Shown here: one piece after another, positions 1 to 32,000 of the stretch | How positions within the stretch are numbered: the stretch's first letter is position 1 | How the letters are laid out: each line of letters begins with the position of its first letter | Assembly (NCBI GenBank): GCA_016933055.1 | Contig: JAFGBS010000009.1 | Location: 480,001 to 512,000, forward strand | From: Promethearchaeota archaeon | Lineage (GTDB): Archaea > Asgardarchaeota > Lokiarchaeia > Sigyniarchaeales > Promethearchaeaceae | Reading direction: 5' to 3' | DNA length: 32,000 nucleotides | Notes under the pieces: generated by a model | Told to the model about the DNA's origin: nothing | What the model saw: the letters and a program-made list of their open reading frames with translations, nothing else | The model's database searches: none | Made by a program: the position numbers and the translations under genes

Positions 1-1
1 A

Positions 2-151
2 ACGGGATGCAGAATGCTCGTGGAAATCACTAAACAACTTCAAGGACGAGCCGATGGATTGCAGGTAAAAGATCCCGAATTGGGTTTGGCTCATAACCTG
101 GGGGGCGCTTTCACCGTAGCAGCTGTGACAATTCTTGGCAAGAAAGAATGA
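2..151 (+). CDS. Thiolase (acetyl-CoA acetyltransferase, SCP-x/archaeal type), C-terminal 49 aa; start lies outside the window
   Basis: Manual translation of frame 2: TGCRMLVEITKQLQGRADGLQVKDPELGLAHNLGGAFTVAAVTILGKKE*, matching the thiolase C-terminal QL.G.A...QV...GLAHNLGG pattern. Not in the ORF track. Confidence 0.8.
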   Translation, partial: TGCRMLVEITKQLQGRADGLQVKDPELGLAHNLGGAFTVAAVTILGKKE

Positions 152-291
152 TCACCCTACGTTATTAAGTTAAAATCCTCATCTTTTTTTTTTCACATTT
201 AATTAACATCCAATTTGGAATCGAGAGTATATCTTTCATTTAATGCTAAATAACGTAATGTTAAAATTTTCAGCGTAAATAGAAGTAGTAT

Positions 292-447
292 ATGAAATAT
301 TCTAACCACAACCACCAAAAAAGTGCGGATAGTGACGAAATTGTGGTAGATTTACAACTCGCAAGCGATTCGAACACAATAAGGGGATTGAAAAATCTTG
401 AATTCTTTATACGTAAACCATTTTGCGGTAGTGGAAGAGCTTGCTAA
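292..447 (+). CDS. Possible 51-aa small protein ending in KPFCGSGRAC
   Basis: Open frame from ATG 292 to TAA 445-447 fills the gap between two convergent genes; AT-rich TTAAAA about 30 nt upstream. No homology recognised. Confidence 0.25.
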   Translation: MKYSNHNHQKSADSDEIVVDLQLASDSNTIRGLKNLEFFIRKPFCGSGRAC

Positions 448-451
448 ATAA

Positions 452-1651
452 CTAGCGAAATATACCCCTTTTTTTCATTTCATTTATTTCATCGTTGGAA
501 TATCCAATTGAAATAAGTAGTTCGTGAGTATTTTCTCCGACTTTTGGTGCGTTTCTATTAATTTGAAGGGAACTGGATCTAAATTTGATGGGACTTCCAA
601 TCGATTTTATTTTTCCTGCTTTAGGATGGATTTCTTCTTTTATCATTTTCCGATCAATATAATGAGGTTCTTTTAGCGCTTCCCCAAAGGATTGGATAGG
701 AGTAACACATGCTTCAAATTTTTCAAAAATCTTAATCCACTCTTTTTTGGTTTTGGATAGAAATTTCTTCCTGAATTTTTCATAAATTTCCTTTCTCTCC
801 TCCCCACGTGCATACTGCTTCGGGATATATTGGGGTAATTCCAAAGCATTGCATAGATTTGTGTAAAATTTCATCTCGATCGCTCCTACTGCCATGAATT
901 TACCATCTTTTGTTCGATATATGGAATAGTAAGGGTGATTTCCTCCATGAAGAATATTCTCCTCTTGCGAGGTATTTGTGAATTCGAAAGCAGCAACCAT
1001 TGGATTCATGGATAAAACACAGTCTGCCATGGAAATGTCCACATGATCCCCTTTCTTATCTGGGGCTCCCTCCCGTTTTTTTAATGCAGCAAGAATACCA
1101 ATCACCGCATATAAGGCCCCTCCTATATCTGCTACTTGCACACACGGAATAACGGGTTGGGGATCCTCATGATCACGATGGATATTTAATCCTAGCAATC
1201 CACTTAAACTTAAATAATTAATATCATGTCCTGCTTCTTTGCTTTTGGGACTCGTTTGTCCGTATCCCGTAATTGAGCAATAAACGATCGAAGGATTGAT
1301 TTGTGACAGAGAATCATAATCAATTCCCAATTTCTTTGTTACACCGGGTCGAAAACCTTCCACTATGATATCAGCTTTTTTTACAAATTTTTGCACAACA
1401 TCTAGAGCACCTTTGCTTGCTTTTTTTAAGTTAAGGCTAATAGATTTTGAATTACGATTCAAAATTGCATTAAAAGCACTAATAGAGGTACCCTCATAGA
1501 AAGGAGGGGGATTACCCCAAAGAAAATTCGGATCTTCAATGCGGATGACTTCTGCTCCCAAATCTGCAAGGATCATACTGCAATAGGGTCCTGGGAGCAT
1601 GCGTGAAAAATCAAGAACACGGATACCTTTGAGCGGGAGTGACTTACTCAT
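452..1651 (-). CDS. CaiB/BaiF family III CoA-transferase (alpha-methylacyl-CoA racemase-like)
   Basis: Motifs PLKGIRVLDFSRMLPGP, LADLGAEVIRIE, NRNSKSISLNLK, EGFRPGV, YCSITGYGQT, AGHDINY and DIGG. Confidence 0.93.
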   Translation of the reverse strand: MSKSLPLKGIRVLDFSRMLPGPYCSMILADLGAEVIRIEDPNFLWGNPPPFYEGTSISAFNAILNRNSKSISLNLKKASKGALDVVQKFVKKADIIVEGFRPGVTKKLGIDYDSLSQINPSIVYCSITGYGQTSPKSKEAGHDINYLSLSGLLGLNIHRDHEDPQPVIPCVQVADIGGALYAVIGILAALKKREGAPDKKGDHVDISMADCVLSMNPMVAAFEFTNTSQEENILHGGNHPYYSIYRTKDGKFMAVGAIEMKFYTNLCNALELPQYIPKQYARGEERKEIYEKFRKKFLSKTKKEWIKIFEKFEACVTPIQSFGEALKEPHYIDRKMIKEEIHPKAGKIKSIGSPIKFRSSSLQINRNAPKVGENTHELLISIGYSNDEINEMKKRGIFR

Positions 1652-1713
1652 ACTTAGTGTTGAGGTTAGATGGTTAAAAAAAATTAGGAAAAAAACTTTG
1701 GAAAAAATTGAAT

Positions 1714-3531
1714 TTAACTCTGTTGATCCTCATCTCGTAAAACTCGTCTCAGAACTTTACCCACTAAAGTCTTTGGAAGTTCTTTTACTATAGTAATCTC
1801 TCTTGGATACTTATACCAGCTGAGATTCTCTTTACACCATTCTATTATATCTTCTTCCGTAATTTTTCCGACATATTCCGGTTTTAATGATACAGCAGCT
1901 TTTATAGTCTCTCCTATTTCGGGATCATCGGATTTTGCTCCATAAACCCCAACTTCGAGTATAGGTTCAAATTGGTATAAGAGATCTTCAACCTCTCGTG
2001 GAAATACGCTGTGCCCTTTGTATTTTATCATATCTCGTTTTCTATCTTTAATTCTGAGATACCCCTCACCATCAATAAATCCAATATCACTTGTATAATA
2101 CCAAATAATTCCGTCTTCGTCGGTTCTCAAAGCATATTTCGTTTCTTTCTCCTTGTTAAGATACCCTTTCATTATTTGAGGTCCGCTTCCGCAAATTTCA
2201 CCTACATATTTCTCTTGTTCTTCGGGTTCTAAAACTTCAAATTCTTCCTCTGTTCCCATAAATTGCGGAAGGATAGTATCACCAACATCTGCATCCACAA
2301 TCTTTAAGTAGGTGTCTGCAACGGGGAAGCCCACAGCGTTCTTCCTAGATCGATGGAATGGCGAGGCTGTTAACATTGGAGCAGCTTCCGACATACCATA
2401 TCCTTCTATTATCAATGCACCTGTCAATTCCTCAAAGTTCTTTTTAACTTCATAAGGTAGAGGGGCGGCGGCCGATAAACACGCAACAAAATTTTCCATT
2501 TTTCCTTTATATTTCACAGATTTGGGGTCTTGATTTATTTTCTGCCACAAAGTTGGAACTCCGGGAGCAAAAGTAGCTCCTTGTTCGGAGATTACTTTCA
2601 ACATACCAGAAATTGGATCTGGTGGAGTTGGGAATAAAATAAGTTTGTAACCTAACCATATACCAATACTCATCGCGATTGTTAGAGCAAACGAATGACT
2701 TAATGGAAGTACTACGATCATACCACCTTTACCACGTTGTTTCTCAACCTCTGGTAATTGGGTGGCAATCCATGAATGTCCTTGCTGACAATTTGCAACG
2801 AGATTTAAATGTGTTAATTGAACCCCTTTTGGAGTGCCAGTAGTTCCTCCCGTATATATTAGGCATACTATATCATTTTCGGGATCTACAGTTCGTTTAG
2901 GCAATGCTATAGGGGTCCCTACTGTAAAAATGTCTTGGAACTTTCTATAACGTAATCCATTGATTTTCCCTTCTGGCCATTCTTTCATACGTGGGATTTT
3001 TCCCAGCATGTTTCCAAGGACTCTCTTGAAAGGAGACACATAATTTCCAATCCCACAGAGAACAATGGTCTCCAAAGTCTCAAATTTCGAGAGATCTTTA
3101 CCATGTAAGTTTTCTTCGTAAAGATAGTCTAAAATAATGAGCATCTTCGCTCTCGAATCATTTGCTTGATAGACAATTTCTGCATAACGATTGAGAGGAA
3201 TAATGGGATTTGCAATGCCACCAGCTCTTAGGATACCATAGAATGCAATTACATACTGTGGTAGATTCGGAGTATCAATACATACTACATCATTTTCTTT
3301 TATTCCCAGGTAACGTAAACCGGTTGCAAATTTATCCACTTGCTCATCCAGTTCTGCATATGTCATCTCCCAACCACTAAAATGTAGGGCAGGTGAGTTA
3401 GGAAATTCTTTAGCAATGCGTCGTAATGATTCATCTAACGGAATCTCTTCATAATCCAAATTTCGTGGAGTTTCTTCTGGCCAGAATTTCAACCATGGTT
3501 GTTCTACTTTCGGTATTTTTATCCATTTCAT
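1714..3531 (-). CDS. Long-chain fatty-acid-CoA ligase (FadD-like AMP-forming enzyme)
   Basis: YTGGTTGTPKG AMP-binding loop, EGYGMSE, GPQIMKGY, DIG, DRKRDMIKYKG and PKTLVGK. Start moved from TTG 3543 to ATG 3531, which follows a GGTGAT Shine-Dalgarno. Confidence 0.93.
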   Translation of the reverse strand: MKWIKIPKVEQPWLKFWPEETPRNLDYEEIPLDESLRRIAKEFPNSPALHFSGWEMTYAELDEQVDKFATGLRYLGIKENDVVCIDTPNLPQYVIAFYGILRAGGIANPIIPLNRYAEIVYQANDSRAKMLIILDYLYEENLHGKDLSKFETLETIVLCGIGNYVSPFKRVLGNMLGKIPRMKEWPEGKINGLRYRKFQDIFTVGTPIALPKRTVDPENDIVCLIYTGGTTGTPKGVQLTHLNLVANCQQGHSWIATQLPEVEKQRGKGGMIVVLPLSHSFALTIAMSIGIWLGYKLILFPTPPDPISGMLKVISEQGATFAPGVPTLWQKINQDPKSVKYKGKMENFVACLSAAAPLPYEVKKNFEELTGALIIEGYGMSEAAPMLTASPFHRSRKNAVGFPVADTYLKIVDADVGDTILPQFMGTEEEFEVLEPEEQEKYVGEICGSGPQIMKGYLNKEKETKYALRTDEDGIIWYYTSDIGFIDGEGYLRIKDRKRDMIKYKGHSVFPREVEDLLYQFEPILEVGVYGAKSDDPEIGETIKAAVSLKPEYVGKITEEDIIEWCKENLSWYKYPREITIVKELPKTLVGKVLRRVLRDEDQQS

Positions 3532-3614
3532 AATTATCACCAAAATCTAATGATAGTCTATTCTTTGGTTAATGGACTAAATAAATGTATATAACTCATC
3601 AATAAAATACGAAG

Positions 3615-4190
3615 TTACTTTATCTTTTCACATTGGCTTAAGATATTAAGAACTAGTTTTCTGACGGATTCTTTTACCTGAATTACTACAAGACCGGCGG
3701 AAATTGGAGGATCTAAATCGGTTATCGGGGGTTGCCCATAGATCACCAATACATTTTCTTGGGAAAACATGATTACGGGTAATACTAATAAATCTTCTTC
3801 CCCCTCTACATAGAGTATTACTCTTTTCTTCAATGATGTACAGTGTTGTATTGCTTGAATAGAGGATTTTTTTAAGATACCCGCGGGATTTACGATTGAT
3901 ACGGGATAATAATCTGAAATGTCTATATCTATTTCAAATTTGCCTCGGTTCGTTTTTTTATCGATGATACACATTTTTAGATGATTTGACAACTGGGAAT
4001 CTGATAAAAAAGCGTTAGATACCACGTCTCCAACACAGATTATTTCTGGATTAATAATTGAATTTGATCGCAACCAATCTTTCACTTTAGGAATATTTTG
4101 AGAAATAGAACCAGGAAATAAGATGCCAATGGGGCTGGCGAGTTGTTTTCGAACAGAACTTGGTATTTTATAGGAGGTGTTTGGGTTCAT
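3615..4190 (-). CDS. GTP-dependent dephospho-CoA kinase (DUF359 family)
   Basis: VGDVVS, D.KTNR, VNPAG, GEEDLLVLP and YGQP motifs; conserved archaeal position downstream of rpo7-spt4. Confidence 0.9.
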   Translation of the reverse strand: MNPNTSYKIPSSVRKQLASPIGILFPGSISQNIPKVKDWLRSNSIINPEIICVGDVVSNAFLSDSQLSNHLKMCIIDKKTNRGKFEIDIDISDYYPVSIVNPAGILKKSSIQAIQHCTSLKKRVILYVEGEEDLLVLPVIMFSQENVLVIYGQPPITDLDPPISAGLVVIQVKESVRKLVLNILSQCEKIK

Positions 4191-4234
4191 ATAAACACCG
4201 GGATATTTATTTTTTAATTGCTAAGTATGACGAA

Positions 4235-4429
4235 TCATCTGACTCGAAGAGCGTACTTTCCCGCAACGGTGATATTCATTTTCTTCGCGAGTTCTGAATT
4301 CTCTGGATCTAAAATGATACATATTCCATCAAATTTATCACTGAGAGTATGAGTTTTACATTGGGGACAAATATTCTTTCGCGTTATTAAATGACAGTTT
4401 CTGCACGCGCGTTCTTTATCTCGAGCCAT
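4235..4429 (-). CDS. spt4: Transcription elongation factor Spt4 (RpoE'')
   Basis: RACRNCH...CPQC zinc ribbon, IILDPENSELAKKMNI..AGKYALRVR; directly follows rpo7. Confidence 0.95.
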   Translation of the reverse strand: MARDKERACRNCHLITRKNICPQCKTHTLSDKFDGICIILDPENSELAKKMNITVAGKYALRVR

Positions 4430-4435
4430 TCTGTC

Positions 4436-5047
4436 TCACCCTTTTGCCTTAGATTTCGTGTTTTTCTTCTTCTCAGCCGTGCTTCCTTCCAACGCTGCTT
4501 TTTGAATTTCTTCAATTTCTTCTTGAATATATTCGAGTTTTCCCAGAAAAGGTTGGCGCATAGTTAATCCGATCTTCCCCGATCGCCCACTTCCTACTGA
4601 CACCACTATTACTCGGGCACGAACTAAATCTCCTACTTCTAAAGATCTACCGGTATCAGCACTGGTGAAGCGTGCATTTACATTTTCGAAATTCAATTTA
4701 TCATTTGCAATCTGTGTGATGTGGCAAAGTCCATCGCTTGGTCCTAACCTGATGAATGCACCAAAATCTACCAACTCCACAACTTCGCCTTCGACTACTT
4801 CATGCATCAGAGGAGTATAGGTAAGAACTGTGAAGGTTACAGGATGGAAAGTTCCAGCTGATCCATGTATAATTTTTCCCGGACCAACATCAATTATATC
4901 ACAAATTGCAATTATGAAACCCAGTTCAGGATCCAAGAGACCGTGGTAGGAACGGGAGAGGATCTCATAAGCTGATTCTTCCTTGGGGAGTCCGAAGAGA
5001 TCCGGAGCAATTTCTACAATATGGGATAATGTATAGAGATGATACAT
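4436..5047 (-). CDS. rpo7: RNA polymerase subunit Rpo7 (RpoE')
   Basis: GKIIHGSAG, S1 domain EVVEGEVVELVDFGAFIRLGPSDGLCHITQI, and KIGLTMRQPFLGKLEYI. Confidence 0.96.
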   Translation of the reverse strand: MYHLYTLSHIVEIAPDLFGLPKEESAYEILSRSYHGLLDPELGFIIAICDIIDVGPGKIIHGSAGTFHPVTFTVLTYTPLMHEVVEGEVVELVDFGAFIRLGPSDGLCHITQIANDKLNFENVNARFTSADTGRSLEVGDLVRARVIVVSVGSGRSGKIGLTMRQPFLGKLEYIQEEIEEIQKAALEGSTAEKKKNTKSKAKG

Positions 5048-5440
5048 TTTTTAAACCAAAAAATAAGTGGTGATTGTTGAAAAAACTGCATTTCTTTTTA
5101 ATTTTTCTGAGGTCCAATAAGCTCATTAACCACCATGAGTAGGACTAGTTATTGATTGGGTATTCTATAATAGTGAATTTTCTATTCTTTCGTATATAAA
5201 TATGAGATAATTTTATATCCTACAATTTGGTTCAATAAGCTAAATTATAGATGTAATATTGTGGCTCATCTCAGTGACGATATTAGATCCTATCCTAAAA
5301 GAGATCGAAAAACATGGATTGGATCGTTACATCCTTAAAAACCGAATCATTAAAAAAGCCTAAAAGTAGAGTAAATATATTAGTATAATATAAGAACTAA
5401 GGGCACATTATAACAATAACAAAAATAGGTTTTGCATGAC

Positions 5441-5806
5441 ATGAGTACGGAAGATTCATTAGACAAAATTCTCCGCGACTTGCTATCTTCAATTGCTGAG
5501 ATCAAGGGTGCTGCTATAGTGAGTCCAGAAGGTCTCCCCATAGCAAGTGCACTACGACCAGATGTAGATGAAACACGAATTGCAGCAATGACAGCGGCAT
5601 TGCTGAGTCTTGGAGAAAGAGCAGGTCACGAATTAGACAAAGGCACATTAGAGCAAGTTTATGTGAAAGGGGAGCGAGGATATGTTCTGGTAATGAGTGC
5701 CGGGATGAATGCTGTACTCACTGTGGAAACTACGAGAAATATTCGACTCGGTTTGGTCTTCTTAGATTGTAGGAGAGCGTGCGAACGAATCTCCCATCTA
5801 GTCTAA
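5441..5806 (+). CDS. Roadblock/LC7 domain protein
   Basis: GAAIVSPEGLPIAS, DETRIAAMTAALLSLGERAGHEL.KG.LEQVYVKGERGY, LGLVFLD. ATG 5441 preferred over TTG 5432. Confidence 0.92.
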   Translation: MSTEDSLDKILRDLLSSIAEIKGAAIVSPEGLPIASALRPDVDETRIAAMTAALLSLGERAGHELDKGTLEQVYVKGERGYVLVMSAGMNAVLTVETTRNIRLGLVFLDCRRACERISHLV

Positions 5807-5844
5807 ATTTCTAACCCTTATCGGTAAATTTCCTTTTTTCGTGT

Positions 5845-6831
5845 TCACACTTCCACTATAAGATGATAAACAGAGCTATTTGTACAAAACAAAATATGCA
5901 ACATATTTTCAATTGTTTGAAGTAGAGTCATATCAGTGATAGGGGTGTTGACTGTTTCAATTTCCTTGAATGAGTTCCAAGATTGACCAATGTCATTAGA
6001 AATGCTTAAATTTATTCCAAATGACTCCTCATTTCTTTTAAATGCCATAATTAATGCGATATTCGGTGTAAAATTTCCATTTGCATCTCGTAATCGAATC
6101 AGATCAAAAACACCTATTCCAATTGGAATCGTGGTTTGTTCAGTGTATGACCACGTTTCTCCAAAATCGTCAGATATCGCTCTCAAGAGAAAATCTTGAT
6201 TTTCTTCTTGGACATAGCAAAATATTTTGCGTTCACCCGCTTGAATAAGAACAGGATTTTTCATTTGGATCCCTGCAGAATTAAGATCATCTTGATTATC
6301 AATCAAATCATCATTTGGTTCAATAAATACAGATGGAAACCAATTTTTACCAGTATCTTCACTAATATAGGTAAAACTTCTACCAGAGGCTTTGTCGAAC
6401 ACAGGTAATACAATTCGACCCATTTTCACAAAAATCGGTTGTTTCTTGACTTGCCATGCTACAGAATCCTCAAGAATTTCAATTGGAGATTTCCAAGATT
6501 TTCCATAATCATAAGAAAATTGTTGTTTTAAATGGTGATCCAATGAATAGATCGTTTGGAGATTACCCATAAAATTTAGGTAGGTCACTTGACTAAAATC
6601 CAAGATTTCGTTAGATACACAAGAGAAAGGAGTCCCGATTGTTTTCCACTTATGAGATAGTACATCAAAATAATGGGATTCCACATAATGATAATTATCA
6701 TCCTTGTTAGATAAAGAGAATGAATAAATTGCAATAAATCCTCCATGCGGATGTTCAATAAGAGAAAGATTACTGAAATGACCAGCATTTTCATGTACAG
6801 GAAGTTGATACATGGTAGTATTTATTTTCAC
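5845..6831 (-). CDS. Asp-box (BNR) beta-propeller, sialidase-like, probably catalytically degenerate
   Basis: Four S-x-D-x-G-x-[ST/N]-W boxes: SYDYGKSW, SEDTGKNW, SDDFGETW, SNDIGQSW. Start could be GTG 6831 or ATG 6813. Confidence 0.8.
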   Translation of the reverse strand: MKINTTMYQLPVHENAGHFSNLSLIEHPHGGFIAIYSFSLSNKDDNYHYVESHYFDVLSHKWKTIGTPFSCVSNEILDFSQVTYLNFMGNLQTIYSLDHHLKQQFSYDYGKSWKSPIEILEDSVAWQVKKQPIFVKMGRIVLPVFDKASGRSFTYISEDTGKNWFPSVFIEPNDDLIDNQDDLNSAGIQMKNPVLIQAGERKIFCYVQEENQDFLLRAISDDFGETWSYTEQTTIPIGIGVFDLIRLRDANGNFTPNIALIMAFKRNEESFGINLSISNDIGQSWNSFKEIETVNTPITDMTLLQTIENMLHILFCTNSSVYHLIVEV

Positions 6832-6897
6832 AAGTCCTAGTTAGAAAATGAATTGTTTGAATTTTTCGAAAAAATAAAAATTAAAATAAAAATGATT

Positions 6898-7710
6898 TTA
6901 TTCGACTGTAGACCCGCAAGAAGTGCAGAATTTAGCACCCAGCATTAATTTTGTGCCACAATTACTACAGAATCGTACTTCGGTAGTACTGGGTGAGGTG
7001 GAAGGAGCTAATGGGACGATTGGTTCTGTAGTGTGTTTTGGTATCGTTCCACCACCAAAAACTATCAAAAGTCCGTTTGCTATCTTAAACTGTGCTACTA
7101 ACATTATGATACTCACAATCAAAATGGCAAGTGCAAGTACCAAAAGTAAAGTTGGGGCCATGAAAGCAATTAATGTTAAGGCAGTGGTACCAAGCATAAT
7201 ATAGTTGGTAATTAGGTAGGTTCTAATTCCATCGGCTACCATCTGAAATCCTGGTGAACCTCCCACTTCGCTGGCATAAACCTTTATATATTTGTCAAAA
7301 GCAATCCAACCTAACAGATCACAAACCAACGCTGAGATTCCGACAATACTATTAAAAACTGATAATCCCAGACTGACGTAGAAATTAAGTGATATATCTA
7401 TAATAGATACAATAGCACTTAGAATCAATGAAATCAGGAAAAATGTAAACGCCTTGATAAGCTCAGGATGTGGGCTTGAGTTTTTCGCATTTGCTAAGCG
7501 TAATATCATTAAAATTCCTAACACGATAATTGCAATGGATATTCCCACCAAAACAATGATCAATATAATACCAAATATATAAGAAGCAAGAAATGCGAAA
7601 CCTGTTACAAATGCCAGAAGAATAGAAACTACGGTTAATTGTAAAGATTTTTTGAAGTAGTCAGCATATTCATAGAGATTTTTTGCGGTATTTTCATTCA
7701 TCAAACTCAT
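6898..7710 (-). CDS. Multi-pass membrane protein with Pro/Thr linker and C-terminal double zinc ribbon
   Basis: About six hydrophobic segments, then PKHTTEPIVPLAPSTSPSTT and FCSNCG...AKFCTSCG. Confidence 0.8.
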   Translation of the reverse strand: MSLMNENTAKNLYEYADYFKKSLQLTVVSILLAFVTGFAFLASYIFGIILIIVLVGISIAIIVLGILMILRLANAKNSSPHPELIKAFTFFLISLILSAIVSIIDISLNFYVSLGLSVFNSIVGISALVCDLLGWIAFDKYIKVYASEVGGSPGFQMVADGIRTYLITNYIMLGTTALTLIAFMAPTLLLVLALAILIVSIIMLVAQFKIANGLLIVFGGGTIPKHTTEPIVPLAPSTSPSTTEVRFCSNCGTKLMLGAKFCTSCGSTVE

Positions 7711-7832
7711 ACTTATGTCTCCTAGTTAAACTCTCTACAAGAAGTCTGATATTTTATTCGCTTAGAACTTATTAAAGCTAACTATATGAGAGAACATCGG
7801 GAAATACGTGAATAAAAGTTCTGAGATAATTC

Positions 7833-7907
7833 TGGTGCCGGTAGAGGGAATTGAACCCCCGTTAACGGATTCACAGTCCGTGCGCCTAGCCACTAGCAGA
7901 TACCGGC
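7833..7907 (-). tRNA. tRNA-His(GUG), CCA encoded, discriminator A73
   Basis: Reverse complement folds as GCCGGTA TC TGCT AGTGGCTA GGCG C ACGGA CT-GTG-AA TCCGT TAAC GGGGG TTCAATT CCCTC TACCGGC A CCA (75 nt). Confidence 0.95.
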
Positions 7908-7933
7908 ATTATCTGTTAAAAAAATAAAATACT

Positions 7934-8134
7934 TTATTGCAGACGGTTATACTCTAATAGATCATCAATTAAGTTCACATGAGAAACCAACATTCTTTTG
8001 CAGCAAAATCGGGTAATGCCCAGCTTCTTAAATATCTCTTTGGCTTTAATTCCCTCTTTTTGTAATCGCAAATATTCTTCATATTTATCTGCAATAAGCT
8101 TTCCGCATGTAAAGCATCGTATTGGGATTATCAT
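7934..8134 (-). CDS. rpo10: RNA polymerase subunit Rpo10 (RpoN)
   Basis: MIIPIRCFTCGK...LGITRFCCKRMLVSHV. Confidence 0.97.
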   Translation of the reverse strand: MIIPIRCFTCGKLIADKYEEYLRLQKEGIKAKEIFKKLGITRFCCKRMLVSHVNLIDDLLEYNRLQ

Positions 8135-8195
8135 TATGGAATACCTTTATTTTATGAATTTACTTTTTGATATGGGGATCATTTAGTGCATTGAA

Positions 8196-8441
8196 TTATT
8201 TACGTATTTTCTTTGCCTCACGCTCAGATTCTTTTAATACGACAATATCATTCAATCTTAACGGGCCCTTAATATTTCGGGTGAGGATACGATTTTTATC
8301 TCGCCCATCGAGTATACGCACCTTTGCTTGAAGAATTTCGCCCGTAAGCCCCGTTCTGCCTAGTATACTAATTACTTCAGCAGTACATACACTCTCTTCG
8401 TCATCACTTCTATCTTTTGATCTTCTTCCTCGGGAACTCAA
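8196..8441 (-). CDS. rps28e: 30S ribosomal protein eS28
   Basis: [24 protein letters not shown]....[10 protein letters not shown]...ESEREA; TTG start preceded by GAGGT. Confidence 0.96.
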
Positions 8442-8452
8442 TCTATTTACCT

Positions 8453-8824
8453 CTATTTCTTGAGTGATTTAACTTTTGAAGCAATATCTTTTAGCGCAGA
8501 TTCTTCTTCTTTGGGAATATTGACGACAGCAATGGCTGAGCATCCTACAGATAAATCGGCTGCTTTACCCAAATCATCTTTGGTATCAACGAATACATAG
8601 GGGACATTTTTTTCATCACAAATCAATGGTAGATGAAATACGACTTGTGGGGGATCCACATCGCCAGCAATTACTACTAGTTTTGCTTTTTGCCGTTCTA
8701 CATATTTTGTAGTTTCATTTATTCCTTTTCGGATGTTTTTCTTATCCAATTTAACAATACTAGATAAAAATTTTGTTACTTTCTTTTTTAATTCATCGGG
8801 GACTTCAATATTTACATAACTCAT
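8453..8824 (-). CDS. rpl7ae: Ribosomal protein L7Ae (eL8)
   Basis: [57 protein letters not shown]. Confidence 0.96.
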
Positions 8825-8905
8825 TTTTTTTTACCTCGTTCAGGTTTAAGTTTTCTGTACCATCATTATTCATGGGTAACTCTTCAATATGGAGTGGAAA
8901 TTTAA

Positions 8906-9088
8906 CTATTTTTGACCGTAGAATTTCGTCCAACGGATTTTTCGTGGATTCTTGTTATATTTAATGCGGAAAACTCTACATTTTTTTGAGCAAAAATTCA
9001 ACACTGTACCATCATTTTTCACGTAAATAATTCCTTGACCCGGTTGAATAGTTTGACCACAAAAACTACATACTCTGACTTTAACCAT
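8906..9088 (-). CDS. rpl24e: 50S ribosomal protein eL24
   Basis: CSFCG..IQPGQG..YVKNDG....FCSKKC......NPRKIRWT. Confidence 0.96.
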   Translation of the reverse strand: MVKVRVCSFCGQTIQPGQGIIYVKNDGTVLNFCSKKCRVFRIKYNKNPRKIRWTKFYGQK

Positions 9089-9101
9089 CTATTTCGCCAT
9101 C

Positions 9102-9512
9102 CTATTGTTCTTCTTCTTCACCAGTTTGTTCAAACAGTTTTGTTTTACCGTATTTTGTAACAATCAAATTTAGCTGTTTCATATCATCCGTAATCTCCGA
9201 ACCACGAACAACCTTTCGCCTTTTCTCACCTTTTCGCTTGGGATGGTAACCTTGTCCTCCAGTTAATAACAGCTTCTTCTTTACGGGTCCATGTACGTTC
9301 TTACGCATGGGAATTCCCGAAAAATCTGAACCTCCTGTAATTTTAAGTTCATAACCGGGGAGCCCGATAAGCCCACCATCGAATGTTTCTCCAATTGTTT
9401 TACCAACGAGGGGGTCAATGTTTTGCAATTGAACAACTTTGGTCTTACCTTTCCCCAGTCCGGTTTTTCCACCAGAAATATTTAATTTATATAGGCTTTC
9501 TTCTTCACTCAT
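9102..9512 (-). CDS. rps6e: 30S ribosomal protein eS6
   Basis: LVGKTIGETFDGGLIGLPGYELKITGGSDFSGIPMR...GEKRRKVVRG. Confidence 0.96.
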   Translation of the reverse strand: MSEEESLYKLNISGGKTGLGKGKTKVVQLQNIDPLVGKTIGETFDGGLIGLPGYELKITGGSDFSGIPMRKNVHGPVKKKLLLTGGQGYHPKRKGEKRRKVVRGSEITDDMKQLNLIVTKYGKTKLFEQTGEEEEQ

Positions 9513-9807
9513 AGGTCATCAATGCTTATTCATTGTTTGCTAAGAAAAGGGAATCCATCCGTAGTTTCCACTATTTCGTCATGAAGTATTTCTACCAATA
9601 AACCCTAAATTAAAAATTTTGTGCTATCTGGGTGAGAAATTCATGTACAATCTATTTTGATCTCAATTTATGTAAATCTTGATCGTGCAATTTGTGATAT
9701 AAATGCTATATTTTTCTCTTTTTATTGTTCTGTTTAAGAGTGGAATTTACAGTTTCATCAGATTTTCTATCCAATAGCATAGCAATAAAATATTCAATAA
9801 AGATTTA

Positions 9808-11610
9808 TTATAATCCCCAGTAGGGACTATTTTTCTTACGCATACAGCGTATATATTCCCGCATTAATTCAATCTGATCTTCAGATAACTCATCGCGGAA
9901 TCTTCCATTATATGTTCGAACATGGGATTCCGGAACATAAATGTATAGTGTATCTTCGACTTTAAGATTCCGCCCAATGGTAGCATTCCGGATAGATAAA
10001 GCAACTTCTTTTCCTTTTTCTGCTTCTTTTATTGTCTGATTATTCTCTTGAATTTGATGCAATCGTCCCACAAAAACTCCCTCTTGATTGACAATTCTTG
10101 TTTTTGGGGTGAGTTTTCCTGCTAGTACTTTTACTCCCACAACGGCAGGATCTGACTTCCGAAAAATGTAATCTGGAATGATCTCGAATTTACCTGGAGG
10201 AATTAAATCAGAGAATTCTTTTAATACATCTTCCTCTTTTCGTTTATCTCTATATTCCTTGAATTCTTCCATTAATCGATAGATTACATCATTGGTAAAA
10301 ATTCTTATATCCTGATCATACGATGCATCTATCGCATCTTTGAGGATTTCTACATTAAATCCTAATACAACTGCATTGTAGGGATCTTCATCACGTACAG
10401 CTACTGCTTCCATTATATCTCGTTTAGAAATGGAACCTACACGTGCTGTCCTAATTTTTACTTCGTTTTCTCTAAATAAATTGACTATAGCTTCTAAAGA
10501 GCCCAGAGTATCGGCTTTAAGAATTACCCCCTCATCTTCTGTCTCTATTTGGATTTCTCCTAATTCTTCCTCAATTTCTTGATAGACTTCTTCTAAATTT
10601 TCCTCATTAGGGACGCCACGTAAGGGAGCACCTGCAACTACATGTTCTATGTTGGGGGCAAGTATTTTGATACCCGCTGCTGCAAATACTTCCTGTTGTT
10701 GGAGGAATTTATTCTCGGGATCTCGAATTTCGTCCAGTTCATTTGGGATTAAGATTGCTCGCACTTTAGTTTTTACTGCGTGTGGAATTCCTCCTATAAC
10801 AATATTTTCTCCTCTTTTCAGAATTCCATCATAGATCAAACAATCCAAACTAATTCCAAGATGAGAATCTTGTTTCTTCTCCAGAACAACTCCTTTGGCT
10901 GCCCCCTCCGAAAATTGTATTCTTTTTTGCAAATATTGTTGAACTAATCCAATAAGGACCATTAAAAGGGTTGGAATTCCTTCTCCGGTCTTTGCACTTG
11001 TGGGAACAATTGCAATATTTTTGGTGAAATCTTGAATACGGTCATACCTTTCGCAACCTGGGAATCCCTCTTCAATGAAATCACCCACTAACTGATAAAT
11101 TCGCATATCTAAATCTTGTTGAACAAAATCTGGTTGTTGTTTATAGGTTTCCATAAAATCAGCTTTTTCAATACTTTTCCATCCATGTAAAAGATCAATT
11201 TTATTTGCAGCGATTATAAAAGGCACTTTTCGCTCCCGGAGGATTCGCACGGATTCCCATGTTATCGGCATGGTTCCTGCTGTGACATCAATCACCAATA
11301 TTGCGATGTCCGCAACAGCTCCCCCTCGTCTTCGAAGATTCATAAAGGCTGCATGTCCTGGTGTATCTACTACCAAAAGCCCGGGAATGTTGATCTTCAT
11401 TTTTTGATATTTAGGTCCGCAAAATTCAAGGATATTCTTAATGGGGAAAAAAGACGCTCCAATATGTTGAGTAATCCCTGCTGCTTCTCTTTTTTGGACT
11501 AAAGTCCCTCGTACATAATCCAGAAGCGAGGTTTTTCCGTGGTCGATATGTCCCAATATCGTAACGATAGGTTGCCTGATTTTTTTATTATTTGGATTTT
11601 GTTCAGACAT
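9808..11610 (-). CDS. infB: Translation initiation factor aIF5B (IF-2)
   Basis: RQPIVTILGHIDHGKTSLLD, REAAGITQHIGAS, DTPGHAAF, NKID, SAKTGEG, KADTLGSLEA; no intein visible. Confidence 0.97.
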   Translation of the reverse strand: MSEQNPNNKKIRQPIVTILGHIDHGKTSLLDYVRGTLVQKREAAGITQHIGASFFPIKNILEFCGPKYQKMKINIPGLLVVDTPGHAAFMNLRRRGGAVADIAILVIDVTAGTMPITWESVRILRERKVPFIIAANKIDLLHGWKSIEKADFMETYKQQPDFVQQDLDMRIYQLVGDFIEEGFPGCERYDRIQDFTKNIAIVPTSAKTGEGIPTLLMVLIGLVQQYLQKRIQFSEGAAKGVVLEKKQDSHLGISLDCLIYDGILKRGENIVIGGIPHAVKTKVRAILIPNELDEIRDPENKFLQQQEVFAAAGIKILAPNIEHVVAGAPLRGVPNEENLEEVYQEIEEELGEIQIETEDEGVILKADTLGSLEAIVNLFRENEVKIRTARVGSISKRDIMEAVAVRDEDPYNAVVLGFNVEILKDAIDASYDQDIRIFTNDVIYRLMEEFKEYRDKRKEEDVLKEFSDLIPPGKFEIIPDYIFRKSDPAVVGVKVLAGKLTPKTRIVNQEGVFVGRLHQIQENNQTIKEAEKGKEVALSIRNATIGRNLKVEDTLYIYVPESHVRTYNGRFRDELSEDQIELMREYIRCMRKKNSPYWGL

Positions 11611-11645
11611 TTTTATGTAAACAAAAGGACGGTACTATTTTGATT

Positions 11646-12443
11646 TTATGTTAAAAACTCATATATTTCATTCAGTAGTGATTTAATCTGATCATACACG
11701 AATAAATGACCGCACCCATGGATTATAGATAAGGTTGAATGTGGCAAAATTCTAGCTAAACGTACTGCATTTTCTGGTAACACAATTTCATCAAACTCCC
11801 CTGTGAGGATTAATGATTTATGATACACTTGAGTGATCTTCTTCTTAGTGTTAAAGCACATAGCTGCTATTAATTGTTTTCTATAATCTTTTTTCTTCAT
11901 AGGATAATACCGAAAAACGCGTTCAATAAAATCTAGTGCCGTACGACAATGCTTTCCTGAATTTTTGTGGATGCAGAATCCATGTATCAATACGGATAAG
12001 GCATCTGTTTTTAATCCCCGAAAAAGCATATTTAAAACACTCCTTTTAGGTAATTTGCGTTTAAAACTACCTATATCAGGAGATATGAACACCAATTTAT
12101 CCACTTTCTCGGGATACATTATTGCAAACCGTTCCAATATGGCTCCTCCGAGACTATGTCCTAGAAAATTGGATTTTCTTATAGCCAAGAATTCCATAAG
12201 ATAGAATATATCTTTCGAATAAGTTTTCATGGTGTAGAATTTACGTGACCTACCTGATCTACCACAACCCCGATTATCCATTAGAATAACTCTAAAATAT
12301 TGTGACAATTCAGTTACAAGGTTAGGTTGCCATTGCAGCATATTAGATCCTAATCCTGTTATTAAAATTAATGGCCTTGCAGTTTTTTTCCCATATTCTT
12401 CATAGTAGATTGATGTTCCTAGGTAACTTTCCACGTAAGGTAT
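11646..12443 (-). CDS. Alpha/beta hydrolase (enol-lactonase/esterase-like); start is either GTG 12434 or ATA 12443
   Basis: GHSLGG nucleophile elbow, DNRGCGRS, GEFD acid and GCGH histidine give a complete triad. Confidence 0.88.
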   Translation of the reverse strand: MPYVESYLGTSIYYEEYGKKTARPLILITGLGSNMLQWQPNLVTELSQYFRVILMDNRGCGRSGRSRKFYTMKTYSKDIFYLMEFLAIRKSNFLGHSLGGAILERFAIMYPEKVDKLVFISPDIGSFKRKLPKRSVLNMLFRGLKTDALSVLIHGFCIHKNSGKHCRTALDFIERVFRYYPMKKKDYRKQLIAAMCFNTKKKITQVYHKSLILTGEFDEIVLPENAVRLARILPHSTLSIIHGCGHLFVYDQIKSLLNEIYEFLT

Positions 12444-12529
12444 ACGAACACACCCTCAAATGTTTATCCTTGATAAATAATGAATTCTTCAAAAATATTA
12501 ATCATTCGGCACTGCTTCAAGGTATTATC

Positions 12530-13579
12530 ATGTCTGAGAATAGGTGGCAAGTTAAGGAGCAAGTAAAAAGGAAAAACGCTCAAAATCCTGATTTTAACTT
12601 AAAATCTCTTGAATATATTACACAAAACCAAATTGAGACAGAAGAGTTAGTTAAAAACGCAAATAAATCATATCAAGAAGGAAATTTTGGAGATTGTGCG
12701 AAAAATTTCCGCCAATTAGCACGAATCATAAAACAACTTGAGAATACTATTGAAATAAAAGGGAATTATGATATACGAAATACTCTAAATGATTTAACTG
12801 GTAAAGAATGGTTACGCCATACAAAATCTTGGCTCATTGTCGATGGTAAACCCTCTGACATTGTATATAACATCAAGAACCATCCTGCTTCTTTTCCCCC
12901 CACTCTCGCATCTCATTTCATCGAGTTTTTTACAAAAAAAGGAGATTGGGTTTTTGATCCCTTTATGGGAATTGGCAGTGTTCTAAAATCTGCTCAAGAT
13001 TTGGAAAGAAATTGTTGGGGGATAGAATTAAACCAAAAATACCAAGAATTTGCACATAATCGATTAACAGCAAATAATTCTTTAGTTCTTGAGGTCACTC
13101 ATGGGGATGCACGAAATGCTGTTCCATTATGGGAAACTAGGAACTTTCCAACGATGGATTTTGTGATTACTTCTCCCCCCTATTGGGATATGTTAGGAAA
13201 ATCTCGCGGAGGAGTTATGTCTACATCAAAGCAGAGGGTTGAGAATGGCTTGGATGAAACATATAGTGATGATCCAAATGATCTTGGAAATATATCAGAT
13301 GTAGATATATATTTAGATCAATTATATGAAATTTTTGCCAATTTGAAGAAAATTCTATCTCCGAATGCCTATTTACTTGTGGTGATGCAAAATATCCGTA
13401 AAAAGGATGGAGAAATGGAACCTATTGCCTGGAATTTCGCAAAAAAAATGAAGAAGTCGTATTCATTGAGACAAGAATTCATATGGTGTCAAGATCAGAA
13501 ATTCATGGGTATTTGGGGGTATCCTAAAATTTACGTATCGAATGTCCACCACCACTATTGTTTAGTGTTCCAGAATTAA
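12530..13579 (+). CDS. Orphan amino-DNA methyltransferase (N6_N4_Mtase family, SPPY suggests m4C), permuted motif order
   Basis: HPASFP, DPFMGIG (motif I), GIEL, GDAR, then TSPPYW (motif IV). Start moved to ATG 12530 because the longer track ORF overlaps the divergent hydrolase. Confidence 0.85.
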   Translation: MSENRWQVKEQVKRKNAQNPDFNLKSLEYITQNQIETEELVKNANKSYQEGNFGDCAKNFRQLARIIKQLENTIEIKGNYDIRNTLNDLTGKEWLRHTKSWLIVDGKPSDIVYNIKNHPASFPPTLASHFIEFFTKKGDWVFDPFMGIGSVLKSAQDLERNCWGIELNQKYQEFAHNRLTANNSLVLEVTHGDARNAVPLWETRNFPTMDFVITSPPYWDMLGKSRGGVMSTSKQRVENGLDETYSDDPNDLGNISDVDIYLDQLYEIFANLKKILSPNAYLLVVMQNIRKKDGEMEPIAWNFAKKMKKSYSLRQEFIWCQDQKFMGIWGYPKIYVSNVHHHYCLVFQN

Positions 13580-13668
13580 TAATTAATAGGTGTTTTGAAA
13601 ATAGATTTTGAAATCTGATTTATTTGTTTTGTCAAACAATTTATTATCGAGTGAGATGAACTTTTATT

Positions 13669-14544
13669 ATGAAGAGATGGATAAAAAAAAATCAATTACT
13701 TTTGTACCTTTTCCTCACTTATCTGATAGCATGTATTGCAACGATTCTTCATAATGTATTCGGCATTCATTTCATCTCACAATCCAATCTAACGTTCCCT
13801 GCTGTAATTTTGTGGGTCTTCTATATTTTTAGCCCTACCATCTCAGGATTCTTAATCACAACATTTGTAGAGGGAAAAAAAGGCATCCTTAACGTTATCC
13901 GAGGATATACCATAGTAAAAGTAAATTGGTTTTGGTATTTTGGAGCTTTAATTCTCTTATTGGCACCTTTATCTATAGGATTTATTTTTTTCATTCTAGA
14001 AAAATCTCCCGGTCCAAGTGATAGCATTTCTGTTGGAAATATATTCTACTTAATTGGATTTGGATTATTATCGGGACCTATTTCAGAGGAGGGAGGATGG
14101 AGAGGTTTTATGCTTCCTAAGTTAGAATCGAAACACAATGCTTCGGTCTCCAGCCTAATACTTGGATTTACGTGGTATGTTTGGCATATTCCTCTTTATT
14201 TCATCGAAGGAACAAGTCAATATGAATCCTTGCAATATGGTATAGTGTCTTCCATAGTCTCAATTAGCATTTATTGGGTTTTAGTAATGGTTATTGCCCA
14301 AATACTAACCTTTTTGTACAATAATTCCCGTGGGAGTTTAATTATTACAATTCTAGCACATTTTTGCTTTAATTTTAGCAGCACTCTAATTTTAAATTCC
14401 GGACTCGGGTTGTTAGAACCGATGACATTCAACATCGTGGGTAGTATATTAGCAATAGCATATTTGGTACTGATATATGCTGGTTTTGGGTATCAGAACA
14501 TGTCCCGCAAAGATAAAGATAAATTACCGTTTAATCGGTCTTAA
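13669..14544 (+). CDS. CPBP/Abi family intramembrane metalloprotease (type II CAAX protease-like)
   Basis: EEGGWRG, W..WHIP and HFCFN motifs in a polytopic membrane protein. Confidence 0.92.
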   Translation: MKRWIKKNQLLLYLFLTYLIACIATILHNVFGIHFISQSNLTFPAVILWVFYIFSPTISGFLITTFVEGKKGILNVIRGYTIVKVNWFWYFGALILLLAPLSIGFIFFILEKSPGPSDSISVGNIFYLIGFGLLSGPISEEGGWRGFMLPKLESKHNASVSSLILGFTWYVWHIPLYFIEGTSQYESLQYGIVSSIVSISIYWVLVMVIAQILTFLYNNSRGSLIITILAHFCFNFSSTLILNSGLGLLEPMTFNIVGSILAIAYLVLIYAGFGYQNMSRKDKDKLPFNRS

Positions 14545-14557
14545 GATTCCAGATTCG

Positions 14558-14890
14558 CTAAAGACCGCGAGCTTTTTTGAGACGCGCTTGCCTTAATTTT
14601 CGTTCTTTCTCCCATTTCTTACCACAAAACTTACAATATAATCCAAAAAGACTCTGATCTTCAATCTCAAATGGTTTGGCACATTTTACACAAACAGAAT
14701 GATATTCAAACCAATAAGCTTCATGATCTGGATCAATCTCGATTTCTTTTTCCTTTGAAATCCCGCATTGGTTACAATAGATCCCCGACAGAATTGCTTC
14801 GCCATCATAAAACATTTTACCGCATTTCACACAGCAGTTACTTTTGATTTCGTTCCATACAGGTTTTGAGTTTTTCCGAATTTTCTCCAT
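14558..14890 (-). CDS. Small protein with two tandem C4 zinc fingers and a basic tail
   Basis: CVKCGKMFYDGEAILSGIYCNQCG and CVKCAKPFEIEDQSLFGLYCKFCG have identical CxxC-x15-CxxC spacing. Confidence 0.7.
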   Translation of the reverse strand: MEKIRKNSKPVWNEIKSNCCVKCGKMFYDGEAILSGIYCNQCGISKEKEIEIDPDHEAYWFEYHSVCVKCAKPFEIEDQSLFGLYCKFCGKKWEKERKLRQARLKKARGL

Positions 14891-14943
14891 GATCCTATAT
14901 CCCCATTCGAATATTAATTAAAAAAAAGTAGAGTATATCATGA

Positions 14944-17916
14944 TTATGATGTTTTAATTGGATCTTCTTGAAGATTATCAATGTTAGTTTTTGATTGTAA
15001 TTTGGATAGAACTTTTCTCAGATATTTACCAGTATATGAACGGTCATTGACCGCTATTTCTTCTGGTGTTCCGGAGGCAATGATCTCCCCCCCGTTTTCA
15101 CCACCTTCTGGTCCCAAGTCAATGATATAATCCGCACTTTTAATTATGTCCAAATTATGTTCAATTACAACTACTGAATTGCCTTGATCGACTAATCGTT
15201 GAAGAGCTTTTATCAGAATCTTTACATCATGGAAATGTAAACCTGTAGTGGGTTCATCCAGCAAGAAAAGCGTATTTCCTGTGGAGCGTTTAGATAATTC
15301 TCTGGATAATTTCATTCTCTGTGCTTCTCCACCACTTAACGTAGTGGAGCTCTGTCCCAACTCAATATAGCCCAAACCGACATCAACAACGGTTTGTAAT
15401 ATTTCGTTTATCTTTTGATTATTTTCGAAGAATTCTAATGCTTGGTTGTGGGTCATTCGCAAAACTTCGTAGATATTTTTACCTTTATATTTCACTTCTA
15501 AAGTTTCTTCATTATATCTTTGCCCTTGACACACATCACATTTCACGTACACATCAGGGAGGAAATGCATTTCAATAAGGTTATACCCCAAACCACCACA
15601 TTTTTCACACCTTCCCGCTTTTGTATTAAACGAAAAACGACCTTTCTCATATCCTCGAATCTTTGCTTCTTCAGTTTTTGCAAAAGTGTCTCGTATATAA
15701 TCGAAAGCTTTTGTATATGTGGCTGGTACTGATTTAGGAGTTCTCCCAATCGGGCTCTGATCAATGTTAATTATTTTATCAATATATTCCAATCCTTCGA
15801 TAGTGTCATATTTTATGTGCAATCCTTTCTTCTTGCGGCGTAAAGATTCTTCTACTGCGTTGAGGAGAACTTCCTGAACTAATGATGATTTACCAGCACC
15901 CGAAACGCCCGTTACACATGTAAACACTCCTAGTGGAATCTCTGCAGTAACACTTTTCAGATTATTTTCCCGAGCACCACTGATACGGATTCTAGATTCA
16001 GAGAGAGGCCTTCGAGATTTAGGAAGGCATATTTTCTCTTTTCCGGATAAGTATCTGCCTGTGATAGAACGTGGATTATTCATAACTGTTTCTAAATTAC
16101 CCGTTTCTACGATTTCTCCTCCTTTTTCCCCTCCAAATGGTCCGATATCCACAATGAAATCCGCAGCGCGTATCACATCTTCATCATGTTCCACAATTAG
16201 AACGGTATTTCCTCGCTTCTTTAACTCAATAAGCATATTGATCAACTTAGACTTATCTCGGGGATGCAGGCCTATCGTAGGTTCATCAAGTACATAAAGT
16301 ACTCCCACAAGATTTGATCCAATTTGTGTAGCTAATCGAATGCGCTCACTTTCTCCACCTGAGAGAGTACGAGCCACACGGTCCAATGAAATATAATCTA
16401 ATCCAACATTTTCTAGGAAAAAATACCTCGAATGAATTTCTTTAAGGATTTCCTTAGCAATCGTTCGTTCCCGTTTGGATAATTTTACACAGTTGAACCA
16501 ACGAATTGCTTCGGATACATACATCCGTGATACTTCCCATATGTTTTTGTCATTGATAGTTACAGCAAGACTAACTGGTTTTAATCGTTTTCCTTTACAT
16601 GCGCTGCATTCGTATTCACGCATGAATTGTTCATACCACTCTCGCATCCCTTGGGATTTTGTTCTCAAGTATCTATTCTGAAGGATGGTAATAATACCTT
16701 TAAACGGACGCTTATACCTGACACTAAAATGTACTTCATCTTCGTCCTCTTCTTCTTCATTCTGTGAATCATATCCTCCATTACGTTCAAAATTAAAGGA
16801 AATTTTTTCTTTTCCCGTTCCATATAGGAATTTATTCCAAAATTCATCAGGAAGATCATCAATGGATTGAGTAATGTCCACATTGTAATATTCTGCAAGA
16901 GCTTCGATGGTTTTCCAACTCCAACTATTAATTGAACCAAACCCTCCCACTCGGGTCAACCCGCTATCATAAAGATTGACGGATGTATCGGGGAATATTT
17001 TAGCCTCATCAAAATTTAGAACGGTTCCTAAACCTTTGCAAAATTCGCACATTCCGTAAGGAGTGTTGAAGCTGAAGTCCCTAGCTTGCAGTTTTTCATA
17101 CGAAACACCACACTCGGGACAGAAAAAGTGCTCTGAGAATATTTTGGAATCTCCATTTACTATGGAGATTTTTACTAGTCCTTCAGCAAGTTTAAGGGAT
17201 GTTTCGATAGAATTAGCTACACGTGAACGGAATTCATCATCTTCTTCCGTTTTCATAATCAACCGGTCAACAATAACATCAATATCATGTTTGATATTCC
17301 TATCCAAGTTAATAGGTTCCTCTAAAAGGTATTCAATGGCTTCTTTTCCTTGATCTTGAATCATGATCCTTGAATATCCACTTTTCTGCAACTTCAGGAA
17401 TAATTTTTCATAGGTTCCCTTTTTTCCCCGTACCATGGGTGCAAGAATCTTGAATTTTGTTCCGGTGTTAAGAGATTGCAGAATTTCATGGATAATCTCT
17501 TGACTGCTTTTTGGAGTAATTTCTCTTCTACATATAGGACAATGGGGAATTCCGATATTTGCCCATAATAATCTTAAATAATCATAAATTTCGGTAACCG
17601 TACCCACAGTTGAACGTGGGTTTTTTGAGACGGTTTTCTGTTCAATTGCAATAGCAGGAGACAATCCCTCAATATAATCAACATCTGGCTTATCCATTCC
17701 TTCTAAAAACTGGCGTGCATAAGCAGAAAGGGATTGTAAATATCTTCGCTGACCCTCTGCGTAAATAGTATCAATCGCTAAACTAGACTTACCGGAGCCA
17801 CTTAGACCAGTAAATACAACCAATTTATCACGTGGGATTTTCACATCAATATTTTTGAGATTGTGTTGTCGTGCGCCTTTTACAATGATGTATTTGGAAT
17901 TATTGGGATTGGTCAT
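14944..17916 (-). CDS. uvrA: Excinuclease ABC subunit A
   Basis: [20 protein letters not shown], two ABC cassettes ([37 protein letters not shown]) and zinc modules. Confidence 0.98.
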
Positions 17917-18094
17917 TTCTATGTTACCGTTTCAAGATCTTCAATTTAGTCCCACTTTTTGAGTTTACTACTTTGAATTAAAAAGAAGAATGCGCTGGAG
18001 AAATAATTAATTGAGGAAAAAAAACCGCAACTTATTGATAATCTAAGTATTGATCTACTTTTATTAATCCAAATTACAAGTTGCTTTTGAAGTA

Positions 18095-19555
18095 TTAGAC
18101 ATATATATTTTCCTTGGGATCGGGGGGGTCTGTATCTTCAATAGGGAATGTATCTTCTTCCAAGATTTGGGTTAATTCCCATTCCCGTTCGTTTCCTTCT
18201 CGATCAAATACTCTCAGGAGATCTAAGGAACTTTCCCCTTTGGTCGATCCAAGAATCATATTAATATAGTACATGTTGAAAGTTTGACGATCTTGATCGG
18301 AGGGAATTGGGGGACCGAGAGTATGGGAATGAATGAATCCTACAATACTCGTATCCATAAAAGGAATTTGGTCTTTATAATATCCGGTTGCAAAAGGAGT
18401 AGAAAAATATCTTGCTGGGAGCCGGAGACGCCATATTACCCATCTATCTAGCTGTACAAAACCACCCATCTCGTTTGGAGCATGTTCCTTGGCCGTTTGT
18501 TTTGCTAAGTTAAGGAACTGCTGAGATATTTGGATTTTTCCAAATCCATAAAATCCTAAACATGCTTTAAGTTCCCTTAGGACTTCTGTTAAGCTATAAG
18601 GTTCACTCTTCAGCCACGTCCGGAGGGAATATAACCTATCAGACAAGGATTGAGTAGATAATTTTTCTACAATAAAAACGGGGAATTCAAATTTTGGAGG
18701 ATCGGGATAATCACTCAAATCCATGAAAACTGCATAATTTTCTCCTAAATCGACGGAATACCTATTTTCATAGTTATCTAATTTCTCAATAGTGAACATA
18801 TTGGACGCTTTCTTAATTTGTTGGGATACGTTGAAGATTTGCTCTTTAATTCTCGTTTTTTTTTGTGCAATTAGTTCTTTCAACCTAGGAGGTGTATATA
18901 ATTCGTCCACTTTTCTTTCAAGTTCGCTATAAGATGGATATTTCCTTATAATTTCCATATCTTTTGGCTCGAGTGTATCAAAAGCATTTATTGCAGTCTT
19001 AAATCGTCCTTTAAATTCTAACAGTAGTGTTCGAGCTAAATCTTGATAGGATTTTATAAATAAACTATTCTCAGGTTCAAGCGTATAAGCTTCTTTATAC
19101 ATATTTAAAGCATGCTCGAAATTTTTTAATTTCTCATACTGGGTTGCTGCGAGATACGTCGCTAGTTGAGCTACTTCGGGATAATTATCGCGCATATACT
19201 CGCATAATTCTACAGCCACACCTGGTCTTTTTATTGAAATAATTATTTCTGCACGCTTTAACAATGCTTCCGCAGGTTCTCCCTCAATTGTATCCAGTTT
19301 TTGATACTGTTCTATTAAAAACCCCTTTATATCTTCCATCATTTTCCCTAAACATTCGTGATTTTCCGAAAGCCGATGCGTGGAACAAAATTTCTTCCCA
19401 CAATATGTGCATTTATTCATATAATTTTGGATTTTGATATTGCAGTAATAACAAAGCTCTAAATTTTCGTAATTATTTGATAATTCCTCGTATAATTTGT
19501 TCTTTTTTTGTTTCCTTATTGTTAAACCCCTCCTATAGAAACATATTAAAAACAA
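18095..19555 (-). CDS. Multidomain AN1 zinc finger / TPR / UEV(E2)-like / JAMM (MPN+) metalloisopeptidase; start is either TTG 19555 or ATA 19519
   Basis: AN1 ligands CYYC..CTYC.KKFCSTHRLSENHEC; TPR-like YEKLKNFEHALNMYKEAYTLEPEN; DYPDPPKFEF...LRTW...LTEVLREL; JAMM PNEMGG...HSHTLGPPIPSDQD. Confidence 0.8.
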   Translation of the reverse strand: MFLICFYRRGLTIRKQKKNKLYEELSNNYENLELCYYCNIKIQNYMNKCTYCGKKFCSTHRLSENHECLGKMMEDIKGFLIEQYQKLDTIEGEPAEALLKRAEIIISIKRPGVAVELCEYMRDNYPEVAQLATYLAATQYEKLKNFEHALNMYKEAYTLEPENSLFIKSYQDLARTLLLEFKGRFKTAINAFDTLEPKDMEIIRKYPSYSELERKVDELYTPPRLKELIAQKKTRIKEQIFNVSQQIKKASNMFTIEKLDNYENRYSVDLGENYAVFMDLSDYPDPPKFEFPVFIVEKLSTQSLSDRLYSLRTWLKSEPYSLTEVLRELKACLGFYGFGKIQISQQFLNLAKQTAKEHAPNEMGGFVQLDRWVIWRLRLPARYFSTPFATGYYKDQIPFMDTSIVGFIHSHTLGPPIPSDQDRQTFNMYYINMILGSTKGESSLDLLRVFDREGNEREWELTQILEEDTFPIEDTDPPDPKENIYV

Positions 19556-19557
19556 TA

Positions 19558-21540
19558 TTATTTTATACTTTGTGCTAGTTCTTTTATTTTATCCCGAAGA
19601 AACGCTGCTTTCTCGAATTCTAAATTATCCGCATACTCTCGCATCAAAGAATCCAATTCATTAAGTAAATCAATCTTGTTTGCTTCTTCTTCAATTCTTT
19701 CCTCAATGGTTTTTTTAAGTGTGCTCTCCGCTTCTTCTTCATCTATAACTTCACGTGAAAGGGATTCTCTTAGTTGTTTTTGGATAGTTTGCGGTGTAAT
19801 ATCATGCTCCCTATTGTATCTAATCTGTTTTGCGCGCCTTCGATTGGTTTCCGCAATTGCTTCCGTAATGGATTTAGTAATTTTATCTGCGTATAAGATT
19901 GCTTTTCCATTTACATTCCGTGAAGCTCGACCAATAGTTTGGATTAGGGAACGTGTATTTCGCAGAAATCCTTCTCTATCCGCATCCAATATAGCAACAA
20001 GGGAAACTTCTGGTAAATCTAATCCTTCTCGTAGCAAATTAATACCCACAACTACTTCAATTTCACCTGAACGTAGTTTTCTCAAGATTTCTGACCGTTC
20101 TACTGTGTCAATATCACTATGAAGATACTTTATTTTTATACCCCGCTCGGCATAGTATTCTGCTATGTTTTCTGCAAGGCGTTTTGTTAATGTGGTTACA
20201 AGAACTCGTTCATTTCGTTGAACCACTTGTCGAATTTCATTTAATAAATCTTCGATTTGATCCTCTGTTGGTCGAATTTCAGTCTGAGGATCTACTAAAC
20301 CGGTGGGACGAATCACTTGATCAGCAATAAGCTTGCTTCTCTCCAATTCCCAATCCCCGGGAGTGGCACTGGTGAAAATAATTTGGTTGATTTTGTTATC
20401 CCATTCAATAAATTTGAGAGGACGATTGTCATACGCTGCCTTTAAACGGAAACCAAAGTCAATAAGATTCTTCTTTCTTGAAATATCTCCTCCTATCATT
20501 CCGTGTACCTGTGGAACTCCTATGTGACTCTCATCCATCACCATTAGATAATCATCGGGAAAATAATCCAAAAGCGTGTAAGGCCTCTCCCCGATCTTCC
20601 TACCATCAAAATAGCGAGAATAATTCTCAATTCCTTTACAAGTCCCAAATTCAAGAATAGTTTCAAGATCATAGTTCGTTCTCTGCTCTAATCGTTGAGC
20701 TTCCGCATATTTTCCTTGTTTTTTGAACTCTTCCACCTCATCGTTGAGATCTTCTCGAATTTGTCTTATAATAGCTTCCAACACTTCAAAATTTGTAACA
20801 TATTCACTAGCTGGAAACAGAAATATTTCATTCACATTTCGTATTGTTTTTCCCGTATATGGATTTACTTCATGAATATCTTCCACCTCATCGCCAAAAT
20901 AAAAGAGCTTGTACCCTAAATTCATCTCTGCGGAGTAGATTATCACAGTATCACCTTTGACTCTGAATAGTCCTGGGCGTATCTCGATATCGTTTCGAGC
21001 ATAAGAGATTTTAACCAATTTTTGGGAAAGATCCCGAATACTCAACGTTTGTCCTTTTTTTATTTTTATAATGCTCTCCTTACGGAAATTTGGGTCACCA
21101 GAAGCGAATATACAGGAAACTGAGGCAATAACTATTACATCACGCCGAGTTAATAATGAACTCATAGCCTTTAAACGATACCAACGGATCTGTTCATTGA
21201 TATCCAGATCTTTTTCAATATATAGACCTTTTTCAGGTACATATGCTTCCGGTTGATAATAATCATAGTAAGAGATGAAATATTCTACTGCATTGTCTGG
21301 AAAAAGTTCCTTCAACTCTTGATACAATTGTGCAGCTAGTGTTTTATTTGGAGCCATCACAATAGTTGGACGTTGCACTTTTTCGATGACTTTCGCAATA
21401 CTAAAAGTTTTACCCGTTCCAGTCGCTCCAAGTAAAGTTATGTATTTATCTCTACGATTGAGAGCATTCACAATATCTTGAATTGCTGTAGGTTGGTCCC
21501 CTTTTGGCATATAGTCAGATTTAACCCTAAACTCGTCCAT
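19558..21540 (-). CDS. uvrB: Excinuclease ABC subunit B
   Basis: GATGTGKT, beta-hairpin YYDYYQPEAY, MDESH, GINLLREGLDLPEV, C-terminal UVR domain LEFEKAAFLRDKI; GGTGA SD. Confidence 0.98.
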   Translation of the reverse strand: MDEFRVKSDYMPKGDQPTAIQDIVNALNRRDKYITLLGATGTGKTFSIAKVIEKVQRPTIVMAPNKTLAAQLYQELKELFPDNAVEYFISYYDYYQPEAYVPEKGLYIEKDLDINEQIRWYRLKAMSSLLTRRDVIVIASVSCIFASGDPNFRKESIIKIKKGQTLSIRDLSQKLVKISYARNDIEIRPGLFRVKGDTVIIYSAEMNLGYKLFYFGDEVEDIHEVNPYTGKTIRNVNEIFLFPASEYVTNFEVLEAIIRQIREDLNDEVEEFKKQGKYAEAQRLEQRTNYDLETILEFGTCKGIENYSRYFDGRKIGERPYTLLDYFPDDYLMVMDESHIGVPQVHGMIGGDISRKKNLIDFGFRLKAAYDNRPLKFIEWDNKINQIIFTSATPGDWELERSKLIADQVIRPTGLVDPQTEIRPTEDQIEDLLNEIRQVVQRNERVLVTTLTKRLAENIAEYYAERGIKIKYLHSDIDTVERSEILRKLRSGEIEVVVGINLLREGLDLPEVSLVAILDADREGFLRNTRSLIQTIGRASRNVNGKAILYADKITKSITEAIAETNRRRAKQIRYNREHDITPQTIQKQLRESLSREVIDEEEAESTLKKTIEERIEEEANKIDLLNELDSLMREYADNLEFEKAAFLRDKIKELAQSIK

Positions 21541-21648
21541 ATTTTCACCTTATTGAATTGATAAGCAAAATTGTGGGTCACCAAAAAATATAATCCCAAT
21601 AAAACAAAAGGAGAGTAATGCATTATAGACTCTTATTCAGAGAAGAGG

Positions 21649-21686
21649 GAATTTGAACAAAGGGAACTATTTACGTGTTCAAATTC
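21649..21686. repeat. Perfect 11-bp inverted repeat with 16-nt spacer upstream of uvrB
   Basis: GAATTTGAACA (21649-21659) and TGTTCAAATTC (21676-21686). Confidence 0.75.
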
Positions 21687-21774
21687 AACGAGGGATTTGC
21701 GATCCCTATTCAGGTTTTTGTATTTTTTAACTCAATTATTGACAGAATAGTATTACAAATCGAAAGTTACATGA

Positions 21775-22005
21775 TTATGAATTTAGATTATCCTCTAATT
21801 TATCGGGAGGTAATTCAAAATCCAGGAGCTTAATGTTTTGAAGTTCTTTTTCAAGAAATTCTTCTATTGCTTTTCTGATTCCGTCTGAACGAGAACTAAT
21901 TATTCCCATTTCTTGTAATTTAGCTAAATTAGTACAATATATTTCGGGTAGAGCAATAGTGATGTTTTGTAGTTTCGCGTCTTCTTCTTTCTTCACAGAA
22001 ATCAT
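21775..22005 (-). CDS. Ribbon-helix-helix (CopG/MetJ-like) DNA-binding protein
   Basis: NITIALPE beta-ribbon, then helix-G-x3-SRSDGIRKAIEEFL. Confidence 0.85.
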   Translation of the reverse strand: MISVKKEEDAKLQNITIALPEIYCTNLAKLQEMGIISSRSDGIRKAIEEFLEKELQNIKLLDFELPPDKLEDNLNS

Positions 22006-22113
22006 CAGCCCATTGTTAATTACATTTTCTGGTTTATATTTTTTATTTCATCCATTTTGTTAATGAAGGCTTATTTGCACTATATTTTTCTCTATTGTAA
22101 TTATACTTATTTT

Positions 22114-23169
22114 ATGGTGTTTAATCCTCTCTTTTGGAGAATAATACTAGTCATAATTTTATCAGTAACAAGTATTGCATTATACATTATTTCCTATCGG
22201 GGCTTTAAGAAAAAAAACTTGTATGGTGGATTTTCTACTCTAAGTTGTGCTTTGTTTCTCTCATTTTTTGGATTATATGGGATATTTTTACCACTTTTTC
22301 CGTGGCCTTATGGACCGTTTTTCGTAATTGTAATATTTATCATTTTAATAGTTAATTTCATAATCTGGATAATTCGAAAAATTCTAAATAAAACCGAAGA
22401 AAAAACAGAACAACAATATAAAAAAGATTTAACATTAAAAGGGGAGTATTTGCGCAAGATCTCTCATTTAGTGGGGATTTTGGTTCCGATCGGATATTAC
22501 TGGGTATATCCTTTTCTGAATAACTGGATCTATTCATTCATTAGTGGCATTGGGAAAGAATTCTATGAGGTATTATGGGGAGATATATCTCTTTATCCTT
22601 ATTCTTCTTTTGACCCCAACGCTCCGGGAGAATTAATCCTATTCACATTATGGATCAGTTTAATGTTTTTTCTCGTTCCAGAATTTATTCGCCTTTTAGT
22701 AAGACCAGAATATTCGATATTTCATGGGATCTTGAAATCCGTACTACGGGCAAAAGAGTATGTTTCTATCGGACCGCAAGTATTATTGATTTTAGGTGCC
22801 GTTTTCGGATTCTTTCTCTCTTCTTTGGGACTCTATTCTTATGAAATTGCTGTATCTGCGACATTTACTGCATGTTTAGCCGATGGTCTCGTTGCTGTGA
22901 TAGGACGAAGATTCGGCAATCATGCTGTGAAACTCATTAACGGTGATAAAAAATCTTTAGAAGGATTTATAGCAGGATTTCTAAGTGCCTATGTGTTTTC
23001 AATGATAATTTTAGGTCCCATTTATGCTGTATTTGCAGCAATAATCTTTTTGATATTGGATATATTTCCAATACCCATTGGTGATAACTTGTTAAATCCC
23101 ATTCTACTGTCAATAGGAGTATGGGGTATGCAAATATTAATTCAATTGCCTATAGGATGGAGTTTCTAG
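22114..23169 (+). CDS. CTP-dependent polyprenol/diacylglycerol kinase family (SEC59/DGK1/VTE5-like) membrane protein
   Basis: LRKISHLVG, ADGLVAVIGRRFG, KKSLEGFIAG and GDNL motifs; many TM segments. Start moved to ATG 22114. Confidence 0.85.
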   Translation: MVFNPLFWRIILVIILSVTSIALYIISYRGFKKKNLYGGFSTLSCALFLSFFGLYGIFLPLFPWPYGPFFVIVIFIILIVNFIIWIIRKILNKTEEKTEQQYKKDLTLKGEYLRKISHLVGILVPIGYYWVYPFLNNWIYSFISGIGKEFYEVLWGDISLYPYSSFDPNAPGELILFTLWISLMFFLVPEFIRLLVRPEYSIFHGILKSVLRAKEYVSIGPQVLLILGAVFGFFLSSLGLYSYEIAVSATFTACLADGLVAVIGRRFGNHAVKLINGDKKSLEGFIAGFLSAYVFSMIILGPIYAVFAAIIFLILDIFPIPIGDNLLNPILLSIGVWGMQILIQLPIGWSF

Positions 23170-24024
23170 TTGAATTTGCTGAAAATAAAAAATGTATTTA
23201 TTTTTGATTTAGATGGGACGATATATCTGGGAGAACACCTCATTCCCGGAGCAAAACAAGTCGTTGAGTACCTTCAACAAAAAGGTGCTTTATTGTACTT
23301 TTTAACTAATAATGGTTCCAAATCTCGGAAAGGGTTTGTTGATAAATTACAAAAAATGAATATCATAGTTTCTGAGGAACAAATACTATCTAGTGGATAT
23401 GTTACTTCACTGAAACTGGGAAGAAAACCAAATATACATAATATTTTTGTAATCGGATCTAATGAACTTATTTCCATGATTGAAAACGAAGGACTTACTA
23501 CCCTTAATTCCCAATATTCTGATTCACAACTATATGCTCCAATCTTAGATGGTTCAATCCATGCAGATGCAATAGTTACATCGATAGACATTCATTTCAG
23601 CTATGCAAAAATACGAACCGCAATGGAATTAATACATCGTGGTGCCGAATTCTATGCAACAAATGGAGATACAACTTTTCCAGAAAAATCTCAGCTATGG
23701 CCTGGAGGGGGGGTAATGTTAAAAGCTGTTGAAGCTTGTGTGGGAAAAGAACCCAACGAAATATTTGGGAAACCAAATATCGCAAGTTTAGAAATGATTT
23801 TAGATCAAGTTAAAGAAAAAGGTTTTAGTAGGAAGGACATGATCTTGATTGGAGATAGATTAGAGACGGATATTCTTCAAGCGAATCGAATGGGAATAGA
23901 ATCCGTCTTAGTGGAAACTGGGGTGAATAAATTCACTGATATCGAGAGTCTTCCTGATAGGGACCAAAGAAAAGAATTGACCCCGACCTATATGATCTCT
24001 TCCATTAAGGATTTACTAAATTAA
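23170..24024 (+). CDS. HAD-IIA phosphatase (NagD/glycerophosphatase-like)
   Basis: DLDGT motif I, LTNN, GKP and GDRLETDI; TTG start immediately follows the upstream TAG. Confidence 0.92.
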   Translation: MNLLKIKNVFIFDLDGTIYLGEHLIPGAKQVVEYLQQKGALLYFLTNNGSKSRKGFVDKLQKMNIIVSEEQILSSGYVTSLKLGRKPNIHNIFVIGSNELISMIENEGLTTLNSQYSDSQLYAPILDGSIHADAIVTSIDIHFSYAKIRTAMELIHRGAEFYATNGDTTFPEKSQLWPGGGVMLKAVEACVGKEPNEIFGKPNIASLEMILDQVKEKGFSRKDMILIGDRLETDILQANRMGIESVLVETGVNKFTDIESLPDRDQRKELTPTYMISSIKDLLN

Positions 24025-25031
24025 AAATTTCGTGGCATAGGTACTTCGAATTTCAACAGGGATTCTGGGAGCTCATCTTGAGTAACTTTAGCAAATTCTA
24101 AGGATGCTGCACCAATAACATATTCTCTATTTTTCTCATCAGCTTTGAAGCGGAGGAATCTTCCTTTCGCTAATTGATGTGCAATATTTGGGTAATTATT
24201 ACTATCATGAATATAATCTGAAGTTGAATTTACTACAAAAATCTCTTGGTGAACTTTATGAAGATTCCCAAAAAGACTGAAGTTCCGAACATGGTTAGCA
24301 GCCCTTTTCCATTTCCATATTTCTGCGTCATCAACAACTGCATTCACCCTTTCTAATTGACGTTTTTCCTTCATATCTCCAATCCTTTTTTTCTTGAGGA
24401 ATGGTTTCATTAATCTTAGTAAAGGAACGGGCAAAATCGGAGCAATAAATGTTATGAATCTTGAAAATGTAAATTTATACATTGGATCCAGAAGCACAAT
24501 CGTAGGAGCGTTAACAGTACCATCCATTAGGCCTTGGAGGATCATTGATGAGCCCCAACAAGTTCCAACTAATACAAAATCCCGTTTATCTAATCCTAAA
24601 TGATGTATAGCAATTCCAATATCTTTTGCTTTTTGGGACATATTGAATTTTGCCAATCTTTTCATACGGCTGGAAGTTTTTTCCCGAGTTTCTAAATAAT
24701 ATAGTTCACAACGTTCATGCATGATTTCGTAGTAATCCTCGAATGTGATTGGCGGAACTGCCCAACCTGGGACTAAAAGAATCGGTCGTTTTGCGATGGG
24801 ATTATCTGGTTTGAAGTGTATAACTCGGATCTCTCCCCCGTCAACTGGAACATGAATGTGGTCCCCTTTTTCATATTTCCAGAATTCTGGAACGTTGTCT
24901 TGATATTTATCTGAAATGAGCTCGCTTGTGTCTTCTTCAATTTCTTCAAGTGATCTTGGGAGTGAGAGAATTTGACCATTAAATAACTGAATAACATCTG
25001 TTTGAGAATTTATCTTAAACACCGTGTTCAT
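24021..25031 (-). CDS. Alpha/beta-fold hydrolase with G-x-C-x-G nucleophile elbow
   Basis: PILLVPGW oxyanion strand, VLVGTCWGS elbow, IVLLDP; ATG 25031 preferred as start. Confidence 0.75.
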   Translation of the reverse strand: MNTVFKINSQTDVIQLFNGQILSLPRSLEEIEEDTSELISDKYQDNVPEFWKYEKGDHIHVPVDGGEIRVIHFKPDNPIAKRPILLVPGWAVPPITFEDYYEIMHERCELYYLETREKTSSRMKRLAKFNMSQKAKDIGIAIHHLGLDKRDFVLVGTCWGSSMILQGLMDGTVNAPTIVLLDPMYKFTFSRFITFIAPILPVPLLRLMKPFLKKKRIGDMKEKRQLERVNAVVDDAEIWKWKRAANHVRNFSLFGNLHKVHQEIFVVNSTSDYIHDSNNYPNIAHQLAKGRFLRFKADEKNREYVIGAASLEFAKVTQDELPESLLKFEVPMPRNF

Positions 25032-25253
25032 TATTGTTAGAGATTGGTAAGAAAAATTTCTACTACATAAAAAGCATATGAAAATTAACATCATAATGTC
25101 ATCATTTTATACAGACTACTACTAGGGTTTCCGTAATTTATTGAATTGTTCACCTCTACATCGATTAAACTTTTAAACCATCAATAATATCGAATAAACT
25201 GTTAGATTAGGATCTGTTATTGGTATCAACTCTGCTTATTATGAAAAAATTAC

Positions 25254-25359
25254 GCCAAGGTCGCCTAGCCTACTTTGTGCTTTTTGCACAAGTCTAGAAC
25301 GGGAAGGCACTGGACTGAAGATCCAGGCATCGGGTGTTCAAATCACCCCCTTGGCACCA
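25254..25359 (+). tRNA. tRNA-Phe(GAA) with a 29-nt D-loop intron; CCA encoded
   Basis: GCCAAGG TC GCCT AGCC [intron] CGGGA AGGC A CTGGA CT-GAA-GA TCCAG GCATC GGGTG TTCAAAT CACCC CCTTGGC A CCA; all four stems pair once the insert is removed. Confidence 0.95.
25271..25299 (+). other. Non-canonical tRNA intron (position 17/17a) bounded by a bulge-helix-bulge motif
   Basis: Central CTAG/CTAG 4-bp helix with 3-nt bulges CCT and AAC; internal hairpin ACTTTGTGC-TTTTT-GCACAAGT. Confidence 0.88.
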
Positions 25360-25452
25360 TTATTAATATCACAAAATGATTTAACTTATTATATAAATTC
25401 TTTCCGCTTCCCTTTTTAAACCAGTATTTGTTTTTAAAAATAAAAGCTGGAC

Positions 25453-26256
25453 ATGTTGAGCAAATTGACTAGGGATCTGAAAAAATCTCGTGAAGCATTT
25501 GAAAAACGAGATGTGGAATTATCCAAAGCTGCGCACACAACTTTCGCTCCGGAGCAGCATCAGCAAGAAAAAGGAAAATACTTAAAATCCATTGTATATG
25601 GAGGGTTAGATGGTATAATTACAACCTTTGCTGTGGTTGCCGGAGTAAAAGGTGCAGAGTTATCTTTGGCTATAGTACTTATATTAGGAATTGCAAATCT
25701 TCTTGCTGATGGTTTATCAATGGGTATAGGTGATTTTCTAAGTAGTAAATCTGAGATAGAATATCAAAAAAAGGAACGAGAAAGAGAGACATGGGAAGTA
25801 GATAATTTTCCAGAGGGTGAAAAGCAGGAATTAATCGAACTTTACCAACAAAAGGGGCTTAATGCAGAAGATTCCAAGAAAATTGTTGATATATTTTCAA
25901 AAAATAAGAAAACATGGATAGATATTATGATGATTGAAGAATTAGGTATTATCGAAGAAACCGAGTCACCCATCGGTAATGCTATTGCAACATTTATTTC
26001 TTTTGCTTTATTCGGCGCAATACCATTAATAACCTACGTTCTAGCATTATTTATTGATCCTTTGAAAAATAATCAGATCCTCTTATTCATAATCGCTTGT
26101 ATAGTTACAAGTATCACACTGTTTATATTGGGAGCATTAAAAACAAACATTACCGGAAAAAAATTCTGGATTTCAGGATTAGAGACTTTCATTGTGGGAG
26201 CTATTGCTGCTACCGCTGCTTACTTAATCGGATTTGGTTTAAGTTTCTTGATTTAA
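25453..26256 (+). CDS. VIT1/CCC1 family iron/manganese transporter
   Basis: LKSIVYGGLDGIITTFAVVAG, NLLADGLSMG, ERETWEVDNFPEGEKQEL, MMIEELG, FISFALFGAIPL. Confidence 0.95.
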   Translation: MLSKLTRDLKKSREAFEKRDVELSKAAHTTFAPEQHQQEKGKYLKSIVYGGLDGIITTFAVVAGVKGAELSLAIVLILGIANLLADGLSMGIGDFLSSKSEIEYQKKERERETWEVDNFPEGEKQELIELYQQKGLNAEDSKKIVDIFSKNKKTWIDIMMIEELGIIEETESPIGNAIATFISFALFGAIPLITYVLALFIDPLKNNQILLFIIACIVTSITLFILGALKTNITGKKFWISGLETFIVGAIAATAAYLIGFGLSFLI

Positions 26257-26282
26257 GGATAAAAAAGGAATTTTGAAATCCC

Positions 26283-27098
26283 TTATTTTTGGATATTCAA
26301 GTCAATTTCACTCGGTGTTACTTTATGCAATTTTTTATACGCTTTTAATGTTGGATTATAATAAAGATAATATTTAATTCGATTTCTTAGTGTTTCTTTT
26401 CCAAATTTCGAGGGATATATGGGGAAATTATGACGATCATAAAATTGAGTCCTATAACCTACTTTCCAGCGTCTGAATCTTATAAAATTGATTCCCAGAA
26501 CAAAAATCAAGTAGAAGATTTTGATTATTTTCACCATAAAGGGGGATAATTGGCTTCGATGCTCAGATAATCCTGCTATTATTGTGAAAATCATATCTTT
26601 CTGAATATTGATATATCGGTTTTTTGCAGAAGAATAATAATAAAAGAGTTGGATGGGAATTGGTTGATTAGAAGATAATTTTTTTATTGAGAAAAAGATC
26701 AATCGTCCAGTGTTGATATGATCGGAATGAAAATCTTGAGAATACCAAAAATCTGGGGCAAAGATGATAGAAGGATTATAGTGTTGGATAATATCGGAAA
26801 TTTGATTTAATAATTTATTATTGAAGGGTAGATACCCGTCAAGATAATTCAATCTCACTAACTCCACATGGTTGTTTGTTGCTTTTTCAAATATCTTGTT
26901 AGAATTCTCCAGCTCTCTCTCACGAATTTTCGCCAATCTTCTTCCTTTAAAATTTAGATCGACAGTCCCAAAAGCCCCGTCGGTCATCAAAATTTCGATC
27001 ACCCGATATCCGCTTTTCAAGAGAGAGAGATATAAAAATGGAGTGCCAATTTCTATATCATCCGGATGGGGGCTAAAAAAAATAGCAGTTCTTTGCAT
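26283..27098 (-). CDS. PIG-L/LmbE family deacetylase
   Basis: SPHPDD metal motif, TDGA.G, REREL, DG.L and DFHSDH. Confidence 0.9.
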   Translation of the reverse strand: MQRTAIFFSPHPDDIEIGTPFLYLSLLKSGYRVIEILMTDGAFGTVDLNFKGRRLAKIRERELENSNKIFEKATNNHVELVRLNYLDGYLPFNNKLLNQISDIIQHYNPSIIFAPDFWYSQDFHSDHINTGRLIFFSIKKLSSNQPIPIQLFYYYSSAKNRYINIQKDMIFTIIAGLSEHRSQLSPFMVKIIKIFYLIFVLGINFIRFRRWKVGYRTQFYDRHNFPIYPSKFGKETLRNRIKYYLYYNPTLKAYKKLHKVTPSEIDLNIQK

Positions 27099-27149
27099 AG
27101 AGAGTATAGTCTATCTAAAACAACATAAATAAGTAATCATTCAATTATG

Positions 27150-27230
27150 AAAGAAAAAAAGAAAGCTTGAGGTTATCATCCCCAAGCTATGTGGGGCGCG
27201 GTGATCCTATGAGTTTCGCCTAACTCAACC
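27150..27230 (-). ncRNA. Candidate small structured RNA or attenuator (hairpin plus U-tract)
   Basis: About 52% GC (35/67 nt by hand count) in very AT-rich DNA. Minus-strand hairpins GAGTT/AACTC and AGCTTGGGG/CCTCAAGCT, then TTCTTTTTTTCTTT. No family recognised. Confidence 0.35.
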
Positions 27231-27716
27231 AAATCCACTTAATATTAAATTATCTCAGACCCAAACCGTTTATAATATTAAGTTTTGATAAAAATTACTC
27301 GATATATGAAGCCTTTTAGTCTGTAATAGACCGTAGTTTTGAGTGCCCTGTCCTCAATGAACACTGATTAGTATCATGGATTAAATTTTGAGGCAAAAAA
27401 TTAGAATTTAGAATTAGTTTAAAGGGTGGATAAAATAATTACATGAATTATCCAGATGAGATTCGGTGAAGACCTATTTAAATTCATCTATTTTTCCATA
27501 AAAGATAATAATAGAAAATATATTTCATATTTGTTATGATGATCCCTTTAATAGAAACTAATTTCTTGAATAAACGAATTGCCCGTTTTATTAAATAATA
27601 TTATCACTACTTATCCAAAAAAGTTCTAAAAAAAATATTAGTGATAGAAGTTACTTCCATAATAACAATCAAATAACTAAAATAATGGTAAAATTTAGTT
27701 AAATTCTATAATCAAC

Positions 27717-28940
27717 TTATCTCCTGATCCTTAATTGAGTATATCTTTTATCAATACTCAATGGTCCATTCTGATGAAAAAAGCGAACGTTCTTATATTG
27801 GTAATTATCCCAAATATGCGAATCAAATAAATTAGGATAATTTTTCATTGGTGTACACGTATATTCATTTTTAGAAATTGATATGATAGAAGGAATTATC
27901 CTAAATTGAGGGATATGGAAATATTGAATAATTTTTTGCAGTGAATGTAAAAATTCAGATAAATAACAATGATGAAATCTCAAATCTACATACAATCCTT
28001 CATAACTTTTTCCATTGATTAAATAATCTACCTCATAGGTTATACTAAACGGTAAGGTCATAAAAAGAGAAATAAATATACTCTTTTGTTTTGCATCCAT
28101 AGGATATAAGAGAATAATAATACGATGGGGAAATGGGTGTATTTTATCAAGTTTGGGCAAAAACCATATCATATTTTTTCGATGTAGTCGTACAATTTTG
28201 GTGAAAACTGGGAGGTTTTTGAATTTTTTAATATTTTGGTCATAAATTGACTTTATTAAGTTATAATCATAAGATGTAGGGGGAATTGTTTTTTGATTTT
28301 TCTGGTAATGTAATGATATTGGTTGATCTTCAATTTCTGGCAAATTTCCTGTGATCAAATTATTCGCAATTAAATCCCACGTTCCAAATTTTGTTGTATT
28401 ATCCCATAACAAAGAAGCATTAAACCAAACATGTTTCGTTTTAACACGTAAGATGATTAAATCAGATAGGTAATTCCATCTTAGTAGTGAATGAAATACA
28501 TTATATGGAGGTGAGTGAAAGGGGAATATAAAGTGCAAAAAATTAGTTTGGAAAAATCCTGTATTTGTAGTTGTATAAATTTCCTTTAGTCCAGGTACAC
28601 ATAAAAATTCCCTTGTGGATATCGGCTGAGATTGGGATTTGTGGTAAAAAACTTCTTTTCTGATTTTCAATAAGATAATATATTCCTCTAAACCGAAATT
28701 GGGCCAATTTAATTCTATTCCTACATCGTTTATCTCATATTTTGATTCCAAGAATTTCTTTGTATCTTTCTGCTGTACAGAATGAAATACTTCTGTTATT
28801 TTGAGTAATCCTACTGTATTAGTGAGGTAATCGTTTTCTTCTTGGTTTAGGATTTGTCGGATCTTAGTATCAGATAACGCTTTCAGATTTATCTTCTCAT
28901 CTAAATTATAATATTCAGATAAAATTTCCCTATTAATCAT
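27717..28940 (-). CDS. Hypothetical protein, possibly a divergent duplicated Lrp/AsnC-like regulator
   Basis: 407-aa ORF; LNWPNFGLEEYIILL resembles the Lrp linker p....lGL plus beta-strand; PTSYDYNLIKSI resembles the start of a second HTH. Confidence 0.5.
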   Translation of the reverse strand: MINREILSEYYNLDEKINLKALSDTKIRQILNQEENDYLTNTVGLLKITEVFHSVQQKDTKKFLESKYEINDVGIELNWPNFGLEEYIILLKIRKEVFYHKSQSQPISTREFLCVPGLKEIYTTTNTGFFQTNFLHFIFPFHSPPYNVFHSLLRWNYLSDLIILRVKTKHVWFNASLLWDNTTKFGTWDLIANNLITGNLPEIEDQPISLHYQKNQKTIPPTSYDYNLIKSIYDQNIKKFKNLPVFTKIVRLHRKNMIWFLPKLDKIHPFPHRIIILLYPMDAKQKSIFISLFMTLPFSITYEVDYLINGKSYEGLYVDLRFHHCYLSEFLHSLQKIIQYFHIPQFRIIPSIISISKNEYTCTPMKNYPNLFDSHIWDNYQYKNVRFFHQNGPLSIDKRYTQLRIRR

Positions 28941-29063
28941 TGTATTTGAGCTAGTAGTTAAGTGGGTTGCACAAAAATCCAGTATGGATCTTAATTTGGG
29001 TTTTAAGGAGGAAAGCTTTAGTGTCCCAAAATCATAGAAAAGATCGAAATAACTGAATAAATT

Positions 29064-31172
29064 CTATGGTGCTTCTATAAAGGAAATTAAAGGTAATTTA
29101 GATTTGCATGCAGTCTCCCATTGATATTTCTTTAATTGAGGTATAACTCTTCCATATTCGAGATTCCATCCTTTTGGTATATTATTGTAAATTTTCCGCA
29201 ATTCACCTTGAAATATTTTAAAAAGTGAACTACGATAAGTTGATCGATGATGCGAGGGAAAAAAATAGTAATCAAAATAATCGTTCATACTGAGATTGAC
29301 GGAATTTGATAGATCAGGTACTACCATATTTTTTGCGATGTAGATATTTAACCTCGTCTCGAATTCCTTCAGTATGGCGGCATCTGGTAGTTGGTGAAAC
29401 TGAAGAAGGAATTTTTTATTTTGATCGATTACTTTTGCTTCGTACTTCTGTGGGTTATACTTCACATCAATGTAAAATAAGATAGTATTAATGTTTTTAA
29501 CAATCTCGGCAATTTTCTCAGAACTTCCAGTTTGATTAAGAATTTGGTCTATTAGGGATATTACAGGATATTTTAGCTGTTGATCTGGAATATATTTGTT
29601 TTTAACACATGAATCCATAAAGTATTGTAGATTGTTTATCTCATTAGTCAGTTTTACAAATAATTTTGAATTTTTCTTTCTTATTGAATTAAATTCGTTA
29701 ATACTTTCGGATTTTTGGTAATTTTGTAAATGTGTCAATATGGTTTGCCATTTCTTGAAGAAAAATGTCTCTTCCATAAGGGATAAATAAACATTATCAA
29801 CACAATCTTTCAATGTCATTATCCTATCTGTAATAAGACACTTTGGTAATATCTGAACAATTGTCCTTGAGCATTTGGACAGATTTTCTTGATATTCACT
29901 TAGATTCTTTTGGAAATTATCCAAGTCTGAAATCAACTTCCTGACTTGATTCTTGATGATTTTAACGTAAGAATGATTGATACTTTCCAAAGGAAAGCCC
30001 ATAAATCCTCCCAATCTTAACAAATAAAGGAAAATACTATCGAGTGCATCTATCTTGTGAAAAGTTTCAGAGGAGGTTTCCCATAGTACTTTTTTATACT
30101 CAAATGTAGATAGTGATGGATTAAAATGATTATTTACGATTTGTTCAGCATATTTCTTTCCAACAATTAGAAAATAATCTAAAATAGTGCCCATTTCCTT
30201 TAATGTATTAAAAAAACGATTCATATAGCTTATATCGCGATGAGGAACAATCATTACTCCATAAAAAACTGGGCAGGATTGAGATAGATTTTCGAACAAA
30301 TATAAGGAGGCACCAATTGATTGGAGTACATATTTCAGTAAATGACAATTAATTTTTGGAGGAACTTGGATGAGATAAAATACATAATTTAATCCCAGTG
30401 TATCGATATGAGCTGCATAAATGAAACTCACCCCTTGATTTGCAAATTTCTTCCAAAGCTGTTTTAGATGGGTGAAATTTGTTTGCCATGGATTATTTTT
30501 AAGTCCTGGAATGGATATTGATGGAATTTTTTGGAGGTATGTTTCGAATTCTTGTATGGAGTATGGAAGCTTATTTTTATCAAAAAACTGGGACATCACA
30601 ATCAATAGCGATAACTCCTCGAGTGTATATTTCCAGTTATTTGTAATCCAAAAATCATCAATAAGATTGTCTAGAAATACATAATCATCATGGACAATAA
30701 AATTACTCGTTTGATTTAGACGTTTTATGTAATTATTATAATAAAAGTCTACATTTTCATCGGGCAGTAATAAAGGAATAGCATTTAACATTGCATTCGC
30801 TAAATCCGAATGAGCTTTGATTTTTTTTTCAATAATGGGACGAGTTAATTCAAAGTATCTGGATAATGAGGATTTAGTTCGAATTGATAATGGCGAGTTT
30901 CCTTTTAAGAGTTTTTTGTAGTTATATAAGAGTATAAGACCATTATCACGCAGTGGTTTAGGAATAAAGGATAAAAGCACATGTTTTGCAATAATACCTT
31001 TTCCTATTTCATTAAATCCGTTCTCTTGAGCATATTTTAACTCGTTTAGTATATCCGAATGAGGAACTAGGGTTCTGATAGGTCGAACTATTCCCAAGTC
31101 CTCCTGGAAAAATTTTAAGTAGGTTTCATATGTTTTAACATAATAATAATCCAGTGTATCTGACGCAACCAC
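29064..31172 (-). CDS. Large hypothetical protein with Lrp/AsnC-like repeats and helical insertion
   Basis: 702-aa ORF; AHIDTLGLNYVFYLIQVP linker, FYGVMIVP, IDALDSIFLYLL, followed by a long heptad-like helical region. Confidence 0.5.
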   Translation of the reverse strand: MVASDTLDYYYVKTYETYLKFFQEDLGIVRPIRTLVPHSDILNELKYAQENGFNEIGKGIIAKHVLLSFIPKPLRDNGLILLYNYKKLLKGNSPLSIRTKSSLSRYFELTRPIIEKKIKAHSDLANAMLNAIPLLLPDENVDFYYNNYIKRLNQTSNFIVHDDYVFLDNLIDDFWITNNWKYTLEELSLLIVMSQFFDKNKLPYSIQEFETYLQKIPSISIPGLKNNPWQTNFTHLKQLWKKFANQGVSFIYAAHIDTLGLNYVFYLIQVPPKINCHLLKYVLQSIGASLYLFENLSQSCPVFYGVMIVPHRDISYMNRFFNTLKEMGTILDYFLIVGKKYAEQIVNNHFNPSLSTFEYKKVLWETSSETFHKIDALDSIFLYLLRLGGFMGFPLESINHSYVKIIKNQVRKLISDLDNFQKNLSEYQENLSKCSRTIVQILPKCLITDRIMTLKDCVDNVYLSLMEETFFFKKWQTILTHLQNYQKSESINEFNSIRKKNSKLFVKLTNEINNLQYFMDSCVKNKYIPDQQLKYPVISLIDQILNQTGSSEKIAEIVKNINTILFYIDVKYNPQKYEAKVIDQNKKFLLQFHQLPDAAILKEFETRLNIYIAKNMVVPDLSNSVNLSMNDYFDYYFFPSHHRSTYRSSLFKIFQGELRKIYNNIPKGWNLEYGRVIPQLKKYQWETACKSKLPLISFIEAP

Positions 31173-31577
31173 AATTCGAAATTAGTAATATTCCCATTTA
31201 TACATTTATTAAAATTAAATGGATGTGAATTTTAGTAATACTATTGCGGAGAATTTCAAAAATCATATCCAAGGTTTTAATCCTAATAAATATCAAAAAA
31301 ACTTAGAATTAAAGGACTTTCGTGATAGAATATAAAAATAAAGAGATTTTTTAAAATTAGATATAATAATACGCACAATAACAGATTTGTCACCAATTCG
31401 GGACTAGTTTCCCAAATTAAGCTTGTAGCAATTTATGTTAATTATCCGAAAATTTTTCAAGTTAGAAATTATCTATAACACAAATCTGATAATTATTGGA
31501 ACCCGATCAACTTAGATTCGTTTTCCGATTCTATGTCTTATGAAAATTCACATAGGGAAAATGTGAGGTGATTTCAG

Positions 31578-32000
31578 TTGAGTAAAAAAGAACACATTGC
31601 CTTTAAATGCTCCGAGTGCTCAGAATTATTTCCAAAAGAGTTAGTAGACGAGATTATGAAAGGTAAAACTGTTTTGTGCGAAAAATGTGGATTCCCTTTT
31701 AAATCTGAGTTCACTAAAAAGGATTATAAACAAATGGGTTCTCCTCCTATCCAAGCTCCAATTCTTAAACGAACTCAACAACTTGCGTATAGTGGACCAA
31801 AACAATCTCAAAATTCCAAAAAATATCGATATGAGCCTACTCTTAAGAAAAATGAGAAAAAATTTAAACATGGAGTCAAAATTCATTCTTCAGGGTTAAA
31901 GGAGAAAATTCCGGTTGAAGATCTTGAGAATCTCAAAAAATCGATTCGTATAATGAATGATATCAACGGTTCTCCATTGATTATAATCATAGGTATATTG
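31578..32000 (+). CDS. N-terminal zinc-ribbon protein, probably membrane-anchored; runs off the window end
   Basis: GAGGTGA SD then TTG 31578; frame open to 32000: MSKKEHIAFKCSECSELF...VLCEKCGFPF...SPLIIIIGIL. Missing from the ORF track because it has no stop. Confidence 0.8.
   Translation, partial: MSKKEHIAFKCSECSELFPKELVDEIMKGKTVLCEKCGFPFKSEFTKKDYKQMGSPPIQAPILKRTQQLAYSGPKQSQNSKKYRYEPTLKKNEKKFKHGVKIHSSGLKEKIPVEDLENLKKSIRIMNDINGSPLIIIIGIL

Follow-up and report, generated by a model that had tools for sequence, protein, structure and literature searches.

Histidine tRNA is probably recognised by a rule undescribed for archaea in the Asgard genome that carries the window (i.e., the whole 32,000-nucleotide stretch of DNA that was analysed, G000:C17:480001-512000), since its sole tRNA-His has A73, has no G-1, and is accompanied by no G-1-adding enzyme. 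Judged by its sequence, the gene is a working one and a single-copy member of a histidine-identity variant that extends across the lineage. We lean towards the prediction that this tRNA-His matures without a -1 nucleotide and is charged by a synthetase (HisRS) that does not depend on G-1.

Textbooks treat G-1 as a nearly universal identity mark of tRNA-His. Reviews describe it as missing only in a clade of Alphaproteobacteria and in some protists, and present C73 as the rule for archaea (PMC4338351, PMC6471195, PMC9976931), A73 being stated to have arisen in early eukaryotes (PMC3245924). The earlier note on this DNA, made from the sequence, had pointed to prior documentation of A73 in archaea as a possible objection to its reading; we found none, the reviews giving C73, and a search of the full-text literature returned no paper on A73/G-1-less tRNA-His in Asgard archaea.

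A tRNA-His Gene without G-1 and C73

The gene (Table 1) is called as tRNA-His(gtg) by ARAGORN and matches the Rfam model RF00005 over its full length (57 bits, E 6e-10, for a gathering score of 29), and the His-specific covariance models R1 and R2 score it at 90 and 83 bits. Its acceptor stem is GCCGGTA/TACCGGC, with G1:C72; it has U8-C9, a variable loop of 4 nt (UAAC), a D stem with two G-U pairs, and a D loop of 8 nt, AGTGGCTA. The G-1:C73 pair canonical in archaea and bacteria is absent, a T and an A occupying the two positions. On direct reading, every feature that the earlier note had listed (i.e., the stem, A73, CCA, T-1, U8-C9, TAAC, and A37) is correct. The gene is preceded, on the same strand, by a block of translation genes (aIF5B, S6e, L7Ae, and S28e), and contigs of related strains match it up to 7833 and then diverge from the window; one assembled metatranscriptome contig spans part of a related tRNA. 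We also observed that the 5' leader is identical in the same-genus genome G001 despite a HisRS only 77% identical, and that the 3' flanks differ.

Table 1. Features of the tRNA-His gene, in positions of the window
Feature	Position	Strand	Basis or remark
tRNA-His(GUG) gene, 72-nt body plus encoded CCA	7833..7907	-	ARAGORN, Rfam RF00005
Position -1 = T, no encoded G-1; pairing with A73 possible	7908	-	direct reading
Discriminator A73	7836	-	direct reading; common to all 22 genes of f1, f4, f7, and f16
Genome-encoded 3' CCA	7833..7835	-	direct reading
Anticodon GUG in loop CUGUGAA with A37	7872..7874	-	ARAGORN position 34, Rfam alignment
5' leader cagataat	7908..7915	-	conserved in same-genus G001 and two related metagenome contigs

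Several other tRNA genes were noticed on the way. ARAGORN calls a "tRNA-His(atg)" at G000:C27:146392-146514 (minus strand), which we rejected as a histidine tRNA because of its UGG-type loop and its intron; this gene of 123 nt has a long insert in the D-arm region and the loop UUUGGGA, is missing from the Rfam-model list, and is probably a tRNA-Pro(UGG). In the window, at 25254-25359 (plus strand), lies a tRNA-Phe(GAA) gene with an encoded CCA. Its D loop is interrupted, at a site not canonical for introns, by roughly 30 nt that include a small hairpin; ARAGORN does not detect this gene, and the Rfam match covers only model positions 9-63 (30.6 bits). A tRNA-like gene at G000:C17:774772-774847 (plus strand), for which ARAGORN gives a four-letter anticodon (cgta), has an 8-nt anticodon loop and reaches only 35 bits with Rfam.

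Distribution of the Variant across Asgard Families

tRNA-His covariance models were built and run on 151 genomes of the order and 151 genomes of the phylum, and further tRNA-His candidates were retrieved by coordinate. The tabulation of N-1 and N73 across Asgard genomes that the earlier note had proposed places A73 without G-1 in families f1, f4, f7, and f16, and C73 in seven other families. All 22 tRNA-His genes recovered from the former (22 genomes) have A73 and no G at -1: nine genomes of the window's own family f1 (G000, G001, G002, G004, G005, G007, G009, G010, and G011), three of the sister Loki family f4 (G016, G018, and G022), nine of f7, the Heimdallarchaeaceae, including both closed Heimdallarchaeum genomes, and one of f16 (G199). 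Exact protein look-ups identified three f1 members as Promethearchaeum syntrophicum MK-D1 (G010), Lokiarchaeum ossiferum (G009), and Harpocratesius repetitus (G011), which makes the window's genome that of a Loki-type Asgard archaeon; the Asgard origin supposed by the earlier note was right. An encoded G-1:C73 was found in 36 genomes of f2, f3, f8, f9, f17, f19, and f24, and C73 with a T at -1 in one genome of f3 (G017). The labels of f24 conflict, a neighbouring gene being named "Thorarchaeota" (NCBI) and the HisRS falling among proteins labelled Hodarchaeales or Heimdallarchaeota, and we relied on neither name.

When the 22 A73 genes are aligned, 97% of the stem cells are paired, and compensatory changes occur at 20 of the 21 pairs, in all four helices; some of these relatives have A1:U72 instead of G1:C72. 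Such structure-preserving covariation shows that the A73 tRNA-His genes are under selection.

The f3 genome G017 carries two tRNA-His genes in tandem (L004:1472-1544 and L004:1688-1790), one of them intron-bearing. Both have T-1, C73, A1:U72, and a G4:G69 mismatch, and the genome also contains a Thg1-like gene (L078). This looks like the archaeal route by a Thg1-like protein (TLP), perhaps with 5' repair as well.

The Partner HisRS

The only HisRS gene of the window's genome lies outside the window, at G000:C28:154551-155879 (TIGR00442, 317.8 bits for a cut-off of 286.75; other matches do not exceed 34 bits). Between the groups into which Asgard HisRS divide, identity is about 25%. Type A, Thermoplasma-like, is found in f2 and f3, serves G-1:C73 tRNAs, and keeps an RPQ loop, whose Gln corresponds to the Q118 that reads C73 in the E. 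coli enzyme (PMC10100707). The C-periphery enzymes of f8, f9, f17, and f19 also go with G-1:C73 and keep the Gln (RPQ or RAQ). Type B, found with A73 in f4 and in the rest of f1, has lost the Gln118 equivalent (YDEPKK, YDEPAP) and carries PP plus an insert of 7-14 aa where the T. thermophilus enzyme has its G-1 pocket, Gly72-Gly73 (PMC4357726). Type D (about 500 aa), found with A73 in f7 and f16, keeps the Gln; its pocket reads DD, DE, or EK in f7, DD being the Caulobacter substitution (PMC4357726), and Phe-Gly or Asn-Gly in f16. A tie between this long Heimdall-type HisRS and the Caulobacter type was considered: the DD is suggestive, but no alphaproteobacterial protein occurs among its best 120 relatives. 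Finally, the C-core enzymes share one motif-2 loop, FRDGP[IV]KxGR without Gln, and serve A73 tRNAs in the window's genus and in g2, and G-1:C73 tRNAs in f24. The type B or D enzymes of the A73 families are about 25% identical to the types of the G-1:C73 families, and A73 co-varies with divergent HisRS types.

Inspection of motif 2, as the earlier note had advised, showed that the window's HisRS (FRDGPxKxGR) is without the Gln that reads C73; this Gln is replaced by Lys, the pocket reads N-G-K-R, and f24 shares both loops yet has G-1:C73. The enzymes of the window's genus and g2 (G000, G001, and G002), together with those of five metagenome relatives, branch as one clade with full support within C-core, which also holds proteins labelled Hodarchaeales or Heimdallarchaeota, DPANN archaea, a second HisRS of Firmicutes, and f24, and the closest sampled Asgard relative of the window's HisRS serves a G-1:C73 tRNA. 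Because the C-core loops are common to all and the f24 tRNA is G-1:C73, the window's HisRS has no apparent private adaptation, relative to its C-core relatives, at the known G-1/N73 contact sites. Among solved structures, its best match is the human cytoplasmic HisRS (207 bits, and 157 bits for Thermoplasma). The eukaryote likeness claimed by the earlier note therefore stands for A73 and for the HisRS of this genus, but not for the G-1 addition pathway.

The distance between the tRNA-His gene and hisS is 0.3-10 kb in several type B genomes. Those of the Promethearchaeaceae have the A73 gene at 0.3-5 kb (9 kb for L. ossiferum), which suggests that the A73 tRNA-His and the type B hisS are a co-inherited pair; the loci concerned are L121, L133, L135, L051/L128, and L053/L123 (in G005, G007, G010, G011, and G004). 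We also considered whether tRNA-His adjoins the HisRS gene in the window's genome; it does not, as the two are on contigs C17 and C28, and this linkage is lost in the window's genus. In our simplest reading, the ancestor of the window's genus and g2 would have swapped its type B HisRS for a C-core one while keeping the A73/G-1-less tRNA.

Maturation of the 5' End

It is hardly credible that the observed state is an artefact, i.e., that a base-calling error affects 7836 or 7908, or that a canonical tRNA-His resides in the missing part of the assembly. The assembly is indeed a MAG of 36 contigs and 3.76 Mb, 91% complete. However, G001 also has T-1, A73, and CCA, and contigs of two unrelated metagenomes span the tRNA-His, its CCA, and its 5' leader at 95-99% identity. 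These relatives and independent contigs rule out a sequencing error at either position, so that the A73 and the missing G-1 reported by the earlier note are real. A second, canonical C73 gene, which that note had envisaged as the functional copy, was looked for in the window's genome and none was found: neither ARAGORN, nor the Rfam model, nor a direct scan in which a GUG anticodon arm had to precede a T arm detects a tRNA-His locus in this 91%-complete assembly other than the one described here. The 22 A73 genomes likewise yielded no canonical copy, the only tRNA-His found in the single-contig genomes of relatives is of the A73/no-G-1 type, and the compensatory changes maintain pairing in all helices. 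Another reading is that G-1 is added post-transcriptionally opposite A73, as in eukaryotes, by an unrecognisable enzyme or by a Thg1 encoded in unassembled DNA. A gene with A73 and without an encoded G-1 is exactly what eukaryotes have, the solved structure nearest to the HisRS of this genus is that of the human cytoplasmic enzyme, and TLPs can be minimal and very divergent, for instance in Ignicoccus (PMC6471195). We nevertheless hold such an addition to be very unlikely, given the searches for the enzyme. Pfam PF04446 (Thg1), even with the limit relaxed to E<=1, has no match in the window's genome, and it has none in the 35 genomes searched from the A73 families (f1 0/14, f4 0/4, f7 0/13, and f16 0/4). 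Five of these 35 are assembled into a single contig. With PF04446, TLPs do turn up in 16 genomes from the other Asgard families sampled; one of them, G017, is alone among the Loki genomes in combining C73 with T-1, and serves as an internal positive control. A custom profile of twelve Asgard TLPs, run unfiltered on the six frames of the window's genome, had its best match, of 14.9 bits, in a 62-aa ORF, which was taken as chance, and PF14413 gave a single match of 16.6 bits within a 1325-aa frame, under the cut-off. Moreover, archaeal TLPs are template-dependent and would thus put U, rather than G, opposite A73 (PMC3245924). The eukaryote-type Thg1 offered by the earlier note as an explanation was thus not borne out.

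The 5' end could also be formed by keeping the encoded nucleotide. RNase P would then leave -1 on the tRNA by cleaving after -2, its site in bacterial and archaeal G-1:C73 tRNAs, T-1 would pair with A73 in an acceptor stem of 8 bp, and the HisRS would recognise where the 5' phosphate lies, not which base carries it. Several observations are in line with this: a T-1 in 15 of the 22 A73 tRNA-His genes, including all three genomes that bear the window's HisRS type; a leader conserved in related strains; and relatives of this HisRS type that serve tRNAs with a paired -1:73. It is known, besides, that the base itself counts for less than do the -1:73 geometry and the 5' phosphate (PMC4357726, PMC4338351), that the Aeropyrum pernix HisRS accepts A-1 and C-1 (PMC9976931), and that U-1 tRNA-His occurs in human cells (PMC5238791). 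We nonetheless consider a kept U-1 unlikely. The enrichment of T-1 seemed strong when compared with the non-His A73 tRNAs of the window's genome (2/17), but it is gone when compared with the other A73 tRNAs from f1, f4, and f7 loci (16/32). T-1 being no commoner than in other tRNAs, the kept U-1:A73 pair has no statistical support. Furthermore, the seven remaining A73 tRNA-His genes have an A (five) or a C (two) at -1, unpairable with A73, and since MK-D1 and Harpocratesius are among them, a kept pair is not the rule of the clade; in the window's genus, such a pair is possible because all three genomes with that HisRS type have T-1. What distinguishes these tRNA-His genes is an A in place of C at position 73, and a -1 that is never G. 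The U-1:A73 pair suggested by the earlier note is accordingly without statistical backing, T-1 being ordinary for leaders in these genomes.

We therefore come back to a tRNA-His that would carry no -1 nucleotide. The pre-tRNA would be cut at G+1 by an ordinary archaeal RNase P, whose RNA is present in the window's genome (80 bits across the entire model, a little below its gathering score), and, as neither Thg1 nor TLP was detected, no nucleotide would be added at -1. The lone HisRS would then charge this G-1-less A73 tRNA via other determinants (most likely features of the acceptor end, together with the GUG anticodon), which is how Caulobacter, Acanthamoeba, and Trypanosoma manage without G-1. 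In the window's genus, the partner is the laterally related C-core HisRS, resembling the Hodarchaeales-type and human cytoplasmic enzymes, and not the divergent type B of the family. As there is no lineage-specific change at the contact sites of this HisRS, and its f24 relative serves a canonical tRNA, we infer G-1 independence from the context and not from the sequence of the enzyme. Of the three alternatives that the earlier note had left side by side, the Thg1 is not supported, the kept U-1:A73 pair is the less likely one for want of statistical support, and the G-1-independent HisRS comes out as the best supported, through the co-variation of A73 with divergent HisRS types.

Consequences for the Evolution of Histidine Identity

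As a rule, entire Asgard families combine A73 with the lack of G-1 and Thg1; both well-known cultured strains belong to them, as do the closed Heimdallarchaeum genomes. The short list of G-1-less systems thereby gains an archaeal case in which the partner HisRS is of at least three types, and the existence of cultures makes direct testing feasible. The window's genus offers a natural experiment, the synthetase having apparently been swapped and the A73 G-1-less tRNA retained. The Asgard state also bears on the origin of the eukaryotic A73/Thg1 arrangement. One conjecture, which we hold to be quite doubtful, is that eukaryotic A73 was inherited from Asgard ancestors already devoid of G-1:C73, and that G-1 came back later in eukaryotes, through untemplated addition by Thg1. 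If this were true, the window's genus would be a living intermediate, with a HisRS resembling the human cytoplasmic one, an A73 tRNA-His, no G-1, and no Thg1.

Comparison with Known Systems

The Alphaproteobacteria of the Caulobacter crescentus clade (PMC3064791, PMC4357726) resemble the present case in having A73, no encoded G-1, no Thg1, and a HisRS that diverges from those of neighbouring lineages; their Asp-Asp at the G-1 pocket is also found in the HisRS of Heimdallarchaeaceae. However, the Caulobacter tRNA-His has a G1:U72 wobble and a D loop of 9 nt with U20a, whereas that of the window has G1:C72 and a D loop of 8 nt without U20a, and the window's HisRS belongs to another clade (C-core), with N-G-K at the pocket. 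The cytosolic systems of Acanthamoeba castellanii and Trypanosoma brucei (PMC4338351) also have neither Thg1 nor a gene-encoded G-1, and use HisRS of the archaeal/eukaryotic kind, the trait having arisen several times. Unlike the window's lineage, these organisms are eukaryotes, T. brucei has U73, and their mature tRNA ends and enzyme kinetics have been measured, whereas in the window's lineage the 5' end and its charging are inferred.

The eukaryotic cytosolic tRNA-His, with A73 and an untemplated G-1 added by Thg1 (PMC3245924), shares A73 and the lack of an encoded G-1 with that of the window, whose genome, in contrast, is without a Thg1 gene. Moreover, the motif-2 loop of human HisRS is two residues longer and contains an Ala-Met-Thr insert, both missing in the window's HisRS. 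Human tRNA-His also occurs as 5' variants with U-1 or with no -1 nucleotide (PMC5238791), so that an A73 tRNA-His can carry either end in living cells; these variants, however, are minor species beside the G-1 form. Finally, in the archaeal TLP route of Methanothermobacter, Methanopyrus, and Pyrobaculum (PMC3245924), G-1 is not encoded either and is added in a templated way opposite C73. This route occurs in the same order as the window's genome (i.e., in G017, with T-1/C73 and a TLP gene), whereas the window's genome combines A73 with the lack of any TLP.

Follow-up and report, generated by a model that had tools for sequence, protein, structure and literature searches.

A predicted AN1-TPR-UBC-like-JAMM isopeptidase gene inserted between uvrB and uvrA in one clade of Lokiarchaeia, with a putative tie to the proteasome/Cdc48 machinery

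The minimal archaeal Prok-JAB isopeptidases AfJAMM (AF2198), PfJAMM1 and HvJAMM1 are single-domain proteins of 120-140 aa. Yeast Cuz1 as well as human ZFAND1, ZFAND2 and ZFAND5 function as AN1-finger adaptors of the proteasome and Cdc48, and these eukaryotic proteins feature no protease domain. In BRCC36-BRCC45(BRE) of the BRCA1-A and BRISC complexes, UEV and JAMM domains reside on separate subunits together with an MPN- partner. Proteasome binders bearing an HbYX motif comprise PAN, archaeal Cdc48, Rpt2/3/5 and Blm10/PA200, i.e., ring ATPases or large activators. The locus described here lies in a window of 32,000 nucleotides (the whole stretch of DNA that was analysed) from a Promethearchaeota archaeon and comprises four co-oriented minus-strand ORFs, encoding a ribbon-helix-helix (RHH) protein, UvrB, an AN1-TPR-UBC-like-JAMM protein (hereafter JAMM protein) and UvrA (Table 1).

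The coordinates, identities and co-orientation given for these genes in a preliminary description agree with the ORF calls and with Pfam. UvrB (UvrB_inter 2.5e-24, 85.6 bits; UvrB 9e-21, 73.9 bits; UVR 4e-9) and UvrA (UvrA_inter 1e-27, 96.4 bits; UvrA_DNA-bind 1e-20, 74.4 bits) carry their family domains above threshold, and the RHH product shows a weak RHH_1 match (E 0.0013, 19.0 bits) just below the cut-off of 20.5. The uvrB stop codon (TAA, 19560-19558) is followed by a TTG after 2 nt and by an ATA after 38 nt, and 178 nt including a T8 tract separate the JAMM gene stop (18097-18095) from the uvrA ATG (17916); these gaps and the tract were re-read from the sequence exactly as previously claimed.

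Table 1. Features of the uvrB-JAMM-uvrA locus (positions within the window)
Feature	Position	Strand	Remarks
RHH (CopG-like) gene	21775..22005	-	small ribbon-helix-helix gene; 76 aa
Inverted repeat GAATTTGAACA / TGTTCAAATTC	21649..21686	-	16-nt spacer; candidate operator just upstream of uvrB TATA-like box
TATA-like box TCTATAATG	21620..21628	-	about 85 nt before uvrB ATG; TATAA invariant in three loci
uvrB	19558..21540	-	660 aa; Pfam UvrB_inter, UvrB, Helicase_C, UVR
Shine-Dalgarno-like AGGAGGGG	19527..19534	-	between uvrB and JAMM gene; ATA (19519) 7 nt downstream
AN1-TPR-UBC-like-JAMM gene	18095..19555	-	486 aa from TTG 19555; 474 aa from ATA 19519
AN1 zinc finger	19346..19453	-	residues 35-70; C-x2-C-x10-C-x2-C-x4-C-x2-H-x5-H-x-C
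TPR region	18935..19333	-	residues about 75-207; Pfam TPR
Middle domain	18551..18829	-	residues 243-335; alpha-beta4-alpha-alpha; Y283-P284-x-x-P287, W314
JAMM/MPN+ metalloprotease domain	18167..18538	-	residues 340-463; E362, H409, H411, S419, D422
C-terminal I-Y-V	18098..18106	-	hydrophobic-Tyr-X (HbYX-like) end on disordered acidic tail
T8 tract	18017..18024	-	candidate archaeal oligo-T termination signal after JAMM gene
TATA-like A/T block	17976..17985	-	about 65 nt before uvrA ATG; candidate uvrA-only promoter
uvrA	14944..17916	-	990 aa; Pfam UvrA_inter, UvrA_DNA-bind, ABC_tran

The JAMM domain matches Prok-JAB (PF14464) with 31.5 bits (gathering cut-off 25 bits), and its motif E-x(n)-H-S/T-H-x7-S-x2-D is intact, with E362, H409-S410-H411, S419 and D422 being invariant in all nine full-length family members. 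It features an MPN fold with AfJAMM, PfJAMM1, Rpn11 and CsRpn11 as best matches. As the minimal AfJAMM/PfJAMM1 type is the nearest one, the substrate could be a SAMP/Urm1-type modifier instead of ubiquitin. The AN1 finger exceeds its gathering cut-off as well (zf-AN1, PF01428; 32.5 versus 27.9 bits), provides a complete C6H2 ligand set in the translation (C37, C40, C51, C54, C59, H62, H68, C70) and matches the structures 1wfp, 1wg2 and Cuz1 5ij4 by profile. The middle domain was modelled at a pLDDT of about 90, and its YPxxP motif and tryptophan are invariant or nearly so across 20 sequences. Judged from its topology and this YPxxP...W pattern, it probably adopts a UBC fold (RWD/UEV-like) in which the catalytic HPN-Cys loop is missing, a fold call without statistical sequence support: Pfam BRE is matched weakly (0.039) in only 3/20 members, BRCC45 with an E-value of 1.8, and hhalign pairs the motif with the genome's own E2 at a probability below 4%. 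An Atlas neighbour cluster bearing UQ_con/RWD reached a TM score of 0.22. The domain-only model (pLDDT 60) was too poor a search query. The HPN and the catalytic Cys of active E2 enzymes (UQ_con) are absent from residues 288-313 in every member. Taken from its sequence, the protein is predicted to act as an isopeptidase on ubiquitin or on a ubiquitin-like modifier.

At its extreme C-terminus, a hydrophobic-Tyr-X end is present in 9/9 full-length family members (IYV, IYL, YYL, FYL, LYV or MYT, with a varying tail in front) versus 0/11 stand-alone homologues, and such ends occur in 29 of the 2251 ORFs of this genome (1.3%). The Cdc48/PAN-type ATPases of the same genome have similar ends (MFS, AYT, LYS, VYT and IFS). 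Moreover, a double-AAA Cdc48-type gene, the product of which ends with LYS, precedes the gene of a distant homologue (P0014) by 100 nt. On account of the AN1 finger, the HbYX-like tail and this Cdc48 neighbour, we infer a role at the proteasome/Cdc48 machinery, with which the protein would associate; the HbYX reading draws on three residues and analogy.

Residues 250-486 match a stand-alone family of roughly 225 aa, which is found in most of 40 related genomes searched, and residues 32-171 match another AN1-TPR protein of this genome. The protein thus looks like a fusion of an AN1-TPR protein with a UBC-like+JAB protein of roughly 225 aa, both being separate in other Lokiarchaeia. No full-length orthologue was detected in the 40 relatives or in 399 other representatives of the phylum, so that this genome is the only one among 400 phylum representatives encoding the fused protein. 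Homologues with 33-38% identity are located away from uvr genes at the three loci examined (P0013, its cluster member P0064, and P0014). The genome also contains a catalytically dead stand-alone paralogue of the JAMM protein.

Comparison of uvrB neighbourhoods, as proposed in the preliminary description, revealed the same adjacency in further genomes, so that an arrangement restricted to this genome, named there as a refuting observation, was not encountered. The order RHH-uvrB-JAMM-uvrA was also found on contigs L001 and L002, and uvrB-JAMM-uvrA on L063, with identities of 81-86% for UvrB, 78-89% for UvrA and about 60% for the JAMM protein. All four contigs belong to one clade, in which synteny around the locus extends beyond 20 kb, and linkage of JAMM and uvr genes was not encountered across independent lineages. 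Between the carrier genomes, dS is saturated and dN of the JAMM gene amounts to about 0.25 (0.10-0.17 for uvrB and uvrA), which indicates a real gene under purifying selection. Among the related genomes, 38/41 possess uvrB. In 20 species-representative relatives, uvrB and uvrA are co-oriented in 18 and directly consecutive in 14, and the JAMM gene is beside uvrB in none. The closest relative (G002; UvrB 68% identical) carries uvrB directly before uvrA with a spacer of 145 nt. Since none of the 20 relatives features the gene beside uvrB, the two uvr genes are mostly direct neighbours and no full-length orthologue turned up in the genomes searched, the JAMM gene appears to have been inserted within a single clade of genus or family rank, the uninserted order being ancestral. 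The same junction holds unrelated genes in four lineages (HAD, PEMT, peroxiredoxin, SIR2-TPR and radical SAM). RHH orthologues (66% identity) are found at the corresponding position of L001 and L002, and the 20 other relatives contain no same-strand RHH ORF ahead of uvrB; an RHH gene at this position occurs only in the carrier clade.

Several signals bear on the expression of the inserted gene. Upstream of uvrB, the inverted repeat consists of 11-nt arms with 100% complementarity, and the same arm sequence is present in L001 (5804-5843) and L002 (5725-5763); the TATA-like box is followed by a conserved leader and an AGGTGA Shine-Dalgarno sequence (alignment A7, mean column identity 73%). Behind the uvrB stop, an AGGAGG(G) Shine-Dalgarno sequence is found at a distance of 20-45 nt in all four loci, which makes co-transcription of the JAMM gene with uvrB plausible. 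A further 7-8 nt downstream, the window has the codon ATA, L001 and L063 have ATC and L002 has TTC, and L001 features no canonical start upstream of the first AN1 cysteine. The 38-nt spacer behind uvrB shows no TATA-like element; a promoter for the JAMM gene could be placed inside the 3' end of uvrB. Behind the JAMM gene, a run of at least five T occurs in 3/4 loci, with eight T in the window and five each in L001 and L002 (TTTAT in L063), and a TATA-like block is conserved about 60 nt before uvrA in 4/4. With these elements, uvrA probably has its own promoter, a possibility already raised in the preliminary description. A similar A/T box lies inside the uvrB-uvrA spacer of G002.

Weighing these data, we lean slightly towards an isopeptidase for ubiquitin-like proteins that is linked to the proteasome/Cdc48 machinery and the gene of which was inserted downstream of uvrB before a promoter-like element and is probably co-expressed with uvrB. 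The gene would have landed after the uvrB stop codon and before an element which perhaps already served uvrA; due to this position, it is most likely transcribed as part of the uvrB message, with weak translation from a non-canonical start behind a Shine-Dalgarno sequence and production of the protein alongside the nucleotide excision repair (NER) proteins. The task of the protein would be the trimming of ubiquitin-like conjugates at the proteasome/Cdc48 machinery.

A more direct relation to repair was suggested by the preliminary description, which envisaged a hybrid system of bacterial-type damage recognition regulated by ubiquitin-like modification. In such a case, the JAMM protein would strip ubiquitin-like marks from UvrA/UvrB or from lesion-stalled or cross-linked proteins and possibly hand them over to Cdc48/proteasome, analogous to the ubiquitin/p97 control of XPC, DDB2 and RNA polymerase II in eukaryotic NER. 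This is consistent with the position of the gene exactly within the uvrB-uvrA pair and tightly behind uvrB on four diverged contigs, its purifying selection, the fact that the same clade gained an RHH gene before uvrB together with a conserved palindrome, and the combination of UEV-type and JAMM domains, which recalls, by weak matches, BRCC45-BRCC36 of the BRCA1-A DNA-damage complex. In addition, the genome harbors the full set of ubiquitin, E1 and E2: the components that had been suggested for a search were all recovered, ubiquitin, E1 and E2 in an operon with an Rpn11-like JAB (PF01398) on another contig than the window, and uvrC at G000:C16:117886-119766 (477.7 bits, above cut-off). The reported lack of uvrC in the window was thereby borne out, uvrC being on another contig. 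By contrast, the premise that uvrA, uvrB and uvrC are normally neighbours in archaea carrying them found no support, since uvrC was found near none of 22 uvrB loci (usually about 8-9 kb on each side, less at contig ends). Nor did the proposed hybrid system fare well, as the linkage is limited to one clade in which the wider surroundings share their gene order in any case, the gene is absent beside uvrB in all 20 relatives, the junction took up unrelated genes in other lineages, and distant homologues are not next to uvr genes; moreover, no Uvr-interaction motif was identified in the JAMM protein. With relatives lacking the insertion and distant copies located elsewhere, a direct role in DNA repair is possible but, in our view, unlikely.

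Still, the insertion has been kept although dS is saturated, and the clade possesses an RHH regulator and an operator-like repeat of its own; this could point to selection for a genuine link to NER beyond mere co-expression. Any effect of the JAMM protein on the Uvr proteins would be putative. In the farthest-reaching form of the idea, which seems very doubtful, an Asgard lineage would have linked damage recognition by bacterial-type UvrAB with a eukaryote-like turnover by ubiquitin, Cdc48 and the proteasome, by way of a proteasome-docking, HbYX-tailed AN1-UEV-JAMM deubiquitinase made from the uvrB transcript and editing ubiquitin-like marks on Uvr or lesion-trapped proteins. If true, NER under ubiquitin/p97 control and the BRCC36-UEV damage-response module would have a prokaryotic forerunner or analogue here, which possibly works as an MPN+/MPN- pair with the dead paralogue.

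Conversely, the gene might be a neutral passenger of a chance rearrangement, which possesses its own expression signals, bears no relation to NER and kept its position by simple inheritance. The repeated insertion of unrelated genes at this junction, the 145-440 nt already separating uvrB and uvrA within the family along with a likely separate uvrA promoter, and the synteny of the surrounding 20 kb among carriers would be in line with that. However, the very short spacer behind uvrB, free of a visible TATA-like element, the strong conserved Shine-Dalgarno sequence and the missing canonical start codon are typical for an internal operon gene and not for an independent, often leaderless archaeal transcript, which renders a mere passenger improbable as well. 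A function other than deubiquitination (RadC-like, Cap3/Bil-type defence or a catalytically silent scaffold) is hardly credible in view of the five invariant catalytic residues, the best matches to AfJAMM, PfJAMM1, Rpn11 and CsRpn11, the absence of CD-NTase, E1/E2 and other defence genes from the neighbourhood, and the AN1 and UBC-like partner domains pointing to the ubiquitin world.

In comparison with AfJAMM, PfJAMM1 and HvJAMM1, the JAMM protein adds AN1, TPR and UBC-like domains in front and an HbYX-like tail behind. Like the binders carrying an HbYX motif, it has a flexible tail that terminates in hydrophobic-Tyr-X in all nine full-length members, with docking being putative; to our knowledge, no monomeric deubiquitinase with an HbYX-type tail has been described. 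It resembles the AN1 adaptors by its canonical finger with the profile match to Cuz1 and by the homologue encoded after a Cdc48-type ATPase, and it features neither UBL nor UIM. The likeness of its middle domain to BRCC45(BRE) does not reach significance, and we do not claim homology. Unlike Rpn11 of the 26S proteasome lid and the Caldiarchaeum CsRpn11 (PMC6043591), it lacks the Ins-1/Ins-2-rich long MPN and lid partners; docking would instead use its own C-terminal tail, and the Rpn11-like JAB of the genome is separate. The flanking uvrB and uvrA are orthologous to the co-oriented, bacterial-type uvrB-uvrA pairs of Lokiarchaeia (54-68% identity), in which 30-440 nt lie between both genes, whereas the carrier clade features an extra gene of 1.46 kb at this position and a new RHH gene upstream.

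The putative deubiquitinase gene between uvrB and uvrA (hereafter JAMM gene) encodes, with somewhat better than even probability, an isopeptidase for ubiquitin-like proteins that is tied to the proteasome or Cdc48 and would, in one clade, be expressed from the uvrB transcript. The tie to proteasome/Cdc48 is drawn because of the AN1 finger, the HbYX-like tail (hydrophobic-Tyr-X C-terminus) and the Cdc48 neighbor of a homologue. The locus comprises four ORFs of the same orientation, and the gene order and spacings of the preliminary description are exact in the sequence, with TTG 2 nt and ATA 38 nt past the uvrB stop and a 178-nt spacer containing T8 (18024-18017) between the JAMM gene and uvrA. 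Pfam matches of the JAMM protein reach 32.5 bits for zf-AN1 (cut-off 27.9) and 31.5 bits for Prok-JAB (cut-off 25). Directly 3' of uvrA lies a 110-aa ORF, which is missing from this position in L001 and L002, two other loci with a JAMM gene beside uvrB.

Features of the four-gene locus, the JAMM protein, related loci and uvrB-uvrA junctions in other lineages
Feature	Position	Strand	Description
RHH-type ORF	21775-22005	-	76 aa; weak RHH_1 match (Pfam)
uvrB	19558-21540	-	660 aa; UvrB_inter, UvrB, Helicase_C, UVR (Pfam)
JAMM gene	18095-19555	-	486 aa from TTG; zf-AN1, TPR repeats, Prok-JAB (Pfam)
uvrA	14944-17916	-	990 aa; UvrA_inter, UvrA_DNA-bind, ABC_tran (Pfam)
110-aa ORF	14558-14890	-	weak double-zinc-ribbon and DUF7564 matches
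Inverted repeat GAATTTGAACA/TGTTCAAATTC	window 21649-21686; L001 5804-5843; L002 5725-5763		RHH-uvrB spacer
SD and start region of JAMM gene	window 19517-19534; L001 ~7950-7967; L063 ~812-831		
TPR solenoid	residues 75-207		AlphaFold2 model
Middle domain	residues 243-335		helix, four strands, then helices; AlphaFold2 model
MPN domain	residues 340-463		AlphaFold2 model
C-terminal tail			disordered; AlphaFold2 model
MPN-minus paralogue	G000:C2, L060:6805-7485		UBC-like+MPN
Ub-E1-E2-JAB operon	G000:C16:93130-96000 (L052, L061)		compact; E1 ThiF, E2 UQ_con, JAB PF01398 (Rpn11-like)
Region around the P0014 gene	L028:1-2907		homologue, 33% identical
Junction, lineage 1			HAD, HTH, PEMT, Big-domain protein
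Junction, lineage 2			zinc-ribbon protein, peroxiredoxin
Junction, lineage 3 (G018)	L045:6267-8609; L045:8692-9729		SIR2-TPR; radical SAM
Junction, lineage 4 (G020)	L042:1472-2551		radical SAM alone

Judged from its sequence, the protein unites four modules, namely an AN1 finger, TPR repeats, a Cys-less UBC-like domain and a JAMM domain. The last is predicted to be of the active type with a complete catalytic motif: E362, H409-S-H411, S419 and D422 are invariant in the alignment of the nine full-length family members. A role other than that of a deubiquitinase is unlikely in view of this invariance. The C6H2 pattern of the AN1 finger is complete as well, and the protein's profile matches AN1 structures including Cuz1. 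The AlphaFold2 model rests on 20 sequences; its mean pLDDT is 77.8, with values of about 90 over residues 240-465. In the middle domain, YPxxP is nearly invariant, a Trp is invariant and the layout resembles that of UBC/RWD/UEV folds, while the HPN-Cys loop is missing. Searching PDB sequences and Pfam with a profile of this domain yielded sub-threshold matches only, a protein-atlas search with residues 236-350 returned no usable match, and in an hhalign comparison with the two E2 proteins of the genome the YPxxP and W motifs came into register at a probability of <4%. The domain is probably a catalytically dead UBC fold, an assignment for which all statistical tests stay below significance. 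A defense JAB of the CBASS/Bil type was rejected, as partner genes are absent nearby, and so was a RadC-type protein, to which only a homologue showed a marginal match.

The full architecture is rare. An exhaustive search of 1.84 billion representatives recovered it in only three clusters at 50% identity, and a word-indexed search yielded eight proteins, each of about 60% identity and labeled Promethearchaeota where named. Among 400 species representatives of the phylum, a full-length match occurred only in the genome of the window. Since residues 250-486 are homologous to a stand-alone UBC-like+JAB protein of about 225 aa, present in most related genomes searched, and residues 32-171 have a counterpart in an AN1-TPR protein of the same genome, the JAMM protein appears to have arisen by joining two modules that other Lokiarchaeia encode as separate proteins. 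The literature searched describes neither the four-module architecture nor a JAMM gene inside uvrBA; the architecture appears to be undescribed in the searchable literature, each module being of a known kind. The genome's only stand-alone UBC-like+MPN protein, the MPN-minus paralogue, has lost the JAMM Glu, both His, Ser and Asp, all of which are retained in the homologues of other genomes.

L001 (GCA_054381575.1) and L002 (JGI metagenome) show the same order RHH-uvrB-JAMM-uvrA, and a further locus, L063, has uvrB-JAMM-uvrA; on a fifth contig, compared by ORF size alone, the flanking ORFs are of fitting size. The carriers are syntenic beyond the locus, one flank holding a HAD hydrolase and a 358/370-aa ORF and the opposite flank MTase, abhydrolase and aIF5B, and the adjacency is explained by retention by descent alone. 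Between carrier genomes dS is saturated, so that dN/dS ratios are not computable, and dN of the JAMM gene among L001, L002 and L063 (pairs with the gene of the window left out) amounts to 0.25, compared with 0.10-0.14 for uvrB and 0.14-0.17 for uvrA. Because of the saturated dS and this dN, the gene is considered to have been held in place for long under purifying selection. That it is a neutral passenger with its own expression is improbable.

Outside the carrier clade the arrangement differs. UvrB was found in 38 of 41 related genomes, and the 20 uvrB loci examined from these relatives feature no JAMM gene. At 14 of them uvrA follows directly after 30-440 nt, at four unrelated genes intervene, and at two uvrA was not found in the fetched DNA. 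In the closest relative (G002, UvrB 68% identical) the uvrB-uvrA spacer measures 145 nt. The two genomes with a radical SAM gene in the junction (G018, G020) belong to another family. No uvr genes lie beside the distant full-length homologues P0014, P0013 and P0064; unrelated genes surround P0013 and its cluster member P0064, and a second AN1 protein is encoded close by. An RHH gene in front of uvrB occurs only in the carrier clade. Stop-to-stop frames around uvrB span about 741-743 aa in two genera (G004, G006, G010-G013) and 767 aa in G009, compared with about 670 aa elsewhere; the greater length may reflect an extended N-terminus or just a reading frame that stays open upstream.

A direct role of the JAMM protein in nucleotide excision repair (NER) is attractive given the ubiquitin/p97 control of eukaryotic NER and the BRCC36-UEV analogy. 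The one observation in its favor is the clade-limited adjacency to uvrB/uvrA, and the same restriction to a single clade counts against it; this role is rather doubtful. Stepping stones on the way to eukaryotic ubiquitin signaling are being sought in Asgard archaea, and a gene inside the uvrB-uvrA pair offers a concrete case in which to ask if ubiquitin-like control of DNA repair is older than eukaryotes. The absence of uvrC from the window was borne out, the gene being situated on contig C16 of the genome between AlaRS and a ZIP transporter. Contrary to the earlier expectation that uvrA, uvrB and uvrC are normally neighbors, uvrC occurred at none of 22 uvrB loci (usually inspected over ~8-9 kb on each side), and its absence is therefore ordinary for the order. 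The search for ubiquitin, E1 and E2 located all of them on C16 together with an Rpn11-like enzyme of their own, in an operon ~23 kb from uvrC. Two ubiquitin-like proteins are encoded in the genome, at C16:93130-93303 and C17:520661-520843.

The expression signals point to joint expression with uvrB. AGGAGG(G) stands 20-45 nt after the uvrB stop in all four carrier loci, and the codon 7-8 nt downstream, at the ideal distance from this strong Shine-Dalgarno (SD) sequence, encodes Ile in three of them, being ATA in the window and ATC in L001 and L063, and is TTC in L002. L001 offers no ATG, GTG or TTG before the first AN1 cysteine, and the TTG at 19555 in the window is not conserved. This suggests that the JAMM gene starts at a near-cognate AUA/AUC codon; an SD-led start of this kind right behind uvrB would be as expected for an internal operon gene with low-level translation. 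The JAMM stop is followed by T8 in the window, T5 in L001 and L002, and TTTAT in L063. On the 3' side of the T-run, some 60-65 nt ahead of the uvrA start codon ATG, stand a conserved sequence block and a TATA-like box, the latter at 17976-17985 in the window, and a similar A/T box occurs in the uvrB-uvrA spacer of G002. In the simplest reading, the gene would have entered behind the uvrB stop, ahead of a promoter-like element that uvrA was already using, and would thereby have joined the uvrB unit. The 234-nt spacer upstream of uvrB is 73% identical among three loci. In it, an inverted repeat precedes an invariant TATAA, behind which come a conserved leader and an SD. The neighboring RHH protein has in this repeat a candidate operator, through which it would control uvrB and the JAMM gene. 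Scans for bacterial sigma-70 promoters and rho-independent terminators, not relevant to an archaeon, stayed at background level. Taken from these signals, co-expression of the JAMM gene and uvrB is probable in one small clade.

As for the proposed isopeptidase tied to proteasome/Cdc48, a feature absent from the preliminary description is the C-terminus: hydrophobic-Tyr-X closes each of the nine full-length members (IYV, IYL, YYL, FYL, LYV, MYT), while the ~20 residues before this end vary among them. None of 11 stand-alone homologues ends this way, and the genomic background is 29 of 2251 ORFs of at least 200 aa (1.3%). The HbYX motif docks regulators into the alpha-ring pockets of the 20S proteasome, and the tail of the JAMM protein has the same form. 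The genome has two genes for proteasome alpha subunits, one of them at C28:114524-115243, and three Cdc48 paralogues; its Cdc48/PAN-type ATPases end in MFS, MFS, AYT, LYS, VYT and IFS. A complex prediction of three copies of the genome's alpha subunit with residues 346-486 (score 0.20, mark 0.34) weighs neither for nor against docking. A double-AAA Cdc48-type gene, its product ending in LYS, precedes the P0014 gene by 100 nt, with P0014 itself ending in MYT; 3' of the P0014 gene follow a 205-aa ORF without family and an Arf/Ras-type small GTPase. By analogy with Rpn8 and Rpn11, the MPN-minus paralogue could form a pair with the active AN1-JAMM protein. If the tail docks on 20S, the JAMM protein would represent an Rpn11 counterpart of simple build that docks by itself, in organisms that lack the proteasome lid.

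Follow-up and report, generated by a model that had tools for sequence, protein, structure and literature searches.

A predicted JAMM isopeptidase with AN1, TPR-like and UBC-like modules and an HbYX tail, encoded between uvrB and uvrA in a Promethearchaeota archaeon

Gene locus and domain organization

The window, the whole 32,000-nucleotide stretch of the Promethearchaeota archaeon genome that was analysed, carries an open reading frame on the minus strand between the excision-repair genes uvrB and uvrA. The genes and features of the locus are as follows, with residues counted from the TTG at 19555.

19558–21540, minus strand: uvrB, directly upstream, its stop codon 2 nt ahead of the TTG
18095–19555, minus strand: the whole open reading frame, 486 codons counted from the TTG at 19555, stop codon at 18095–18097
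19527–19534, minus strand: Shine-Dalgarno-like AGGAGGGG, 7 nt ahead of an in-frame ATA at 19517–19519
19349–19453, minus strand: AN1-type zinc finger, aa 35–69 (Pfam zf-AN1; all eight zinc ligands)
18977–19315, minus strand: TPR-like helical repeats, about aa 81–193 (weak TPR profile matches; NCBIfam MamA)
18830–18976, minus strand: linker, aa 194–242 (conserved in alignment A1; without a family match)
18542–18829, minus strand: predicted non-catalytic UBC-superfold domain (E2/UEV/RWD-like), aa 243–338 (AlphaFold model, structural matches)
18161–18541, minus strand: JAB/MPN+ metalloprotease domain, aa 339–465 (Pfam Prok-JAB; Foldseek match to AF2198)
18098–18160, minus strand: acidic disordered tail, aa 466–486, ending in I484-Y485-V486 at nt 18098–18106 (pLDDT; HbYX counts)
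14944–17916, minus strand: uvrA, downstream after a gap of 178 nt

The four-module architecture of AN1 finger, TPR-like repeats, UBC-like domain and JAB protease is supported by the tools applied, including the call for the middle segment. The original prediction had not recognised this architecture, and no description of it was found in the literature searched.

Translation start and N-terminal region

The predicted frame proved open over all 486 codons from TTG 19555. Judged from the sequence, translation probably begins not there but at ATA 19519, giving a product of 474 aa. A GGAGG(G) motif followed at the same spacing by an isoleucine codon lies upstream of the AN1 finger in all five close orthologues, and its conservation across different codon registers indicates a signal at the nucleotide level. 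The finger is encoded from either start. The public gene call for this genome begins at M73, predicts 414 aa and omits the finger, in keeping with a reading where the finger is untranslated and the upstream open frame is a relic; the absence of an ATG upstream of the finger and the odd hydrophobic leader that TTG 19555 would give point the same way. We consider this highly improbable, as the frame stays open and all eight zinc ligands are retained in five genomes at about 60% overall identity, the GGAGG(G) motif and isoleucine codon are conserved ahead of the finger, and distant orthologues begin with ATG or GTG immediately before it.

The zf-AN1 profile (PF01428) matches aa 35–69 with 32.5 bits against a gathering cut-off of 27.9 (E 9e-8). 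All eight ligands anticipated for the finger were read in the frame (C35, C38, C49, C52, C57, H60, H66 and C68, under the pattern C-x2-C-x(9-12)-C-x(1-2)-C-x4-C-x2-H-x5-H-x-C), and solved AN1 fingers, including that of Cuz1 (5ij4), align to the same zinc-ligand residues. For the proposed TPR-like helices, all TPR profiles over aa 115–165 of the protein itself fall below cut-off (best TPR_14, 21 bits against 23.5), whereas the aligned region of orthologue P0010 passes with TPR_1 (39.2 bits against 27.8). NCBIfam MamA matches aa 81–193 with E 1.5e-5, and a faint MIT match was also recorded (E 0.1). The portion of the linker included in the structural model is aa 236–242 only.

JAB domain and active site

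Prok-JAB (PF14464) matches aa 354–438 with 31.5 bits against a cut-off of 25, and the JAMM zinc site is complete, with E362, H409-S-H411, S419 and D422 in the signature E...HxH-x7-S-x2-D, exactly as had been read from the sequence. All of them are invariant, or almost invariant, in an alignment of 17 relatives. In Foldseek searches, the best match to the JAB domain is AF2198 (1oi0; E 4.5e-7, TM 0.85 by target); 62 PDB matches were obtained at E <= 0.001, the best 50 of which are all JAB/MPN proteins. The closest among the matches listed are AF2198, the Caldiarchaeum Rpn11-homologue with ubiquitin, PfJAMM1 with SAMP2, and Rpn11, that is, enzymes that cleave ubiquitin or SAMP, or minimal archaeal relatives of such enzymes. 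BRCC36 ranks 14th or lower, with minimal archaeal JAMMs and Rpn11 above it; on the modelled structure, the domain is thus not of BRCC36 type. The desampylase profile gives a weak match.

UBC-like middle domain

The middle segment, the weakest call of the original prediction, is modelled with a pLDDT of 90 as an N-terminal helix, a four-strand meander and C-terminal helices, as in the UBC superfold. Its best structural match reaches Z 8.6 with an rmsd of 3.2 Å over 93 of 105 residues, and the matches listed are E2, UEV, BRCC45, FANCL, RWD and other UBC-fold proteins, with the exception of two RelE chains in the Foldseek list, where E-values for this domain reach only 0.06–0.3. BRCC45/BRE stands among the best matches (Z 7.8), with an identity of 22–23% that is the highest among those listed. 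The fold search does not separate UEV from RWD, whose Z scores lie within 1 unit of each other.

The hallmarks proposed for this segment, a YP..PP motif and a tryptophan without HPN motif or catalytic cysteine, recur in the alignment of 17 family sequences. The YPxxP loop (Y283-P284-D-P-P287) lies between strands 3 and 4; P284 and W314 are invariant, P287 is conserved in at least 90% and Y283 is present in most. The alignment shows neither an HPN motif nor a conserved loop cysteine. In the AlphaFold model, strand 4 (aa 288–290) passes directly into a helix and the catalytic-loop region is missing, while C332 is located in the last helix and is restricted to long forms in the alignment. The model and alignment identify a cysteine-less UBC-superfold domain and not an active E2 (UQ_con).

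Sequence profiles place the domain less readily. Pfam and NCBIfam searches with it returned no significant family, Pfam BRE appears faintly in 2 of 17 members (E 0.04), and no PDB sequence matched significantly in a profile search, where BRCC45 was the best of the relevant hits at E 1.8; a protein-atlas feature search with the domain likewise gave no usable match. Indirect support comes from hhalign, by which the domain matches a UBC-like repeat of a 618-aa RING-like protein of the same genome with E 1.2e-11. The same domain type is repeated in that paralogous protein, which passes UQ_con with 29.1 against a cut-off of 27 and nearly passes RWD.

C-terminal tail

The tail has pLDDT values below 50 at aa 468–477 and 483–486. 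An HbYX (hydrophobic-Tyr-X) C-terminus is present in 11 of 11 long forms and in none of 44 short forms (31 short MPN+ proteins and 13 MPN-minus relatives); the long forms that carry it span three subclades, and their tails are otherwise dissimilar. Archaeal PAN, Cdc48 and PbaB dock on the 20S proteasome through HbYX (PMC3493965, PMC3605417). In the same genome, PAN terminates in LYS, Cdc48 in AYT and a PAC2-family protein in IYL, and HbYX-type endings account for 1.5% of its ORFs. Unrelated enzymes of this genome end in HbYX as well, which makes the motif alone weak evidence. The terms 'JAMM' and 'deubiquitin' do not occur in the ProEnd survey of HbYX proteins.

Genomic context

The distance from the uvrB stop is 2 nt for the TTG start or 38 nt for the ATA start, and the order uvrB, this gene, uvrA is found on one strand with short gaps in five contigs. 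This placement is limited to close relatives whose UvrB proteins are 77–86% identical. Two distant long-form contigs examined (L021, L022) lack uvr genes, and in all other genera of the family uvrB is followed directly by uvrA, with this gene not between them. Judged by these gene orders, uvrB and uvrA were ancestrally adjacent and the gene was inserted between them in a single clade; this insertion makes it probable that the gene is transcribed with the excision-repair genes. The placement may also be neutral synteny.

One rival reading is an enzyme dedicated to repair. Its JAB domain would work with UvrA and UvrB, for instance by stripping ubiquitin or ubiquitin-like marks from damage-bound or stalled proteins, or by trimming DNA-protein crosslinks to let excision repair run to completion, and the AN1-TPR part would bind Uvr proteins or chromatin. 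The close same-strand position between uvrB and uvrA, retention of the insertion and the weak RadC-like JAB matches of JAB-domain relatives are consistent with such a role. We nevertheless consider it unlikely: the linkage is confined to one shallow clade, the profile search detected no DNA-binding domain in the protein, the 178 nt ahead of uvrA could accommodate a promoter of its own, and JAB enzymes of this type are isopeptidases rather than general proteases.

Elsewhere, a Cdc48-like double-AAA gene whose product ends in L-Y-S is found 99 nt upstream of the distant orthologue P0011, the only orthologue that adjoins such a gene. For short forms, 20 genes compared across genera have no conserved neighbour (aconitase, TatD and M32 peptidase genes occur, and TtuA in one genus only), so guilt by association fails for the short form.

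Family distribution, paralogues and ubiquitin system of the genome

The proposed search of Asgard genomes for the same architecture was run. The UBC-like and JAB domains form a widespread stand-alone unit of about 225 aa, present in 169 of 400 sampled Asgard genomes, and the AN1-TPR long form is rare, with 11 counted. A 508-aa open frame in genome G280 was rejected as a long form since its N-terminal domain was not recognisable. In the AlphaFold DB, 1 of 2.3 million fold clusters covers both the UBC-like and JAB domains; it is unnamed in the cluster list, and the UniRef entry title is JAB domain-containing protein. A Rosetta-stone origin of the long form was also considered and set aside: related genomes encode stand-alone AN1 proteins of about 170 aa, but in the three compared these genes and the JAB genes are on different contigs, and the helical portion of the AN1 proteins shows no clear equivalence to the TPR region. 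On a UEV/RWD-JAB fusion or a FANCL in Asgard archaea, the literature searched yielded only general statements that these organisms have E2s together with an RWD-like domain and a Uev-like homologue (PMC6601020).

This genome possesses a Ub-E1-E2-JAB operon together with a second Ubl and a second E2. The JAB protein of the operon is Rpn11-like, and both Ubls extend one residue past AG/GG.

An MPN-minus paralogue with the same UBC-like domain, in which the catalytic E is changed to K and HSH to ISR, is present in this genome, at G000:C2:257807-258478, and in many Lokiarchaeia, and the MPN-minus paralogues form a single group in the tree with support of 100/100. Eukaryotic JAMM enzymes function as MPN+/MPN-minus pairs. 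The conserved inactive paralogue, the place of BRCC45 among the top structural matches to the UBC-like domain, and the repetition of that domain type in the RING-like protein would fit a BRISC-like ubiquitin-editing module without a proteasome or repair link, in which the MPN+ long form and the MPN-minus paralogue would be partners, with the UBC-like domains acting as dimerisation or E2/E3-docking scaffolds (RWD-like) and the AN1-TPR part recruiting substrates. In closed genomes of this family the active short form occurs, with no MPN-minus copy at the threshold used, so the two need not be paired. In structure, the JAB domain is also nearer to minimal archaeal JAMMs than to BRCC36, and the HbYX tail specific to long forms is left unexplained, which leads us to rate such a module as improbable, on a par with the repair-dedicated enzyme. 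Complex prediction between the UBC-like and JAB part of the long form and the MPN-minus paralogue returned a score of 0.00, which gives no verdict and is uninformative both ways.

Comparison with known systems

The minimal archaeal JAMMs (AF2198, Pyrococcus JAMM1/Haloferax desampylase and the Caldiarchaeum Rpn11-homologue) have in common with the present protein a compact JAB fold and the E/HxH/S/D zinc site. They are single-domain proteins of about 110–150 aa, whereas the present protein has, in addition, an N-terminal AN1-TPR part, a UBC-like domain fused immediately ahead of the JAB and a tail ending in HbYX. Rpn11 of the 26S lid is likewise a JAMM isopeptidase and a structural match, working at the proteasome in the same job as proposed here. 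It is anchored by Rpn8 and the lid rather than by an HbYX tail of its own and has no AN1, TPR or UBC-like domain. For the present protein, proteasome association is inferred, and no proteasome lid is known in this organism. BRISC and BRCA1-A, with BRCC36 and BRCC45/BRE, likewise combine a JAMM enzyme with cysteine-less UBC-fold (UEV) domains and an MPN-minus partner. In BRISC these reside in separate subunits, whereas in the present family a single polypeptide joins the UBC-like and JAB domains, in the active and the inactive paralogue alike, and the likeness to BRE by sequence is below significance (E 0.04 to 1.8).

The AN1 finger is shared with yeast Cuz1 and the ZFAND family, cofactors of the proteasome and Cdc48, whose partner domains are UBL, A20 or UIM and include no protease, unlike the protein described here. 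PAN, archaeal Cdc48 and PbaA/PbaB/PAC2 have a C-terminal hydrophobic-Tyr-X after a flexible tail, as in this protein; however, the other HbYX proteins identified in this genome, namely PAN, Cdc48 and the PAC2-family protein, include no JAMM protease. AMSH/STAMBP (MIT and JAMM) also joins a helical N-terminal adaptor to a C-terminal JAMM, one that acts on ubiquitin chains, and is a structural match to the JAB domain, but its adaptor is different, and the UBC-like domain, the AN1 finger and the HbYX tail are all missing from it.

Functional interpretation

We favour, tentatively and at somewhat less than even confidence, a putative ubiquitin or ubiquitin-like isopeptidase docked to the proteasome or an unfoldase and expressed with the excision-repair genes in this lineage. 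The protein would be a soluble zinc isopeptidase of the JAMM/MPN+ type from a Lokiarchaeial lineage, built of several domains in the predicted order of AN1 finger, TPR-like repeats, linker, cysteine-less UBC-fold domain, minimal JAB and acidic HbYX-ended tail. It may cleave ubiquitin or a ubiquitin-like protein off conjugates or precursors while being held at the 20S proteasome through the HbYX tail, and/or at Cdc48/PAN unfoldases through the AN1-TPR part, thereby performing an Rpn11-like job in which a lid would not be needed. The role of the UBC-like domain would be to bind the ubiquitin moiety or a partner. The link from AN1 to the proteasome is suggested by analogy with eukaryotes. The earlier proposal that one protein could be ubiquitin reader, scaffold and eraser is a plausible candidate reading.

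In favour of this preferred explanation we count the four domains, the closeness of the JAB to ubiquitin- or SAMP-cleaving enzymes, the ubiquitin system of the genome, the HbYX tail of all 11 long forms, the Cdc48-like neighbour of P0011 and the uvr position in five contigs. Several observations were counted against it: the Rpn11-like JAB already in the ubiquitin operon of the genome, HbYX on unrelated enzymes, the single Cdc48-adjacent orthologue, short forms without conserved neighbours, and the shallow uvr linkage.

A more specific form, which we regard as doubtful, is a lid-less proteasomal deubiquitinase whose HbYX tail would insert in the 20S alpha ring and whose AN1-TPR arm would rest on Cdc48/PAN, stripping ubiquitin during substrate feeding, possibly paired with the MPN-minus paralogue and co-induced with nucleotide excision repair; the logic of Rpn11-Rpn8 and of BRCC36 with a UEV would then predate the eukaryotic lid.

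Significance

The new findings are a UBC-like and JAB family with a conserved inactive paralogue; a rare AN1-TPR long form, with the HbYX tail confined to long forms among the forms compared; a uvr linkage that is a lineage-specific insertion; and a probable start at ATA 19519. The original prediction had not included the HbYX tail, the inactive paralogue, the stand-alone UBC-like and JAB unit or the lineage-specific nature of the uvr linkage. Asgard archaea possess proteasomes and a ubiquitin system with E1, E2 and RING ligases but, to our knowledge, lack the 19S lid. A JAMM protein with an HbYX tail and a eukaryote-type AN1 finger is a concrete, bench-testable candidate for removing ubiquitin at the point of degradation, and its architecture suggests how this removal could have been linked to degradation before the eukaryotic proteasome lid arose. 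The UBC-like and JAB family with its dead paralogue would date to archaea, before eukaryotes, both the partnership of an active MPN protein with an inactive one and that of a JAMM enzyme with E2-variant domains. The placement between uvrB and uvrA offers a natural handle on a possible link between ubiquitin-like signalling and DNA repair in these organisms.

Domain architecture and translation start

The JAB gene is located on the minus strand between uvrB and uvrA, as follows:

19558-21540, minus strand, uvrB
19555 to 18095, minus strand, JAB gene, a single open frame of 486 codons from TTG
14944-17916, minus strand, uvrA

Pfam recognises zf-AN1 at residues 35-69 (32.5 bits, cut-off 27.9) and Prok-JAB at residues 354-438 (31.5 bits, cut-off 25), and the eight AN1 ligands and the complete JAMM site (E362, H409, H411, S419 and D422) can all be read directly off the translation; the original prediction of this frame, its coordinates, its finger and its intact protease signature was therefore correct. 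The finger aligns with AN1 fingers of known structure, that of yeast Cuz1 among them, and the JAB domain with Pyrococcus JAMM1, its motif also giving a weak desampylase match in NCBIfam. Structurally, the JAB domain best matches AF2198 (E 4.5e-7, TM 0.85 by target), the other best matches being a ubiquitin-bound Caldiarchaeum Rpn11-homologue, SAMP2-bound Pyrococcus JAMM1, Rpn11, BRCC36, CSN5 and AMSH. The proposed TPR-like helices are partly borne out: several TPR models match residues 115-165 below the Pfam cut-off and a MamA-type NCBIfam match spans residues 81-193, while AN1, TPR and JAB are all confirmed by Pfam in two distant full-length orthologues, P0010 (TPR_1, 39.2 bits) and P0011.

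The AN1-TPR-UBC-like-JAB architecture is real, and no description of it was found in the searchable literature or structure clusters, in keeping with its having gone unrecognised at first. Only one of 2.3 million fold clusters in AlphaFold DB covers both the UBC-like and JAB domains; it represents a 221-aa short form, nameless in the cluster list and titled JAB domain-containing protein in UniRef.

The public gene call (414 aa, starting at M73) excludes the AN1 finger, and upstream of the finger none of the five close genomes has an ATG. Each of them carries a GGAGG(G) motif 7-11 nt ahead of an in-frame isoleucine codon (ATA or ATC) that begins a conserved I-R-K-Q-K-K-N-K stretch. In the window this corresponds to:

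19517-19534, minus strand, probable non-canonical ATA start behind AGGAGGGG, with motif and ATA/ATC also in four related genomes

The codon register of the motif varies, the window reading it as R-R-G and some genomes as E-E-G, so it is conserved as nucleotides rather than amino acids, and at locus L002 a stop codon abuts it, leaving no possible start further upstream there. NCBI calls an ATT start for the orthologue at L001, and distant orthologues start with ATG or GTG just ahead of the finger. The conserved motif and isoleucine codon argue that the finger is translated.

Fold of the middle domain

The middle domain was modelled with AlphaFold within residues 236-486 (pLDDT 86, pTM 0.81) and as residues 236-340 (pLDDT 90), showing a helix, four strands and then helices, with a YPxxP loop between strands 3 and 4. 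Strand 4 passes directly into a helix, leaving no space for the HPN/Cys loop of active E2 enzymes, as expected of the catalytically dead segment first proposed. An exhaustive structural search gave a best Z of 8.6 (rmsd 3.2 A, 93/105 residues), individually a modest score in a search where Z values of 7-8 are common. All matches listed are UBC-fold proteins, encompassing E2 enzymes, the UEVs of Tsg101, Vps23 and Vps37A, Mms2, BRCC45/BRE, the FANCL central domain, RWD domains of GCN2 and other UBC-fold domains, with BRCC45/BRE (Z 7.8) showing the highest identity among them (22-23%). Foldseek against the PDB and Swiss-Prot models returned mostly the same families, at E 0.06-0.3 only. The per-segment fold check gave the anticipated UBC/UEV/RWD and JAB folds, the former with weak Foldseek values. 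Because the match lists are near-uniform and the YPxxP loop is present, the UBC-superfold assignment of the modelled domain is solid; the same evidence fits a ubiquitin-binding UEV and a scaffolding RWD alike.

Sequence-level support for a UBC-like identity comes from the window's own genome, where the UBC-like+JAB family profile also matches two tandem repeats of a 618-aa protein (hhalign E 1.2e-11 between the middle domain and one repeat); in other repeats of this protein Pfam gives a UQ_con match above the cut-off (29.1 versus 27 bits) and a weak RWD match. The UBC-like/RWD-like repeats of this protein (contig C22, locus L008:670-2526, minus strand) number about four; it also has a long acidic linker and, at its C-terminus, a Cys/His-rich finger of RING/PHD-like appearance, a layout reminiscent of FANCL. 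Asgard metagenomes encode more than 200 homologues of it, of which some bear the name 'E2 variant' or 'ubiquitin-protein ligase'.

Family distribution and the inactive paralogue

Word-indexed search returned only eight close homologues (~60% identity), from Promethearchaeota wherever a source is named, and exhaustive search added P0010 (34% identity), P0011 and proteins of ~220 aa aligning to residues 244-465, the middle segment plus JAB, in which Pfam recognises JAB alone. Across a 17-sequence alignment, both YPxxP prolines, one tryptophan and the JAMM residues are invariant or nearly so, with the YPxxP tyrosine kept in most. The proposed search of Asgard proteomes for the same architecture succeeded for the UBC-like+JAB unit, which matched 169 of 400 genomes sampled phylum-wide, mostly as ~225-aa open frames; among these genomes, the AN1-TPR long form was found only in that of the window. 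The order to which the window belongs accounts for nearly all matches (families f1 12/13, f2 1/1, f3 128/135, f4 4/4). A 508-aa frame in genome G280 was not confirmed as a further long form. In the maximum-likelihood phylogeny, a branch supported at 100/100 has the long forms on the same side.

A second, lower-scoring UBC-like+JAB copy is present in many genomes; in the 13 collected, the catalytic Glu is replaced by Lys and HSH by ISR. As HPxK and GTFISRPxGxL around the dead site are invariant in all 13, these copies constitute a Lokiarchaeial family of conserved MPN-minus pseudoenzymes and are not decaying genes. They form one group (100/100), nested with short active forms of f3. The window's genome (91% complete) encodes one, with no short active copy detected:

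Contig C2, 257807-258478 (locus L007:1498-2175), plus strand, MPN-minus paralogue of 226 aa, UBC-like domain kept, JAB dead

The presence of both proteins in one genome and the BRCC45/BRE match would suit a BRISC-like editing module built with this paralogue, one of the two main rival readings, though considered unlikely.

TtuA-type tRNA thiolation enzymes work with ubiquitin-like sulfur carriers. In genus g6 a TtuA-type gene and the short active UBC-like+JAB gene overlap at the former's stop codon (L023:500-1504, L059:4676-5677), an arrangement not seen in other genera.

C-terminal tail and the ubiquitin-proteasome system

Long forms extend ~20-30 residues beyond JAB, in a tail that is mostly of low confidence in the AlphaFold model (pLDDT < 50) and has an acidic composition in the close clade but a basic one in those of P0010 and P0011. 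Missed in the original prediction and found here, a hydrophobic-Tyr-X (HbYX) end occurs in 11/11 long forms (IYV, IYL, YYL, FYL, LYV or MYT), in 0/31 short active forms and in 0/13 MPN-minus forms. Among the 2820 ORFs of 120 aa or more in the window's genome, 43 (1.5%) have such ends. Nine were checked for identity; among them, besides unrelated enzymes, are the PAN ATPase, ending in NLYS, a PAC2-family protein, ending in NIYL, and a Cdc48 that has CDC48_N plus two AAA domains and ends in SAYT. HbYX tails of archaeal PAN, Cdc48, AMA and PbaB dock to the 20S proteasome (PMC3493965, PMC3605417). A double-AAA Cdc48-like gene ending in RLYS lies 99 nt upstream of P0011. Adjoining a distant long-form orthologue is a 336-aa protein (L021:7906-8916, minus strand) whose N-terminal AN1 finger precedes several hydrophobic segments of membrane-like character.

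Possible substrates are encoded in the same genome, together with a second E2:

Contig C16, 92950-96044, ubiquitin operon: Ubl, E1-like (417 aa), E2 (182 aa), Rpn11-like JAB (269 aa)
Contig C17, 520646-520921, second Ubl, 8.6 kb beyond the window

Both Ubl frames run one residue past AG/GG (..TAGM and ..AGGN), so a peptidase for C-terminal processing is needed; Prok-JAB matches six frames in this genome at E <= 0.01, four above the cut-off.

The uvr neighbourhood

The order uvrB-JAB gene-uvrA recurs in five close-clade contigs (the window, L001, L002, L079 and L080), with UvrB 77-86% and UvrA 78-91% identical to those of the window. In every further genus of this family for which downstream DNA was covered, uvrA directly follows uvrB at ~0.15-0.35 kb without the JAB gene, and no uvr genes were found on L021 and L022, the two distant long-form contigs with DNA examined; a single shallow lineage thus gained the JAB gene by insertion within an ancestral uvrBA pair. 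Gene spacing makes co-transcription with the uvr genes likely, and a functional tie to repair is possible, though not required. A repair-dedicated role would draw on this arrangement; given the uvr-free distant orthologues it is judged improbable. The uvrC gene is on another contig, and at loci L082-L092 several UvrB frames are ~80 aa longer (open frames ~740 aa). Flanking features include:

21775-22005, minus strand, 76-aa gene upstream of uvrB, no Pfam match in the window copy
13669-14544, plus strand, Rce1-like CAAX prenyl endopeptidase family protein, 291 aa, close to the uvr cluster

The 76-aa gene possibly encodes a small uvr-cluster regulator; its counterpart in L001 and L002 encodes 79 aa, with only a faint or weak precomputed RHH_1 match.

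The JAMM domain, AN1 finger, HbYX tail and Cdc48-like neighbour point the same way, and the protein is tentatively read from these sequence features as a putative isopeptidase for ubiquitin or a ubiquitin-like protein that would be anchored at the proteasome or on its unfoldases and, in this lineage, expressed with uvrB and uvrA, a reading with somewhat less than an even chance of being right. Its interest lies in the idea of a HbYX-tailed JAMM enzyme and in an archaeal MPN+/MPN-minus pair with fused E2-variant domains.

Follow-up and report, generated by a model that had tools for sequence, protein, structure and literature searches.

The window, i.e. the whole 32,000-nucleotide stretch of Promethearchaeota DNA that was analysed, contains an ORF for 486 amino acids situated between uvrB and uvrA, with all three genes in the same orientation (Table 1). 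The gene is inserted just downstream of uvrB within an ancestral uvrB-uvrA pair: of 30 relatives within the order, about 22 have uvrA directly after uvrB with no such gene between them, and two other lineages carry unrelated inserts at this site, one an SDR and one a radical-SAM-like gene. The order uvrB, target gene, uvrA was kept in two other genomes, where the protein is only about 61% identical and the synteny downstream of uvrA has decayed. The more distant four-module relatives, P0010 and P0011, lie away from uvr genes. The target gene is probably co-transcribed with uvrB, and the T8 tract downstream of its stop codon is a possible archaeal terminator of the joint transcript. This placement of the gene had been missed in the first-pass annotation.

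Table 1. Features of the target ORF and its neighbouring genes, in positions of the window.
Feature	Position	Strand	Basis or remark
uvrA	14944..17916	-	Pfam UvrA_inter, UvrA_DNA-bind, ABC_tran; 178 nt downstream of target ORF
T8 tract	18017..18024	-	about 70 nt past target stop; read from sequence
Target ORF, 486 aa from TTG	18095..19555	-	AN1 - TPR - helical linker - UBC-like - JAB - acidic tail
Minimal JAMM/JAB metalloprotease domain, aa 339-464	18164..18541	-	Pfam, Foldseek, VIA-align
H409-S-H411-x7-S419-x2-D422, zinc-binding JAMM signature	18290..18331	-	motif match
E362 codon, catalytic Glu of JAMM motif	18470..18472	-	within P-x-E, P360 invariant
Catalytically inert UBC-fold (UEV/RWD-like) domain, aa 236-338	18542..18850	-	VIA-align fold matches; profile matches
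Helical linker, aa 186-235	18851..19000	-	AF2 secondary structure; specific to four-module clade
TPR-like helical hairpins, aa 94-185, about three repeats and capping helix	19001..19276	-	Pfam, AF2, Foldseek
AN1 zinc finger, aa 35-68, 8/8 ligands	19352..19453	-	Pfam, pattern match, PDB sequence matches, pN/pS
AGGAGG, Shine-Dalgarno-like hexamer	19529..19534	-	inside 5' end of longest ORF; kept at two orthologous loci
uvrB	19558..21540	-	Pfam UvrB_inter, UvrB, Helicase_C, UVR; stop codon 2 nt ahead of target TTG

The four modules of the protein

The ORF encodes a genuine four-module protein, composed of an AN1 finger, TPR repeats, an inactive UBC-like domain and an intact JAMM domain, and eight homologues with 55-61% identity were identified. 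The four domain calls made previously from the sequence were all borne out by Pfam, homologue profiles, the AlphaFold model and fold matches. The AN1-TPR-UBC-like-JAB architecture, which had not been recognised at that stage, also lacked a description in the literature searched (on AN1, JAB, RWD and UEV in Asgard archaea, and on E2-JAB fusions, where bacterial E2-E1-JAB systems alone turned up) and had no model in NCBIfam. The AF2 model of the full-length protein, built on an alignment of 8 sequences, was poor (pLDDT 50.5) except for the TPR part, and a model of aa 225-486 reached a pLDDT of 89.6 and a pTM of 0.83.

The N-terminal finger follows exactly the spacing C-x2-C-x10-C-x2-C-x4-C-x2-H-x5-H-x-C, in agreement with the eight-ligand pattern C-x2-C-x(9-12)-C-x(1-2)-C-x4-C-x2-H-x5-H-x-C of zf-AN1 (PF01428), and scored 32.5 bits against that Pfam model (cut-off 27.9), so that all eight ligands reported initially are in place. 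PDB sequence matches of this part were AN1 fingers, Cuz1 among them, with E-values of 5e-5 to 4e-4. The start codon of the ORF is uncertain, with the TTG, an Ile codon past the AGGAGG and M72/M73 as candidates, and the orthologues have no canonical start codon a short way upstream of the finger. The deposited gene call begins at M73 and leaves out the finger, and a 414 aa three-module product with the AN1 part untranslated would also fit the lack of an ATG upstream of the finger in the target ORF, and of a canonical start codon well upstream of it at two orthologous loci. Such a truncated product is nevertheless most improbable. The AN1-encoding region is under purifying selection, with a pN/pS of 0.20-0.27 over codons 10-72, where synonymous change is near-saturated, and every orthologue extending that far retains the eight zinc ligands. 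Moreover, the conserved AGGAGG hexamer precedes conserved peptide, and NCBI and other gene callers keep the finger in P0003, P0005, P0010 and P0011.

Pfam TPR matches at aa 96-166 of the target protein were below cut-off, and a weak MIT match was obtained as well; in the aligned region of the homologue P0010, TPR_1 (E 5e-10), TPR_2 and TPR_17 were above cut-off. The AF2 model places helical hairpins at aa 94-185 with a pLDDT of 70-89, and Foldseek with the full-length model returned TPR proteins at weak E-values (0.03-0.1). On this basis the segment, annotated initially as TPR helices at aa 95-163, was judged to be a tandem array of 34-residue helix-turn-helix units of the kind that TPR profiles detect. 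The helical linker that follows has no counterpart in the ca. 220 aa relatives described below.

The C-terminal domain has a JAB fold and carries the E...HxH-x7-S-x2-D motif for zinc binding and catalysis, as expected of JAMM/MPN+ proteases. It was matched by Pfam Prok-JAB (PF14464; 31.5 bits, cut-off 25), by AfJAMM in Foldseek (E 1e-7), and in VIA-align by AfJAMM (1r5x; Z 16.1, rmsd 1.6 A over 100 residues) and PfJAMM1 (5ld9; Z 15.2). The complete JAMM signature noticed at the outset is present, E362 and H409-D422 included, and the catalytic Glu and HSH-x7-S-x2-D were kept in nine of nine four-module proteins as well as in the majority of the standalone relatives. The domain is of the minimal prokaryotic AfJAMM type and not a BRCC36/Rpn11-type MPN, a distinction not drawn in the first-pass annotation. 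A RadC-like nuclease or repair JAB, considered because of the uvr context, was rejected, as RadC aligned with Z 8.0 versus 16.1 for the JAMM deubiquitinases.

The UBC-like domain had been the weakest of the initial calls. In VIA-align with the aa 225-486 model, every non-JAB row among the top 50 was a UBC-fold protein, aligned over 92-102 of about 103 residues with Z 7.0-8.7, a range that VIA-align calls middling. These included UBE2E1 (Z 8.7, rmsd 3.2, 92 aa), the Tsg101 UEV (Z 8.6, 98 aa), VPS37A, the Vps23 UEV and the GCN2 RWD. The N-terminal helix, four-stranded antiparallel sheet, YPxxPP flap and C-terminal helices of a UBC fold were judged to be present, with YPDPP at 283-287 and with P284 and W314 invariant across the family. 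The domain was hence placed correctly in the UBC class, and its extent had been drawn somewhat too small (aa 260-335 instead of aa 236-338).

An active E2 (PF00179) has an HPN motif and a catalytic Cys about eight residues ahead of the conserved Trp, as does the genome's own E2 with both features. Within aa 236-338 the HPN motif is missing, and the position of the E2 active-site Cys is taken by other residues: eight residues before W314 the target protein has Asp, and its relatives Glu, Gln or Asn. The sole Cys of the domain is C332, which belongs to the last helix and is not retained across the wider family. Sequence profiles related the domain to known families sparsely. Neither the target domain nor 24 aligned members matched Pfam UEV, RWD or UQ_con, the only Pfam result for the aligned members being a weak BRE match in two of the 24 (E 0.04). 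In hhalign against the genome's E2, 17 columns were aligned, around the YP motif only. A profile search of PDB sequences gave chance matches only, and a search of the ESM Atlas gave nothing usable. The UBC-like profile did match tandem domains in Asgard proteins annotated by Pfam as UQ_con, RWD, BRE or FANCL_d1.

A two-domain UBC-like and JAB family

The UBC-like and JAB pair constitutes an undescribed two-domain family of ca. 220 aa that is widespread in the order of this organism, a level of organisation absent from the first-pass annotation, as were its active and dead members. Full-length matches were found across families f1-f4 of the order, and outside it single-domain matches only. In public annotation these proteins carry a JAB domain or an AN1 finger and nothing else.

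In addition to active members, the family includes a conserved clade of catalytically dead proteins (SH-aLRT 100) that spans three genera, with a dead copy alongside active copies in six genomes. The source genome encodes a dead paralogue of 226 aa (L122:6005-6685), in which the HxH and Glu positions are replaced, and the search of this genome (91% complete) turned up no further active two-domain copy. The four-module proteins are monophyletic (SH-aLRT 100), and the AN1 and TPR extension is a lineage-specific addition defining this rare sub-clade, another point missing from the first-pass annotation. Among 20 standalone family members, no neighbouring gene was common to more than six loci. The idea of a separate AN1+TPR family of ca. 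170-195 aa, as a Rosetta-stone counterpart, was rejected: by BLASTP, the AN1 finger (aa 35-68) alone is shared, and those proteins consist of AN1 and HEAT-like repeats and adjoin a glycyl-radical-enzyme-like gene.

Modifier system and predicted function

The genome contains ubiquitin-type genes, E1, two E2s and an Rpn11-like JAB, the last situated in the ubiquitin operon. The two ubiquitin-type proteins end in Gly-Gly or Ala-Gly followed by one extra residue. Three ThiS/MoaD/SAMP-like genes and three E1-like genes were identified as well. A complex prediction for aa 225-486 (alignment A3) and zinc with the 84 aa ubiquitin (L014:1486-1740:-) returned a score of 0.00, which is evidence neither way.

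We consider it likely that the target protein is a targeted deubiquitinase, with a core made of an inert UBC-fold domain packed on a minimal JAMM. The JAMM domain would cleave the (iso)peptide bond that follows the C-terminal Gly-Gly in an Asgard ubiquitin or Ubl, and the dead-E2 domain may bind the modifier, or an E2 or E3 partner, non-covalently and thereby position or select the substrate. The lineage-specific AN1 and TPR modules would in turn target the enzyme to a protein partner or a complex. The AN1 proteins Cuz1 and ZFAND1 bind Cdc48/p97, and since the gene of one distant four-module relative immediately follows a Cdc48-type double-AAA gene, this gives a hint at what the AN1 finger may recruit. 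Of the initial proposal that one polypeptide could combine ubiquitin reader, scaffold and eraser, the module identities and the setting in an Asgard ubiquitin system held, and the function itself is what we infer.

The modifier may not be ubiquitin, because the JAB belongs with the prokaryotic AfJAMM/desampylase type and the genome has three ThiS/MoaD/SAMP-like genes. The protein could accordingly be a desampylase-type or maturation protease acting on such proteins or on Ubl precursors, with the UBC-like domain as a structural partner only. Its best fold and family matches are indeed the prokaryotic minimal JAMMs, AfJAMM and the PfJAMM1 bound to SAMP2, a weak NCBIfam desampylase match was obtained, E1-like genes are as numerous as the ThiS-family genes, and both ubiquitin-type genes end in a residue needing trimming. 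However, the fixed linkage of a UBC-fold domain to the protease is indicative of E2-type ubiquitin chemistry, and the dedicated Rpn11-like JAB of the ubiquitin operon could do the maturation, which leaves a desampylase role unlikely. Somewhat less likely still is that the target protein pairs with the dead MPN- paralogue and serves as the active MPN+ subunit of a heterodimer, an archaeal counterpart of Rpn11-Rpn8 or BRCC36-Abraxas. The inactivated 226 aa paralogue, the conservation of its clade beside active copies and the lack of a second active two-domain copy in the source genome would all suit such a pair, but the two genes are unlinked, the active copy occurs alone in many genomes, and the nearly complete genomes G235 and G248 show, with the query used, the dead copy alone.

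The locus itself raises the prospect of a repair-linked factor co-expressed with uvrB and uvrA, which would couple a eukaryote-like modifier system to bacterial-type excision repair, by removing ubiquitin or Ubl marks or trimming protein adducts at DNA lesions, or by controlling UvrA/UvrB turnover. The same-strand position with gaps of 2 and 178 nt, and its retention in two genomes at ca. 61% protein identity despite the decay of synteny downstream of uvrA, speak for such a link. It is weak, because in other lineages the site holds unrelated inserts and the distant four-module relatives P0010 and P0011 are located elsewhere. The many uvrB-uvrA pairs without the gene, the absence of a conserved neighbour among the standalone members examined and the low RadC score also count against it, and we regard a repair role as improbable.

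Related systems and significance

As in the targeted deubiquitinase proposed here, AfJAMM (AF2198), Pyrococcus JAMM1 and the Haloferax desampylase HvJAMM1 have a JAB fold of ca. 120 residues with the same zinc site. These are single-domain proteins, whereas the JAB of the target is always preceded by a UBC fold, and in its clade by AN1 and TPR as well. AMSH/STAMBP also carries a helical interaction module upstream of the JAMM (MIT there, TPR here), and the catalytic domain of the AMSH-type Sst2 aligned to the target JAB with Z 12.3; AMSH, however, has no UBC-fold domain and no AN1, and has ubiquitin-specific insertions absent from the minimal JAB of the target. The AN1 finger resembles that of yeast Cuz1 in 5ij4 by sequence (E 3e-4), but Cuz1 and human ZFAND1/ZFAND2B are adaptors with a ubiquitin-like domain or UIMs and no protease, which the target carries.

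UBC-fold and JAB domains are joined in one polypeptide or operon also in the bacterial E2-E1-JAB triple-module systems, some with inactive E2-like (RWD-like) domains that were proposed to bind Ubl (Iyer, Burroughs and Aravind 2006, PMC1779556). The bacterial fusions have an active-Cys E2 with E1 in between, whereas the Asgard family has no E1, and its UBC-like domain, in which the active-site Cys is missing, lies directly beside the JAB.

In BRCA1-A and BRISC (BRCC36, Abraxas/ABRO1 and BRE/BRCC45), a JAMM deubiquitinase is likewise combined with inactive UBC-fold (UEV) domains, and the Asgard family similarly has an active and inactive JAB pair and weak Pfam BRE matches on related domains. The eukaryotic complexes are composed of separate subunits with an Rpn11-type MPN, whereas the Asgard protein is a fusion with a minimal prokaryotic JAB. 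Because of this JAB type, the analogy with BRCC36 and BRE drawn in the first-pass annotation is best taken as one of logic, with common descent and complex formation at most conjectural.

Both JAMM proteases and UBC-fold domains are familiar, but a permanent fusion of an inert UBC-fold domain with a minimal JAMM is absent from Pfam, NCBIfam and the searchable literature. [quoted passage not shown] It bears also on how they acquired pseudo-enzyme partners; being split into active and conserved inactive forms within one order, the family allows both questions of origin to be asked. The four-module version in turn is a testable case of domain accretion for targeting, and its place inside the uvrB-uvrA pair gives a way to ask whether the archaeal ubiquitin system touches bacterial-type DNA repair. 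At its most speculative, and as a distinctly long shot, the family, with its active and conserved dead members, could be an Asgard forerunner of the eukaryotic BRISC/BRCA1-A-type assemblies, in which UEV domains and an inactive MPN subunit accompany a JAMM deubiquitinase. The active member would in this lineage have gained AN1 and TPR and become wired into uvrB-uvrA, bringing ubiquitin-type signalling to bear on nucleotide excision repair of the bacterial type.

Domain composition of the protein encoded between uvrB and uvrA

The first-pass annotation had read the ORF between uvrB and uvrA (here gene X) as an AN1 finger, TPR-like helices, a dead E2/UEV-like domain and an intact JAMM protease, the third being its weakest call. 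Residues 225-486 were modelled from a deeper alignment (A3, 36 rows) with pLDDT 89.6 and pTM 0.83, and in a fold search with this model only UBC-fold proteins matched aa 236-338 among the top 50 rows, including UBE2E1 (Z 8.7), Tsg101 UEV (8.6), Ubc8 (8.4), VPS37A UEV-like (8.1), Vps23 UEV (7.5) and GCN2 RWD (7.1). These scores are middling on the tool's own scale; each match spanned 92-102 residues, covering the whole domain with a uniform fold. The domain carries YPDPP at 283-287 and W314; neither P284 nor W314 varies within the family. The HPN motif is absent from it, and the position of the E2 catalytic Cys is occupied by Asp, Glu, Gln or Asn; the E2 encoded by the same genome has both HPN and the catalytic Cys. 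Uniform matches, missing motif and replaced Cys thus support, on the model, a catalytically inert UBC-fold domain.

Direct profile tests of the UBC-like domain returned little. The family profile matched single domains in Asgard proteins of ~550-690 aa carrying Pfam RWD, UQ_con, BRE and FANCL_d1. In the source genome it matched a 618 aa protein twice, in domains arranged in tandem (E 1e-15 and 2e-11). This protein has UQ_con above the cut-off, a weak RWD match and a Cys-rich C-terminus, a layout that recalls FANCL (E2-like and RWD domains plus RING). Similar proteins of ~550-590 aa are common in the organism's order.

The JAMM motif is complete (E362 and H409-x-H411-x7-S419-x2-D422), Prok-JAB exceeds the Pfam cut-off, and the C-terminal part of the model aligned with AfJAMM (Z 16.1, rmsd 1.6 Å, 100 residues) and PfJAMM1 (Z 15.2). 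Rpn11, a Caldiarchaeum Rpn11 homologue, BRCC36 and CSN5 were further fold matches. At the N-terminus, the eight-ligand AN1 pattern fitted exactly at aa 35-68, zf-AN1 exceeded the Pfam cut-off, and a PDB sequence search returned AN1 fingers, including that of Cuz1, a Cdc48-associated protein. Pfam TPR matches at aa 96-166 fell under the cut-off, and the aligned region of homologue P0010 exceeded it (TPR_1, E 5e-10). The full-length AlphaFold model was poor overall (pLDDT 50.5); its helical hairpins at aa 94-185 reached pLDDT 70-89, and Foldseek returned TPR proteins. All four assignments were thereby borne out.

Translation start and the uvrB-uvrA locus

The source assembly comprises 3.76 Mb in 36 contigs and is 91% complete; the window is 480001-512000 of contig C17. 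Among homologues with a source-given name, the closest stems from a Promethearchaeota (Asgard) assembly. The deposited gene call starts at M73 (414 aa) and thereby leaves out the AN1 finger; the region concerned is 19337-19555 on the minus strand. Codons 10-72 gave pN/pS of 0.20-0.27 with synonymous sites near saturation, and the finger is therefore considered coding. No ATG lies upstream of the finger in the ORF; in the two orthologous loci canonical starts are missing from the sequence well ahead of the finger, and locus L001 lacks ATG, GTG and TTG upstream of the finger. Given this lack, the TTG 2 nt past the uvrB stop codon and the conserved AGGAGG with the peptide following it suggest that initiation is non-canonical or coupled to uvrB.

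Locations of features in the window and at other loci
Feature	Location	Strand	Remark
uvrB	19558-21540	-	Pfam
Gene X	18095-19555	-	486 codons from TTG, 2 nt past uvrB stop codon
AGGAGG	19529-19534	-	conserved peptide follows; same in both orthologous loci (3 loci in all)
T8 tract	18017-18024	-	~70 nt past gene X stop, ahead of uvrA
uvrA	14944-17916	-	Pfam; 178 nt gap to gene X
Zinc-ribbon protein	14558-14890	-	110 aa, directly downstream of uvrA; sub-threshold DUF7564 match
Rce1-like CAAX protease	13669-14544	+
N6/N4 DNA methylase	12371-13579	+
Roadblock/LC7 protein	5432-5806	+
ORF, 357 aa	24021-25094	-	no Pfam match at E 1e-4
ORF, 407 aa	27717-28940	-	no Pfam match at E 1e-4
ORF, 702 aa	29064-31172	-	no Pfam match at E 1e-4
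Second ubiquitin-type protein, 84 aa	L014:1486-1740		same contig, ~8.6 kb beyond window end; C-terminus Gly-Gly-Asn
Dead UBC-like+JAB paralogue	L122:6005-6685 (contig C2:257804-258484)		226 aa, standalone
Actin-like ORF, 367 aa	L122:7895-8998		by eye; just downstream of dead paralogue
618 aa tandem-domain protein	L146:673-2529		contig C22
Short-chain dehydrogenase	L100:3670-4518	opposite	between uvrB and uvrA, other lineage
Radical-SAM-like gene	L121:401-1480	same	between uvrB and uvrA, other lineage

The uvrB-X-uvrA order is preserved in two further assemblies, with X there ~61% identical. Within the order, X is absent from about 22 of 30 relatives, where uvrA directly follows uvrB, and two other lineages have unrelated genes in the spacer, which seems to accept insertions. 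By gene order, X is thus an insertion in an ancestral uvrB-uvrA pair. The T8 tract could be an archaeal terminator, in which case uvrB and X would form one transcript and uvrA another; co-transcription of X with uvrB is probable. No uvr genes occur near the genes of homologues P0010 and P0011, the latter following a double-AAA gene of Cdc48 type, and standalone family members have no conserved neighbours. From the uvr association alone, the case for a repair role is weak.

Housekeeping genes make up the remainder of the window (an Rpb7-like subunit, an aIF5B-like GTPase, and the ribosomal proteins S6e and L7Ae). At 26-32 kb the G+C content is 0.30, down from about 0.35-0.38.

The two-domain family and its inactive members

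An exhaustive profile search yielded P0010 and P0011 as the only further full-length relatives, together with a set of ~215-245 aa proteins aligned over the UBC-like and JAB domains jointly. In 400 species-representative genomes from the phylum, matches that spanned both domains in full were restricted to four families of the organism's own order, matches outside it being to JAB alone or UBC-like alone, and the four-module protein was confined to the source genome. A collection of 5.8 billion proteins contained eight relatives of it (55-61% identity). A tree built from 78 modules placed all four-module proteins in a single clade (SH-aLRT 100) with a long stem. Judged from this single clade within a two-domain family, the AN1, TPR and linker region is a later, lineage-specific addition to an older two-domain unit. 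The architecture, which the annotation had not recognised, had no match in Pfam, NCBIfam or the searchable literature either; the closest described cases are the E2-E1-JAB fusions of bacteria and the inactive E2-like domains encoded within JAB operons.

A standalone AN1+TPR family was considered and rejected, since the finger alone proved common to those proteins and X. L072:8055-8552 and 19 similar loci (L073-L091) encode ~170 aa proteins that combine an AN1 finger with HEAT-like repeats; in 16 of these 20, an ~800 aa gene resembling, by eye, a glycyl-radical enzyme lies directly upstream.

The JAMM motif is retained in every best-hit standalone copy. In a second clade (11 rows, SH-aLRT 100), itself well conserved, other residues occupy the HxH and Glu positions; this clade spans three genera and stands alongside active copies in six genomes. 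The source genome and its congener (G131) each have such a dead copy, and the queries used retrieved no further active two-domain copy from the former (91% complete). The co-occurrence of motif-intact and dead forms recalls the eukaryotic MPN+/MPN- pairs; obligate pairing, however, is opposed by some nearly complete genomes (G235, G248) with the dead form only.

Candidate modifiers

The genome encodes a ubiquitin-E1-E2-Rpn11-like operon (contig C16), whose ubiquitin ends in Ala-Gly-Met, and a second ubiquitin-type protein; from their C-termini, both would need trimming. Also present were three ThiS/SAMP-like genes, and strong E1-like matches numbered three, the operon E1 among them. For the X protein, a combined function as ubiquitin reader, scaffold and eraser is plausible as a prediction.
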